Part shown: piece after piece, positions 1 through 64,000 of the stretch | How positions within the stretch are numbered: the first letter of the stretch is position 1 | How the letters are laid out: each line of letters starts with the position of its first letter | From: Ostrea edulis | Taxonomy: Eukaryota | Assembly: GCF_947568905.1 (NCBI RefSeq) | Contig: NC_079165.1 | Location: 3,658,001-3,722,000 of the forward strand | Reading direction: 5' to 3' | Length of the DNA: 64,000 nucleotides | Notes under the pieces: model-generated | Told to the model about the DNA's origin: nothing | The model's input: the letters and a program-made list of their open reading frames with translations, nothing else | Database searches by the model: none | Program-made: the position numbers and the translations under genes

Positions 1-2090
1 ATACCATTACACTATTTGAATAATTTCCTTAAAAAAACATAAGATGATGATTGATATACACAAGACCCTGCTCAAAATTTAAAAAATAAAAAAAATAAAA
101 ATTCCTGGGTCTAGATAAGCAAGGGAATTCTAGTAATAGAACAGGAAACGGATACATAACTCACATGTAAGAAGGGGGGAAGGCATACTGTCATTTAGGG
201 GGAAATTCTATACTGGGATGGCTTTTCCTTGGGGCAAAATTGGGCCCGGGTTAATTCTCCCAAGGGGGAAATTCTATGCCAGGCCCATCTTTCCTGGGAG
301 AATGTCTATCCCGGGCCCGTTTTTCCGGGGGAAAAGTCTATGCGGGGGGGGGGGGGGGGATTGTATGCTACGACACCGGCATATATTTATATATGTCTTA
401 TGCTGGATTTTTTCTCTCCTTTCTATCATGAGTTCATATTTGAATACTATTTTACATTTGTTTTGTGCTGTGATTTTTTTCTATTATGTATTCATGTATT
501 TGGTTACTAATTTTAATTACTAATTTTATGTTTTGTATATGTTTTAATGCAGGACCACAATGAAAACTAACTGTATGCTAATTTGTATCATCATGGATAA
601 ATAAAGGCTATTATTATTATTTATTATTATTATCATGTTGTAACATCGATTTTTTGGGGGTTTGAACCAAGAAGTCATTTATTGATGTAAAAGTGATATA
701 ATTTAATTTTTTTTTTTTTTTTGGGTATTCTGTTTCAGAGTGCTCAAGAAACAAAAGTTTATTTGTCCAACGTTTTGTAATATTACCTTTTCCTAGACAC
801 AATAAAACAAATTGCACTGTTTTATTATACAAAGGACAGAATATTATATACTATAGATATACTATATATACAGAAAGATATATAAAATGTTATACATGTA
901 TTATTTTCGTCAATAATATTTTACTAGAAAGCATTGTAAGAATTTCATGTATTTCAACACATAAACATATAGTACTAGAATGATGTGTATTCTTTTAGTG
1001 GATAAATCTTATAAATATGTTTTCTTCATTTACATCATCATTCACGAATTACCTACCCCCACAGAAAAGTGAACATATATTGTTTAGATTTGCATCCTGA
1101 AATACATTTCACACATACAATGTGGCAAATCTGACTACTGATATTTTTCGGGTTTTTTTTCTCTAGAGTGTGAAACATCGTAATTAGGTTTTTTGTCGTC
1201 ATTTTCAGAATCAAAAAATTATTTTCCTTTTAAATTCACTAAGGGGTGGGATACAGAGTTTATAAGAAATCTTTTTTTTGGTCTATAATATAATATGCCT
1301 TGTACCCCATGCAATTACATCAATACAAATAATACGCCCAACCTACTCTTGTAAACATTTTATCGGTATTGCTATCAATATACTGTTACTCAATTTTACA
1401 GAAAGACAATGTTGTAATAGAGCTCACCTTCATTCTTGTTAACTGGAAGGACAAGAACAGCAGGTTTGACGTCCAAACGAGGACGCTAAAGAGGCAATCG
1501 CGTGTCATCATACATGTTGTCACACAAGTTGAGACAAATCCGAAACATATTGTGGTTTCAAGTTTTCAATCAATATGAATTAAACAAACTCGTTCTATTT
1601 TCTAAAACATCTGAAAAACGCGCAAGATATCTATCTTTGTGGAAGTGCTAATATTGAAAAATACTAGTATTCTTAAATCCACGGAAGAATATGAACAAGT
1701 TACGAAGAATGACAAAACCATGCAGAAACCACGTTTTATGTAAGAGGATGATTGATGAAAATAATACGAATGATTTTTTGAAAATATATATTCTCTAGAT
1801 GCTCAAGTATCACAAAGTATCGTGCTTTGTATGGGCAGGTAACTCTGTACTTTCCAATAGAATACATATTATGCGCTACAGAAAGCAATTGGCAATTTGT
1901 CAATTATCTTTTCGCAAGCAGTACATGATATATTAAAAAAATCATCACAATTTTTATGAACTACACCTGTAGTACTGTAAAGTAAGAAAGATTTTCATTT
2001 ATAGGCTATCTCTTTTTTTTTTCTTTTTTTTTTTTTTTTGACAGGATAAATCGCTTATTCCAATTTTGCATGATTCTTAGCTATTGTTGA

Positions 2091-2290
2091 ATATTATATC
2101 ATCACTACTGTAATGTCACAGCAATATTATATCATCACTACTGTAATGTCACAGCAATATTATATCATCACTACTGTAATGTCACAGCAATATTATATCA
2201 TCACTACTGACTGTAATGTCACAACAATATCTTATCATCACTACAGCAATATCATGACAATATCATATCACCACAATAACATCATATCCA
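2091..2290 (+). repeat. 33-bp minisatellite (ATATTATATCATCACTACTGTAATGTCACAGCA), 3 perfect units plus degenerate units
   Basis: Units start at 2091, 2124 and 2157; a variant unit at 2190 has a 4-bp duplication. Confidence 0.93.
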
Positions 2291-2676
2291 GTGGCGGATT
2301 TAAGGGGGGCGCAGCCGGCGCCCCCCCTTAAATTTTCAAATTTAAGGTAAATCGTGGTATCTTGTTTAGAAAAATGTACCAAACGATAAAAGAAGCAATA
2401 ATTTCTTCCACTCCCGGAGAAATAAATAACAAAATCTTTTGATTTCTTGAAATACTTTATTGGGAGAACTTAATTTTTTCCAAAACCTCTTAAAATTTGC
2501 GTCATTTTTATTAATTTCACCTTATAAAAAATGATAGAAAATATTACAAATGGCTAAATAGGAGACATATTTCAAGCTCTATAAAACCTATAATATCCAG
2601 GGCCTCAAGGCGGTCCCCAGACCCCCTGCCTCTTAAAGTGGCGCCCCCTGTAATCACAATTCCTGGATCCGCCCTG
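2289..2676. mobile_element. MITE with CAGTGGCGGAT...ATCCGCCCTG imperfect TIRs (mirror copy at 15448-15838)
   Basis: Ends CAGTGGCGGATTTA and TGGATCCGCCCTG. Same end motif at 21152-21310 and 22593-22838. It abuts and truncates an MT exon-2 remnant. Confidence 0.75.
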
Positions 2677-2679
2677 TAA

Positions 2680-2862
2680 CTCTTCAGTATTCAGACCTCT
2701 GTCCCTCCACTTAGTTCAGAATATACATGTGAATCCGACTTTAAATGCCAGTGGTCACTCTTTTACAGAACTTACAATCAATTAACTTGTATCACTATGC
2801 TTACAATATGTCTTTACTCCTTTCAACAGATTCTTGCGCACACGGAATAGGATGTACCGGAC
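2680..2862 (+). pseudogene. MT: Metallothionein fragment (copy C'): degenerate exon 2, intron, 5' half of exon 3
   Basis: 2680-2753 aligns to MT exon 2 (CAGTATTCAGACCTCTGTCCCTCCACT vs CAGTGTTCAGGCATCTGTCCCTCCACT). Acceptor TTTCAACAG ends at 2829. 2830-2862 reads (D)SCAHGIGCTG, then a foldback TIR follows. Confidence 0.85.
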
Positions 2863-3005
2863 TATTCTCTTTAGAGAAGTCGAGAGGCATAGCCTTCATC
2901 GACTTCTCTTCGCAAGCATTCATGTTTTGATTCTGGAAAACGTGTAAATGCCGGAATCGGTGACGGTTTATGCTTCGACCGACATTTCGACTCAGATGTG
3001 CCTGG
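2863..3005. mobile_element. Truncated TIR (143 bp) of the foldback element at 14661-15261
   Basis: Starts TATTCTCTTTAGAGAAGTCGAGAGG and ends abruptly at the duplication breakpoint. Confidence 0.92.
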
Positions 3006-3724
3006 CACCTTGGGCGTCACCGTCTGTGGTAACTTGCCTATGAGTAATAAGTATTTAATCAGTGATGTTTATCAGAACATGTACTCTGCAAAAGTCAACT
3101 GTACTTTGGTAAAGTTTCTCCGTGAGAAAAGTCTGTCGGACATCATTTTCTCATTTCCATTGACCAGAAACATTTTTGTTATACACATCTATGTCTCAGC
3201 ATTAACTAAGAAATATGATCACTCTTGACAATTAATTTTCTGGAGAAGACGCTATTGATATTATACTGTAGAAATATGCACATTAAACTGAATTTTGTCT
3301 TGAGAGAAGTAATCGCCCCTTGTCCAATTTATAAATGACAATTTTCACAAGGTTCGTTTTTTATTGGGGGGAGGAGGGTATTATGGAAGAAATATTTGCT
3401 ACTTCTATTGATTTATCTATTAAACATTAAACAGTTGATATATAAACAGTTTTTAAAGAATTGATTTTTATTTGTATATGTCTGTAGGTAAACCCTTTAT
3501 TCCTTGTTCCCTATTATTGTACGGTATGAGCCTAATTAAGAAAATACAGCACTTATTACTGTATCATATAACGGCTTTTTAATGAAATATGTTCGAACCG
3601 CTTTGTGAAACTGTGCTACAGCCAGTTCTATCGTAGAAACAGATGCGTTTCTGCTTGACTCCTCCATAACGAGAAACAAGCCTCTTTGACCTACATCTTT
3701 GGAAAGGAATCCTCCATGTATTGT

Positions 3725-3990
3725 CGTTACTAGCTTAAAAATACGGATGTATATTTAATTGCTGGGATAAAATTTAGAAATTCATTTCAAAATTAAGGAT
3801 TATCTCCCGAATGCATAGCTCTTATCCTAGGACAAATTTGGCTGCATTTTGTTTGACACTCTGCTTTTCTTTCAGCTTTTAAAATTTTAATGTTATTTCG
3901 AATTTCCAAAATTTCGGCTTGAGCATCACTGAAGAGACATTATTTATCGAAATACGCATCTAGTGCATAAAAATTGATACAGGATAAGTT
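3725..3990 (+). mobile_element. Degenerate fragment of the hammerhead-bearing repeat family (see 60430-60834)
   Basis: Reverse complement of ~60430-60700 (TACTAGCTTAAAAATACGGATGTATATTTAATTGCTGG...AAAATTAAGGATTATCTCCC...). Confidence 0.85.
3923..3966 (+). ncRNA. Degenerate minimal type I hammerhead ribozyme motif
   Basis: GCATCA-CTGAAGA-GACAttattTATC-GAAA-TACGCA-TC-TAGTGC. Core intact; stem I, stem II and the loop-III palindrome each carry one mismatch. Confidence 0.6.
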
Positions 3991-4404
3991 TGTCGAGATA
4001 GGGGTAAGCAGTTGAAATAGTAAAACATTTTGGTTTTTTTTTGTTCATGTAACGTTATAAGAAATTGAATTTTTCACTTTATATAAGAAAAATTCGTTAA
4101 GCACGCATGCATCATAAAACCCTCTTTATTACATGAATTTGACCCAATGACAACACCTTTTACGTATTTTGACCTATTTCATACATCTTTCAGAGCAGAA
4201 AGAGCTTATCTATGCAACATTAAACAGCAGATTATAAACGAAAGTTTCTTATGCATTCAGTAATAAAAAATATATACTTAAGGTAGTACTCTACATCGTC
4301 ATAATTGTTGACTTCCTTTAAAAACATGGATGACAAAATCGATATCAGCAATATTTGACTTTTCCTTTTCTATTTAAATACCTAGCCGAGTAGCTCAGTG
4401 GGTT

Positions 4405-4590
4405 AGAATACCGAATGCTGAACTGTAGGTCGCAGGTTCGAGTCCAGCAGGGGTTTTAAAATTTTTTCAGATTACCTTCTACTAAAACTGTATTTTTTGA
4501 CAAAATAAAGTAAATTTGAAATTTTTCAACTTCAAAATATTGTTGTACATATCCTCCATTTTTCATCTACATCAAATTTCTCTGGTGTAG
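4405..4590 (+). repeat. 186-bp direct repeat, 5' copy (putative target-site duplication of the Tx1 LINE)
   Basis: AGAATACCGAATGCTG...TTTCTCTGGTGTAG, identical to 9928-10113 except one A/T difference in the AAAA/TTTTTT run. Confidence 0.95.
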
Positions 4591-4783
4591 AGAATATCCC
4601 CTGGGGACTTCCGGTCTACTTGTTGTAGTGAGCACGAGGAAATTTTGTGTGTCGGAAAATTTACCTTTTTGCGTCTACTGTGAGTAGTATATTTGCCGAC
4701 TGCTGTTCTGCAGAAGGCTTTATGTATATATGTTTCAATTTTCTGTGTAAAATAGTTAGACTTTGAGAACATTGTAAATAATT

Positions 4784-5938
4784 GTGCATAAACGTGAGAT
4801 GGCAGCCACGTCGGGTGGCAGCCATCTTGGCGGATCAAACAATTTATTCAAAGACAGAAAGTACTGTCGTGAGAACACTGTGGTTGTAAATGTTAGAGAC
4901 AATTCTCTCATCAAACCCGAGGGAATAATACAATTCGTCAATGAGAACTGTGGTTTGGGGTCTCTTTATGCATATGTGCCTAAATCAGGTAATTTGTATG
5001 AACTTACTCTTGATGGAAAAGCACCAACACAATATTTGCTGGAAGGAATAAGACTTGGCAATGATTTGTTTGAATGTCGTGAAGTTGTACAGACTTCACT
5101 GATTGTTAGTTTTTTACACCTTCCTGCTTACATAGATGATGGAGAGATTGAACAAACTTTAACATCAATGGGTGTTGAATTGCTGTCACCTATTAACAGA
5201 CGATTTTATCCTGGAACTACAATTGCTGACGGAACAAGGTACGTTAGGGTGAAACTACCTCCTCATATGCCCTCTTTTCCATACACTGTGAAATTTCAAA
5301 AGGAGTATCATAGGTGTATTCATAACGGTCAAATGAAAGTGTGTTCGCTGTGTTACGCGAGTGATCATTTATTTAGAGCATGTCCAAAATTTGTGTGCTT
5401 CAAGTGTAAGCAGCAAGGTCACTACGCGAGGGCCTGTAAAAATCACTTGTGTGAGCAGTGTGGTGAATGGACATTTAAATGCCAGTGTTGCATGAGTGAT
5501 CACAGTTCTGAAGAAAACAATGAATTGGAAGTGTCTGAGGTGGAGAAAGAGGACGTGTTAGAGGGTAACACAAATATGGAAACAGAAGAGGCGAACGAAG
5601 GGGTGCAACATGAGAACGAAAATATAGACGAATCACTTATTTGTGCGGAAACAAAACAAAAGAAACATACTGAGACGACAGAAAATCAAATTATTGTGAA
5701 TAAAAACGATAAAGTGAATATGTCTACTAATAAAAATGCCCCTAAGGATGGTGAAAACGAAATTCAAGAACGGGAATTGAATGAAGCCTCTCAAGATTGT
5801 GAAAACATGATTCAAGAGCGGAGTGAGAGTGACTCTAATGTAGGAACAGATTCGGAAAATGAAATCATCATCGTAGAGGGGAAAGGCAAAAGAAAAAAGA
5901 AATTGAAGAAGAAGAGAAACGCAAAAAAGAATAAATGA
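4784..5938 (+). CDS. Tx1 ORF1p, 384 aa, gag-like zinc-knuckle RNA-binding protein
   Basis: Two CX2CX4HX4C knuckles (CSLCYASDHLFRAC, CFKCKQQGHYARAC), a third Cys cluster, an acidic tract and a basic C-terminus; typical Tx1 ORF1 layout. Confidence 0.93.
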   Translation: MHKREMAATSGGSHLGGSNNLFKDRKYCRENTVVVNVRDNSLIKPEGIIQFVNENCGLGSLYAYVPKSGNLYELTLDGKAPTQYLLEGIRLGNDLFECREVVQTSLIVSFLHLPAYIDDGEIEQTLTSMGVELLSPINRRFYPGTTIADGTRYVRVKLPPHMPSFPYTVKFQKEYHRCIHNGQMKVCSLCYASDHLFRACPKFVCFKCKQQGHYARACKNHLCEQCGEWTFKCQCCMSDHSSEENNELEVSEVEKEDVLEGNTNMETEEANEGVQHENENIDESLICAETKQKKHTETTENQIIVNKNDKVNMSTNKNAPKDGENEIQERELNEASQDCENMIQERSESDSNVGTDSENEIIIVEGKGKRKKKLKKKRNAKKNK

Positions 5939-5939
5939 A

Positions 5940-8900
5940 ATGGAAAGAATGGACAAACTCTTATTCTTAATTACAATCATGGTGATAGTAACTTCGTGGA
6001 ACTGTAATGGATTGTGTAATGTAAATAAGATGAAAATGATATTTAGTTTATTGGATGAAAGGAAGTATGATATCATTGGTTTACAAGAAACTCATTGGCG
6101 AGATGACTTCATTGAAAAATATAAACATTTATGGAAAGGAAGTATTATGTACAATAACTCTGAGACGTCGTCAAAGGGTGTAGCTTTTTTGATTAGAAAT
6201 GAATTAAAAGATAATATTCAATATGTAAAAGGGTGCGATGGTAGATTTCTACATATAAAATACAAAGAAAATGATGAAAATTTTGATATTATAAACATAT
6301 ATGCACCTAACGTTGCAAAAGAAAGGGCCAATTTTTTTCAAGATATGTCTAGTATCATTCCATATTCAGTGAATCTTATAATACTAGGTGATTTTAATAA
6401 CACACTTGCAGAGATTGATAGATGTGGTAAGACACGTCATGTATATGACCAGGGTTACAAAGCCCTGTTCAATATGATGAATCAACATGGTGTAGCAGAT
6501 TTATGGAGAAGTAGAAATAGAGGAGAAAAAGTTTTTTCAAGAAAAATGTTAGTAGGAAACATGTTAGTTCAAAGTAGAATAGATTATATTCTAGTTTCAC
6601 ACGTTATAAGAACATATGTTAGAAATATATTTTATGTTGAAACTACACTAAGCGATCATTCGATGGTCGTGATGTACTTGAATAATACTGTTTGTGAAAG
6701 AGGACCAGGGTTGTGGATACATAATAATTTGCTATTGAATGATGATACATATAAAACAAAAATCGTAGAAATTATTGAAAGAGAAAAAAATTGTATATTA
6801 TATGAAAATTCAATGTTGGTGTGGTGGGATAATTTGAAATACAAGCTCAAAAAGTTTTCTCAAAGTTTTAGCAAAACTAGAGCCAGGGAACGAAATAAAG
6901 AATATTATGGTTTACAAAACAAAATGCAAAGAATTTCACAAAATTTAGCAAATGGAGTACAAGTTGATATTGAAAAATATGAAGCAATCAAACAAGAATT
7001 GTCAGATTTTGAAAATGAAAAGTGTCAGGGTGCAATACTTAGATCAAAAGCACAGTGGGCAAATGAATCAGATAAATGCACGAAATATTTTTTGAATTTA
7101 GAAAAACGAAGACAAGAATCAAATTCAGTAAAAGAATTGTTGAGTGACACAGAAGAAATAAAGAAGGATATAGATTCAATTTTAGAAATAGAGTACAATT
7201 TCTATTCTAACTTATATTCATCAGTGCGAATTGACTCTGAAAGTAAGGCACAGTTTTTGTCATATGTGAATAGAAAAATTGAAGAAAATGATAAGGAAAT
7301 GTGTGAAAGGGATATTAACAAAGAAGAAATTGAAACTGCAATCAAGGAAATGGCTAATAATAAAAGCCCAGGATCTGATGGGTTGACTGTTGAATTTTAT
7401 AAAATGTTTTTACCACAATTAAGAGATATTCTACTCAATTTATTTAAAGAAATTAACAGAAAACAAACGATGTCTAACTCTATGAAAATGGGTGTTATTA
7501 CGTTGTTATACAAGAAGAAAGGAGATAAGAAATTGTTGAAAAACTGGAGGCCTATAAGCCTGTTAAATGTAGATTATAAGATAATAGCAAGAGTTATGGC
7601 AAATAGACTGAAACAGGTATTACCAAATATTGTGTCTGAAACACAGACTTGTTGTATAATAGGAAGAGATATTGCAGATACTCTAGTTAGCATTAGAGAT
7701 GTGATTGATATGGTAGAGATGGATAATTTAGAGGGTTATGTGGTTAAAATTGATCAGGAAAAAGCTTTTGATAGAGTGAGTCATGAGTATTTACTTGATG
7801 TATTAGAAGTATTTGGTTTTGGAACCCAATTTAGAAAATGGGTACAGATATTTTATACGGATATATACAGTAGTGTAAAGTGTAATGGACATTTAACAAA
7901 ATATTTTCCTATTAAAAATTCTGTTAGACAAGGTTGCCCAATATCTGCATTATTATATGTTTTATCAGCAGAACCTCTGAATTATGTCATGAAACAAAAT
8001 ACAGTAATAAGAGGCATTCCAATACCAATGTCAGAAAAGAATGGGTTGATGTTTCAACATGCTGATGATACTACAATGACAGTGTGTGACAAAAATTCTG
8101 TTTTTGAAGTTTTCAAAGTATTTGACATGTATGAAAAAGCATCTGGTGCCAAAATAAACATTCACAAGTCTGAAATAATGTGTATAGGAACTGGTAGAAG
8201 TTTTGAACAGGAAAAGATATCATTGAGTGTTTCTGAGACAAGTGTCATGAAAATTCTTGGTATTTATTTTGGCAAAAATGGAGTAGAGTGTGAAAATTTA
8301 AATTGGAGAGACAAAGTTAAAAACATTAAGCAAACTCTTAATTTATGGAGACAGAGATCCTTAGCAGTTCAAGGTAGAGCCACTTTAATTAATACCTTGT
8401 TCATGTCTAAATTATGGTACTCATTGTCAGTTATATCGATTCCACAATGGGCTAGAGACAGTATTCAAAAGGAGTGTACCAATTTTTTATGGAATTTTGG
8501 CTCACACTTGGTATCTTATAAAACAATAATTGGTGAAAAACACAATGGTGGTTTGAAAATAGCTGATATCTATCTAAAAATGTTATCATTTAGACTAAAG
8601 TTTCTTGCAAAGCACTTTTGTTGTAATAAAGATTTTCTGTGGAAACATATTTTTAGATATTTCCTATCAAAGATTCAAAATTTAGGAGCAGGAATGGAGA
8701 TATTTTTACTACAGTTTAAGAAAACAGATTTAGAGGGTCTACCACAGTTTTACAATGAATTATTTTGTGCATGGTATGCCATAAAAGATTATATCATTGT
8801 TACAGAAAAAGAAAATGATGTTTTTAATTATTGTCTGTTTTTTAATCCGAAAGTACAAAGAAGAAACAAAATGTTGAATTGGAAAGATTTTATTAGTGCT

Positions 8901-9314
8901 AGTATTACACATGTCAAGGATATTTCATATGAAGTAATTCCGGGATTTTTACCAATATCATGTATTGTGGAGATTTTTCAAGAACAAAATTCAGAGGTAA
9001 ATGTCTCACTGATTACAAAAAATTATAAGGATTTGTTATTATCTATTCCAGAAGAATGGAAAAATTATGTTCATGAAAATGAGTACAAAAGAACATGCTT
9101 TCAGCCAAATTTTGATATTTCATATAGAGATCAAAGGATAGTGTTCCAATCCGGTACAGTACAAATATTTTATAATTTGTTAGTTCAAAAAATGTTTCAA
9201 GAACCGGTGTCAAATATTTATTGGCGAGATAAACTTGATATGAATGATAAATCATCCATTGAAAAGCGATGGGAAACGGTATGGGTGTTATACAAAACAC
9301 CAGATATTACTTAA
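5940..9314 (+). CDS. Tx1 ORF2p: APE endonuclease plus reverse transcriptase (1124 aa, ends at premature TAA)
   Basis: APE motifs SWNCNGL, LQETHW, GDFN, SRIDY, LSDH. RT motifs KSPGSDG, NWRPISLLNVDYK, IDQEKAFDRV, VRQGCPIS, FQHADD. Confidence 0.96.
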   Translation: MERMDKLLFLITIMVIVTSWNCNGLCNVNKMKMIFSLLDERKYDIIGLQETHWRDDFIEKYKHLWKGSIMYNNSETSSKGVAFLIRNELKDNIQYVKGCDGRFLHIKYKENDENFDIINIYAPNVAKERANFFQDMSSIIPYSVNLIILGDFNNTLAEIDRCGKTRHVYDQGYKALFNMMNQHGVADLWRSRNRGEKVFSRKMLVGNMLVQSRIDYILVSHVIRTYVRNIFYVETTLSDHSMVVMYLNNTVCERGPGLWIHNNLLLNDDTYKTKIVEIIEREKNCILYENSMLVWWDNLKYKLKKFSQSFSKTRARERNKEYYGLQNKMQRISQNLANGVQVDIEKYEAIKQELSDFENEKCQGAILRSKAQWANESDKCTKYFLNLEKRRQESNSVKELLSDTEEIKKDIDSILEIEYNFYSNLYSSVRIDSESKAQFLSYVNRKIEENDKEMCERDINKEEIETAIKEMANNKSPGSDGLTVEFYKMFLPQLRDILLNLFKEINRKQTMSNSMKMGVITLLYKKKGDKKLLKNWRPISLLNVDYKIIARVMANRLKQVLPNIVSETQTCCIIGRDIADTLVSIRDVIDMVEMDNLEGYVVKIDQEKAFDRVSHEYLLDVLEVFGFGTQFRKWVQIFYTDIYSSVKCNGHLTKYFPIKNSVRQGCPISALLYVLSAEPLNYVMKQNTVIRGIPIPMSEKNGLMFQHADDTTMTVCDKNSVFEVFKVFDMYEKASGAKINIHKSEIMCIGTGRSFEQEKISLSVSETSVMKILGIYFGKNGVECENLNWRDKVKNIKQTLNLWRQRSLAVQGRATLINTLFMSKLWYSLSVISIPQWARDSIQKECTNFLWNFGSHLVSYKTIIGEKHNGGLKIADIYLKMLSFRLKFLAKHFCCNKDFLWKHIFRYFLSKIQNLGAGMEIFLLQFKKTDLEGLPQFYNELFCAWYAIKDYIIVTEKENDVFNYCLFFNPKVQRRNKMLNWKDFISASITHVKDISYEVIPGFLPISCIVEIFQEQNSEVNVSLITKNYKDLLLSIPEEWKNYVHENEYKRTCFQPNFDISYRDQRIVFQSGTVQIFYNLLVQKMFQEPVSNIYWRDKLDMNDKSSIEKRWETVWVLYKTPDIT

Positions 9315-9839
9315 CTGGATTTCAAAAATTTTCACAATATTATATTTACATATGAGAAACTTTTTAAGATAGGGAAGTCTGATTCTAAAATATGTCCAAT
9401 TTGTATGCTAGAATGCGAGGATATAATGCATTTATTTATTAGATGTAAAGAGTTGGCTGAATTTAAGAACAATTTTGTTATTTATCATCTTGAATCGTTA
9501 TTGAAAGATTGTGAAAGTGAAGTTTTTAACAGATTAAACTTTGAAGAAATATTCATGACAGCATTACATAAGGGTATCAAAAACGTGAATGTATTTTTTG
9601 TAAATTATTTTATATCAGTATGCAGATTTTGTATTTATAGAAGAAGACAGATTTTTTTGCAAAGTGAAAAAAAAATAGATATTGAAAGGCTTTGTAGATA
9701 TACATTGAGACATTACATTACTTATAACCATTATCAATTGACTGTTTTAGAAAAGAAAATGAACCTGTTTAAAAAGTTTTTCTTACATAGAAATCCTCTA
9801 TTGAAAGAAACAGAGGGAATATTATTGTTCATATTTTAG
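9315..9839 (+). pseudogene. In-frame continuation of ORF2 after the nonsense codon (zf-RVT-like CCHC domain)
   Basis: Same frame as 5940: LDFKNFHNIIFTYEKL...CPICMLECEDIMHLFIRC...LLFIF*. Confidence 0.9.
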
Positions 9840-9927
9840 ATACAAAGTGTTTTAAATGTGATTGTAACTGATGATTAGTCTGTGATATCTGTTTAAATGT
9901 TAATCAATAAAAGAGAAAAAAAAAAAA

Positions 9928-10113
9928 AGAATACCGAATGCTGAACTGTAGGTCGCAGGTTCGAGTCCAGCAGGGGTTTTAAATTTTTTTCAGATTACCT
10001 TCTACTAAAACTGTATTTTTTGACAAAATAAAGTAAATTTGAAATTTTTCAACTTCAAAATATTGTTGTACATATCCTCCATTTTTCATCTACATCAAAT
10101 TTCTCTGGTGTAG
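9928..10113 (+). repeat. 186-bp direct repeat, 3' copy
   Basis: Begins immediately after the LINE poly(A) and continues into the host element's natural end CATACCTCCTTAA. Confidence 0.95.
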
Positions 10114-10134
10114 CATACCTCCTTAAGCGCGTGA

Positions 10135-10282
10135 GAGATCCATCCCTGCTCCAACGCCGTAAGCGCCGAGCATATAAGCCTAAATTGTGCAGCCCTTCAT
10201 CGGCAATGGTGAAGTCTTCATATGACTGAGTGAAAAAATTCTTGAGCGCGACGTTAAACATATACAAGAAACCAACCAACAA
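10135..10282 (+). mobile_element. 5'-truncated SINE tail (family shared with 13624, 14403, 19420, 28660, 52994)
   Basis: CCCTGCTC...GTAAGCGCCGAGCAT...GCAGCCCTTCATCGGCAATGGTGA...ACGTTAAACA followed by a (CAAC)n tail. Confidence 0.8.
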
Positions 10283-10572
10283 TTTTCAACATTTTTTAAA
10301 ACCCTTTTATCAAACTCAGCTAGGAAGAATCTGGGTTTATTCCAATTGTTTGACTTTTCAAGTATATTTCATCTACTGGCGCCAACCACATGCATCTTTA
10401 AATAACAACACATAAGAACTCTGTACTTTTAATTTCAATTATTTATTTCATGAACAAAAACACAGATTGTATAAAAAAAAAATGAAAATCTGGATAATGA
10501 TCAACATTATGCATTTATTGTTAGTACACTATTTACAAATGAATGATGTCTTTTCATGCAATCATTTATTCA

Positions 10573-10978
10573 CTATTTGCAGCTACATGCCGCAGCACAT
10601 TTATACGTGTCAGGTCGGATACACCCTATTCCGTATGCACAGAAACCTGCTGAAAGGAGTATAAATATACTGTAAACACAGTTATGAAAATTAACGGAAT
10701 TTCATCTTTTCGGTAAGAAATTGAAAACAAATCGTTGTGTAAAAACTTACCACTGCATTTACAATCTTACATCCGGGACATTTACAGCCGGCTTCACATT
10801 TACACCCAGAAGCACAATTACACCCAGTGGAGGGACAGATGCCTGAACACTGACAATTTCCCGCTAGAAAGAAAAATGTATCACATTGTACATTCACTCT
10901 CACAATGGATAGCGATAACTGAATTAATCATTAAATTAATAATTTCTTACTTTTCTGGCAGTTGCATGGGTCAGACAT
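10573..10978 (-). CDS. MT: Metallothionein copy A, 3 exons; frameshift at the end of exon 2 leaves an alpha-domain-only product or a pseudogene
   Basis: Exon 1 10978-10951 MSDPCNCQK(T), GTAAG donor. Exon 2 10863-10751 GNCQCSGICPSTGCNCASGCKCEAGCKCPGCKIV..., GTAAGT donor. Exon 3 10646-10573 (G)FCAYGIGCIRPDTYKCAAACSCK* needs phase 1, but exon 2 ends in phase 0. Confidence 0.9.
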
Positions 10979-11676
10979 TTTTCTTAAAGTGGAATTCTGA
11001 AAGAATTTTTAAAATCAAATTTCAATAAAAATGATGTTAAGATTCAGTCACTAGAATTTTGTTAATTGTGGTATGGCAGCAATATATTTCACATTTAGTC
11101 TAGTATATTCTTCCACTATATGAACATAAAAATAATACATAGCGAAAGGTCAAAAGAGGTGGATATTAAAGAGGATTCGGATGCAGACGGGCTAATTACA
11201 CTGATCGGGAGCGATGGTTCGTCGACATTATCTGAGTGTAAATCCGACTCAATCACCCAAGAATTATGACACATCGTGATTTTTGCTATGCTCAAGAAAA
11301 TAACGTAAATGTACCCTGATAACATGTAGTAATGTCCTTTAAATCAGGAAGAGATTATTTGTTCATTTTACGGCATTTACACAAAAGATGATAAACGGAC
11401 ATTTCTCCTACATACAAAATTTGATTACATGTATCTCGATATAACTATGCATGTATTTACTCGTAATGACGAATATAACTCGTTGTGACTAGACACTTAC
11501 TTGGTACGAGTCACTATTTTGTTAAAACAAGTAAACTCTTATTTTTGAAACAAAATTACAATTCCTAATATGTTTTAATCTAGTTACGTTTCATATGAAT
11601 GATAGATTTACTTATAATATGACAATGTTGGACTGCCTCCCTTAGGCATTACCAGAGAAACAATCCTTAATAAAAT

Positions 11677-11865
11677 TTACAAGGGGGTCATTATTCTACG
11701 GGAGTCATTTTTCTAAACGTGAAATGGACTGATTTTTTGAAAAAGACATTTTTCTACGGGCAAAAGGGGTCATTATTCTACGTCGAATAATGACCGGGGG
11801 TCATTTTCGACGTCGAAAAATGACCCCCGGTCATTATTCTATGGGAGTCAAAATTTGCCTCTACA
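11677..11865. mobile_element. Interspersed repeat with GGGGTCATTATTCTACG subrepeats ending ACACCGG; truncates MT copy B
   Basis: Repeated GTCATTATTCTA/GTCATTTT motifs and an internal palindrome. The ACACCGG end is also seen in repeats ending at ~379 and ~18688. Confidence 0.55.
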
Positions 11866-12045
11866 CCGGCTACACATTTACACCCAAAAGCACAATTACA
11901 CCCAGTGCCTGAACACTGACAATTTCCCGCTAGAAAGAAAAGTGTATCTCATTGTACATTCAGTCTCACAATGGATAGCGATAACTGGATTAATCATTAA
12001 AATTAATGATTACTTACTTTTTTCACAGGTGCTTGAGGACAGAAC
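11866..12045 (-). pseudogene. MT: Metallothionein copy B: exon-1 remnant without ATG, intron 1, partial exon 2 with 12-bp deletion
   Basis: 11929-11866 matches exon 2 of copy A minus ATCTGTCCCTCC. Intron 11930-12017 is close to copy A intron 1. 12045-12018 reads ...STCEK(T) with a GTAAGT donor. Confidence 0.85.
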
Positions 12046-12501
12046 CCCCCCCCCCCCCCCCCCCCGATATAGACCCCCGGGCCTTTTCGACTTTTTTTTT
12101 ATTAAAACATATTTGTAATCTAACCTATACCATCGATCCGAAAAATTACCTAAAATAAACGTTTTATAAAAATTCGTAACCCACTCTATATATAAAAAAA
12201 ACTTCGTCTGTCAACTGAGAGGCACTACCAAGGAATTCTTTTTGAAATGCCCTATAAAACTCTACCTACCAGTAAAAACGGTGACATCACGCCGTAGCCC
12301 AGATATTTCCCTCACTAAAAATCTGTATGTCACTCTAATATAAATTCGTTCATTGGGTAAAATTATACGATTTTCACCGACAAGTTATCGGTTTTTAAAC
12401 TGATCAAAGCTTGGTCAACGGAAGTGGGGGCTTTATGTCACCTATCGCAAGAAGGATAACTCCGCTGGTAAACCGAGAAGTTCCGAGTGTCAATGGAAAC
12501 T

Positions 12502-12913
12502 CAATCTATCACCAGAGGGCGTATTACGCTACGCTACAACACCTCTGTCAACGTCTGAATGTCAAGATTCTTGGCAAAACTTACTTTTACCTATTGCATC
12601 ATATAAATAATAATTTTACAAGTTTAAGTTTTAAGCTTTAAATCTTAAAGTTGGTTCACAAAAACAACAAATTCCATGATTATTCTAGTATTATTGAATA
12701 ATGAATATTTATATAAACCTTTTAATTCGCTCAGGTGTCTCATATTTACCATCTACTGCTTTTAAAAAATTCAGACAAGTGTTTGATTTGCTTAGATATT
12801 ATCATTACAGTTTGATATGCTAAGTTAGTTTTAGTACATTTTGATATGCTTTTTAGACGTTGACAGAGGTATTAGTGGAGCGTAGCGGGAACGATAACTC
12901 TGGGTAGAGATTG
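12502..12913. mobile_element. MITE with ~55-bp imperfect TIRs (CAATCT...AGATTG) and 9-bp TSD
   Basis: TSD ATGGAAACT at 12493-12501 and 12914-12922. Confidence 0.8.
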
Positions 12914-12974
12914 ATGGAAACTATGTAAAGGTAAGAGAATTACGAAATGCACTTATTTTGGCGCATATTTACCT

Positions 12975-13053
12975 CTAAATCAGGAAGAGATTATTTATTC
13001 ATTTTACTGCATTTACACAAAAGATGATAAACGGACATTTCTCCTACATACAA
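12975..13053. repeat. ~80-bp direct duplicate of 11339-11417 (MT 5' flank shared by copies A and B)
   Basis: TAAATCAGGAAGAGATTATTT...GGACATTTCTCCTACATACAAA occurs at both positions. Confidence 0.88.
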
Positions 13054-13161
13054 ATAATAATAAAAGATTTGCTTTTATCACAGCACCCTTTTCACAGTGA
13101 AAATGTCAAATCAGGTTAAATAAACTGCAATATACATGTATAATGCTCAAAGGATGACTTT

Positions 13162-13198
13162 TGCGCACGATACTGAATAACTGTATATCTATGCACAC
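13162..13198. promoter_or_regulatory. Two possible metal-response elements (TGCRCNC)
   Basis: TGCGCAC at 13162-13168 and TGCACAC at 13192-13198, upstream of MT copy B. Short motifs can occur by chance. Confidence 0.3.
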
Positions 13199-13623
13199 GT
13201 TCTTCAAATATTCATTGTCATGTGCAAAATGTTTATATATAGCAGTATACAGTGCCGTATATAAATTGAATATAGTCAATTCAGTCTGAATAATCAAATG
13301 ACGTAAAGAAAATTGCTACCTAAATAAAATGAATGTTTCAAGCAATTAAATTGTTAATGACAGGTGCATCAGATAAGCAACAGTCTGATTACCTTCGTGC
13401 TTACTATACAGCGATAGGTATCGATTTTGATTGGGATAAGTATACTTTTTCAATGAAGCTTCTCCTTATTGTAATCCTCATCACGTAGTTTTGTATGAAG
13501 TCGTTCCCAGATTCAAAGAAATTTGACTCAGCCATAATTTGAATTCAACGTGCAAAGTCCGCTATGTTTCTAATTATTGATCTGCAAATCGTATGGTGTA
13601 TTTTTATTTTCGACAAATCCTGT

Positions 13624-13958
13624 GGGGATCCGGGTTAGAATAGGTCCTCAGTACCCCTTGCTTGTCGTAAGAGGTGACCAAATGGGGCGGTCCTTCGGAT
13701 GAGACCTCAAAAACCGAGGTCCCTTGTCACAGCAGGTGTGGCACGGTAAAGATCCGCGACAGACCTAAGTCGTTAAAACAGGTAGTGATAGTTCCATCGC
13801 CAAACGTTCGGCATCAGGTGTGAATGTCATGGGTCCTCGGAGATGCCTTAAAAACGTATCCCCCATGTCACAGTGGGTGTGGCACGCTAAAGAACCCTCA
13901 CTGCTCAATGGCCGTAAGCGACGAGCATAGGCTTAAATTTGAAGCCCTTCACCGGCAT

Positions 13959-13992
<34 letters not shown>

Positions 13993-14025
13993 TCGAGACG
14001 TTAAGCAATATTCAATCAATCAATA
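13624..14025 (+). mobile_element. Chimeric retroposon: RTE-like head fused to a Meta-domain-like SINE body and tail
   Basis: GGGGATCCGGGTTAGAATAGG...TCGTAAGAGGTGACCAA head to ~13755, then CGCGACAGACCTAAGTCGTTAAAACAGGTAGTG as in SINE 52994; (CAAT)n tail. Confidence 0.75.
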
Positions 14026-14054
14026 TTTCCGACAATTTTGAGCTCTTTATGGAA

Positions 14055-14217
14055 CTCAGGAAGAAAAAACAAACGATTTTCTCTCAATTATTTCATTTTT
14101 AAGTATATTTCATCTCTCGTACCAACCACATGAATCTCAGGAAGAAAAAACAAACGATTTTCTCTCAATTATTTCATTTTTAAGTATATTTCATCGCTCG
14201 TACCAACCACATGAATC
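14055..14217. repeat. 81-bp tandem duplication in MT copy C 3' flank
   Basis: CTCAGGAAGAAAAAACAAACG... starts at 14055 and 14136. Confidence 0.9.
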
Positions 14218-14402
14218 TTTACAACACATTAGAACTCTCTACTTGTAATATGTTTATTTCCTGAACAAAATCACGTAATGTAACTAAAACATGAAGATCA
14301 GGATATCAATGTTATGCGGGTATTGTTGTCTATATACAGATGAATATTGCCTTTTCATGCGACAATTAATTCACTATTTGCAGCTACAACCAGCACCACA
14401 TT

Positions 14403-14636
14403 CCGTCGGGATCCGGGTTAGAATAGGTCCACAGTGTCCCTTGTTTGTCGTGAGAGGCGACTAAATGGGACGGCCCTTCGGATGAGATCGCAGAAACCAG
14501 CAGTTGTGGCACGATAAAGATCCCACAATGCTCAAAGGCCGTAAACGCCGAGCAAATTTTGCAGCCCTTCATCGGCAATGGTGACGTCTCCATATCTGTG
14601 AAAAATTCTCGTGCGGGACGTGAAACAATATCCAAC
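14403..14636 (+). mobile_element. RTE-head short retroposon inserted antisense in MT exon 3
   Basis: GGGATCCGGGTTAGAATAGGTCC...TCGTGAGAGGCGACTAAATGGG...GGGACGTGAAACAATATCCAAC. Confidence 0.85.
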
Positions 14637-14660
14637 TTTTGCATGTGGCAGGTCCGGTAC

Positions 14661-15261
14661 TATTCTCTTTAGAGAAGTCGGTAGGCATAGCCTTCATCGA
14701 CTTCTCTTCGCAAGCATTCATGTTTTGATTCTGGAAAACGTGTAAATGCCGGAGTCGGTGACGGTTTATGCTTCGACCGACGTTTCGACTAAGATGTGTC
14801 TGGATTTACGCAATAGACAAGTTGTTTTCAAACATTTAACAGCAAAGCACAAAACCGTCACAAGGAAATCAAAACTTACTTGCTTTTAATCCATTTTCAA
14901 CCTGCCCCTGTCCCGGGTTTAAGTCACAACTCTGTTTACGTCAGCCTGCTTTTCTCTTAACTGGTCCCCTATTGTGACAGCTCCCAAGACCAGTTAACGT
15001 AAACCCGGGACAGGGGACATGTTGAAAATGGATTAAAAGCAAGTAAGTGTTGATTTCCTTGTGACAGTTTTGTGCATTATTGCTAAATGTTTGAAAACAA
15101 GTTGTCTATTGCGTAAATCCAGGCACATCTTAGTCGAAATGTCGGTCGAAGCATAAACCGTCACCGATTCCGGCATTTACGCGTTTTCCAGAATCAAAAC
15201 ATGAATGCTTGTGAAGAGAAGTCGATGAAGGCTATGCCTCTCGACTTCTCTAAAGAGAATA
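14661..15261. mobile_element. 601-bp foldback element, ~261-bp TIRs, 9-bp TSD, inserted in MT exon 3
   Basis: TIRs at 14661-14921 and 15000-15261; TSD GTCCGGTAC at 14652-14660 and 15262-15270. Confidence 0.93.
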
Positions 15262-18148
15262 GTCCGGTACATCCTATTCCGTGTGCGCAAGAATCGGTTG
15301 AAAGGAGTAAAGACATATTGTAAGCATAGTGATACAAGTTAATTGATTGTAAGTTCTGTAAAAGAGTGACCACTGGCATTTAAAGTCGGATTCACATGTA
15401 TATTCTGAACTAAGTGGAGGGACAGAGGTCTGAATACTGAAGAGTTACAGGGCGGATCCAGGAATTGTGATTACAGGGGGCGCCACTTTATGAGGCAGGG
15501 GGTCTGGGGACCGCCTTGAGGCCCTGGATATTATAGGTTTTATAGAGCTTGAAATATGTCTCCTATTTAGCCATTTGTAATATTTTCTATCATTTTTTAT
15601 AAGGTGAAATTAATAAAAATGACGCAAATTTTAAGAGGTTTTGGAAAAAATTAAGTTCTCCCAATAAAGTATTTCAAGAAATCAAAAGATTTTGTTATTT
15701 ATTTCTCCGGGAGTGGAAGAAATTATTGCTTCTTTTATCGTTTGGTACATTTTTCTAAACAAGATACCACGATTTACCTTAAATTTGAAAATTTAAAGGG
15801 GGGGGGGGGCGGCTGCGCCCCCCTTAAATCCGCCACTGGATATGATGTTATTGTGGTGATATGATATTGTCATGATATTGCTGTAGTGATGATAAGATAT
15901 TGTTGTGACATTACAGTCAGTAGTGATGATATAATATTGCTGTGACATTACAGTAGTGATGATATAATATTGCTGTGACATTACAGTAGTGATGATATAA
16001 TATTGCTGTGACATTACAGTAGTGATGATATAATATTGCTGTGACATTACAGTAGTGATGATATGATATTCAACAATAGCTAAGAATCATGCAAAATTGG
16101 AATAAGCGATTTATCCTGTCAGAAAAAAAAAAGAAAAAAAGAGATAGCCTATAAATGAAAATCTTTCTTACTTTACAGTACTACAGGTGTAGTTCATAAA
16201 AATTGTGATGATTTTTTTAATATATCATGTACTGCTTGCGAAAAGATAATTGACAAATTGCCAATTGCTTTCTGTAGCGCATAATATGTATTCTATTGGA
16301 AAGTACAGAGTTACCTGCCCATACAAAGCACGATACTTTGTGATACTTGAGCATCTAGAGAATATATATTTTCAAAAAATCATTCGTATTATTTTCATCA
16401 ATCATCCTCTTACATAAAACGTGGTTTCTGCATGGTTTTGTCATTCTTCGTAACTTGTTCATATTCTTCCGTGGATTTAAGAATACTAGTATTTTTCAAT
16501 ATTAGCACTTCCACAAAGATAGATATCTTGCGCGTTTTTCAGATGTTTTAGAAAATAGAACGAGTTTGTTTAATTCATATTGATTGAAAACTTGAAACCA
16601 CAATATGTTTCGGATTTGTCTCAACTTGTGTGACAACATGTATGATGACACGCGATTGCCTCTTTAGCGTCCTCGTTTGGACGTCAAACCTGCTGTTCTT
16701 GTCCTTCCAGTTAACAAGAATGAAGGTGAGCTCTATTACAACATTGTCTTTCTGTAAAATTGAGTAACAGTATATTGATAGCAATACCGATAAAATGTTT
16801 ACAAGAGTAGGTTGGGCGTATTATTTGTATTGATGTAATTGCATGGGGTACAAGGCATATTATATTATAGACCAAAAAAAAAAGATTTCTTATAAACTCT
16901 GTATCCCACCCCTTAGTGAATTTAAAAGGAAAATAATTTTTTGATTCTGAAAATGACGACAAAAAACCTAATTACGATGTTTCACACTCTAGAGAAAAAA
17001 AACCCGAAAAATATCAGTAGTCAGATTTGCCACATTGTATGTGTGAAATGTATTTCAGGATGCAAATCTAAACAATATATGTTCACTTTTCTGTGGGGGT
17101 AGGTAATTCGTGAATGATGATGTAAATGAAGAAAACATATTTATAAGATTTATCCACTAAAAGAATACACATCATTCTAGTACTATATGTTTATGTGTTG
17201 AAATACGTGAAATTCTTACAATGCTTTCTAGTAAAATATTATTGACGAAAATAATACATGTATAACATTTTATATATCTTTCTGTATATATAGTATATCT
17301 ATAGTATATAATATTCTGTCCTTTGTATAATAAAACAGTGCAATTTGTTTTATTGTGTCTAGGAAAAGGTAATATTACAAAACGTTGGACAAATAAACTT
17401 TTATTTCTTGAGCACTCTGAAACAGAATACCAAAAAAAAAAAAAATTAAATTATATCACTTTTACATCAATAAATGACTTCTTGGTTCAAACCCCCCAAA
17501 AATCGATGTTACAACATGATAATAATAATAAATAATAATAATAGCCTTTATTTATCCATGATGATACAAATTAGCATACAGTTAGTTTTCATTGTGGTCC
17601 TGCATTAAAACATATACAAAACAAAAAATTTGTAATTAAAATTAGTAACCAAATACATGAATACATAATAGAAAAAAATCACAGCACAAAACAAATATAA
17701 AATAGTATTCAAATATGAATTCATGATAGAAAGGAGAGAAAAAATCCAGCATAAGACATATATAAATATATGCCGGTGTCGTAGCATACAACCCCCCCCC
17801 CCCCCGCATAGACTTTTCCCCCGGAAAAACGGGCCCGGGATAGACATTCTCCCCGGAAAGATGGGCCTGGCATAGAATTTCCCCCTTGGGAGAATTAACC
17901 CGAGCCCAATTTTGCCCCTAGGAAAAGCCATCCCAGTATAGAATTTCCCCCTAAATGACAGTATGCCTCCCCCCTTCTTACATGTGAGTTATGTATCCGT
18001 TTCCTGTTCTATTACTAGAATTCCCTTGCTTATCTAGACCCAGGAATTTTTATTTTTTTTTATTTTTTAAATTTTGAGCAGGGTCTTGTGTATTTCAATC
18101 ATCATCTTATGTTTTTTTAAGGAAATTATTCAAATAGTGTAATGGTAT
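15119..18148 (-). repeat. Right arm of ~3-kb inverted duplication
   Basis: Reverse complement of 1-3005 with scattered substitutions, homopolymer length changes and one extra 33-bp repeat unit. Confidence 0.96.
15837..16075 (-). repeat. 33-bp minisatellite, right-arm copy with one more unit
   Basis: Reverse complement of 2091-2290; ORF 15793 has four VMSQQYYIITT-type units versus three in ORF 2113. Confidence 0.93.
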
Positions 18149-19159
18149 ATCAAAAATTCATCCAGACATCTTAAGTCTTTGCCGTTATTTACCAGTATCT
18201 AACATTTGAAATAGTGAAGTTGGGAAGAAGTTAATGGGGGTTTTTTTAATTTAGAATTTTGAATTTTATTAAACGGGAAAATTAAATTGCTTAAATCTAT
18301 ACAGTGCATCTATTTTACTTTTCAGATATTTTGTATATCTTTTAGTCGACTTTTTACGAAAAATCCTAATGATAACGACCATCGTTAAAGTCTTTTGAGA
18401 AGCTTATTGTATTTAGTATATGCAATTCAAAGTTTTCAGCGTGTAAACCCAACTTCAACGTCTAAAAAAAAATCGTTTATTTTATGAATATCGTAATCCG
18501 GAAACAGGAGGGGAAAAATTCTATACCAGGGAGGTTTTTTTCCGCCCAGGGGCAAACTCTATACTGACTTTCTACATAGGGGGAACTTATATGATGGGGC
18601 GCTTTTTCTCCCTATGGGAGGAAATCTCCCGGGCCCGTTTTTCCGGGGGAAAATCTATGCAGGGGAAAAGTCTATGTTACAACACCGGTACACACACAGT
18701 GTCACATCGCAACTACTTTCGAGAATTAGGCACATACCCTATCAATTAACTAACATAATGCCTTATAATACATGTATGTGTATAAGATATTGGATTTTAA
18801 TCCATATTCCTTTGATGAAATTTATATCGAAAATAATGAATAAGTTGGTCTATTTTGATTTCCCCAATATCACCCGATCAAATGTAGAATATCTTAGACA
18901 ATGAATCTTAACCCCATTAATAATGGTCATACTGTGTATATTAAAATACATGTATTTTTAGAAACTTCTCTCAGAATACATTATTTCCTGGAAAAAAAAT
19001 ACATTATCATACACATATTCTAAAGATTAATGTAAATGGTAAATAATTTGCTTAAAATAAATGAAACAAAATAATTACCCATGTTTTGTTTATGATCTAA
19101 AAAAAATTCTTCTAAAATTGTTCTATTATATACAGTGAACAGCCAAGGGCTTTGCCAAA

Positions 19160-22100
19160 ATGCAGGAGAAATGCATCATCTTTATTCTTGCTGTTCTGTC
19201 ATGTGTGGCCTTCTATCGATCTGATGGTTTGATCATTTCACCGCGATTGTACTCACCAGGTCGTACGGACTTCGCTTTGGACCACAGATTCTACAACTAC
19301 CTAGGTACAGAAATTTCATTTATTTTAAAGATAAGTTGTTTTTTTTAAAAAATCGAGTGTAAATACATTTGTTACCATGTCAACCAATAAGTCTTATAAC
19401 CGTATCTCTTGAATAGAAGTCCTTTGGGGATCCGGGTTAGAATTAGCTGCAGAAATGTAGCTCTCTGAAAAAATATTGGGACAGATCAGAGAGCTACAGA
19501 TCCATCCCTTATAAAAACCTTAGAGTTACGGCGCATAAAAACATGCGCACGGTTGGGGCCTTAAATCGCTATATTCTTGCATCTTCATTTCATGAATTTT
19601 ATATCAAAAAATTCCTAGTACATTTTTTCTACAATACTTGTGTACCGTTCTGCAGCTAGGTTAGAATAGGTCCTTAATACCCCCTTCTTGTCGTAAGAGG
19701 CGACTTAAGGACGGTCTTTCGGATAAGACCACAAAAACTGAGGTCCAGTGTCACAGCAGGTGTGGTTCAGTAAAGATCCCTCCCTGTTCAAAGACTGCAA
19801 GCGCCGAGCATAGTCCTAGATTTTGCAGCCTTTCACCGACAATGGTGATGACGTCTCCATATGAGTGAAATATTCTCGAGTGGGACGTTAAATAATATAC
19901 GATCAATCAAGCAATCTTGAATAGAATACTGTACTCCGTGTTGTTAAAAATATTGGTAAATATAATGTCAGCGAGATTCGTCAGTCCAAATATCCAGCCT
20001 CGACCAATCTCGCTGAGATTATGGTAAACACAGTCCAAATTTTCTTTCTGTTGCTTTGGAACTGCATGGCTTAATATTCCTTCAAACTCCGAGTCTTTCG
20101 GCCTTCAGATATATATGTACTAGCTTCAGGACGAGAATAAGAAATTCATATGTATACTATTTCACTTTCACGGATAGCATGAAAAGTAAATCAACATGAA
20201 ATATAAGACAGACATTTACTATAATTTATTATTTATGTTAATGACTTCATTTCATTATTTTTGTTTTATGCGAAATAAACATAGAGCAAGCTTTTATCTG
20301 AGAATTTTTTTGAGTGCGCCGTTCCCAAGGAAATTAACTCAACCTTTGAGAGTGTGTGGTTACACATGATACTATACCCATAATCAATCAACTGGGGTCT
20401 AGTTCCAACTGAATCATTCACCGAGTTGTGACAGAAGTAGATAAACGGAAATTATTTTGACATTGAAATTTTGTACAAGCAACAATCAAAATGCACTTAG
20501 ACATAAAAAGAAACAATCATATTTAGGCCCCTAAGATCTTTCCAATGTATGCGCAATGTACGATTTAAGGTAACTCCATACTCGCAGTTTTATCTGATAC
20601 AAGTTTGAAAAATGTATTTATTTCCATTCATTAGAGTTAAAACTAACAAATTATCAAATAAAATACATATGTCATCACACTTTTTAAGATACGAGACGTA
20701 CATAAACAGAATTATATATCACCGTCAGAAAATTGCAATTTTCCTTAAATAGACACTACAGCTCATTTTGCGGAAAAATCATGAAATGACAATTTTCCTA
20801 GCGCTTTCTCAATTCTTGTTGCATTGTTGAAAGTATGAACTTTGCGAAAATAACACTTATCTAAAGTTAAAAATTATCGTTTTAACGTAAAAATTAATAC
20901 TTTTTGATGGCCTATACAAAAAAAATATGGAGTCTCCTCCTTTCAGTCTTCAGACGCATGCGCATATACAGTAAACAGTGCAGCATGTCGTCCAGTGAGA
21001 GAAAGTGTAGTTGATAGATCTAGAATATTGACAGATTCTGTGAGAAAAGAGGTGAAAATAGAATGAGATAAAACTCATACGTGAAATAAAATTTACCTTG
21101 GTATCAGTTTGACCGTTGGAAAACAAAGAGCTCGGAGAAACCCATGTAACTCAGTGGCGGATCTAGGATTTCCGAAGGGGGTGTGAAAGTCAAAGATTAG
21201 CCACAGTAATCGGCCATTCTGGTGCAAAATTTGGATTTTCATTCACAATCTGTGGCGTAAAAAGGGAGGGGGGATCCTGCCCCCCCCTCCCCCCCCTAAA
21301 TCTGCCATTGAGACTAGCTGTGAAGACACTACTTTTAAAAGTAAGTGCTATTTTTATCTGAACACGACATGTGTTAGTTGTAAAAACATCGGTCAATGGG
21401 AACATGGAAGGATTTCTGTTGAAATAATGATTTATTTATAATTACTTATTTTAAGGAGCAGGGAATACTCTTATACTTGAAAGGTGAATGTGGACCCCCT
21501 TGAAGGGAATTTAAATAATTTCCTACACAACACCTTTGCTGTCATTCAAAACCATGTGATGTAAATAAGCATTCAAAAGTCCGAGTCAGAATGAAGAAAC
21601 CTTTGAATTCCGAACGATCTTCAAAGCGCAGTTGAGGGTAAATTGATGCATCCCAATTGTTCAAAATTGTTAGTATCGATATGAATTTTATCATTTTATC
21701 AATACATGTTTTAAAAAACACTTTATTAAAATGTGGAAAATGAGCTGTAGTGTCTCTTTAAACAGCATTATCAAAATTTCATAAAAACTGGTTATGACGA
21801 TATAGTAGCATTCATAACAATTTCATGAAACTGTATCTTCACAAAAATATACAAAATGTCTGTAAAAATAAAGGAAATCTATCGCATAATAGATATGATA
21901 AAGAAATCAATAGAAACAGGGTTATTGCCCTTGGATTCAATATTTTAAAACGTATCATTGATTATTCATCTTTAACTTAGACTTTTAAAATAGTTTATTT
22001 TTAACAAGATTTTTTACAATAACTATCGGAAAAGACTCCAACAAAATTTATGTTCCTATCACACATAAATGTAAATAAAGCATTGATTTTGCAAAATCTG

Positions 22101-23897
22101 ATGACATCACAGGAGGGTGGAATTACTTTAATTATTTCTGTTTAAAAATAATTTGGTCGACGTTATTGGTTAAAATTGGACAAAATAGTTTACACACTAA
22201 AACAAACAAACAAAAAAAGCGTTAGACTTTTATAAATACTACTAAAAAGCTATTTTTAACGAGTGCTCGACTATGAAAAAGCGATAATCGAGTACTTGTT
22301 GACATCCTAGAATTAACCTTATATTTTCACTGAAGAGAAAACATATGCATGTAAACGCCGTCATTATTCTTACCAGAGAGAACTATGGCGAAACTCACGG
22401 AACTGAGAAAAGCTCAACAGCTGCTGGTAAGCGAGCAAGGCGTCAACAGATACAGCATGAAGGGTGGTGCTGATTACGCAGCGACGATCTTTTCCAGCTT
22501 AAAGCCCAGAGGTGTCATATTTGTAAGCAATTATCAATTCTTTGTCGAATACATATAATATTATTAGATAAATGAAGTTCAATATTCCTTATCAGTGGCA
22601 GGTCCATAAATTTCTGAAGAGGGGGGTAAAAGGCTGGGGATCTGGGGGCTGTCTTAAAGCCCTCGGATGGGTCCAGGAAGAAGCCATGGTGGGGATTTAG
22701 GAGGCGAACTTAAAGCTCTTGAGTTCTGACAAAATAAGACTGTATATTTTAAAGTGTTGGACATTTCTATAAGATATCAATCATATTTGTGAAAGGGGGG
22801 GGGGATGGCTCGGCCCGCCGACTCTGGATCCGCAACTGCTTATGACGCCATATGATTAACGGGTATTTTTGAAACTACTGATATTGTCAGTAAATGTCTT
22901 CTTTTACTAGAAACATCCTCTGCGATATACAGATCGAAGATGCAATTGGAGGCGTTGCAGGATAAATTATAGGCGAAGAACATCAAGACGAATGTGGCGG
23001 AAATTAAGGAAAATTAATAGAAAGTCACATGACCGGAAACTAAGAAGACGGAGAAAACAAAGAAAATACGTTCGAAATCGATACAGGAATACAAGATCCA
23101 GATCACGGGGTAGACGAAGGGGATTGAAAAGAAGACAGAGTCGCAGAAGAGGACGGGTTCAGAGAAGAAGGCAGAATTACAGAAGGCGGAAATACAGAAA
23201 ATTCAGGAAAATGTATAGAAAGTCACATGACCGGAAACTAAGAAGACGAAGAGGGAGAAAACAAAGAAAATACGTTCGAGATCGATACAGGAATACAAGA
23301 TCCAGATCACGGGGTAGACGAAGGGGATTGAAAAGAAGACAGAGTCGCAGAAGAGGACGGGTTCAGAGAAGAAGGCAGAATTACAGAAGGCGGAAATACA
23401 GAAAATTCAGGAAAATGTATAGAAAGTCACATGACCGGAAACTAAGAAGACGGAGAGGGAGAAAACAAAGAAAATACGTTCGAGATCGATACAGGGATAC
23501 AAGATCCAGATCGCGGGGTAGACGAAGGGAATTGAAAAGAAGACAGAGTCGCAGAAGAGGACGGGTTCAGAGAAGAAGGCAGAATTACAGAAGGCGGAAA
23601 TACAGAAAATTCAGGAAAATGTATAGAAAGTCACATGACCGGAAACTAAGAAGACGGAGAGGGAGAAAACAAAGAAAATACGTTCGAGATCGATACAGGG
23701 ATACAAGATCCAGATCGCGGGGTAGACGAAGGGAATTGAAAAGAAGACAGAGTCGCAGAAGAGAACGGGTTCAAGGAAGGTGGAATTACGGAAGAAGGCG
23801 GGTTTACAGAAAAGGACGGAGTCAGAGGAGAGGACGGGTTCACAGAAGGCGGTGGGGGTACAAAACAGAAAAAATTGTTTTAATGGTTTTCAAGTAG
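19160..23897 (+). CDS. Predicted secreted arginine-rich repeat protein (~369 aa if 19160-19304 splices to 22933-23897)
   Basis: Exon 1 MQEKCIIFILAVLSCVAFYRSDG... has a signal-peptide-like core and phase-1 donor AG|GTACAG. Acceptor ATACAG|AT at 22933 joins in frame to DRRCNWRRCRINYRRRTSRRMWRK... AATAAA at ~23913. Splicing is inferred. Confidence 0.6.
19420..19915 (+). mobile_element. RTE-head short retroposon with 12-bp TSD, interrupted by a MITE
   Basis: TCTTGAATAGAA flanks both ends; same family body as 14403 and 28660. Confidence 0.85.
19444..19658. mobile_element. 215-bp MITE, 11-bp TIR TAGCTGCAGAA, 9-bp TSD
   Basis: TSD GGTTAGAAT at 19435-19443 and 19659-19667. Confidence 0.92.
20749..21757. 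mobile_element. TTAA-site non-autonomous DNA transposon (Kolobok-like), ~21-bp TIR
   Basis: TTAA|ATAGACACTACAGCTCATTTT ... AAAATGAGCTGTAGTGTCTCT|TTAA. The flanks rejoin as TTCCTTAAACAGC, found uninterrupted as the reverse complement at ~42575-42590. Confidence 0.75.
21152..21310. mobile_element. CAGTGGCGGAT-type MITE nested in the TTAA element
   Basis: CAGTGGCGGATCTAGG...CCTAAATCTGCCATTG. Confidence 0.7.
22593..22838. mobile_element. CAGTGGC-type MITE
   Basis: CAGTGGCAGGTCC...GGATCCGCAACTG with G-rich interior. Confidence 0.6.
22992..23897 (+). CDS. Arg/Lys-rich, protamine-like ORF (301 aa from first ATG) built on 68-aa repeats
   Basis: Only one frame is open across the purine-rich array. 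Each unit has 31 Arg, 8 Lys and 5 Tyr in 68 aa. Confidence 0.7.
   Translation: MWRKLRKINRKSHDRKLRRRRKQRKYVRNRYRNTRSRSRGRRRGLKRRQSRRRGRVQRRRQNYRRRKYRKFRKMYRKSHDRKLRRRRGRKQRKYVRDRYRNTRSRSRGRRRGLKRRQSRRRGRVQRRRQNYRRRKYRKFRKMYRKSHDRKLRRRRGRKQRKYVRDRYRDTRSRSRGRRRELKRRQSRRRGRVQRRRQNYRRRKYRKFRKMYRKSHDRKLRRRRGRKQRKYVRDRYRDTRSRSRGRRRELKRRQSRRRERVQGRWNYGRRRVYRKGRSQRRGRVHRRRWGYKTEKIVLMVFK
23010..23770 (+). repeat. 204-bp coding tandem repeat, ~3.7 units
   Basis: ATGTATAGAAAGTCACATGACC at 23211, 23415 and 23619; a diverged first unit starts at ~23010. Confidence 0.95.
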
Positions 23898-24887
23898 TAC
23901 ATGTAGTTAACAAATAAAAACCAAAGGCATATCGAGAGCAGAATGTTTTTGCTGATTTTGTCGCTTTTATACGAGAATGTAAATTTTGTCTTCGAAAACG
24001 GTCATTCAAGTACAATTACTTTGTTTCGGCCTTGAGTATCCACCTTGTGTTTCTAAATCGTACCAATATTGTATTGTTACGGATTCGTTCACGTGGTTTT
24101 GTTGTCTAAAACAGTAATTCATCGTACAACTCATCTAACTTCGTTTCGACCTTGAATTTTCAAATTATACCATTATTGTATTTTTCCGGATTCTTTCACG
24201 TAATTTTCTCTTCCAAAACAGCAATTCATTCAGATCCATAATTTGTTGACTCGCTTTGGTAAGCTACCCACGTTGGGTATAAAGTATAGAGGTTGCTTAT
24301 TTATTTCTGAATCCTCAGAAGTGCCACTCATGCCAGGATAATTCCAATGATCATGGAAAGTCAATAAACAATCCCACACTGGTGAAGAATACTAGAAACA
24401 TTTTCAGTTGTAGTCTGTCGGGTGAATGAACAGAACAAGGCAATATGATATAAATTTATTCATGTGGTGAACTCTTTGCACTACAACATGCGATGCAAGT
24501 GTAAAATAGTATGTTGATTTTTTAGAAATACAAGTTTTGGTTGTCCAGTGTGGTGGGAGATTTCTAACACTCTTCGCTATTATTACATTAATACATAATA
24601 TACAGAATATATATATATTAGTAATACATTGATTTGAACATATTTTATTGCATAACTATACAAAGGTATTTGTTACAAGTTCTAGCAACTCGGAAAACCT
24701 CTCTCAATCGTTTAATCTTTATGATCAATATAACAGATTGAACTAGAACAGTCAACAATGACCAAGACATGATCTCAAATACGAGTACATGGACAACCAT
24801 CGTGTTCATAAAGCAAAACAAAGTTCATCTGATTTTTTTTAATTAGCCGTCTTGCCTCTTCTTTGAACACTTATTGTTTATTCCAAG

Positions 24888-25127
24888 AATAAGCAGATTT
24901 CACTTGTCTCACAGAATAAACAGCTTTCACTTGTCTCACATAATAAGCAGATTTCACTTGTCTCACAAGCAGATTCCACTTGTCTCACATAATAAGCAGA
25001 TTTCACTTGTCTCACATAATAAGCAGATTTCACTTGTCTCACAGAATAAGCAGATTTCACTTGTCTCGCAGAATAAGGAGTTTTCACTTGTCTCACATAA
25101 TAAGCAGATTTCACTTGTCTCGCAGAA
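24888..25127 (+). repeat. 27-bp minisatellite (AATAAGCAGATTTCACTTGTCTCACAT), ~9 units
   Basis: Visible periodicity; one unit is internally shortened. Confidence 0.93.
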
Positions 25128-25249
25128 TTATTCGCAAATACTCGTCACTGTGGAATGAATACATCTATGCTTCGTTCATGATTGGCATCTGCAGGTTGAG
25201 ATCTGAGTTTAAATTCGATGGTGACGAGTAAGCTACAGCCCCGTCCTTG

Positions 25250-25357
25250 TTCTCGTTCGGTTTTTGCGGTCTCATCGGAAGGACCTCTCCATTTAGTAAC
25301 CTCTTACGACAAGCAAGGGGTACTGAGGACCTATTCTAATCCCGGTCCTCGCGGGAA
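25250..25357 (-). mobile_element. RTE-head short retroposon, 5' part
   Basis: Reverse complement of CCCGCGAGGACCGGGATTAGAATAGGTCCTCAGTACCCCTTGCTTGTCGTAAGAGG. Confidence 0.8.
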
Positions 25358-25854
25358 TCAATTCTTAATTAATTGGAATATAATCATTACTAGAAATAAA
25401 TATGACGAGATCATGGGAATCCCACACAGGGTGAGTTTTCATGGATACTAGGGACTTTACTGGAAATTCCGCCAAACGATTGTCAAATGAGAACTTCTTT
25501 ATATCTTAAGGTTTAGAGGGATATCATACGTGGTTATTTGGGGGTGATCGTTGATAAAATCTCTTGCTGTGGCCTTCATCTCGACATATAGATATATCGA
25601 CGACGGTTTATCTATTTTCACTTTTGAGAAGTGGGAGAGTGTGTAGCTGTTGATTGATTGATACATATGGAGGCGACATCGTGTTTTGTCTTTAGAAGGA
25701 ACGATTAAACATGTAACTGTAATGCAAATGAATTATTTAGGTTTCATGGATTACTATACATGTGAATTAAGTCATTCCAAAATTGAATCTGTCGAGCTTG
25801 ATCATTAAAGTGAATTTCAATAATAATTTTCATTCAAATGTCGATTCGATATAT

Positions 25855-26560
25855 CGGTACGAGATTGATCACTGATCGTTATCTTCACCTTGCATCCCAG
25901 TGAACTCAAAATAAAAGACACCACAGAGTCGTCCACTTCTGCTTCATACTTGGATATTTTATTGAAAATAGATATAAACGGCAAACTAGCAACTCGACTT
26001 TATGACAAACGGGATGATTTCAGTTTCTCCATATTTATGTAGCAATATTACATTATCACCTGCATATAGTCTTTTGACTCTCAACACAAGAGCTTGTTCT
26101 GCGTATGGTCAATTTTTAAATCGAAGCAGGCTACTGACAAACAAGTTGATGGTGCAAAGGTTTCAACAGTTTCGTTTAAAGTAAGCATTTCGCAAATTCT
26201 ATGGTCGTAATAACGATCTAGTTTGCCAATACCACGTTTCATTGGATCCAATGCTGTCTGACGTGTTTCATACCGATTGTTTGGCTGTTCTTGGCACACT
26301 GATTTTGACTACGGATAACTCCGTTTACGTGATCAAAATATAGGGCTCACGGTGGGTGTAACCGGTCGATAGTGGATCTTACTCCTCCTGGGCACCTGAT
26401 CCCACCTCTGGTGTGTCCAGAGGTCCGCGCGTCTTCAATAAAAATGGAAACCGGAAATATTCATATCTTGTGATCAGTCATCCAAAAATGACTTAGTTAA
26501 ACACCACTCTGATTCTTCGCACAAGTACTCTGAAGTTGATATTAAAAAGATCCTCATTGA
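25855..26560 (+). mobile_element. Penelope-like retroelement fragments (RT C-terminus, 3' UTR, plus an upstream RT piece)
   Basis: [44 protein letters not shown]..., family 3' UTR GGCTCACGG(C/T)GGGTGT(G/A)ACCGGTCGA. Confidence 0.85.
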
Positions 26561-26599
26561 CAATACCTATGATCTTTGTGATACGCATTCATCCTTGAA

Positions 26600-27700
26600 A
26601 CTCAATTAATGGTATACTTTCTTCATCGTCGGAATCCTCTCTTTGCTTTTTGTTTATAGCGTATTGTACGCTTGAGTGATTCCGGGATTTCGCCCTCCTC
26701 TAAGGATTCCTTGTCTGTTGGTGGTACGATGTAATTTGTTCTATGCGTCGCCCGTTCTTATTCTTCGATGAAAGGGATTGGTCAGCAAGTCAGCCGGGCG
26801 TAACACTTAATAGTTGTTCCGTCAACTGATCTTTCACAACAGAACTGATTGGTAAAGTTTATTTCTTGCTACTGTTCTTTAGGTATACCGTAGGTATACT
26901 GGATCTCCTACCTATAATCCAACGTCTTCACCCTTTTTGGTGGCTTTCCTTTTCTCTATAAACCACCAAGAATGTCTTGTTTTGTTCTTGTAGGTTTATC
27001 TGGTGTTGGTCTTCTCCAGGGTATCAATGGTTTTAGTAAGGTGTCCACTGGTAGTGCCAGATCGCGATTGTACAGCAAGTAATATGGCGAAAACTTGAAT
27101 GATTCATTTGGGTGAAATCTTATCGCGGCCAATGTTTGATTTGATTAAACACCCCACGTTTGGACAGCATCTACCCTCTGTGACGTAAAGCGCACGATGA
27201 AACCTGTTCACCCTCCCAGTTCCTTCTGTGCTGGAGTATGACGCAGTGATGTGATTTTATGTTCAACTCTTTTAGAGTTTCGCATACAGTTTTATTTCCT
27301 TTTCCGTGCATTACACAACCATATCTCGGGTAGATTTCTTTTAGAATAAGGTGAACAATGTTATTGGCGGACTCGTTAGGGACTGGAAATGCATATATCA
27401 ATGATATGATATATACTTATTTCCTGATAAAGTGGTCGCATATGAACCTGATAAGTCTAGTCCTACCTTAGTGAAAGGAAATGGGGGTATGTCTGTTTCT
27501 TGGAGTGGTGGTTGAGTTTTCTTACTACTCTGGGTCTTGCAGACTACGCATCCTTCTACATACATATGTAACTTTTTTGTACAAGTTTGGCGTATAGTAT
27601 TTGGCTTTTATCATGGCATGTTCTTATCGACATACATATGACCTAGACTATGGTGATGTATATCACTAAAGATTTTAATTTTCTCCGGACACAGAGTCTT
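26600..27700 (-). mobile_element. Degenerate Gypsy/Ty3 integrase remnant
   Basis: Frameshifted pieces: LQETDIPPFPFTKVGLDLSGSYATTLSGNKY; YAFPVPNESANNIVHLILKEIYPRYGC; NQTLAAIRFHPNESFKFSPYYLLYNRD. Confidence 0.85.
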
Positions 27701-27959
27701 AGATGTGGAATCGGAGTTTCTATTCAAAATAATTATGAACAAGAACTACCTTTTTAACAACCTTCTTTTCTTCTGTCATCGTTGCGGTACCCTTTGCTAA
27801 TGTATTCCTAAATTTTTGGATCTGAATGTTACTTTTTTTTAGCCTTCTGTATACCAATTTCCTTGGGAAGACGTACGAAGGGTTCTCAATCAACTCATCT
27901 GTTTGTTTGACCTGACAACCAGTCAATTTTTTTTTTGGTGACAGCTAGAGGCATTCGAA

Positions 27960-28200
27960 TTAAGAACATATATTGCAAAGAAATTGTCCCTGCAGTCGGG
28001 CTCATTGTCATCCGGGTCTTCCTCTGCTTTGTTATCTTTGATATCAACGGACAGGTCACGCCAGCCGTGAGTCCTATTTCTTGGTCAGGTAAACAGTAAT
28101 CCGTAGTCAAATCATTATGTACAGAACGACCTAACATTGGTATGAAACACACCAGATAGCATTCGATCCAGTAATAGCTTGTATTTGCAGATTAGATCAT
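27960..28200 (-). mobile_element. Penelope-like 3' fragment
   Basis: Reverse complement of the family 3' UTR (GACAGGTCACGCCAGCCGTGAGTCCTAT...GGTATGAAACAC). Confidence 0.7.
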
Positions 28201-28659
28201 TACAAGGACCAAAGCGAGGCCGTCACATAAATATCTACTAATTCGTGTTGCACCAGCGAGTCCATTTCTTTATCATCATCCTCATTATTCCTGACGTCAA
28301 GTTTGAGTATTCATTTGGCTCCCTTGTAAAGTGTAGGAACATGACTGTGACTCTGGCATATTTTTCATTTGATTATTTTGGACTATAGCATTTTCCCCAT
28401 ATTCAAACGCCCCATTTAAATCTAAGATGCTTTTAAAGCCACAAAGCAAAAAGATTTAGAGTAACATGGTTTTACCTAATTGGATTGTCGTCCTTGTTTA
28501 ATGGCTTTATTTAGTTTTAAAAATAAATAGAGAAATTTTCCAAAAATATGATATATAGATCATATACATGTATCTTATGGCTGTAATTTCAAAGATTTAG
28601 AGGCACTCCTTTTGCGTAGTCCTGTTTTTACGCGCTACCGGTCTTCTTTTGAGAGGGGT

Positions 28660-28905
28660 TCCCGCGGGAATCTGTGTTAGAATAGATTCTCAGTATACCT
28701 TGCTTGTCGTAAGAAGTGACTACATGGGGCGGTCCTTCGGGTGAGACAGCAAAAACCGAGGCCCGGTAGCACAGCAGGTGTGGCATGTTAAAGATACCTC
28801 CTTGCTCATAGGCCTAAATTTTGCAGTCCTTCATCGGTAATGGTGACGTCTCCATGAGTGAAAAGTTCTAGAAAGGGGCGCTGAACAATATACAATTAAT
28901 AAATC
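28660..28905 (+). mobile_element. RTE-head short retroposon with 12-bp TSD
   Basis: TCTTTTGAGAGG flanks both sides. Confidence 0.82.
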
Positions 28906-29002
28906 TTTTGAGAGGACCTTTGATTCTGGTTACGGCACAAAAAAGAAACCCCGTATAACCTCTTGACGGATTTAAAGAGTTTTGGTGGGGTTTTTTTTTG
29001 TT

Positions 29003-29040
<38 letters not shown>

Positions 29041-30136
29041 GTTCTCTATTTAAACAGTTTTACAACTCGAAAAAAATTAATGAACTTCACATCGATTTCT
29101 TTATTTATCCATAATAAACAAATTTCAGCCAGTATTTTTGACATGTATATAACATAATTTCTTTATCATGAACAGCATAGGGGAAAGTTCCTCTCAAATA
29201 CTTTGCACATGTATACTGGTTTTATTACATAAAATGACCAGGAATTATTTGGGGGTTTTGCAATGAGCTAGTCAGGACAATTTTATAATGATACCCATTT
29301 AATAGAAAAAAAGAGCACACCTGTACGATGTCAATCTTGTTTGTGTATTTTGATGCATAAAAAAATATTGTACAATGTGATAAATTTACATTTTTTTTCT
29401 TGTGTGCCAACATATGGTTTTATTATATTCATTTTTTTTTCATACATATATATTTTTTCTTTATAATAAAATTGTTCAATCAACTAAATGTACATGTATA
29501 TCAATGTGAGTATGATTTTAATGACATTTGTATAAATGACATAGACCTATTCAATAACTTCCCATTTCTCTCTCTCTTTCTCTCTCTCTCATAAAGGAAG
29601 TCCTCACAATGTTTAGGGAAAATTTACTCGTGAGTAAAATTTGTAAAAAGAAATAAATTACCCCCCCCAAAGGTACTATTTTAGCTTTTTATTGGGACAC
29701 ATCTTAAAATCCATCCAATATTGTGAGAGAAAATTTGTTTTTCGAGAGAATACTAGGACCGGTGTGGACATGTCCCCACTAATTTACATTTTGTTTCTTA
29801 AAGTGTGGGTCATGTTTATGTGTCCTCCGTCACCATAAGTACAAAGTCTTTGTCCTCATAGTGCACTTTGAACTGTCCTCACAATGCAGGTGGGCTGTTT
29901 AAAAATTGCCCCTGCTTTCCGTGTTTCATCAGCTTTCTCTGGTTGTCTGCTTCATCAGCTTTCTCTGGTCGTCTGCTTGCGCGCCCTCTGGATCCACTTG
30001 CAGTACTGTAATCGTATACTTTTATGTTCCATTCCGCTAATTTAACCTCAACCGACATTATAATGTAACAGGCGTCAGATTACTCGATAGGTAAATCTAT
30101 AGAATTCAGTTACACACTAGTTAAGGAAATAAAATC

Positions 30137-33100
30137 ATGGATGAGTTTCACAACTTTTTCATCGAACACCAAACTGTTATTACAGCAAGCGCCATCACAG
30201 GTAAATGGTATCTAATTATCATATGTAATTTACTTGAACATCGCGGTCACGGTCATAACAGAACAAAGTGATTTTTAAAACAAAGTATGGAGTGCTGTTT
30301 TTGTCTTATTGGACGCATAATATACCCCCACTATTGTCGAATGATGTGCTGTTGAATTATTTTAGCTATTTTATGGTAAAATTTATTTTTAAAAAGTAGG
30401 ATTGGGTAGCAAGCAACTTTTATATACACCCCTTCTCCATACACAGATCAGGTATTAACATTTTTAAGTATAAGAATAACATCATACCTGGTATTTCATA
30501 AACGGAGGTTTTATTAAGGTATGGTATAAAATGACGATTACTTATCAACATCATTCTTCAATATTTTTATGTATCTTTAGATATGAAAATATTTTCTGAT
30601 ATCGGAATTTGGCATTCTTGATAACAAAAATTATTTTCTGATATAACTGATATCAAAATAAATTTTTACATTTTGTATGAAAACATTGTCCTACATTTGA
30701 AAATTAGCACCGTTAAAGTTTCCGATATCAAAGAATGCCTCTTTATTTTACTACCAAGTAGTATATATAGTTTATCGTTTACAATCCCATCCCTATGAAA
30801 TAGGCATATTAGATTTGGAGAAATATAGATTGACCCTGGTCAGCATTAAATTAGATTTTACTGTATAGGTTATTAGCGGGGTACAATTATTATGATATAT
30901 TAGCATTCAAAGGACAAGATTATAGTGCACAAGTATACAGTTTGCTTTTCCACAATGAAATGAAAAGTTTTCGAGTTCAAATGATAAAAAATCTTCCACA
31001 AAAATGTTAAAAAATTAAAAAAAAAAAAATGAATAAATGAAATAAAATTCCACAAAATGTTAAGATAATCGCGCTGAAGAAAATAACCACCCCCACCACC
31101 CAAAAAACCCAACTATCTGCCAAATAAAACTTTTGATCGCCATTCTTTTAACTTCCGCCAGAATATCTAAAACACCATTCAAAATCGGATGTGCACGCGC
31201 AGAGATTCCACATATATCGTAAGTACGCTTTAGGCGTTCAAATTATTTTTTAAACATTTACATCTCCAATTTACCAGAAAAGATACATTGAACCATCTGA
31301 AAATTTCTTATAAAATATTTTCTTACCCGTTAGTAGACTTTTCCGGTAAAAATAAAAAAAAAGTTGAATGAAAAGTGAAGATAACGAACAGTGATCAATC
31401 TCATAATTCCTGAAAGGAATACAAAGTTTAGAGTTGCATAAACATGGACCCCTGGATATACCAGAGGTGGGATCAGGTGCCTTGGAGGATTAAGCATCCC
31501 CTGTTGACCGGTCACACCAGCCATGAACCCTCTATTTTGATCAGATAAAGAAAATAATCCGTAACCAAATTCAACTTGTAAAGAATGGCCTAACATTTAG
31601 TATGAAACACGTCAGAAAGCATTTGACCTAACAATATGTTGTATTCGCACATTTTAAAGATCAGTATTATAACGACTCTAGAATTTGTGAAATGCTGACT
31701 TCGAACGAGACTGATGAAACCCCGTAACATCAACTGGGCATGATCAAATTTTAAATCGAGGCAATCTACTGAAGATTTGTCAGTAGGTTGCCTTGATTTT
31801 GAAAAAATTATCATACGCAGAACATGCTCTCGTAGATCAAATCTCTTGAGAGACATAAACACCATATACAGGCGATAATGGAATATTGCTACATAAATAT
31901 TAGAGGTTGACGATGGAGAATCTGAAGTCAATCTGTTTGTCATAAAGTTAAGTTGTTATTATATAGTTTGCCGTTAAAATATATGTTCACTTTTTACGAA
32001 CGCTTGGTGAAAGAATAATAGCTGCCTTTCATAAGAACTCAAAGCCTGGAATTGAGCCTGCGTCATCAACACACGAAGCGAGTGTTCTACCAACTGAGTT
32101 TTTGTACTGGTTTGAAGGAGCATGACAGTACGGTAAAACAACTGGCATATTTATATCAGAAGTGTCGTATTTTCTCACCTAAAACAAAGTCAGGCATCTT
32201 AAATACCTTTTTACATATTCAACATTTTTCTCACCTAAAAAGACATTTTCTATTAGATGATGGTTTCTGTATGATACCTGATGCAATGTATTTTAGATCA
32301 TGTCACTGCACACGTCGAGCCCTGATAAAAATCCTCGGTTCTTAAGGTCTCAGACTAAAGACCAAGGTATTTTGAACAAACATATCGAACTTTGTTTTGA
32401 AAATTTCTGATGCACAGACAGGTATACGTGAATGAGTAGTAGATGTCGTCCTCGTTTTACTCGTATCCCTCTCCTACTAAAAGAGTGATTATCACCTTCG
32501 CGAAATTTAGTACTGAATAGTTTGGTCCTCGTTCTTTTAAACTCGCGCCGAAACCACTTGTTCACATTCAGCGAGGCTGGGTTCCTCTTTTTTTTCTGGT
32601 GGTTGCCCACTTGAACAAATCTTTTCAGTTTCTATACATGAATTTTAAGGAAATGTTTAGAAGGGATTGTGTAGCGTCCTGTTTCAGGATACAGACGTAT
32701 GCTGTCCGGAGGCTATCAGCAAGTCAGCATTCCCCGGAAGTTCAATACATGTATACTGAGCATGCTTCGATTTCCTTATGGACAAAACGTAACCCTGTAA
32801 TGGATCACTGGGTATATAAAGTCTCCTTTTTATAATCTTTTTCAACACACTTGAATTTCCTACAAAATTCTTTCACTGTTCTCCCACGGTCCCTATCGTT
32901 ACCATATTCTACGACTATTGCCTTCTTTAATATTAGCCATGTCGTCTGGATGGTGGCAGTCTATTTCCATGGAGATAACATTATCATTTTCCCCGCGACG
33001 ATCTCATTTATATATACAACTGACAACTCAACTGTATGACAAACGGGATGATTTCAGCTTCCCCATCGTCAACTTCTCATATTTATGTAGCAATATTCCA

Positions 33101-36100
33101 TTATCACCTGCATATGGTGTTTATATATCTCAACTGATTCGATATGTAAGAGCTTGCTCTGCGTATAGTCAGTTTTTAAATCGAGGTAAGCTACTGACAA
33201 ACAAGTTGATGGTACAGGGGTTTCAACAGTCTTGATTGAAGTCAGCATTTCGCAAATTCTATGGTCGTTATAACAATGTAGTTCGTCAATACATCGTATC
33301 ATTGGGTCAAATGCTGTCTGACGTGTTTCATACCGATTGTTAAGCCGTTCTTGGCACACTGATTTTGACTGTGGATAACTCCGTTTACCTGATCAGGATA
33401 TGGGGCTCACGGCGGGTGTGACCGGTCGACAGGGGATGCTTACTCCTCCTACGCCCCTGATCCCACCTCTGGTGTGTCCAGGGGTCGGTGTTTGCCAAAC
33501 TATCTATTTTGTATTGTTTATAGGAGTTATGAGATTGATCGCTGTTCGTTATCTTCACCTTTCATAGATCAACATTAAAATAAAACAGAATATACGATAG
33601 CAAATAGAAATCTGTCTTCAGTTAAATTATCAATTTAAGAGAAACTATGCAAGTGATAACAAAACTTTAAAACGAAAGCATGTCAATTTTTTCCAGGTAT
33701 GACGCTGTTTGCTCTACGAATGTGGGCAGCCGGGGGGGAATGTTACAGCAAGACTTGCCTGAACGGAAAGACCGTGATTATAACGGGAGCAAACACAGGC
33801 ATAGGGAAGGAGACCGCGATAAACCTGGCAGGAAGAGGTAAGTAAGGCTCGCCAGGTCAGAAATATTGTAATAGAGAATAAAGCCGCTAAAAACTACAGA
33901 AGGGGTAAGGCTACCCAGACTGAGGTAAGGGGATGGATAAACAGCACTATAGGAAGAAAACTGAGGTGGTTGATGGAAAAGGGAAGAAAAGGCGGGAGAA
34001 GGAGAGAGGGGGTTAGAGGAGAGAGACGTGGACCCCTCTCCACTTACCTACAAACCCAAGGATAGACAATACGATATTGCTATACCTAGAAGAGAATTCG
34101 TACGGTGATATGTTATTTACCTTTAGAGACAGAAAATTACATTCCACGTGCACAGTGTCCGTATTCCTTGAAATTTCAGCATCATTGATGTATACTAAGT
34201 AACCTCTTCTTTTATTTAAGTACATCCCTGTGGGACAGCTAGTACATGTATATAGATTCATTGTAGGGGCAAGGGTGATCATGGCTTGCCGTAACAAGAG
34301 TCGGGGAGAGACGGCACTGTCTGACGTCAGAAAAAAGACCGGAAGTAAACAAGTCGTTCTGAAGATGCTGGATTTGGCATCGCTGGAATCCGTCCGAACA
34401 TTTGCTGAGGACGTAAAGAAAACAGAGTCCAGACTCGACATTCTTATAAACAATGCAGGTAGGGGTTTTGATTACAGATATATGATCAAGTTGAAAAGTT
34501 ATTAAGGTGAATTCAGCATGCTTATTTGACCGATAAAAAAACCTTTTGGGTGGGCATTGTAAAACTTTAATCATGATCCATTTTATCAAATTCGGCCTTT
34601 TCTATTTTTCTCCACAATACTTGAAAATATGTATACTTTTTAAATATTATCATGATGATATTACCACTATCAAAAGACCTCTCAATTTATGATCAGTTTT
34701 AGTTCTGTTTCCAGTCTAGTCAATATCCCTCTCTTATTCGACCAATACAATGTATATCATTCTACTGCACGGCGACTTTAAGAAGGAATAACACACCGGG
34801 GAAATCTAATAAGGATGGAAAATGGAGGATATGCACAATATTTTGAAATTGAAATTTACCTTATCTTGTTGAAAAATGCTAGTAGAAAGTAATCTAGGGG
34901 AACATTTAATACCCCTGCTAGCTGGACGTGACCGAACGATCTACAGATCAGCAGTCGACACGTTAGACTACTGAGCTACCCAGCTAAACAACTGGATTTA
35001 AAACGTAAAAACATGTATTGCCTGATATTTATAGTTTCATTCATGTTTCACAAGGAAGTCGGCCATCATGACGACGTGGTATTCCTTCTTAAAGGTTGCA
35101 AGTCTAAAAGTCGAATATCCCCGAGCATTTCTCCGAGCAATGTCTATAACGTTACAACTATATCTGCAGAGTTGCTGCAAGTAGTAAATTGTGCATACAG
35201 CTTTATTTAAGAACGTTAATCACCCCCTGCTATGGAATACAGACATTTTGTAGTGTTTGTCAAGGCCAGCTTGGTTCCTCTATTTAATTCTTATTTCTAC
35301 TGAATGCTTTCATCCATCTCCAATGACAATTTGTAAATGTTTTTTTAAGGAGGGGCGGGGGGTTTTGAGGTTTATGTTTTGGCTTTTAAAAGAAAAAAAC
35401 TGCGTTGCAATACACCAGATAATACCTAGAACATTATAAGATGCTCATCAATATATAGGGCTGATGATGTGTCCACACACGAAAACTGCAGACGGATTCG
35501 AGTTGCAACTCGGAACAAACCATCTGGGCCATTTCCTGCTCACTAACCTGTTGTTGGATAAAATTGAAGGATCCGCTCCTGCTAGGATAATCAACTTGTC
35601 CTCTATTGCCCACATGGGTAAGTGATATCGTGAGTAACTATTTTATGAAAGAAAAGAAGTTATATTTTCATAAGAGGATGGTTTTAAGAATTTCGCATCG
35701 CTTAAACGATCTTTTTGTTCAATTAATCTTGAAGTTGAAATAAATTCAGCAAACACATGTTAAAGCAGAGAATAGCTAATGTAATGATAAAGACGTTTTT
35801 ATAATGTTAACTTGTTTTATAAGCGTTTACCGGTAAATATGTATAAAAATTATAATAATTGTAATCAGAAATGACATCAATATACTTAGGTTGCAACAGA
35901 ATTAATTTTGATGATATCAACAGTGAAATTACCTATGGCAAATGGCAGGCTTACGCACAGAGCAAATTGGCCAACGTTCTGTTTACCAGAGAGCTGAATA
36001 AAAGACTCAAAGGTACACCAGCCAGCGTCACCTTAAAGCCGAGTTTGTGTCTAATCTTAAAATTGGGCAGAGGGCTCAAATAGACTTATCCCGCAGGGCT

Positions 36101-36898
36101 CAAATAGGCTGCCTAAAATGAATTGAAATGACCTTCAGGCGGTACTCGACATCGTTATAATGGCTGACTTCCTTTTAGAACATGGATGAAAAATATAAAT
36201 ATCAGGAATATTTGTCTATTCATTTCAAATATTACTGCCTAGCTGAGTAGCACAGTTGATTACCACGTTCACTGCTGATCGCGGGTTGAAGTCAAGCAGG
36301 TGTTTACATCCCCCTCCCGATTGCTGTCTACTAAAACTGCATTTTTTTACTCAGTAAAGTAAATTTGAAAGTTGTCAATGTCAAAGTATTGTTGTACATA
36401 TCCTCCACTTTTCTGTGGACTAAAGCAATTACAATGTTGTTTTCTCTGCAGGAACTGGAGTTGCCGTTAACTCGGTACATCCCGGAATGGTAATAACCGA
36501 GTTATTCCGATACGTCTCCGGATACAGTATTATATGGCCCTTCATGATCTTTCTATGTAAAACCACGAGGGAAGGAGCACAAACTAGTATATACTGCGCT
36601 GTTGACGAAAGTATAGAGAACGTCACTGGAAAATATTTCAGGTAATTTGTACATGCAACTGTAGAATTGAAAACATCAAAATTATTTAGAATTTCCGGTG
36701 TGATGCATTGGAGTCATATTTATTTACGTCACGTGATACTTGTACACTGTACTGAGTTTTAGTATCTAAGTATATAATGTATGCTGTAAATATTTCAGTG
36801 ATTGTGCGATAAAGGAGGAATCTAAAGCAGCGCAGGACGACGAGGCAGCAAAGAGACTTTGGGACGTGTCTGTTAAAATGGTGGGGCTGGATAAATAA
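30137..36898 (+). CDS. Retinol dehydrogenase 11/12/13-like short-chain dehydrogenase, paralog 1 (7 exons, 322 aa)
   Basis: Exons 30137-30200, 33697-33837, 34267-34458, 35459-35617, 35890-36012, 36452-36641, 36799-36898, all GT-AG and phase-compatible. Motifs [20 protein letters not shown], catalytic YAQSK, SVHPG. Confidence 0.92.
31370..31950 (-). mobile_element. Penelope-like 3' fragment
   Basis: Reverse complement of RT C-terminus ([10 protein letters not shown]) and terminal GAAAAGTGAAGATAACGAACAGTGATCAATCTC. Confidence 0.85.
33020..33566 (+). mobile_element. Penelope-like 3' fragment
   Basis: [41 protein letters not shown]...SDVFHTDC* plus 3' UTR. Confidence 0.9.
34775..35010 (-). mobile_element. 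Uninterrupted relative of the Tx1 host element
   Basis: Reverse complement of the tRNA-like motif and the AAAATATTGT..CATATCCTCCATTTT segment; ends GGTGTGTTATTCCTTCTTAA. Confidence 0.65.
36175..36420 (+). mobile_element. Second uninterrupted relative of the Tx1 host element
   Basis: CCTAGCTGAGTAGCACAG...CTACTAAAACTG...GTAAATTTGAAA...TATTGTTGTACATATCCTCCA. Confidence 0.7.
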
Positions 36899-38504
36899 GA
36901 CTCAGCGCACGTGTCCCTTCACACCTTAGAAGATCATCAAACTCGATCGATGAAGCATGATTGGTTCCTGTTTCCATTGAATAACCGAGCAGGATTTTCT
37001 TCATATATGCCAATGTGTTTCCATATACACAATCAAAGTACTGAATGCACAGGTAGTCATGTTCCGTGTTAATAAAATGTTAATGATATTCCGCATGCAC
37101 AAATCAAATACGTAGGCCTACTTTCGTTTCATGAAATTTACTCTAGAACCCACAAAGATCGCAATCATATAAGACTAATGTTCTATAAAAGTTTCTCAAA
37201 TATTTTCACTTCTCTTGACTCATCGTTAGAAACCCACGGTCAGTCGCACTTCATTTACCTCCCATGGGGCACAACGTCGATATTTTCGCTGGAAGGTGTG
37301 TCTCAGTTTTTTTTATGGTCGCATTACCATTCCTTATTGCGATATTCAACCAAAGACCCCCCCCCCCCTATTTAAAGATGTAAACAAGTTACAAGCTTTC
37401 AGAGAGATGCTTTACAACTTCTTTAATTTTATTCAAAATATAAGAATACCTAACAACTTATCTCTTTCCTCCTTCATCTGATTCACCTTCTTGACCATTG
37501 ACACGTTGAGATTGCATACCCGATTTAATTTATTCGTACAAAGGCTGCAAACAAAAGATGCGTCTGTCGGGTGAAAGTTGAGGCACTCTAGAACATAGCT
37601 GTACTGTGTAAGTGAAGTTTTTGACGACAGAGCCCTGTAATCCCGGTCTTTTGAAGGTGGCATAACAATACACACACTTTCATTGGCGCCGTCATTACTG
37701 CTGACGCTTAGAGTTTCGGGAATACTTACGGCGATTCCCAATGGTCTTCGATAGACCACGTAAGGTCATGCATTTTAATGAGTTATGCGAAAATGTCGAC
37801 GTTGTATCCCACGAGAGGTAAAGGAAGTGCAACCGACCGTGGGTTTCTGACGATGCTCTTGACTTGGCTTTTCAAATAGTGAAATGTAAAGCGAACTATT
37901 TTATGAAGCGCAGTGAGAAAAAGGACTAGGACAAATGTGATAAGGCCAGTCATCGCGCAGACCTGTCAAACTGAGGAGAAAAAAGTTCCTTTGGTAAAGA
38001 TAATATCTTTTCTAGGTTTTATAAATTGTAACCTGCATGTATACAGAAAATCGCATTTTTATATTTCAATACAAATATCCTGATAATGAAAAACAGAAGC
38101 TCATTTTGGCGGGGATTCGGATCCCATTCAGGTTGATAAGCGCAGATCGGCGATACCAGTGTTCGGGCCCATAGCTTTGCTAAGGATCCCGACCAAAAAC
38201 GTTTCCATATGTCTATGGATATATATTTATATGTAAACGCAACCATGGGCCATAGTGCATTTAAAATGTTCGACCCGTACATTATTATGTGTCAAAATCC
38301 TGAATACTGGACTATTATATGGTAGCATAGCATACCGATTTGCTTTCAAGTTACTGACGTATGTGTATGTAATAAGAAAATACTCTGATGATCAAATGTA
38401 TTGTTTATTTTTATAATTAAATGTTATGTGAAGAACCACTTCTTGCCTTCCTTAATGAACATCAAACAAGACAAATAGAAATGCCAGTCCACCATTAATC
38501 TCGC

Positions 38505-38830
38505 TTTTTAGCTCACCAAAGGATCGACAATTATCCGTTGGTGGCGGCGGTGTCATCGTAAACTTTTCAAAAAATTCGTAAAATTTCGTCATCTCCAGAA
38601 CCACCGGATCACTTTCAACCAAATTTAAGAAAGAGTGAAGCATATTTAAGCTTCTTTAGATAAAGGGTCATCTCTTCTTCCAAGGGGAGATAAATTTTTT
38701 AAAAAAAAAAAAGCAAAAATTGGGTACGGTCATTTAAAAATCTTCTTAAGAACCACTGAGCCAGAAACTAATGTGAATGCTTCCTGACATATTGAAAATT
38801 AAAATTTGTCTAACTCATGCCTCCAAGGGG
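38505..38830 (+). mobile_element. Degenerate Helitron-N/Cg170-satellite-like fragment
   Basis: TTTTAGCTCACC start; TCTCCAGAACCAC..TTTCAACCAAA and TTCCAAGGGGAGATAA motifs resemble the oyster ~166-bp satellite (recalled, not aligned). Confidence 0.55.
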
Positions 38831-39519
38831 TATTAGTTGCAATAATGTAGTCCTCTCTGACTTTTTTTATTAGAGGGTGGGGGTGGACTACAACTCCTTA
38901 GGACATCTGTAGTGGTACAGATGCGGGAGTGATTCACTCCCGCAACATTTTTAAACAAAAATGATATTGTATTTATAAATTTACAACCAGTAACTTATAA
39001 TTTGTGAGACTCTATTCTACTGTTTTTAACATTTTCGCTATATTTCAATTTCTCGATTCATATTGTGCGTCATGTTTGATGTACTAAAGTTGAACTTTCG
39101 GTTGGCAAGTATTTGTATATACCCATATATGGTAGTGTTGACATCAATGTACGAACGGAGGAGAAAGCGATTTCGTCGGTATCGGAAAAGTTCAATTTAT
39201 TTTCAAGTGAAAAACCAATAGCAGATTGTAATTTTTTTTCTGCCACCATATCATTTGAATTTCCTATCTTTGTCGAAATGGCTCGATTCCATGTTAACCA
39301 ATTTTATTTTCGCGCTGATTGTCAATGTTTTCACTGACGAGATCTTGAGATAACAAATATGGCGGAGCAGACGAAGAATTTTGTATGTTGTACATGTACA
39401 TAGTTTAATGAAAATTACCTTTATTTCACATGGTACTCTTTTTGGTGTAAACGACATTAGAGACAAATACACGGAGCTTATTACAGGTTATTCATAAAGA
39501 TAATTTGCACCATTACGAA

Positions 39520-39700
39520 GGTCCTGGTAGCGTAGTGGTTAAAGCACTCGCTTCTCACCGCTGCGACCCGAGTACGATTCCCGTGATCGACAGTGGTAGT
39601 ATGTGAGAGGGTATGGCGGTCGCCCACTCGGACACGTGGGTTTCTTCCGGGTACTCTGGTTTCCTCCAACTCAAAGGCCCCCTAGTGCAAACGTCCGTGC
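39520..39700 (+). mobile_element. tRNA-derived SINE with Deu/Nin-like core
   Basis: Head TAGCGTAGTGGTTAAAGC...GATTCCC; core GTGGGTTTCTTCCGGGTACTCTGGTTTCCTCC. Confidence 0.7.
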
Positions 39701-40088
39701 AAGTCGGTAAATAGCTAGTATATAGCTAATGTTAATTGATGATTAGATTATTATCCTATAGAGTTGTAATCTCTTCTCTCAGACTAGTGCCACCCAAAGT
39801 TATTCGGGAAATTTTGCCTGAAATTCGGCCGCTTGTGGTGATTAAAATTCTCACGCGCTTCAACTTTTCGCCTTAGACATTTTATTTAAAACTCCTTATC
39901 ACAATGAGTTTTCCCCCTTTTACATTTGGTGTAAATCTCGCAGTAAATCAAGTTGGTTATTTTCGAAGCCGTTGCATATGGCCCCCATTTAATTGTATGC
40001 CTTCTCAACACTAAAGATTCCAAATGCATACTCTATTTTGTTTCATAATTATAGTTTGTACAAGCATATAGTACAGAGAACTGTCTGG

Positions 40089-40268
40089 AGGTACAGAGTT
40101 TCTAAAGACGCCTTCATATAATATGACAATTACTAAATATAGACATATAGACTTAATATGTACACAAAGCATTTTAAAAGCATGAATTTGAAAAGGAAGA
40201 AAACGAAAACTGCATTGTGTAAAGTAATTGTCATTTAATTAAAGGCGTCTATAGACAGTTCTGTACCT
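40089..40268. mobile_element. Short MITE with ~45-bp imperfect TIRs
   Basis: AGGTACAGAGTTTCTAAAGACGCCTT..ATGACAATTAC vs GTAATTGTCAT..AAGGCGTCTATAGACAGTTCTGTACCT. Confidence 0.7.
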
Positions 40269-40957
40269 TTCTGTATGAATTTCACAATTTTGGAAAAACT
40301 GTCAATGCTTATTAATATGTAGCATACACAGTCTTGTTGTTTGATTTCCAAGAGTCAAGAAGATTTTGTTGAAAGAAATATGCAATTTTACTAAATGGAT
40401 TTTATTTATATAATTTAATAATCGTGAACAAATAATACAAAACTTCAATATCTCACAACCAAGCATCGGTTAACAATACGCGTATGAATCTTTGTGAATA
40501 TAGTACGTCTATTTTAACGGTTGGGAATTCCGACGGAAATGACTGTAGAATGTAAATATAGAAATTGAATTCCATTTTTTTTTTTTTTTTTTTTTTTTTA
40601 GAAAATACGTTATGAACTGCAACGCTTCATGCCGGCATATCTCATGATAATATGCCCGCGTGAAGCGTCACAGTTCATACTCTCTTGTATTTACAACAGA
40701 ATTTTCTTTCATAAATGGCACTAACGAAACTTCGTATTATGACGCCATCCCTCCTCTAATCTATATCTTATCGATAAGAATTTAGAATTATTAATTTTCA
40801 CAATCTAAATATAATAAGAAAATAAAAAATAGAAATAATATTAATCGAAATTAAATTAAAAAGAAATATAAAAATTAAAAATAAATTCGTTCCAACGACT
40901 CCAATCCATGATTTACACAGTGCCTTAAAGGTTACGGGAGACCCGACACAAATAAAC

Positions 40958-43900
40958 ATGGAGGCGGGCTGGTGGAAGTTCGTCATGGAACATCAAACCA
41001 TTATTGCAAGTGTAGCGGTGACAGGTAAACTAGAACACTTTATATCTATAATATATGGGGGTGAGGTTGGTTCCGGGGAAGGGGGGCTTTTATATCTATA
41101 ATAAATTGAAAAGGGGGGAGGGTACCGGTAGGTGAAATGATTATGCAACATTTCGCATGTGTTCCAAAACATGACCAGCGGTTAAATGAGAAAAATGAAT
41201 ACAAGTTATGACCAGGGTAAAATGAGGAAAATGAATACAAGTTATTAAAGAACTGAAACTTGAACAAACACTGCATCGATTGAGCTCTCTAAAATATCTA
41301 ACGTGCTTTCATTGCCCTAAGTACGATTCACCGTGCGGTCCATAAGTGTATATAAATAGTACTGTATCATTATATATTTTCATTCACTCTGTGTTTTCAA
41401 CTTTAAAGGCGTCTGTCCAAATATCCAGTCCAGTGGAATCTAATTTCTTTTCTTTCTTTCTTTCTTTTTTGTGAAAAGAAAAAATTACAGCGTCGGAAAT
41501 ATAAAAAGGAGTGAAAAACCATTTTATTTTTTTTTTCAACATCCCAAAAAATCAGTGCGGCGGATCCCCGTAAACCAACCCAATAAAAAGGCCTTAATTT
41601 CTATTGGATCCATTGCTTACTATATGTAACTATGAATACCTGTTTTTGTTTCGATTTAGTTCGATATGTTTGCCCCCCCCCCCCCCCCCCCCCGGTGCCG
41701 TCTGTCTGCGTGTGAATGTATTCTGCGACCTATTTATGTCCGTGACCTATTTTATGACATTGCTGAAATTGTTGATTATTCTTTTGGTTCATTTTTTCTA
41801 CCTTTTATTTGAATACGCACGATAAATAGCGATTACCTATAACATATGCTGGTTTGTCTTACGTGCTTTGGATTAGTCCTTCTTGGATTAATTCCCTTTA
41901 CCATTACCAAATCTGGAGACAAGTCAAGGTCAGGTGGTTTTCAGTTACAGGTCAATAGCATCTATATTTTACGTACTTCAAAGTATTAACATTTTTTTTT
42001 TTTTTAAAAATCAGAAAAATTATAGATAATAAAATGTCTATGTTGGTTTGTTATACAGGATATAAAGGTCGGGAATTACATGACAGAACCTGTTATCACG
42101 GGTTGTGTATTTTTTTCTGAACTCTTGGCGACTTTGATATCTCTTTTAACAAAGCAATGAAAGCATCTGATTGTTTAGATGAGTGCAGTGATCGTGTAAT
42201 GAGTGCATCTTTCAAACTAGTAACGTAGGTCCACCCTCCTGTGATGTCATAAGATTTCGCAAATTAAGTCAATCATTTATCAAAATTTATGCATGACAGG
42301 AACATAAATTTTGTTGAATTCTTTTTCAATAGTTATTGTAAAAAAAAATCTTGTTAACCATAAAATATTTCAAAAGTCTAAGTAATTGAAAATATTGAAT
42401 CCAAGGGCAATAACTCTGTTTTCATAGAATCCTTTATCAAGTCCATTATATAGATTTCCTTTATTTTTACAAACATTTTGTATATATATATTTTTTTTAA
42501 AGAAACACAGTTTCATGAAATTGTTATGAATACTATCATATCGTTTTAACCTGATATTGTGAAATCTTTTAATGCTGTTTAAGGAAAATTGCAGTTTTCT
42601 GAGGTTGATAACAGGTATTTGTGTGGTAATCGATAAAAAATTTATTAATACCGCAACATACTTATTTTATCATTTTTATTTGTTACTAAGATGTATTATT
42701 TGAAAAATCAACAATCAAATATAAGATTGAACCTATAATTCTAGAAGGGTGAAATTACCTTATTCTAAAAATCTTCACCCCTAAAAATATAAATAAATAA
42801 AAGTAAAAATACAGAATTAAGAGTAGGGCAAACACGGACCCTTGGACACACCAGAGGTGGAATCAGGTGTCTAAGAAGAGTAAGCATCTTATGTTGACCG
42901 TTCTCACCACCGTGAGCCCTTTATCGTAGTTAGTGGTTACGTAAACTGAGTAATCCGTGGTCAGAATTGTATGTAAAGAACGGTCCGGCCTAATAATTGG
43001 TATGAAACACGTCAGACAGCATTCGACTTAAAGACGGGTTGTATCGGAAAATTAGATCATTATTATTATAATTACCATAGAATTTGCGAAATCGAAGAGA
43101 ATGACGGAAGATGTACATGAAGATAAATACGATGATTTCTCAATACATGTACTTTGCTTGCAGTGAGGCCTGACTATTGTTGTGAACTTTTAAAATTGTT
43201 TGCTATATGTTTAGGAGTAATTCTTTAAAAGTTATGGACGTTTTTTCACTTGATGATCCATATAAAGCCTATCCTGGGATTTAAAATCTTGACCCGCGGA
43301 CCAGAAATTTCAGTTATTGGTTGCTGCCTCCGATTGTAACTATGTAGTCTGTGTTTTACTGTGCTAAATGTTTAGTTGATTGGTTTTCATAGAGCCGCAC
43401 CCTAAGATCAAAATCCTTGACCCAGGGGACCTGAATGATAGAGGCTTCTCCTTGGTTTTTATAGAGCCGCATCCTAGGATAAAAATCTTTGACCCAGGGG
43501 ACTTGAAAGATAGAGGCTTCTCCCCATTACTGTATGGCAAATTCATTAGGTTGTTTTGGTTGATTATTTGATGTCCAAGAGTAAAGAAGACGATTTTAAA
43601 AGAGTTGATGCATTTTTACTGTATGAGTCATAGGACTCTGGTCCATCTCTTTAATCCTTAACCCAAATACCTAACCCGAGGTGTCATAAATATCACAATT
43701 TATATTAATCCCTCTTTTATTATTATTTCTACGTATCCAGTTTGGTTGTTAGATCGATAGGAGTAAAAGGAAAACAATTTTAAAACTACCATACAAATAA
43801 TTTTTTTAATGTATCATCCATCTCTCCAGAATCCCTGATCCGGGGCTATGAATTTCACAATTTTGGTTGTGACTCAGACTTTTCTCATCACTACTGTGTA

Positions 43901-46900
43901 CTCAGTTTGGTTTGGTTAATGTCCAGGAAACAGGAAAATTAAAAAAGATATTGATGCATTTTTACTAGATACAAACCATAACACCCGTTTTTACACCAGA
44001 ACCTCTACCCAGGGTCCATGAATTTCACAAATTCGGAGAAGCATCCTTATTCATCATAATGATACACAGTTTGTCTACTAGATGTCGCTGAGTAAAGAAG
44101 ATATTTTGTTAAGGATTGCATAATTTTTGAGGTTTTGGTTCTGTCTCTCAAGGGGGATGAGGTCACGGAGTTCACAATATTTGTTCCCCTTTCCCCAATA
44201 ATGCTACATGCCAATTTTGTCGCGGCAGCATTAGAGAAAAAGTTGGAAATGTTCAAATGTTCACGCACGACGCACCTCTCATGTGAACTAATATTAACGT
44301 TAATCAATGACGTGTTAATCATGTGGACAAATATTAACGGTACTCAATAACATGTTAATCACGTGGACTAATATTAACGTTATTCAATGACGTGTTAATC
44401 ACGTGGACAAATTTTAACCTTAATCAATAACGTCGTATTAATCATGTGAATTAATATTAACGTTAATCAATAATGTGCTAATGAAAGGTGAAGATAACGA
44501 ACAGTGATCAATGAAAGGTGAAGATAACGAACAGTGATCAATCTCATAACTCCTATAAGCAATAGAAAATAGATAGATGGGCAAACACGGACCCCTGGAC
44601 AGGCCAGAGGTGGGATCATGTGCCTAGAAGGAGTAAGCATCCTCTGTCGACCGGTCATACCCGCCGTGAATCCTATACCTTGCTCAGGCAAGCGGAGTTA
44701 TCCGTTGTCAAAATCAGCGCGCCAAGAACGGTCTAACAATCGGTATGAAACACGTCAGACAGCATTTGACCCAATGATAGGTTGTATTGACAAACTAGAT
44801 CGTTATAACGACCATAGAATTGCGAAAGGCTGACTTTAATCGAGATTCTTGAAACCCCTGTACCATCAACTTATTTCTCAGTAGCTTGCCTCGGTTTAAA
44901 AACTGAACTTACGCAGAACAAGCTCTTGCGTATCGAATCAGTTGAGAGATATAAATGCCATATGCAGGTGATAATGAAATATTGCTGAATAAATATGAGA
45001 AGTTGACAATGGAGAAGCTGAAATCATCCCGTTTGTCATACAGTTAATGTCTACTTTCAATAAGAATCTAAGTATGAAGCAGAAGTGGACGACTCTGTGG
45101 TGCCTTTTATTTCGAGCTCACAGGGATATCGACATATGAATGAAAGTTATTATTGTTAATAGATAAAAGGTAGTCGATATATCTAAATGTCGAATTGAAG
45201 GCCGCGGCAAAAGATTTTTTCTTCTCACGTAGAAGTTTTTGAATAAATTCTGCTTCATATGAATATGAAAACAGGTCAGCTATCAAAGGAGCATAATTTG
45301 TGCCCATGGGAATTCCAACAGACTGTTGAAAGACCTGATCACCAAATACCACGAATATATTGTCAATGAGGAACTCCAGCATACTTTTTATTTTAACATC
45401 AGAGTACTTGTACATGGAATCAGAGTGGTGTTTAACAATGTAATTTTTTGGGATGACTGATCACTAGATAGGAATATTTTCGTTCAGAGTACTTGTACAT
45501 GGAATCAGAGTGGTGTTTAACAAAGTAATATTTTTGGATGACTGATCACTAGATAGGAATATTTCCGTTTTCCATTTTTGTTGAAGAAGCAACTGTCTAT
45601 GTCAAAAAGTCTAGTCTATAATTTATCGTGAGCAATGGTCGTGTAAAGTGTTGAAAAATCATACGTTTTGATGTTGTTGATTGAGAAAAGTTTTGCGATT
45701 TCAAGTTTACTGAACGTTCTTTAGAATTTTTAGAATCCACATTTGATTTACACCACTTCTGGCATATGTAGTCGCACAGTACGTTTGAAGTTTCTCCTTC
45801 ACAGCTGTTAATATTTTCGTGAGGAGCAAAGATAGGGGCTTGGTAGAGCACTTACTGGATCCAGCGATGTATCTTATTTTGTAAGGGTTTTATGTAGTTT
45901 AGGAATCCAGTATAGATACGGTAACTCATATTCATCCGACCCATTGACTGGGATATTAAATGTATCTAAAACTGAAGCATGGTTTTGAATAATTTCATCT
46001 TTTGAAAGGGCAGTTGGAGTATAAATACGATTAACCAAAAGTGGAATTAATGGCAAGATCCTTTCAAATACAGTTGTAATAATGAGCCTACAAACAAAGA
46101 CAATGTTGTTACAAGCTTTGTCAGCTGGAACCAGCTGAGAAATCGTGTGAACTAATATTAACGTTGATTGATGACATGTTAATCTTGTAGACAAATATTA
46201 ACGTTAATCAATGACGTGTTAATCATGTGGACAAATATTAACGTTATTCAATGACGTGTTAATCATGTGGACAAATATTAACGTTATTCAATGACGTGTT
46301 AATCATGTGGACAAATAGTAACGTTATTCAATGACATGTTAATCACGTGGACAAATAGTAACGTTATTCAATGACGTGTTAATCATGTGGACAAATAGTA
46401 ACGTTATTCAATGACGTGTTAATCACGTGGACAAATAGTAACGTTATTCAATGACGTGTTAATCATGTGGACAAATATCAACGTTATTCAATGACGTGTT
46501 AATCATGTGGTCAAATGTTAACGTTATTCAATGACGTGTTAATTATGTGGACAAATATTAACGTTATTCAATGACGTGTTAATCATGTGGACAAATAGTA
46601 ACGTTATTCAATGACGTGTTAATTATGTGGACAAATATTAACGTTATTCAATGACGTGTTAATCATGTGGACAAATAGTAACGTTATTCAATGACGTGTT
46701 AATCACGTGGACAAATATTAACGTTATTCAATGACGTGTTAATCATGTAGACAAATATTAACGTTATTCAATGACGTGTTAATCATGTGGAAAAATATTA
46801 ACGTTATTCAATGACGTGCTAATCGTGTAGACTAATATTAACTTTAATCAATAACGTGTCAATCAACATTTTATATCCTCTTATGTCCCTGGATATTTAG

Positions 46901-49900
46901 AAACTGTAATCGAGTGATTTTAAACATGTCTCTATTTTCAGGAAATACTGTTTGACTGATTACGGTTTGATTAGAAATGCTAATGTTAAATACGATTGTT
47001 ATCTTTATCATGTTACTCTGTGATAATTTAGATCAATTTAGTGCATTTACATGTAGATAGGGAGAAGCACAAATCATCTCTTTGTAGCATTTATTGTCAT
47101 TTATTGATAATCCCCTATTTCTACAACATGGTACAACAATCGAGAGACATCTTTCATAAAATATTATATCGCATATTATAAACATATTTAAAATATCGTA
47201 TTGCATTAAGTTTATCAGATTGAAAATTAAGATAATGTATGTAAAATTTTTATCCTACTGCCAGAGAATGCTACAAGTTTCCGATGTATTATCTAATTAC
47301 GAATTTCGGTTTTGCGGCCATTGTGACTATACATGTGATATACCTTTTGCAGCTGTGACGCTGTATGTACTGCGATTGTGGGTAGCTGGTGGAAAATGTT
47401 ATAGCAAGGCTCGCCTGGACAAGAAGACCGTGATTATAACGGGAGCAAACACAGGCATAGGGAAGGAAACCGCGATAGACCTGGCAGGAAGAGGTAAGTA
47501 AGGCTCGCCTGGACAAGAAGTGATTATGACGGAGGGAGGGGGACACTGGCATGGGGATAGACCTGGCAAAAAGCAGTAAGTTAAACTCACTTAGACAGGA
47601 AGATTATGGCGTATACACTGAAATATAGGGAAACAGACCGCGATAGACTTGTTCTCAAGACCATAAACTGAGAAAGTACCGAAGTCTAAATTCTAAATTT
47701 TGAATCCATCTAACTTTTGAAATAATTTTCATAAACTATTAAATTTTCAGCATGTGTTTGCATTTCATTTCTTTTATTAACCAGCAGTTTTTAAAACCGT
47801 CTTTTCTAGATATGCCTGAAGATAATGGTAATTAAAATTTTGACTTACTATTGGTCTGTTCTCAGTTTATGGTCTTGAGGCCTAGTAAGAAGAGGGATAA
47901 ATAAGGCTTGCCTGACAGAATGACCGCGATTGTAACCAGTGGTGTCAGACCGCAATGTATCTAACAGGAGAGGTAAGCTACGCAGGCAGAAGTGTCATCT
48001 TTTTGTATTTTCCCAACATTTCACTGCGGAAACTCGCGTGTCCAGCTGTATGATTTGTAAGTTTATTTGAAAAGAGTTTCTTTTTTCTTTTAAAACTGTA
48101 GATTTATTAGGTGTTTTATTTCTAAGTCATTATTTGAAACGTAAATTATAAAGTAGGTCAAAAATGTAATTGTCCAATCAGAACAGGGGGATCTAAATCA
48201 ATCTCGTTCTAGGAGCCAAAGTCATTCTGGCCTGTCGCGACAGGTGTCGTGGAGAGAGAGCGTTATCTGACGTCATCAGGAAATCGGGGAGTAAGCAGGT
48301 AGTCCTAAAGATGCTTGACCTGGCCTCACTGGAATCCGTCCGAAAATTCGCACAGGACATCAACAAAAACGAACCCAGACTAGACATTCTAATAAACAAC
48401 GCCGGTAAGGTATTCTATATTGAATAGGTTACACTATTTCTAATAAAGGTTCCATTTAACTTGTATCAAAACGATATTCTTACATTCAAATCATGGTTCA
48501 TGTCGGATTAATTGTTTGTCTTTAGTCCCGTTGAGAAATTGATATTGAGACGTCACCAGCTGTAGGTGAAGTACCACAAATTTAGACCTATGCTTAGCGC
48601 TCAGAGCTGTAGCTGTGAGGGTTATTTATCGTGCCAATGCCTGCCGCGACACGAGACCTCCGTTTTGGAGGTCATATCCGAAAGATCTGTGATTCTCACT
48701 TATAAATGCCGAGCGTTTGGCGAAGGAGCAATCACTACCCATGTTAACGTCTTAGGTGGCACGAGCGGAGCTCGAACTCGAAACGAGAAAACCTTCGAGG
48801 ATGACTATTACACGGGGCACCAAATGGGACTCTTGTGCTTTTAAAGTCAAAATCCAACTTTGTGTGGACAAAAATGACTTTTGTTCAACAAAATGAGTTC
48901 AAGTTAACAAAATTGATAACAAATCACAAAATTATCAAAAGCCACGTACTTTTGTATTGACAAAATTCATTTTGTTAGACAAAATTTTATTTTGTATCAC
49001 AAGTGAATTTTGTATGCAAATTAGTTTTATTTGGAATCTGAAAACTAATATGCATACAAATTTGAAAAATATTCTGACAAAAATCAGTTTTGTTAGACAA
49101 AATTGAATTTTGTTAGACGAAATTGAATTCTGTCTTAACAAAATCACTTTTGTCTTACAAAACTATGTTTTTATAAATGAAAACTTCAATTACGTAATGA
49201 CCAAACTAAATTTTGTTATATAAAATTATCTTTCAGTGGGCAAAAATAATTTTTGTCATGACAAAATTCATTTTTGTACACAAAAGTCATTTTTGTCATG
49301 ACAGTTATTTTTGTCATCTTTACTTGTAAGCTGCTCACCGATTGGTTGAAACGCTTTCATTTAGCTTATTCCTTGGTAAAGGTTAGTCGGACTTGGAAGG
49401 TATGATTGTAAACAAATATTTGTTGAATATACACGTAAATATTACGCTTATGATAATTCATGTGCCATTGAAAGAAAAAAAAATCATAGATTTTCAAATA
49501 CTTAAATCCCGATTCTTTGTTCAGTAATTGGCAAGTACATGATATCATAACCTGCCTCCCCTTTCGCCTAAAAATGAGATTCCCGACCGGAGGATGCGCT
49601 ATCCTCAAAGTGAATGGCAGCTCTGAGCCTCCAGCGCTGGATCTTGATAGGAGAGATACGGGCCTTGAGGTGACCGTCCATCAGAACTTCACCATCGTTT
49701 GGGTGTTTTATTTTATCTCCATCACAATCATCTCTGATATCTGAGAATGGTATTCTCGTTAGTCTAAAACTCTTCATTCGTCTGTAGATTGTTTTAGTGC
49801 AGACATTAAAGTATTGTGCAATGTGTGTGATTGGTGTATCTTCATCGAGCAACTCTCGTAACCTTTCTATACTAATGTCTTCGTCAGGTATGTCACTTGT

Positions 49901-52900
49901 TGAGGCCATCATGGCGTATAGTACCCGGTACTATCATCGCCTGTACTACAATGAGAGGCCCTCTTACAAAATCGTGATGAGAATTTTCATTTGCATAACC
50001 ATATTTGGATTGTGTAAACTAATTTGCATACAAAATTAACTTATGTTAGACAAAATTGACTTTTGTGATGCAAAATTCAATTTTGTGTTCATTTTCATTT
50101 TTGTCTAACAAAACTTAATTTTGTCCACACAAAAATGGATTTTGAGTACAAAGTCTCGAAATCAACATTTTGTATACGAATTCAATTTTGTCTGCAAAGA
50201 AGTTTATATTTGCATACCTGATTGACAAAAATGAATTTCTTCATGACCAAAATGATTTTTGTCCACTGAAAAATAATTTTGTATATCAAAATTTATTTTT
50301 GTCTTTACAGAAATGGAGTTATCATAAAAGAAGTATGAATGACATATTTTTGTTAAGACAAAAATGATTTTGTTATGACAGAATTCAATTTTGTATACAC
50401 AGAATTGAATTTGATTACAAAAGCATCAAGTCCCAATCGGCGCCGCGTACTATTCTATATGGTGTTTAGCCACGTCATGATGTAATTTATCATTTATACA
50501 ATATATACAAATAAATGACAGTAAAATACATTCTACATTACATCATCCAGTGGTAGTGATAATACGCCGAGTTTCATCATCCAGTGGTAGTGATAATACG
50601 CCGAGTTTCATCATCCAGTGGTAGTAATAATACGTTCAGTTTCAATCATCCAGTGATAATGATAATACGCTCAGTTTCATGAAAACGTCTACACATTTCA
50701 GTCACGTGATGCAGGATCCGGGGCCATGACACTGAGATGAGTCTAAGTCTCACTTCTATGTACATAAACTGTAGCGTATAGTGTTTGTCATGGTGTGCAT
50801 GTTAGGGTATAAAAAGTAAAAGGGGCCTGTGATAATTTATATAATTAGTTACTTACCTATACTTTCATTATTTTATATCCCCATGATGTTAACAATCTTA
50901 ATATTAATTGTTTTATATCTATCATAGCAATCTTAATATTTATTATTTTATCATGTCTATATCCCCATGGTGCTAACAATCATAATGTTTATTGTTTTAC
51001 AGTCTGATTAAAATCAAACCATCACTGCGTGGACTCCCACGCAGCGATTGTCCGTATATCGAGCGAAGTGAGAGGTTTGATTTTAATCAGACTGATTGTT
51101 AGCATCATGGGCATATAAAACAGTCTTAATATTTCTTATTGTATATCCCCATGGTGCTAACAGTCTTAATATTTATTATTTTATGTTCCCATGGTGCTAA
51201 CAATCTTAATATTTACTATTTCATATCCCCATGGTGCTAACAGTCTTAATATTTTATATCCCCATGGTGCTAGCAGTCTTAATATTTATTATTTCATATC
51301 CCCATGGTGCTAACAGGTTAGGTTCCCATGATGCTAACAATCTTAATTTTTATCATTTTATGTTCCCATGATGCTAACAATCTTAATTTTTATCATTTTA
51401 TGTTCCCATGGTGCTAACAATCTCAATATATTACACATGTGTACAATTAATTTACAGGTGTAATGATGTGTCCCCTCGGTAGAACTGCTGAGGGATTTGA
51501 AATGCAATTGGGAACAAATCATCTGGGTCATTTTCTTTTAACCAATCTGTTGTTGGATAAGATGAAGAAATCCGCCCCTGCCAGAATCGTCAACGTTTCC
51601 TCTTATGCCCACACATGTAAGTTATAGCATAAGTCGTTTTAACAATTATTTCCGTCATATGACATTGTGCAAGGATATATTCTCTGTGGTTATGTGGGTT
51701 TTATACATATACGCCCGTATTTTTGGCGGGAAATATTATGGTATAAGTTTTCCCGTCCATCAGTCTGTAAGCTTTTTCGTATCCGGTTCATATTTTTTAG
51801 ATTATAAGACAGTTTATGCATTTTGAGGAAAGACATGTCATATTTCAAAAGTAGGTCACACTAAGGCGTAGAACCATCTAACATTTTCAGTTGATGTATC
51901 TTTCGAGGGTGGGTGTAGTCGCTCTTGGGAGGGTGGGTGGAGTCACGAACCAAATATAGGTCACTGTGGCCTCCTGAAATTTTATGGCTATACATATTCA
52001 AATCGTGTATGGATCACATCTGCACACTTGCATTCTTTAAAACTTAGACAGTTGGTGCATCTTTGTCGTGAACTAAAAATAGGTCACTGTGCCTCAATTT
52101 GAAAATTTATGGCTATATATACATGTATACCGATCGGATCCAGATCATATCTTGAGTACTGTGAGGCATAGGACGATGGAACTTGGGTCAGTTAATGCAC
52201 TATGAGAAGAAGGTGTGTAGCGACCCAAAGGTAGGTCACTGTGTCCTCATTTTGGAATTGCAATTGACAGTCTCATATGTTGTAACTTCAAATATGCATA
52301 CATACAGCATTGGGGGGGGGGGGGGGGGTCGCAACTTAAAAGATTGTGATCTCAGTTTGGAACTGCAATTGACATCATCATAGACATGCTTACAGAGACA
52401 TGCATCATGCAGATGTAGTGGGGTATATTTATGTATCCCAGCGGTGCACTTTTTGTGTTGAGGTCAGTTCAAGATGGCGAATGCTGAAGGGCTTTGTAAT
52501 TCAGGCATAATGTATATTGATTAATTGTATCTGCCACGTACGCACCCTTCTAACCAAGAAACACTCATTGGTATTCACATACATGTATATTATTTCAATT
52601 TTACAGTTACCAATAAAATTAATTTTGACGACATCAACAGTGAAAAGAGCTACAGTAGAACGCAGGCTTACGCACAGAGCAAATTAGCCAACATCCTGTT
52701 TACAAGGGAGCTGAGTAAAAGACTCAAAGGTAAACAAAAATCAATCAAAGGGCGCGGCTTATGTAGAAAAACTGATGAAATTTAATTCTATCATTATCAA
52801 TGTGTTAATTGTGGATTATAATCCAGCAGACAATTAACATTTTGGCAATCTAAATTAGACTGAAATTTTGGTAAATTGTCAAACTTTTATATAACTATTA

Positions 52901-53241
52901 ACTACACATTCTATAAAGTATATGACCACAGGCTCTCGGCCATCCAAAAATTTTGTTTGGTTATATATTTATACAAATATTTGACCTCGATACACCGCCG
53001 CGGTGGTCTAGAGGTTAGAGCGTTCGCCTCGCATGCGGCAGGCCGGGGTTCGAATCCCGGCCGCGACAGACCCAAGTCGTTAAAACAGGTAGTGGCAGTT
53101 CCATCGCCTAACGCTTGGAATGTCACAGGTCCTCGGAGATGACCTTAAAAACGGATGTCCCGTGTCGCAGTAGGTGTGGCACGCTAAAGAACCCTCACTG
53201 CTCAATGGCTGTAAGCGCCGAGCAAAGCCCTTCACCGGTCT

Positions 53242-53276
<35 letters not shown>

Positions 53277-56200
53277 AGAGACGTTAAGCAAGATACAATT
53301 AATCAATCAATCGATGTATAAATATATGTAGACAACCAAACGGAATATTTTATTTGATGGTACATATTTTATTGCGTATAAAAGGGTGACATTTCTAAAT
53401 AAAAAAGAACTAGGATATGTGCTTTTGATCTGACTGTGGTGTATTACTTGCAGGAACCGACGTGACCGCTAACTCTTTACATCCGGGTACAGTGATGACG
53501 GAGCTGGCGAGATATTTCCCGGGATATAGCATCGCATGGCCAGTGTTAATCTTCTTCGCAAAATTCTCCATTGAAGGCGCTCAGACGAGTATTCAGTGTG
53601 CTGTTGAAGAGACCTTAGAAAGCGTTTCCGGGAAGTATTTCAGGTATTTCAGTAATTTTCGTAAAGTTTTAATCCTAGATCTAAAGGTGTTCCTATGATC
53701 TAATTTGACCAATATTAAACGAATATTGACAATCACATTCAAATATCAAAACAGCACCATGTATGGGTAACTCCTTCAAGACATGCACATTTAATCATTT
53801 ATATGATACAAAGTTCATGAGAAAATCTATTTTACTAATTGGAGAAAACTTTTGCACACAAATTATCATCAGAGGCCTATAACGAAAAACGCATATCGAT
53901 TGAAGTCAGCATTTCGCAAATTCTATGGTCGTCATAACGATCTAGTTTGTCAATACAACCTATCATTGGGTCAAATGCTGTCTGACTTGTTTTATACCGA
54001 TTGTTAGGCCGTTCTTGGCACACTGATTTTGACTACGGATAACTCCGTTTACCTGATCAGGATATAGGGCTCACGGCGGGTGTGACCGTTCGACAGGGGA
54101 TGCTCACTCCTCCTAGGCACCTGATCCCACCTCTGGTGTGTCCAGGGGTCCGTGTTTGCCCAACTCTTTATTTTGTATTGCTTGTAGGAGTTATGAGATC
54201 GATCACTGTTCGTTGTCTTCACCTCTCATTCATATTAAGACAAGTGTGGAAAGGCGGGTGAGCATAAAGCGTGCAAACAGCATAAATTCTTGAGCCCGAA
54301 TGATTGTACTTATAATGCTCTACAGACTGGTAATACAAGTATTGCTACGCTGTGTACTTGATTTAGACATCATGGACAGTTGTTTCTTCAATAAAAATGA
54401 GAAAAGGAAATATTAATATCTATTGATTAGTCATCCAAACAAAATACTTTGTTAAACACCACTCTGATTCCACGCACAAGTACTCTGAAGTTTAAATTAA
54501 AAATATGCTGGAGTTCCTCATTGACAATATCTTCGTTGGCTTTGGTGATCAGATTTTCCAACAGTCTGTTGGAATGCCCATGGGCACAAATTGTGCTCCT
54601 TTATTAGCTGTCCAGTTTTTATATTCTTATGAGGCAGAATTTATTAAAAAGCTTCAACATGAGAAGAACTTTTTTTCTTGTTGTGGCCGTCAACTCGACA
54701 TTTAGCTATATTGACGACGTTTTATCTATCAACAATGATCATATGTCAATTCGATATATCCCAATGAACTCAAAATAAAAGACACCAAAGTGTACGACAA
54801 AGAGGATGATTTCAACTTCTCCATCATTAACTTCCCATATTTATAGGGACCTCCGTGGCCGAGTGGTTAAAACATTGCGCTCAAAATCACACAGCCTCTC
54901 ACCTCTGTCGGCGCGGGTTCGAATCCCGCTCGCGCAGGTAAGTGAGAAAGTTGCCCAGTTTACTTTCGGAAGGTCGGTGGTCTCTTCCCAGGTACATTTT
55001 ATCTGGGTTCGCTCTTCCACCAATAAAAACTGGGCGCCACCAGATATTCAAAAATTGTTGAGTGTGGCGGAAAACACCAATCAATCAATCCCATATTTAT
55101 GAGGCAATATTCCATTATCACCTGTATATGATTTTTATATCTTTCAACTGACTCGATACACAAGACATTGTTCGGCAAATTATCAGTTTTTATACGCCCG
55201 TCGAAGACGGGACGTATTATGGTATGGCGTCGTCCGTCTGTCGGTCCGTCCGTCTGTCTGTCCGAACCTTGCAGACTGAACCATAAGCCCTAGGGCTTTA
55301 CAACTTGGTACATTTGATCACCATGATGAGAGGAAGATGCCTATTGTTTTTCAAGGTGAGAGGTCAAAGGTCAAGGTCGTAGTATCACTTATTAGGAAAA
55401 CCTTGTGGGCAGGATACAAACCGAACCGTAAGCTCCAGGATATTATAACTTGGTATATTTGATCACCATGATGAGAGGAAGATGCCTATTGTTTTTCAAG
55501 GTCAAAGGTCAAGGTCGTATCACTTTTTAGGAAAACCTTGTGGGCAGGATACAAACCGAACCGTAAGCTCCAGGATATTATAACTTGGTATATTTGATCA
55601 TGATGAGAGGAAGGTGCCTATTGTTTTTCAAGGTGAGAGGTCAAAGGTCAAGGTCGTAGTATCACTTATTAGGAAAACGTGGGCAGGATCCAAACCGAAC
55701 CGTAAGCTCCAGGATATTATAACTTGATATATTTGATCACCATGATGAGAGGAAAACGCTTATTGTTTTTCAAGGTCAAAGGTCAAGGTCGTAGTATCAC
55801 TTTTTAGGAAAACCTTGTGGGCAGGATACAAACCGAACCGTCAGCTCCAGGATATTATAACTTGGTATATTTGATCATCATGATAAGAGGAAGGTGCCTA
55901 TTGTTTTTTTCAAGGTCAGAAGTCAAAGGTCAAGGTCGTAGTATCACTTATAAGGAAAACCTTGTGGGCAGGATACAAACCGAACCGCAAGCTCCAGGAT
56001 ATTATAACTTGGTATATTTGATCACCATGATGAGAGGAAGATGCTTATTGTTTTTCAAGGTCAAAGGTCAAGGTCGTAGTATCACTTTTTAGGAAAACCT
56101 TGTGGGCAGGATACAAACCGAACCGTAAGCTCTAGGATATTACAACTTGTTATTTTTGATCGTCATGATGAGAGGAAGGTGCCTATTGTTTTTCAAGGTC

Positions 56201-57031
56201 AGAGGTCAAAGGTCAAGGTCGTAGTATCACTTATAAGGAAAACCTTGTGGGCAGGATACAAACCGAACCGTAAGTTCCTGGATATTATAACTTGGTATAT
56301 TTGATCACCATGAAAATGAATTAGCTTACAGAGGACAGTGCTAACTTCACTAAAATATGAATCCCACTAAAATATGTTTTCCTTGAACAAAATCTACGGG
56401 CGTATTATGCCACGTTGGCGTTGCTCTTGTTAAATCGAGGCAGGCTACTGACTAACAAGTTGATGTTATAGGGATTTCAACAGTCTCTCAACTCTTGCGT
56501 ATCGAATCATTTGAGATATATAAACACCATATACCGATTGTTAGACCGTTCTGGGCACACTGATGTTGACTACAGATAACTTTATATAATCTAATGCTAT
56601 CTGACGTGTAATTCATACCAATTGTTAGGTCTTCTTTATACACTGATTTGAGTACGGATTGCTCCGTTTACTTGATCAGGATATAGGGCTCATGGCGGCT
56701 GTGACCCGTCAACAGGGGATGTTTACTGCTCCTATTCACCTGATTCCACCTCTGATGTGTGTAGAGGTCCGTGTTCGCCCAAAGTTAACGCGCTTCGTGA
56801 AGCATGCTGACGTAAAGCATGCTGACGGAGTGACGTAAAGCGTTACAGTTCATATGCCATGCAGTTTTTAAAAATGAAATCTATTTCCAAAGTGTCTGTA
56901 ATCTTTATTCCAGTGACTGTGCTGTATGTAAAGAATCTAAAGCAGCGCAGGACGACGAGGCGGCAAAGAGACTCTGGGACGTGTCTGTCAAAATGGTGGC
57001 CTATGGGGCTGGAGGAATAAGTACAAAATGA
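40958..57031 (+). CDS. Retinol dehydrogenase-like SDR, paralog 2 (7 exons, 329 aa)
   Basis: Exons 40958-41024, 47353-47493, 48213-48404, 51458-51616, 52607-52729, 53454-53643, 56914-57031. Internal exon sizes identical to paralog 1. Motifs [22 protein letters not shown]. Confidence 0.92.
42820..43090 (-). mobile_element. Penelope-like 3' fragment
   Basis: GGGCAAACACGGACCCTTGGACACACCAGAGGTGG...GGTATGAAACACGTCAGACAGC. Confidence 0.8.
43270..44285. repeat. Repeat-bearing interspersed element with a 63-bp tandem pair and longer degenerate units
   Basis: ATAGAGCCGCA...CTTGACCCAGGGGAC.TGAA.GATAGAGGCTTCTCC occurs twice. GGTCCATGAATTTCACAA and GATGCATTTTTACT motifs recur. Confidence 0.6.
44285..44475. 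repeat. 40-bp minisatellite, short array
   Basis: Same unit as 46150-46865. Confidence 0.85.
44480..46140 (-). mobile_element. Longest Penelope-like RT copy, internally deleted and rearranged
   Basis: [61 protein letters not shown](Y); 85-bp internal tandem duplication at ~45400-45570. Confidence 0.9.
46150..46865. repeat. 40-bp minisatellite (AATATTAACGTTATTCAATGACGTGTTAATCATGTGGACA), ~18 units
   Basis: Exact 40-bp periodicity visible. Confidence 0.96.
48510..48790 (-). mobile_element. Meta-domain-like tRNA SINE, degenerate
   Basis: Reverse complement of the 52994 family (CCGAGCGTTTGGCGAAGGAGC.TCACTACC..TTAACG.CTTAGGT). Confidence 0.7.
48842..50420 (-). mobile_element. Degenerate DNA transposon (IS3EU/IS481-like) with TTTTGT-rich inverted subterminal repeats
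   Basis: ORF 49912-49568 has an HTH ([21 protein letters not shown]) and [26 protein letters not shown]. 48846-48875 is inverted to 50117-50146, and 49100-49280 to 50224-50400. Superfamily call is from recalled motifs. Confidence 0.6.
50541..50678. repeat. 34-bp tandem repeat x4
   Basis: CATCATCCAGTGGTAGTGATAATACGCCGAGTTT at 50541, 50575, etc. Confidence 0.9.
50875..51425. repeat. ~39-bp degenerate minisatellite (ATATCCCCATGGTGCTAACAATCTTAATATTTATTATTTT)
   Basis: CCCATG(G/A)TGCTAACA recurs about 10 times. Confidence 0.85.
51000..51094. mobile_element. 95-bp miniature inverted-repeat element, perfect 21-bp TIR
   Basis: CAGTCTGATTAAAATCAAACC ... GGTTTGATTTTAATCAGACTG. Confidence 0.88.
52994..53312 (+). 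mobile_element. Near full-length tRNA-derived SINE (Meta-domain-like)
   Basis: A-box TGGTCTAGAGG at 53004-53014, B-box GGTTCGAATCC at 53047-53057, body AAGTCGTTAAAACAGGTAGTG, (CAAT)n tail. Confidence 0.88.
53890..54230 (+). mobile_element. Penelope-like 3' fragment
   Basis: [36 protein letters not shown] plus full 3' UTR. Confidence 0.88.
54846..55090 (+). mobile_element. tRNA-derived SINE with 12-bp TSD
   Basis: A-box TGGCCGAGTGG, B-box GGTTCGAATCC, (CAAT)n tail; TCCCATATTTAT flanks both sides. Confidence 0.9.
55188..56430 (+). mobile_element. HINE/pearl(CvA)-like element with internal ~135-147-bp tandem array (~7.5 units)
   Basis: Subterminal IR ATACGCCCGT/ACGGGCGTAT, (GTCC/GTCT)n microsatellite, 3' hairpin GCCACGTTGGC, insertion into a T-run. 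Confidence 0.85.
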
Positions 57032-58314
57032 ACAAGGACATTGGATTGTTGTGTTAACTCGTTCATCAACATTGATGCATGTCTGCTTTCATTCTATATT
57101 TCATAGCTACATGCATATGTATATTTGTTACAGAACAAATTGCGTGTATATTTGTATATCGACACTGCTGAATATTTTAAGGTGTGTACATATGTATCTA
57201 GTGTATATTTAGAGAACTGGCGCAGCATTAGTAAATATACTGTATGGCCGGTTTTGGATGGATGTAAAATTTGACGGACTTCAGAAACAAAAGTATGTGA
57301 ATAATATTGATTGTTGTAAATTTGGCGATTTTATTTATGACTTCTATATAGAGATATAAAATGGGCTTGAAGTCGGTGCTTTATTCCTTTTGACAATTGG
57401 AAAATATCGCCAAAAGCAATACACCGCTAAAATAACCCTCTATACAGTTTTCCCTTAGACATGTGTTAATCACAGAATATGCATGCATTGAGATTTGTGG
57501 ATGAATTGTGGAAAAACAAAGAAGAACAAGATCATGTCATCTATTCATTTTTTCCTTTTTCCATCGTCCTGTTATATAACGTTGGTGTGGATGTTCCTGA
57601 TAATCATATTGTTTCTGGATTTGATTCTTATGCTGTTACATTGGAGCAATATTTGTGACGTGGAGATGAAATCCACTGATAATATATTCTGGTATGAGCT
57701 TTAACCAGCAACTCACTTTACGCCTTTTCGTGTGTAGTTTTGGCATTGTACAAAGTGTTATGACGTCGCTGAAAAATAAATAGGAAATACCTATTAATCG
57801 CTGAGAATTATATCCAGTACTAGTGGATGACTGCTATCAATCTATATTTCAAACTCAGTATATAACTGGCGCGTTATTGGGCATAATTGTATACACTGCT
57901 AATATTCATTATCTTTTGAATTTCCCACTGTGCCGAATCCCAACGAGAAAAAATAAGTTTGTGCCCAAACGTCATCTTAGAATTTTTCCTACCACCGATT
58001 AGAATGCGTTATCATTTTTTATTTATCGTTGATGAATTTGCTATAATAATAAATAAAATTTCATATGGAAAACTTTTCAACTGGAGCACAATGAGATTGT
58101 CACCGTCATCCATACATACACACTGCGAACACATCCGAATTTTTTTTTCGTTTAGGCGGTTTTTTTTTTTTTTTTTTAAAGAAGAAAATTCTTTAAAATA
58201 TTTCTTTACCATACGACTTCAGAAGTTTAGTTGTGAGGGTGTCCATTGCGATTAGAGTTACAACTCTATGAAAGATTACCCACAACCAACGCAAATTTAC
58301 CAGTGATGCAGATT

Positions 58315-58555
58315 AATTCATACCGATTGTTAAGCCGTTCTTGTCACACTGATTTTGACTGCGGATAACTCCATTTACCTGAACAGGATATAGGGTTCAC
58401 GGCGGGTGTGACCGGTCGGCAGGGGATGCTTACTCCTTCTAGGCACCTGATCCCACCTCTGGTGTGTCCAGGGGTCCGTGTTTGCCCAACTATCTATTTT
58501 GTATTGCTTGTAGGAGTTATGAGATTGATCACTGTTCGTTATCTTCACCTTTCAC
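58315..58555 (+). mobile_element. Penelope-like 3' UTR fragment
   Basis: Matches the family terminus GAGATTGATCACTGTTCGTTATCTTCACCTTTCA. Confidence 0.88.
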
Positions 58556-58788
58556 GATGTTGCTATCGATTGCACGGGTATTCTGAGTTGCCGATTGCTT
58601 CGCTACTTTGAAGTACAATTTCTTGAAAGACAAACAAACGTCATCAGCTCTGGTAATCAGTTTTATTGTTTATGTTGAATATCCTAAACCCAAACATAGA
58701 CTCGTTTATATTTTTCGTTATAAATTGTGGAAGAGTGAAGATAACAAATGGTAACCAATCTGGTAAATTCTATAAAGAATACCTAAAC

Positions 58789-59385
58789 CAGACCTGGGGT
58801 CAATTACTTTAAAATGTAATGCATTAAATTACAATTACATTGGAATTTTCACCATTACAATTACCATTACTTTCCTTCATATAAGTAATTAATTAAATTA
58901 CAATTACTTTGCTAAAGTAATGAATTACATTGCACATTACAATGAAGAAGAAAAAATACAAAGAAAATTTATGAACACAATTTATTTGAAGTTAACTTTT
59001 AAATCAGATTGTGAATAAGTATAGTTGTTATTTTACACACTATAGCTGCATTTTATCATCATCATCATCAGATTTTTAAAAGTATTGTCAGTCAGAGAGC
59101 AGCGTTTTGTTCTGATCTGAAAAATTTGCCTGCAATGCTGAAAAGTCTTTCCACAGGGGCAGATGTTGCCGGGTTGGCCAAGAATCCTTGTGCTGCATTT
59201 GCCAGGAAAGGAAATAATATGCAATTCAAATGTAATTGAAAAGTAATGGTCATTACTGACATTTTTATGAAAGTAATGCATTACATTACAATTACTTGTA
59301 ATTCAAAAATGGGTGCATTACACATTACACCCCATTACTTTAAAAAATGTAATGATTACAATACATTACCATTACCCCAGGTCTG
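58789..59385. mobile_element. hAT-type MITE, 12-bp TIR CAGACCTGGGGT, 8-bp TSD, ATTAC-rich
   Basis: TSD ACCTAAAC at 58781-58788 and 59386-59393. Confidence 0.9.
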
Positions 59386-59714
59386 ACCTAAACACCCTCT
59401 GTTGACCGGTCATACCTGCAGTGAACCCTACATGTATGTCTTGATTACTGGCAATGGTGATGTCTCCATATGAGTGAAATATTCTCGAGAGGGACGTTAA
59501 ACAATATTCAATCAATCATACGCAGAACATTCTCTCGCGTATCGTATCGATATTGGTCTATTTGCAAAAGCGAACCCTGTAAGCTCGGCTCTCTTTACAA
59601 CACAACAAGTTTGGAAGGACATACGTCCCGGATTTCCAGTTGAAAACCTATAAGTAATCATCCCGGTCCATGAATTACATTGTGCCGTGAAGGATTTAAA
59701 TATCACCGACAAAC

Positions 59715-62700
59715 ATGGAGGGCTGGTGGAAGTTTGACACGGAACATCAAACCATTATTGCATGTGTAGCTGTTACAGGTAAATTACAATGCATCATATC
59801 TATAACATATTTTGGGAGGGGGTTTAACTTTTTCTGTAATTGATTTCTCGAAAAAATTAAAGTCGAAACTTGGACTTAAGTCTGAGATTTTACTTAGATT
59901 TTGACTACCCAAATAAAAAGAAACTCGGACTCGAATTAGAGTTTGTTTTCCCCCCCCCCCCCCCCCCGAGAAATCCAATTTTCACGATCTAGAAATTCAA
60001 GCCCCACAGGGGGTTGGGGGGGGGGTGTCCTAAAATTCGATTGGTCGGATTTATATGAGATTGATCAGTGTTCGTTACCTTCACTTGTTCATTATGCAAT
60101 ACTTCTCAGATAGTAAGGGTCCTTCCATAACATGACCAACGATAAAAAGAGGAAATGAATATAAAATACTTATAAAAGATTTACCTCTAACTAGGATCTA
60201 ACCTTGTTTGCCTTTTGATTCCAGTATTCTATCCACATATCCATTCATATGTTTTTAAAAATCCCCATTCCATTACGTAATGCACAATGTATTTCTCATG
60301 TTCTGCATCCACTGTACCGTGAAACAAATGTGCATTGTGTAATAAATGCCTAAAGAAAACAAGTACGATTTACCATGTGATCCATAATTTATTAAAATAT
60401 TATTACTGATCTTAGAGAGATTAATGAATGTAAAACTTATACAGTGCCAATTTTGATGCACCAGATGCGCATTTCGACAAATAATGTCTCTTCAGTGATG
60501 CTTAAGCCGAAATTTTGGAAATTCGAAATAACAATGAACTTGTAAGAGCTGAAAGAAGACCTACAGTGCCAAAAACTGGAGCCAAATTCCTCCAAGGATA
60601 GAGCTATGCATAAGGGAGATAATCCTTAATTTTGAAATGAATTTCTTAATCTTATTCCAGCAATTAAATATACATCCGTATTTTTAAGCTAGTAACGAAG
60701 TACTTAGCTACTGGGCTGTAGAGACCCTTGGGGACTAACAGTCCACCAGCAGAGGCCTCGACCCAGAAGTCGTAACGTAAAACTTATACAGTGCCAGTTT
60801 CGGTGCACCAGATGCGCATTTCGACAAATAATGTAGAGAAAGATTACCAATTGCATATGGTATTTATGCATACCAATTGATTCGATATACACGATCTTGT
60901 ACTGTATATGATCAGTTTTAAATCAAAGCAGTCTACTGACCATGGTTTACGATCCTCTGTAGAGAAGCGGAGCGGATCATAAACCCTTGGCTAGCGAAAA
61001 TGGCTACTGACAAACATGTTGATGTTACAGGGGTATCAACAGTCTCATTAAGTAAGCATTTCGTACATTCGTTGGTCGTTTTCACGATCTAGCTTGCCAT
61101 AACAACCTGTCATTGGGTCAAATGTCCGACATGTTTCATACCAATTATTAGGCTATTCTTGGCCCATTGATTCTGACTATGTATTACTCCATTTACCAGA
61201 TCAAGACATAGGGCTCACTGCGGGTGTGACCGGTGGACAGGGGATGCTTACTCCCTCCTCTGGTATATTAAGGGGTCTGTATTTGCCCAGCTCTTTTAAT
61301 TTTGTATTGCTTATGGGAATTATGAGATTGATCACTGTTCATTGTCTGCATTTTTATGTCTTGTACAGTAGACATATATGGAGATTCATCTAAATCATCT
61401 TAACTTTGGTTGTGGATTTTGCACTGCTAGGAGATTAATTAGTTTGCCATATATTCAGGGCAATGGAGATGATTCTTAAAAGCCCATACTGTTATAACTA
61501 TAGATAATCCACAAACACCTACCCTGTGACCAGGCTTCGGGGCCACCAACGCTGAGATTTTCTCAAATCTGAGATTTCTCAGAAAATTTGAGTTTTTCTC
61601 ACCCAACTGTGCCACCAAATAAATATTCTCTCAAACTCAGATATGTTCTTGAGTTTTTTCTCACATTTGAGAATTTTCTCAAATGCGCGTGCCACCAAAC
61701 TAATTTTGAACTCAGCTGAGAAAAATATTTGAGATTTCTCAGAAAATCACGAGATTGGTAAATAGCAACCTCAAATAAAATCTCAAGTGTATTTACCCAG
61801 GGACCAGAAATTTAAGTTTCAGTAGACGCCTCCAACCGATTATTGCGTGTTTGTCCAACTCTTGATTTTGTATTTTTTGAATTGGAATGATGAGAGATTG
61901 ATCGAGATTACTTCACTGTTCGTTAACTTTCATTTGTCACTGCTATGATCACTTTTTCATTTATCGCCATTCCCTGACTATGAACGATCACAGGTGCTTG
62001 TGGAACATATTTCCTGTGCCTTTGAATGTTCAATGTTTTGGGTTGGTTGTATATATATTGTTTAACGTCTTCAGAATATTTCCCTCATGTGGAGACGTAA
62101 ATGCTTAGGATATTTAGCGTGTATTTTCCCCACAAACTGAACAACATTGTTATGTTTTTAACAATATTTTTATTTCAATGGAATACACAAATATCGCATA
62201 AAAACCGTTTTGATAAATGTTATCACTAATTCTAATAGATAAGCAAGGTTAAAACAATTCCTATGTGAGATTTCTATATTCTATTCAAATGAAAATACTC
62301 TTAAGTTACTTTAAACACCCAAGGCATTGAATATGAACTTATTCAGAAGAGGGGTAGCGGAAAACCTGTCCACAAATGCCCATACGCCCATGTTTATTTT
62401 TGGTTCTGCATTCATTGTGACTATAATACACCTTTTGCAGGTGTGACGTTGTATGCACTTCGATTGTGGGTAGCTGGTGGAAAATGTTATAGCAAGGTTC
62501 GCCTAGACAAGAAGACGGTGATTATAACGGGAGCAAACACAGGCATAGGAAAAGAGACCGCGATAGACCTGGCAGGAAGAGGTAAGTAAGGCTCGCCTGT
62601 ACAGGAAGACTATTTATAACATACATGTCCAAGATCTAATCCGATTTCAATGTCCTCGATATCGACAATATCAAATTGATATTGATTTGATATCGTCGTG

Positions 62701-63596
62701 TCTGCTTACGATATCGTCTATATCGACATTCAACAACGATATCGTATCGATATCGACAATTTCTATTGTAAATGTGTTTGAATTAATAGTCTTAGTCTAC
62801 ACCGCATAATGTTAATACTACGTTAAGCAAAACGATCGTGACTCGATATTGACAGGAAGAGAAAGCAAACATATAACCGTTACAAAAACGATCAAGATTC
62901 GATATCGACACAATGTCGTTGATATCGACGATATCGACAGAAAGAGATAACATTTCTATTTCAGTTCTAACGCTATGTTTAAAACAATCATGATTCCATA
63001 TCGACAGGATATCGACAAGAAGATCAATGCTATATTCGTCCTCATACAACCATTCAACAATGATCATGATTCGATATCGACACGATATGGTCAGTAAAGG
63101 TATATGATTATTAGAGTGGTACTTATCGATATCGGTACGATATCATATTTGGATTGTCGATATCGTCGGTATCGAATCTACATCATGTCATGGACATGAC
63201 TCCCAGTTAGGGTGGGTGGGGGGCAAACACTGACATAGGGAAGAGGACCGCTATATATTTCGCAGGAAGAAGTACGTAAGGCTCACCTGAACATTGTACA
63301 CAACTGGTGGATGGATTGTTTTCTATTCGAGGTCAAAGCCCCAAAAGCTGTCAAAGTCTTTCAGAACAATCTATTCTAAATTAATCTCTTTATATCCGTT
63401 CTAGGAGCCAAAGTCATCCTGGCCTGTCGCGACAGGTGTCGTGGAGAGAGAGCGTTATCTGACGTCATCAGGAAATCGGGGAGTAAGCAGGTAGTCCTAA
63501 AGATGCTTGACCTGGCCTCACTGGAATCCGTCCGAAAATTCGCACAGGACATCAACGAAAACGAACCCAGACTAGACATTCTAATAAACAACGCCG
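59715..63596 (+). CDS. Retinol dehydrogenase-like SDR, paralog 3 (first 3 exons; continues beyond window)
   Basis: Exons 59715-59778, 62441-62581, 63405-63596; TGANTGIG and NNAG; nearly identical to paralog 2 exons. Confidence 0.9.
60430..60834 (-). mobile_element. Retrozyme-like or non-autonomous Penelope-type element, 347-bp unit bounded by 58-bp direct repeats
   Basis: GTAAAACTTATACAGTGCCA...CATTTCGACAAATAATGT at 60430-60487 and 60777-60834; the repeats overlap a hammerhead motif. Confidence 0.8.
60458..60501 (-). ncRNA. Minimal type I hammerhead ribozyme
   Basis: Minus strand: GCAUCA-CUGAAGA-GACAuuauuUGUC-GAAA-UGCGCA-UC^-UGGUGC. Full catalytic core, 6-bp stem I, 4-bp stem II, palindromic loop III. 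Confidence 0.85.
60840..61350 (+). mobile_element. Penelope-like 3' fragment
   Basis: Degenerate [12 protein letters not shown]...; family 3' UTR. Confidence 0.75.
61540..61790. repeat. GCCACCAA / TGAGA-TCTCA rich repeat, probably a MITE end
   Basis: GCCACCAA occurs three times, with many CTCA/TGAG inverted motifs. Confidence 0.45.
62624..63198. mobile_element. ~575-bp insertion with CATGTCCA/TGGACATG ends, saturated with ATATCG motifs
   Basis: Absent from the equivalent intron position of paralog 2; many GATATCG/TATCGA repeats. Confidence 0.7.
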
Positions 63597-64000
63597 GTAA
63601 GGCATTCTACACTGAATAGGTTACACTAATTCTAATGAAGGTTCCACTTAACTTTATCAAAACGATATTCTTACATTCAAATCACGGTTCATGTCAGATT
63701 GATTGTTTGTCTTGCGATACATCTCCATAAAATCATAGTTGAGATGAGAATTTCTTTAAGGATGACTATTATTCTATAAAAGCATTTTACCAAGTCATGA
63801 TGAAAATGATCGTACTTGGAATACCAAATTTTTATTAATTTTTATTAATTGGACAATACCAGTGTATGCAAATAAGTGACAGTACAACATATTCTATAAT
63901 ACATCCATATAGTGGTAGTGATTAAAACAAAAAGTTTAAATACGAAAAACTACTACACATTTCAGTCAAGACTTAGCTCATTTTTGGTTTCAATTTCACT

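What the first reader, a model, noticed from the sequence alone, without database searches (positions are those of the whole stretch)
4405..10113. Tx1-clade LINE with a 186-bp target-site duplication
Seen: the LINE (4591-9927) lies between two 186-bp copies differing at one base. The 3' copy starts at the poly(A) and runs into the host element's natural end. Uninterrupted relatives of the host (34775, 36175) carry the segment once. Known: L1/Tx1 TSDs are usually under ~25 bp; very long TSDs are known from few elements, such as rotifer R9 (126 bp). Inference: the two strand nicks were ~186 bp apart, possibly a family trait or nucleosome-scale spacing. The LINE 5' end (AGAATAT) shares 6 nt with the TSD start (AGAATAC).
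Basis: partly seen in the sequence, partly recalled or inferred. Interest (0 to 1): 0.82.

Follow-up and report, generated by a model that had tools for sequence, protein, structure and literature searches.

The report
tRNA-site LINE with one-off 186-bp duplication
A young jumping gene (LINE) in the flat oyster really is flanked by a 186-bp duplication of its target, but other copies of the same family make ordinary 9-18-bp duplications, so it is a rare accident; the more notable result is that this LINE lineage aims at one spot inside tRNA-like sequences.

Summary
Two 186-nt direct repeats (4405-4590, 9928-10113) differ at one base and abut a nearly intact LINE. The first A is ambiguous with the poly(A), so the duplication is 185 or 186 bp.

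The host is a TTAA-flanked, MITE-like element of about 318 bp with a degenerate tRNA-like module. It carries the segment once in other copies.

The "family trait" reading is refuted. A second Ostrea edulis copy (L015, 98.5-99.5% identical) sits in another copy of the same MITE at the same site, with a 13-14-bp duplication. Two further same-family 5' junctions lie 9 and about 17 nt past that site.

The left edge of the 186-bp repeat is the conserved first-nick site, between tRNA positions 21 and 22 at the end of the D-loop. Relatives 47-82% identical in protein show poly(A) followed by tRNA-Tyr, Phe, Ile or Arg-like sequence starting at positions 18-22.

The "AGAATAT" similarity lies in a 15-nt extension (4591-4605) that resembles target sequence. 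All other copies begin at GACTTCCGG (4606).

Best reading: normal target-primed insertion by a tRNA-site-specific, L1-group (Tx1-like) LINE, with a top-strand break 186 bp downstream instead of about 15 bp.

The parts
4278..4281 (.). TTAA flanking the host MITE on the 5' side; matches TTAA at 10123-10126
   Evidence: the L015 copy of the MITE is also flanked by TTAA on both sides
4282..4404 (+). Host MITE, 5' part. Imperfect TIR starts GGTAGTACTCTAC. Ends with the A-box half of the tRNA-like module (..TAGCTCAGTGGGTT).
   Evidence: 94% identical to L015 9662-9811
4385..4453 (+). Degenerate tRNA-like module of the MITE, with A box and B box (GGTTCGAGTCC). Not called as a tRNA by ARAGORN or Rfam. 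Holds the LINE target site between 4405 (position 21) and 4406 (position 22).
   Evidence: numbering by comparison with the intact tRNA-Lys of L003
4405..4590 (+). Upstream copy of the 185/186-bp target-site duplication
   Evidence: one difference (4461 A). The other copy and L015 have T there, so this copy carries the derived base.
4591..4605 (+). 15-nt 5' extension AGAATATCCCCTGGG. It resembles tRNA-like positions 21-35 and is absent from every other copy. Probably a piece of the source copy's target or TSD carried in the RNA (inference).
   Evidence: first 6 nt identical to the target site AGAATA
4606..9915 (+). LINE body. Starts GACTTCCGGTCTAC as in L015-L019 and L002. 5' UTR, ORF1, ORF2, 3' UTR with AATAAA at 9906-9911.
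   Evidence: 99.8-99.9% identical to Logan contigs L016-L018
4799..5938 (+). ORF1, 379 aa, intact, two CCHC zinc knuckles
   Evidence: 98% identical to O. edulis XP_048776547.2
5940..9839 (+). ORF2 frame, 1299 codons: APE endonuclease, RT, C-terminal zf-RVT region. Interrupted by one in-frame TAA at 9312-9314; the same frame is open in L016.
9916..9927 (+). Poly(A) tail; the run continues to 9928, which is ambiguous with the TSD
9928..10113 (+). Downstream copy of the target-site duplication. Starts at the lineage's conserved first-nick site.
10114..10126 (+). Last 9 bp of the MITE (CATACCTCC, 3' TIR end) plus the flanking TTAA
36133..36413 (+). Older uninterrupted relative of the host MITE (about 75% identity); carries the segment once
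34778..35077 (-). Older uninterrupted relative of the host MITE (about 69% identity), with clear TIRs; carries the segment once

Best explanation
A recently active LINE of the L1 group (Tx1-like) is specific for the D-arm of tRNA genes and tRNA-like modules. It inserted by target-primed reverse transcription into the tRNA-like module of a TTAA-flanked MITE.

Shown: the bottom-strand nick fell at the lineage's usual place, between tRNA positions 21 and 22 (GGGTTA|GAAT, window 4405|4406). Poly(A)-primed cDNA synthesis copied the whole element.

Inferred: in this one event the top strand was broken 185-186 bp downstream (after GTGTAG, 4590) rather than the usual 9-18 bp. The long 3' overhang primed second-strand synthesis and fill-in duplicated the interval. 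That makes it a true TSD but an outlier.

Also inferred: the 15-nt AGAATATCCCCTGGG in front of the LINE body is target-type sequence inherited from the source copy through its RNA. The cause of the distant top-strand break is unknown. Possibilities include a pre-existing nick, a replication intermediate, or loose second-strand cleavage on a degenerate target that lacks a real anticodon loop.
For: (1) Exact 186-nt repeat abutting both LINE ends, with 1 mismatch.
(2) The host segment is single-copy in three other MITE copies.
(3) The left repeat edge is the first-nick site seen in independent insertions. Same family: L015. 82% family: L001 and L019, into two different tRNA-Arg-like copies. 47-49% families: L003 (tRNA-Tyr), L014 (tRNA-Phe), L006, and, shifted 4 nt, L005 (Ile-TAT) and L008 (Ile-AAT).
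(4) Same-family 5' junctions lie 13-14 nt (L015), 9 nt (L016) and about 17 nt (L017) past that site. Relatives show 12-17 nt.
(5) The two repeat copies differ at 1 of 186 positions. A different MITE copy (L015) differs at 3-4 of 186 here and 6% in the 5' part, which favours duplication of one target over import from another locus.
(6) Rare long TSDs beside mostly short ones are documented for LINEs: ZfL2-2 in DT40 cells, 24 of 25 at 20 bp or less and one of 1228 bp (PMC2666801).
Against: Only one other copy (L015) has both junctions in a single long-read assembly. L016 and L017 give 5' flanks only, so their TSD lengths assume the canonical first nick. The origin of the 15-nt extension is inferred. 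Why the second break lay 186 bp away is unexplained. L019, from the 82% family, has a 5' flank that is not tRNA-like, so aberrant 5' junctions may be less rare in this lineage than four copies suggest.
Confidence: 0.75

Rival explanations
1. Pseudo-TSD. The 186 bp upstream of the LINE was carried in the RNA as a 5' transduction from a source copy lying behind a MITE 3' part. It was joined to the target MITE by homology, mimicking a duplication.
For: Site-specific LINEs are often co-transcribed with their target, and the 5' junction can form by homology (PMC4494074 discussion). This copy does carry 15 nt of target-like sequence at its 5' end.
Against: L015, L016, L017, L018 and L019 do not have the 186 bp upstream of the LINE body. 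The model needs a source inserted at a non-canonical site (GTGTAG|CATACC) in the same MITE family. The two copies differ at 1 of 186 positions, whereas separate MITE copies differ by 2-6%.
Confidence: 0.07
2. The MITE already had a tandem 186-bp duplication. The LINE inserted at the second unit's site with an ordinary 6-bp TSD (AGAATA), followed by 9 extra bases.
For: AGAATA at 4591-4596 equals the start of the downstream unit, as a 6-bp TSD would.
Against: A pre-existing duplication whose boundary is exactly the LINE's nick site would be an unexplained coincidence. The second unit would lack the A-box sequence (AGTGGGTTA) found upstream of the nick in all eight informative 5' flanks. No other MITE copy shows such a duplication.
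Confidence: 0.05
3. Long TSDs of about 186 bp are a regular property of this family, as in rotifer R9, perhaps set by nucleosome spacing.
For: This copy. Also, L019 from the 82% family has a non-tRNA 5' flank, which could hide a long duplication of more than 210 bp.
Against: L015 has a 13-14-bp TSD at the same site in the same MITE family. L016 and L017 junctions lie 9 and about 17 nt from the site. Relatives show 12-17 nt.
Confidence: 0.04
4. Assembly artefact, or a later rearrangement such as unequal exchange or gene conversion between LINE-bearing MITE copies, created the second 186-bp unit.
Against: Both junctions have the clean anatomy of a retrotransposition event: poly(A) directly on the conserved nick site, and extension plus LINE body on the other side. 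The copies differ at one base, so they were not simply copied by an assembler. No second LINE copy exists in the window to recombine with.
Confidence: 0.06

Closest known systems
Tx1L of Xenopus laevis and other target-specific Tx1-clade LINEs (Keno/U2 snRNA, Mutsu/5S rRNA, Dewa/spacer of tRNA-Leu arrays, Tx1-Mar/Mariner-N4_AMi; PMC4494074, PMC3706591)
   Same: APE-type endonuclease plus RT LINE with a CCHC ORF1 and a poly(A) tail. Sequence-specific insertion into multicopy small-RNA genes or into a non-autonomous DNA transposon; Tx1L targets Tx1D, a piggyBac-type element, and here the host is a TTAA-flanked MITE. The endonuclease hairpin loop has the length of the Tx1L loop. Relatives sit in tRNA arrays (L003, L004, L012, L014).
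   Different: The target here is inside the tRNA or tRNA-like sequence (D-loop/D-stem border, positions 21|22), not a spacer, snRNA or 5S gene. It is hit in several isoacceptors and in a MITE module. Clade membership was not tested against reference RT sequences.
R9 of bdelloid rotifers
   Same: A site-specific LINE flanked by a duplication far longer than the usual 25 bp or less.
   Different: In R9 the long TSD is the rule for the family. Here it is one copy among at least four, and the others have 9-18 bp.
Rare long TSDs in LINE retrotransposition assays (ZfL2-2 in chicken DT40 cells, PMC2666801)
   Same: Mostly short target alterations (24 of 25 at 20 bp or less) with an occasional very long duplication (1228 bp), attributed to the position of second-strand cleavage. 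The window copy shows the same pattern.
   Different: That was an engineered element in cultured cells. This is a natural germ-line copy of a site-specific family, where the first nick can be placed exactly.
Dada DNA transposons and Dictyostelium TRE elements (tRNA-gene targeting; PMC3706591)
   Same: Both use multicopy tRNA genes as safe havens. Dada inserts at fixed sites inside tRNA genes.
   Different: Dada is a DDE DNA transposon with 6-7-bp TSDs. TRE elements insert near, not inside, tRNA genes through Pol III factors.

Membership tests
Non-LTR retrotransposon, L1 group | ORF2 with an N-terminal APE-type endonuclease and an RT domain | tested here: met
   Pfam Exo_endo_phos 2.4e-15 and RVT_1 7.2e-31. 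Best solved relative is human L1 ORF2p, E 1.6e-77 over residues 16-880.
Non-LTR retrotransposon, L1 group | Poly(A) tail with polyadenylation signal, and insertion flanked by a target duplication | tested here: met
   AATAAA 9906-9911, A-run 9916-9928, repeats 4405-4590 and 9928-10113.
Tx1 clade | RT phylogeny places the element with Tx1 reference families | not testable with these tools
   No reference Tx1 or Repbase sequences were available. The atlas and protein searches return unnamed clusters.
Tx1 clade | Target-sequence-specific insertion, typical of many Tx1 families | tested here: met
   At least nine independent 3' junctions at tRNA positions 18-22, and four same-family copies in tRNA-like sequence.
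Tx1 clade | Tx1L-type endonuclease betaB6-betaB5 hairpin loop | tested here: inconclusive
   The endonuclease aligns without a gap to LTx, which is L1-EN carrying the grafted Tx1L loop (61.9 bits). Alignment to native L1-EN needs a 2-residue gap (55.7 bits). The difference is small.
Long-TSD site-specific LINE (R9-like) | All or most copies make the same long duplication | tested here: not met
   L015 has 13-14 bp. L016 and L017 junctions lie 9 and about 17 nt from the nick site.
5'-transducing LINE copy | Other copies, or the source, carry the same upstream 186 bp | tested here: not met
   The 5' flanks of L015, L016, L017 and L019 all differ and lack the 186 bp. The census is small: five copies.
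True TSD from staggered breaks | An empty site with one copy of the segment at this very locus | not testable with these tools
Only paralogous MITE copies show the single-copy state.
piggyBac-type MITE (host element) | TTAA duplication at both ends, and terminal inverted repeats | tested here: met
   TTAA at 4278-4281 and 10123-10126, and at both ends of the L015 copy. Imperfect TIR GGTAGTACTCTAC / GGAGGTATGCTAC. No transposase partner was sought.

The most novel reading that the evidence does not exclude
This LINE belongs to an undescribed, bivalve-wide lineage of L1-group (Tx1-like) retrotransposons in oysters and mussels. Its endonuclease nicks inside tRNA genes at the D-loop/D-stem border (positions 21|22, GGTTA|GAGC), whichever the isoacceptor. 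In Ostrea edulis it has moved onto the tRNA-like module of a piggyBac-type MITE. The 186-bp duplication then shows that in this lineage first-strand nicking is precise, while top-strand breakage is not tied to it.
Probability: 0.5. Interest if true: 0.6.

Novelty: new member of a known kind. Interest (0 to 1): 0.45.

Why it matters
As a long TSD alone it is a curiosity. It is a natural germ-line example of the rare "long TSD" outcome already seen in LINE assays, and here the first nick can be placed to the base because the family is site-specific.

The wider result matters more. A set of related LINE families in oysters and mussels inserts at one position inside tRNA genes or tRNA-like modules. 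In the papers reachable here, no LINE is described that inserts inside tRNA genes; the nearest case, Dewa, targets a tRNA-array spacer.

Such elements are natural models for sequence-specific APE endonucleases. They are also a marker for how tRNA-derived modules in MITEs and SINEs attract insertions. The contrast between a fixed first nick and a variable second break (9 to 186 bp) bears on the poorly understood second half of LINE integration.

Tried and rejected
- **Reads:** There is no junction or empty-allele check.
- **Exact-product look-ups:** the window's ORF2, ORF1 and C-terminal ORF found nothing. P0131 was not on record. The look-up of encoding contigs is now exhausted.
- **Metagenome scan with ORF2:** gave only distant relatives, L003 and L004.
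- **Exact-pattern scans for the LINE 5' end:** 0 hits in genome contigs and in viral contigs.
- **Rfam on 4200-10200:** no ribozyme and no tRNA hit, so there is no evidence for a self-cleaving 5' end. Rfam on relatives' loci does not detect the truncated tRNA halves, so junction positions were read from alignments instead.
- **DNA folding of the target (4380-4600):** no structure beyond shuffles, z = -0.21, so no fold explains the 186-bp spacing.
- **Second nick site:** comparison of GTGTAG|CATACC with the first-nick consensus and with the second-nick sites of other copies showed no shared motif (by eye).
- **Protein atlas:** not informative on the clade.
- **Source of the 15-nt extension:** no template found in the window or in any locus.
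- **Earlier scan notes:** none on this LINE family.
Full report
**Observation.** The window holds one 186-nt direct repeat, 4405-4590 and 9928-10113, with a single difference (4461 A versus T). The similarity stops sharply at both edges. The first base is an A that could equally belong to the A-run 9916-9928, so the duplicated length is 185 or 186 bp.

Between the copies lies a LINE with the following parts:
- ORF1 at 4799-5938: 379 aa, intact, two CCHC knuckles.
- ORF2 frame at 5940-9839: APE endonuclease plus RT. It is collinear over 1267 residues with relative P0001 and is broken only by one in-frame TAA at 9312-9314.
- AATAAA at 9906-9911, then poly(A).

No other copy of the LINE is in the window.

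**The host element.** The repeat belongs to an element of about 318 bp (4282-4590 plus 10114-10122), flanked by TTAA on both sides and with imperfect terminal inverted repeats. It is a MITE of piggyBac type by its target duplication. Its core (4385-4453) is a degenerate tRNA-like module with A and B boxes, which neither ARAGORN nor Rfam calls as a tRNA. Two old relatives in the window (36133-36413 plus strand; 35077-34778 minus strand) and a younger copy in L015 carry the 186-bp segment once. The repeat ends 9 bp before the element's last base.

**Other copies of the same family.**
- A search with ORF1 found a 98% identical Ostrea edulis protein, XP_048776547.2.
- Its locus, L015 (OX387705.1:88438301-88459904), is a different place in the genome. 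Its LINE is 98.5-99.5% identical to the window's and sits in another copy of the same MITE family.
- The L015 5' junction reads ..GCTCAGTAGGTTA GAATACCGAATGC|GG GACTTCCGG. The 3' junction reads poly(A)|GAATACCGAATGCTGAACTG. That is the same insertion site with a duplication of only 13-14 bp.
- Three Logan contigs are 99.8-99.9% identical to the window's LINE. L016 has 5' flank ..AGTAGCTTAGTAGGTTA GAATACCGA|GACTTCCGG, 9 nt past the site, in a third MITE copy. L017 has 5' flank ..GTAGCTCAGTGGTTA AAGCATTGGGCTGGGGAA|GACTTCCGG, about 17 nt past the site, in another tRNA-like sequence. L018 has no flank.

None of these copies has the 186 bp upstream, so that segment is not part of the element either.

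**The insertion site is conserved across the lineage.** Relatives found through ORF2 and fetched with their flanks show poly(A) followed directly by a tRNA sequence that starts at the 3' side of the D-arm.

| Locus | ORF2 identity to window | Sequence after poly(A) | tRNA type |
|---|---|---|---|
| L001, L019 | 81% | GAGCGTTGGGCTTCTAATCC.. (two different target copies) | tRNA-Arg-like |
| L003 | 47% | GAGCGGAGGACTGTAG + intron.. | tRNA-Tyr |
| L014 | 48% | GAGCGTTAGACTGAAGATC.. | tRNA-Phe |
| L006 | 49% | GAGCATGAG | not assigned |
| L005 | 49% | GTTAGCGCGCCGTACTTATA (4 nt further 5') | Ile-TAT |
| L008 | 49% | GTTAGAGCGTCGTGCTAATAA (4 nt further 5') | Ile-AAT |

An alignment with intact tRNAs places the nick between positions 21 and 22.

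The relatives' 5' junctions lie 12-17 nt downstream, in the anticodon arm. L003 has tRNA-Lys up to position 38, L013 has 16 nt, and L005, L007 and L002 have 12 nt. L003, L004, L012 and L014 sit in tRNA gene arrays. L012 (Mytilus edulis) and L004 use a spacer or downstream site instead. The window's left repeat edge (GGGTTA|GAAT) is this same site. That ties the 186-bp duplication to the endonuclease nick of the LINE itself.

**The "AGAATAT" similarity.** All other copies, including the 82% and 65% families, begin the LINE body at GACTTCCGG, which is 4606 in the window. Bases 4591-4605 (AGAATATCCCCTGGG) are thus an extension peculiar to this copy. Its first six bases equal the target site AGAATA, and the whole resembles positions 21-35 of a tRNA-like module. 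It differs from this MITE after base 6, so it was not copied from this target. No template for it exists in the window or in the loci. I infer that it is a piece of the source copy's upstream duplication, carried in the RNA as a small 5' transduction. This is inference only.

**Mechanism.** The best reading (confidence about 0.75) is ordinary target-primed reverse transcription at the canonical site, with a top-strand break 185-186 bp downstream instead of 9-18 bp. This gives a true TSD that is an outlier.

Occasional very long TSDs among mostly short ones are documented. For ZfL2-2 in DT40 cells, 24 of 25 alterations were 20 bp or less and one TSD was 1228 bp. There the length is attributed to the position of second-strand cleavage (PMC2666801).

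Two observations argue against import of the upstream unit from another locus. No other copy carries it. The two units also differ at 1 of 186 positions, whereas the L015 MITE differs from them at 3-4 of 186 and by 6% in its 5' part.

A pre-existing tandem duplication plus a 6-bp TSD would need a breakpoint that coincides exactly with the nick site, and a target lacking the conserved A-box flank.

I found no DNA structure and no sequence motif that explains why the second break lay at 4590. Nucleosome spacing remains untested speculation.

**Classification.** ORF2 is closest among solved structures to human L1 ORF2p (E 1.6e-77). The endonuclease aligns without a gap to LTx, the L1 endonuclease carrying the grafted Tx1L hairpin loop, and slightly better than to native L1-EN. 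Target specificity for small-RNA genes and for DNA transposons is the hallmark of the Tx1 clade: Tx1L into the piggyBac-type Tx1D, Keno into U2, Mutsu into 5S, Dewa into the spacer of tRNA-Leu arrays, and Tx1-Mar (PMC4494074, PMC3706591). "Tx1-like" is therefore plausible. It was not tested by phylogeny because no reference sequences were at hand. The open literature I could search describes Tx1/L1-Tx1 elements in bivalves (PMC10294476) but no LINE that inserts inside tRNA genes. Repbase could not be consulted.

**Limits.**
- Only L015 gives both junctions of another same-family copy in a long-read assembly.
- Logan and metagenome contigs may join the flanks of different copies. L003, for example, has tRNA-Lys on the 5' side and tRNA-Tyr on the 3' side.

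**Verdict.** The 186-bp duplication is real and most likely a true TSD, but it is a one-off, not a family trait. The lasting result is a tRNA-D-arm-specific LINE lineage in bivalves that here uses a MITE's tRNA-like module as its target.

Noticed in passing
window 4278-4590 and 10114-10126; L015 9662-9805 and 15596-15795: The host repeat is a TTAA-flanked, TIR-bearing MITE (piggyBac-type by its target duplication) of about 318 bp. Its core is a degenerate tRNA-like module with A and B boxes. Carrying a Pol III-type module inside a DNA-transposon derivative is an unusual combination.
   Followed up: partly
L015 10402-10853 (equivalent to window about 5195): The second O. edulis copy of the LINE carries a 452-bp insertion with long perfect terminal inverted repeats (CAGGTTGGGAACACTTCCCCTATAGCGAGA...), flanked by a duplicated ATTAA/TTAA. 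This is another MITE inside ORF1. The NCBI gene model for LOC125680821 seems to treat it as an intron.
   Followed up: partly
L003 1424-1466 and 7634-7705: In this 47% relative the 5' flank is a tRNA-Lys of a 1030-bp tandem array, cut at position 38, while the 3' flank is a tRNA-Tyr starting at position 22. The flanks come from different genes. Possible causes are a deletion between neighbouring tRNA genes, recombination, or a chimeric contig.
   Followed up: no
L019 1-138: The 82% relative has a 5' flank that is not tRNA-like and is not found in the 210 bp after its poly(A), although its 3' flank is a tRNA-Arg-like sequence from position 22. This may be a second aberrant 5' junction (a long duplication or a deletion) or a chimeric metagenome contig.
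   Followed up: no
L012 7745-13961 (Mytilus edulis CAJPWZ010002714.1); L004 1-510: More distant relatives sit in tRNA arrays but at other sites. L012 lies between a 1363-bp tRNA-Tyr array and the spacer of a 600-bp array of class-II tRNA-like genes. L004 lies 8 nt downstream of a tRNA-Gln. Target sites seem to have shifted within tRNA arrays during the lineage's history.
   Followed up: partly
window 9312-9314: The window copy's ORF2 has a single in-frame stop. The rest of the 1299-codon frame is open, and the frame is uninterrupted in the Logan contig L016, so the family was probably active very recently.
   Followed up: yes
L015 1779-21604: The L015 LINE copy lies within the span of a host gene model (889-aa product running over the locus end), presumably in an intron.
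   Followed up: no

What the first reader, a model, noticed from the sequence alone, without database searches (positions are those of the whole stretch)
19160..23897. Candidate undescribed secreted protein with ~57% Arg+Lys, Tyr-containing 68-aa repeats
Seen: a signal-peptide-like exon (19160-19304, phase 1) joins in frame to the acceptor at 22933, giving ~369 aa with one open frame through 204-bp repeats (31 R, 8 K, 5 Y per unit). The degenerate tail also stays open, and AATAAA follows. I do not recognise the protein. Known: protamine-like proteins lack signal peptides, and Arg/Tyr(DOPA)-rich secreted proteins occur in mussel adhesives (Mfp-3). Inference: cement or adhesive, shell-matrix, or cationic antimicrobial precursor with many dibasic cleavage sites. 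The near-identical units suggest recent expansion.
Basis: partly seen in the sequence, partly recalled or inferred. Interest (0 to 1): 0.8.

Follow-up and report, generated by a model that had tools for sequence, protein, structure and literature searches.

The report
Truncated polybasic secreted oyster protein gene
The Arg-rich repeat is real and lies in a spliced gene, but the gene has three exons, not two, and this copy is a young, repeat-expanded duplicate that has lost the tail domain of an uncharacterised secreted oyster protein family.

Summary
The sequence observation holds. A 204-bp x ~4 array lies at 23001-23813, and only one frame is open (22911-23897). Each 68-aa unit has 31 R, 8 K and 5 Y. 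A signal-peptide-like exon lies at 19160-19304 and AATAAA at 23913.

The proposed splice (19304 to 22933) is not supported. An RNA contig joins 19304 | 22377-22522 | 22911, so the gene has three exons and encodes 425 aa, not 369. The Saccostrea echinata orthologue (XP_061196377.1, "uncharacterized") has exons of 145/149/567 nt. The flat oyster's ancestral copy has the same 145 and 149 nt first two exons.

The family layout is signal peptide, conserved N-domain, Cys-x4-Cys, a 120-210-aa polybasic R/K/Y tract, then a conserved C-domain. The two domains are under purifying selection (dN/dS about 0.1-0.3). No Pfam, PDB or literature match was found.

The flat oyster has five copies. Copy E on C1 is the syntenic, complete orthologue. 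The window copy is one of four 98-99 % identical duplicates. These four lost the C-domain through a 266-nt deletion, changed four family-invariant residues and expanded the repeat.

Exact 31-mer shares suggest the duplicates are transcribed, but splicing was shown only for an E-like transcript. Function is unknown. My best inference is a secreted polycation that binds polyanions. A decaying duplicate remains a serious rival.

The parts
19160..19304 (+). Exon 1 (coding part): ATG, signal-peptide-like segment, start of conserved N-domain. 145 nt, phase 1, GT donor at 19305.
   Evidence: Sequence. RNA contig X5 record 8 covers 19152-19304 and splices here. Present in all 5 genomic copies. Same 145-nt exon in Saccostrea.
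19305..22376 (+). Intron 1 (3072 nt), inflated by transposon insertions. Repeat 20569-22126 is absent from copies C, D and E. Nested within it is a 1017-bp element with 25-nt terminal inverted repeats (20745-21761), absent from copy B.
   Evidence: Copy comparison, TIRs, joints 20746 to 21761 in RNA and DNA runs.
22377..22522 (+). It is the most conserved part of the N-domain. It is 149 nt in copy E and in Saccostrea, so copies A-D carry an in-frame 3-nt deletion.
   Evidence: RNA contig X5 record 8. Splice sites CAG| and |GTAAG intact in 5 copies. Exhaustive protein search hits at the same position in P0001 and P0007. Exon lengths.
22523..22910 (+). Intron 2 (388 nt), GTAAG...TAG.
   Evidence: RNA contig X5 record 8 joins 22522 directly to 22911.
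22911..23897 (+). Exon 3 coding part (328 codons plus TAG stop): Cys-x4-Cys motif, polybasic tract, new short C-terminus.
   Evidence: Open frame. Start defined by the RNA contig. Open in all copies.
23007..23813 (+). Tandem array of four units (198, 204, 204, 201 bp) encoding 66-68-aa units with 31 R, 8 K and 5 Y.
   Evidence: TRF, own-genome DNA search, unit alignment, composition.
23871..23872 (+). Breakpoint of a 266-nt deletion (relative to copy E) that removes the conserved C-terminal domain and shifts the frame. Shared by copies A-D.
   Evidence: Alignment of tails, blastn breakpoints, C-domain conserved in P0001, P0023, P0007 and copy E.
23913..23918 (+). AATAAA poly(A) signal, 16 nt after the stop.
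   Evidence: Sequence. The poly(A) site itself was not tested because the reads were laid only up to 23204.
15119..24590 (.). Segmentally duplicated unit carrying the gene. Its inverted partner (copy B) starts just left of the window, and that partner's upstream arm is window 175-3005.
   Evidence: Inverted repeats, blastn of copies B-E against the window.

Best explanation
Window 19160-23897 is a three-exon gene (exons 19160-19304, 22377-22522, 22911-23897; 425 codons). It is one of four very young duplicates (A-D, on C2 and C7) of a conserved, oyster-restricted gene whose complete copy (E) lies on C1.

The ancestral protein has this layout: a cleavable signal peptide; an N-domain of about 85 aa; a Cys-x4-Cys motif; a 120-210-aa intrinsically disordered polybasic tract (R+K 45-60 %, Tyr 6-8 %, almost no acidic residues); and a C-domain of about 60 aa.

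In the flat-oyster lineage part of the basic tract became a 204-bp tandem repeat. In the A-D lineage the repeat expanded to 3-5 units, a 266-nt deletion removed the C-domain, and four family-invariant N-domain residues were replaced.

Shown: gene structure, family membership, synteny of copy E, purifying selection on the N- and C-domains between genera, and splicing of an E-like mRNA.

Inferred: the window copy is still translated into a secreted protein with net charge about +167. The tract works as a polycation that binds polyanions outside the cell (sulphated or phosphorylated matrix, nucleic acids, microbial surfaces) through charge and Arg/Tyr cation-pi contacts. Its tissue and biological role are unknown.
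For: Splicing: X5 contig record 8 joins 19304 | 22379-22522 | 22911. The 5 unplaced letters match copy E's 149-nt exon 2.

Frame: 145+146 nt keeps the Arg frame, and all five copies are open (357-491 aa) with intact splice sites.

Homologues: exon 2 hits P0001 (E 2.8e-7, 62 % identity, residues 51-97) and P0007 (53 %). P0001 is XP_061196377.1 of Saccostrea echinata. P0001 has exons of 145/149/567 nt, matching copy E's first two exons of 145 and 149 nt.

Synteny: RNase P p29 lies upstream of both copy E and the Saccostrea gene.

Selection: N-domain dN/dS 0.09-0.28 and C-domain 0.25-0.28, with saturated dS.

Basic-tract composition is conserved without alignable sequence.

A-D-derived changes: W30L, L64Q, D80G, F89S, a 1-codon deletion and the 266-nt deletion.

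Transcription of the A-D type: RNA runs X1-X4 hold 0.47-0.55 of exact 31-mers, whereas copy E alone could give at most 0.36 and none from the tail or 3'UTR. In X1 exon 3 has contig depth in the thousands, while the non-repeat parts of the introns read 0.

Signal peptide: a hydrophobic core at residues 5-19, conserved as a property in divergent orthologues.
Against: - No read evidence ties exons 1-2 of an A-D-type copy to the array. The only spliced contig is E-like.
- The RNA runs X1-X4 show no coverage of exons 1-2. These may be 3'-biased libraries, and the tool warns that holes prove nothing.
- Substitutions within the array look neutral: 18 nonsynonymous, 5 synonymous, 0 stops against 1.4 stops expected.
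- Introns are as conserved as exons among the copies, so there is no evidence of selection on copies A-D.
- Loss of a conserved domain and of invariant residues is what a decaying duplicate looks like.
- No signal-peptide predictor, protein data or tissue data were available.
- The AlphaFold model is poor (pLDDT 51).
Confidence: 0.62

Rival explanations
1. Same gene identity, but the window copy (and B-D) is a functionless, still-transcribed relic. It would be a young segmental duplicate on its way to becoming a pseudogene, with its open frame surviving only because it is so recent.
For: The copy lost the conserved C-domain through an out-of-frame 266-nt deletion. It replaced 4 residues that are invariant in all other family members and lost one codon, against 1 conservative change on the E branch. 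Array substitutions are indistinguishable from neutral. Introns are as conserved as exons. Expected stops among the observed substitutions are only about 1.4, so an intact frame is not surprising.
Against: All four copies keep the 357-491-codon frame and all splice sites, despite repeat-number changes and several indels that are all multiples of 3. A-D-type sequence appears abundant in four RNA runs. Four copies were retained on two chromosomes.
Confidence: 0.3
2. One reading: a two-exon gene in which 19304 splices directly to 22933, giving a 369-aa secreted protein.
For: GT at 19305 and an AG before 22933 are in frame. That join is open in all five copies.
Against: The spliced RNA contig uses exon 22377-22522 and the acceptor at 22911. 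The Saccostrea annotation and copy E have the same three exons. Exon 2 encodes the best-conserved part of the protein. A minor isoform cannot be excluded because not all joints were listed.
Confidence: 0.03
3. The array is non-coding: a purine-rich minisatellite in a 3' UTR or in a non-coding RNA.
For: Near-neutral substitution pattern in the array. 4.3 % of shuffled units are open by chance.
Against: The ORF runs from the first ATG through three exons to 16 nt before AATAAA, with no earlier stop. Orthologues encode a basic tract of the same composition between two conserved domains in the same frame.
Confidence: 0.02
4. The protein is an intracellular nucleic-acid binder, such as a protamine-like sperm chromatin protein or a nucleolar protein, and the hydrophobic N-terminus is not a secretion signal.
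For: The Arg/Ser/Tyr-rich composition resembles protamines and RS domains (my own knowledge). One orthologue was automatically named after an RS-rich nuclear protein.
Against: An N-terminal hydrophobic core of 14-15 residues after a charged N-terminus is conserved as a property in orthologues with different sequence. No protamine or LUC7 Pfam domain matches. The size and flanking folded domains are unlike protamines.
Confidence: 0.06
5. The protein is a polyprotein precursor. Furin-type convertases would cut at R-X-[KR]-R (about 2 sites per unit) and release Arg-rich peptides of about 27 and 41 aa that act as antimicrobial or cell-penetrating peptides. Repeat expansion would raise the dose.
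For: The window model has 8 R-X-[KR]-R sites, about two per unit, and passes through the secretory pathway. Repeat number varies between copies.
Against: The orthologues' tracts are not repetitive and show no conserved peptide units. If all 87 dibasic pairs were cut, nothing longer than 4 residues would remain. There is no peptide evidence.
Confidence: 0.08

Closest known systems
XP_061196377.1, uncharacterized protein LOC133204640 (Saccostrea echinata). Also its S. cucullata relative, mis-named 'luc7-like protein 3', and unnamed ~1-kb transcripts encoding P0007.
   Same: True homologues. They share the signal peptide, N-domain (62 % identity over exon 2), Cys-x4-Cys, polybasic R/K/Y tract and three exons. 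The flat oyster's copy E has the same first two exon lengths (145 and 149 nt) and shares synteny and the C-terminal domain.
   Different: Their basic tract is 120-140 aa and not repetitive. The window copy has 318 aa with a 204-bp tandem repeat, lacks the C-domain and has lost four invariant residues. None has a known function.
Protamines and protamine-like sperm nuclear basic proteins (e.g. cephalopod Arg/Ser/Tyr protamines). Comparison from my own knowledge.
   Same: Extreme Arg content with Ser and Tyr, and expected tight binding to polyanions such as DNA.
   Different: Protamines are small, nuclear and lack an ER signal peptide or flanking folded domains. No Pfam protamine family matches.
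Polybasic cement or adhesive proteins that work by complex coacervation or cation-pi contacts (mussel Mfp-3, sandcastle-worm Pc proteins). Comparison from my own knowledge.
   Same: Secreted, strongly cationic, Tyr-containing, low-complexity, lineage-restricted and rapidly evolving.
   Different: Those proteins are small and rich in Gly and Tyr/DOPA (Tyr around 20 %). Here Tyr is 7 % and Arg 43 %. There is no sequence relationship, and gland expression was not tested.
Basic, repetitive low-complexity shell-matrix proteins of bivalves (KRMP, shematrin-type). Comparison from my own knowledge; only the search listing was consulted and no paper was read.
   Same: Signal peptide plus a basic low-complexity region. 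The gene family evolves by repeat expansion and duplication.
   Different: No Gly/Tyr-rich domain and no sequence similarity. No shell-proteome evidence was found.

Membership tests
Oyster 'LOC133204640-type' family (unnamed; defined here from P0001, P0023, P0007 and copy E) | N-domain sequence homology (motifs around YSPGRTDF and IFFSLKP) | tested here: met
   Exon 2 of the window versus P0001: E 2.8e-7, 62 % identity. P0007: 53 %. Alignment.
Oyster 'LOC133204640-type' family | Three exons with phases 1/0 and lengths 145 / 149 / remainder | tested here: met
   Window exons are 145 / 146 / 987 nt. The 146 reflects an in-frame 3-nt deletion. Saccostrea has 145/149/567.
Oyster 'LOC133204640-type' family | N-terminal signal peptide | tested here: inconclusive
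   A hydrophobic core at residues 5-19 with small residues at -3/-1 is present in all members. No dedicated predictor was available and there is no experiment.
Oyster 'LOC133204640-type' family | Cys-x4-Cys followed by a polybasic tract with almost no acidic residues | tested here: met
   CNWRRC, then 318 aa with R 43 %, K 11 % and D+E 4 %. Orthologues have R+K 45-60 %.
Oyster 'LOC133204640-type' family | Conserved C-terminal domain (GRVGVY ... IKR ... W ... F) | tested here: not met
   Deleted in the window copy and in copies B-D (266-nt deletion). Present in copy E and all orthologues. The window gene is therefore a truncated derivative, not a complete member.
Oyster 'LOC133204640-type' family | Syntenic position next to RNase P p29 | tested here: not met
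   Only copy E on C1 is syntenic. The window copy lies on C2 in a segmental duplication.
Protamine / protamine-like SNBP | Small nuclear protein without a signal peptide; match to a protamine family model | tested here: not met
   No Pfam hit at E <= 1. The model is 425 aa and has a signal-peptide-like N-terminus.
Protamine / protamine-like SNBP | Testis-specific expression and sperm chromatin association | not testable with these tools
   Run metadata are coded.
Mfp-3-like DOPA adhesive protein | Small (5-7 kDa), Tyr about 20 %, Gly/Asn-rich | tested here: not met
   The model is 55 kDa with Tyr 7 % and Gly 5 %.
Dibasic-processed peptide precursor (neuropeptide or AMP type) | Defined peptides of at least 5-10 residues between basic cleavage sites | tested here: not met
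   The longest non-basic stretch in the array is 4 residues.
LUC7-like protein 3 (name attached to P0023) | LUC7 N-terminal zinc-finger domain | tested here: not met
   No Pfam family matches P0023 or any other member. The name is an artefact of low-complexity similarity.

The most novel reading that the evidence does not exclude
The four truncated copies are not decaying. On this reading they are a newly evolved flat-oyster gene: domain loss plus tandem-repeat expansion and amplification to four loci turned a conserved secreted two-domain protein into an abundantly expressed, free, hyper-cationic (+130 to +200) Arg/Tyr polymer. It might be cut by furin into Arg-rich peptides. It would have a new extracellular role, for example as the coacervating partner of acidic matrix or cement components, or as a protamine-like antimicrobial.
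Probability: 0.2. Interest if true: 0.7.

Novelty: new variant of a known kind. Interest (0 to 1): 0.45.

Why it matters
The finding defines a previously undescribed, oyster-restricted family of secreted proteins in which two conserved domains flank a protamine-like polybasic tract. No function, Pfam family or structure is known for it.

It also catches that family in the act of remodelling in the flat oyster: repeat birth, domain loss and four-fold segmental duplication within a few per cent of sequence divergence. If the truncated copies are functional, they would be a clean natural example of a new secreted polycation arising from an older gene. They would then be a candidate for cement, matrix or immune biology in a species of restoration interest.

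If they are not functional, the locus is still a useful warning for annotation: it is a long open frame, transcribed, and yet probably a relic.

Tried and rejected
- Pfam on each exon and on complete family members: no hit.
- Word-index protein searches with exon 3 and with its head plus first unit: nothing.
- ESM Atlas look-alike searches on exon 3 and on P0007: no usable hit.
- PDB sequence profile: nothing.
- AlphaFold2 of P0001 with a 7-sequence alignment: mean pLDDT 51.
- Fold searches: best Z 5.7, mostly on nucleotidyltransferase-like alpha/beta folds, and TM <= 0.27. These are below the tool's stated noise level and the family lacks the transferase motif, so I rejected them as a fold assignment.
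- Literature searches by species plus 'arginine-rich', LOC id, 'luc7-like protein 3' plus oyster, shell-matrix terms and run accessions: nothing relevant.
- Rfam on 15000-26000: nothing.
- Stop-avoidance and dN/dS tests within the array: underpowered and neutral-looking.
- Paralogue conservation as a coding test: rejected, because introns are equally conserved.
- Exons were searched one by one by reference. Joined models were built only inside scripts, from the stored files, for local statistics. SignalP-type prediction and folding of the joined window model were therefore left out.
The 3' end, the poly(A) site and the deletion junction were therefore not examined.


Full report
**1. The observation**

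The window comes from the European flat oyster, according to earlier notes of this scan. It is G000:C2:3658001-3722000.

- Tandem Repeats Finder reports a 204-bp unit repeated 3.9 times at 23001-23794, with 96 % matches.
- Of the six frames, only one is open through the array. It runs from 22911 to the TAG at 23895-23897, 328 codons.
- The stretch 19160-19304 starts with ATG and encodes a short charged N-terminus followed by a 14-15-residue hydrophobic core. It is 145 nt long and is followed by GT.
- AATAAA lies at 23913.
- Only 4.3 % of shuffled units have any open frame.

The raw observation is therefore correct.

**2. The gene model is different**

I had one reads call.

In run X5 a 501-nt contig (record 8) lies on 19152-19304, then 22379-22522, then 22911-23088. 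The gene therefore has a middle exon, 22377-22522, with acceptor ...TTACCAG| and donor |GTAAGC. The last exon begins at 22911 after ...TTTTACTAG|, not at 22933.

Exons 1 and 2 together are 145 + 146 = 291 nt, so exon 3 is read from its first base in the Arg-rich frame. The model is 425 codons. Skipping exon 2 would run into a stop after 20 codons of exon 3.

The five letters of the contig that fit neither side of the first junction are explained by copy E, whose exon 2 is 3 nt longer.

Run X9 behaves like genomic DNA: it has an unspliced contig covering 22127-23046.

The runs recorded as RNA-Seq (X1-X4) cover the array with contig depths in the thousands but show nothing on exons 1-2 or on the non-repeat parts of the introns. 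This is compatible with 3'-biased libraries, and the tool warns that holes prove nothing.

**3. Five copies in the genome**

Exon 1, exon 2, the head of exon 3 and the array each hit the same five places and nothing else at protein level:

| Copy | Location |
|---|---|
| A | the window |
| B | inverted, just left of the window on C2 |
| C and D | an inverted pair on C7 |
| E | C1 |

All five keep the ATG, both introns' splice sites and an open frame of 357-491 codons, with 2 to 5 repeat units.

Copies A-D are 98-99.6 % identical to one another in upstream sequence, introns and exons alike. Copy E is 92-96 % identical to them. These are recent segmental duplications, so paralogue conservation says nothing about coding.

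The duplicated unit spans about window 15119-24590. Window 175-3005 is the inverted arm that belongs to copy B.

**4. Relatives elsewhere**

Pfam and two word-index searches gave nothing. The protein was still unexplained, so I spent the exhaustive search on the unique exon 2.

Three of its seven hits match at the same position as in my model:

- P0001: 286 aa, 62 % identity, residues 51-97
- P0007: 303 aa, 53 % identity
- P0003: a 110-aa open frame called across exon 2 on genomic contigs

P0001 is XP_061196377.1, 'uncharacterized protein LOC133204640' of Saccostrea echinata. A 75 %-identical S. cucullata protein carries the automatic name 'luc7-like protein 3'. P0007 is encoded by full-length ~1-kb transcript contigs of an unidentified species.

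The alignment shows a common layout:

- signal peptide
- N-domain of about 85 aa
- Cys-x4-Cys
- 120-140-aa tract with R+K 45-60 %, Tyr 6-8 % and virtually no Asp or Glu
- conserved C-domain of about 60 aa

The Saccostrea gene has three exons of 145, 149 and 567 nt. Copy E's first two exons are the same lengths, 145 and 149 nt.

The RNase P p29 gene lies upstream of the Saccostrea gene in the same orientation. In the flat oyster it lies about 25 kb upstream of copy E. Copy E is therefore the orthologue.

Between genera, synonymous sites are saturated (pS 0.6-0.9) while dN/dS is 0.09-0.28 for the N-domain and about 0.25-0.28 for the C-domain. The family is thus a genuine protein-coding family under purifying selection on its two end domains. 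The basic tract conserves composition but not sequence, as is usual for a functional disordered region.

**5. What the window copy is**

Only copy E has the C-domain. Copies A-D share a 266-nt deletion whose breakpoint lies between window 23871 and 23872. It removes the C-domain and shifts the frame, so the protein ends after ten new residues.

I polarised the A-versus-E differences in the N-terminal region with the three outgroups:

- Five replacements arose on the A-D branch. Four of them (W30L, L64Q, D80G, F89S) are at positions invariant in every other family member. There is also a one-codon deletion.
- One conservative change, in the signal peptide, arose on the E branch.

A-versus-E dN/dS in the N-domain is about 0.5.

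Within the array, the 23 distinct substitutions among units are 18 nonsynonymous, 5 synonymous and 0 stops. The expectation is 67 %, 27 % and 6 % respectively, so this is indistinguishable from neutrality and underpowered for stop avoidance. All indels seen in coding sequence are multiples of three: 3, 6, 15 and n x 204 nt.

The 204-bp repeat exists in copy E (about 2 units) but not in the orthologues. It was therefore born in the Ostrea lineage and expanded further in A-D.

**6. Is the window-type copy expressed?**

The exact 31-mers of 22933-23960 are shared as follows:

| Copy | Share of 31-mers |
|---|---|
| B | 91 % |
| C and D | 62-69 % |
| E | 36 %, none from the tail or 3'UTR |

RNA runs X1-X4 hold 0.47-0.55 of the sampled words. 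That is close to the 0.62 of the DNA-like runs and above what copy E alone could give. X5 and X6 hold 0.23-0.24, which is compatible with E-type sequence only.

This suggests A-D-type transcripts exist and are abundant in one study. It is indirect, however. It does not separate copy A from B-D, and it does not show that these transcripts are spliced like the E-like one. X1 also contains a contig with the E-type unit-to-tail join (loose end at 23185).

**7. How it probably works**

Shown: the architecture, and the conservation of a signal-peptide-like N-terminus as a property across divergent sequences.

Inferred: the protein enters the secretory pathway and the signal is removed, probably after residue 17-21. 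The 318-residue tract (R 43 %, K 11 %, Y 7 %; whole-protein net charge about +167, pI about 12) is disordered and acts as a polycation, binding extracellular polyanions.

About two R-X-[KR]-R sites per unit would allow furin-type cutting into Arg-rich peptides of about 27 and 41 aa. That is speculation.

In the low-confidence AlphaFold model of P0001 (pLDDT 51), the better-predicted strands of the N-part (residues 72-99) and the C-part (227-273) are aligned together to small alpha/beta folds by the structure search. The scores (Z <= 5.7) are below the tool's own noise level. I draw no fold conclusion from this. I note only that if the two ends form one module, copies A-D have half of it.

**8. 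Comparison with the known, and novelty**

The only true relatives are uncharacterised or mis-named database entries. No Pfam family, solved structure or paper was found.

- Protamines share the composition but not the secretion signal, the size or the flanking domains.
- Mfp-3-type adhesives share charge and Tyr, but are small and far richer in Tyr.
- Peptide-precursor logic fails, because nothing longer than 4 residues lies between basic residues in the array.

I class the finding as a new variant of a known kind: a lineage-restricted secreted low-complexity protein.

**9. Verdict**

The array, frame, composition and exon 1 are right; the splice and the protein length are wrong.
'Secreted and undescribed' holds, as does recent expansion. 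The specific functional guesses are untested or disfavoured.
- The main addition is that this locus is a truncated, repeat-expanded duplicate of a conserved gene whose intact copy lies on another chromosome.
- Whether the truncated copies are a new gene or a relic is open. I put it at roughly 60:30 in favour of a protein still being made, with function unproven.

Noticed in passing
window 20745-21761: A 1017-bp element with 25-nt terminal inverted repeats sits in intron 1 of the window copy only; it is absent from copy B. RNA and DNA runs contain the 'empty' joined form 20746 to 21761, from other loci of the surrounding repeat. It looks like a very recent non-autonomous DNA-transposon insertion nested in an older repeat.
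   Followed up: partly
window 20569-22126 and 19304-20058: Intron 1 carries high-copy repeats, with summed contig depth of 20,000-220,000 in the DNA-like run X9. The 20569-22126 block is present in copies A and B but absent from C, D and E, so it dates the split between the C2 and C7 pairs.
   Followed up: partly
window 175-3005 versus 15119-17974: These are the arms of a large inverted segmental duplication, 98-100 % complementary. Each arm continues into one copy of the polybasic gene (copy B lies just left of the window). The same head-to-head pair exists on C7, so an inverted pair was itself duplicated between chromosomes.
   Followed up: partly
window 24886-25128: A 27-bp tandem repeat of about 9 copies (87 % matches) lies about 300 bp beyond the end of the duplicated unit.
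   Followed up: no
P0023 (Saccostrea cucullata protein): The public name 'luc7-like protein 3' is a mis-annotation. The protein has no LUC7 or any other Pfam domain and is a 75 %-identical member of the family described here.
   Followed up: yes
L041-L046 (P0003 and P0016 cluster): 110-aa 'proteins' in the public collection are open frames called across exon 2 and into both introns on genomic contigs of another oyster-like species. They are gene-calling artefacts, but they show that the family exists in at least one further species.
   Followed up: partly
run X5, contig record 8 (laid on window 19152-23088): The spliced transcript is E-like: it has the 149-nt exon 2 and shares 5 of 13 listed differences with copy E. 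It is identical to none of the five genomic copies, and 21 letters at its 5' end fit nothing upstream of 19152. It is either a divergent allele or a closely related species (coded 'organism A').
   Followed up: partly
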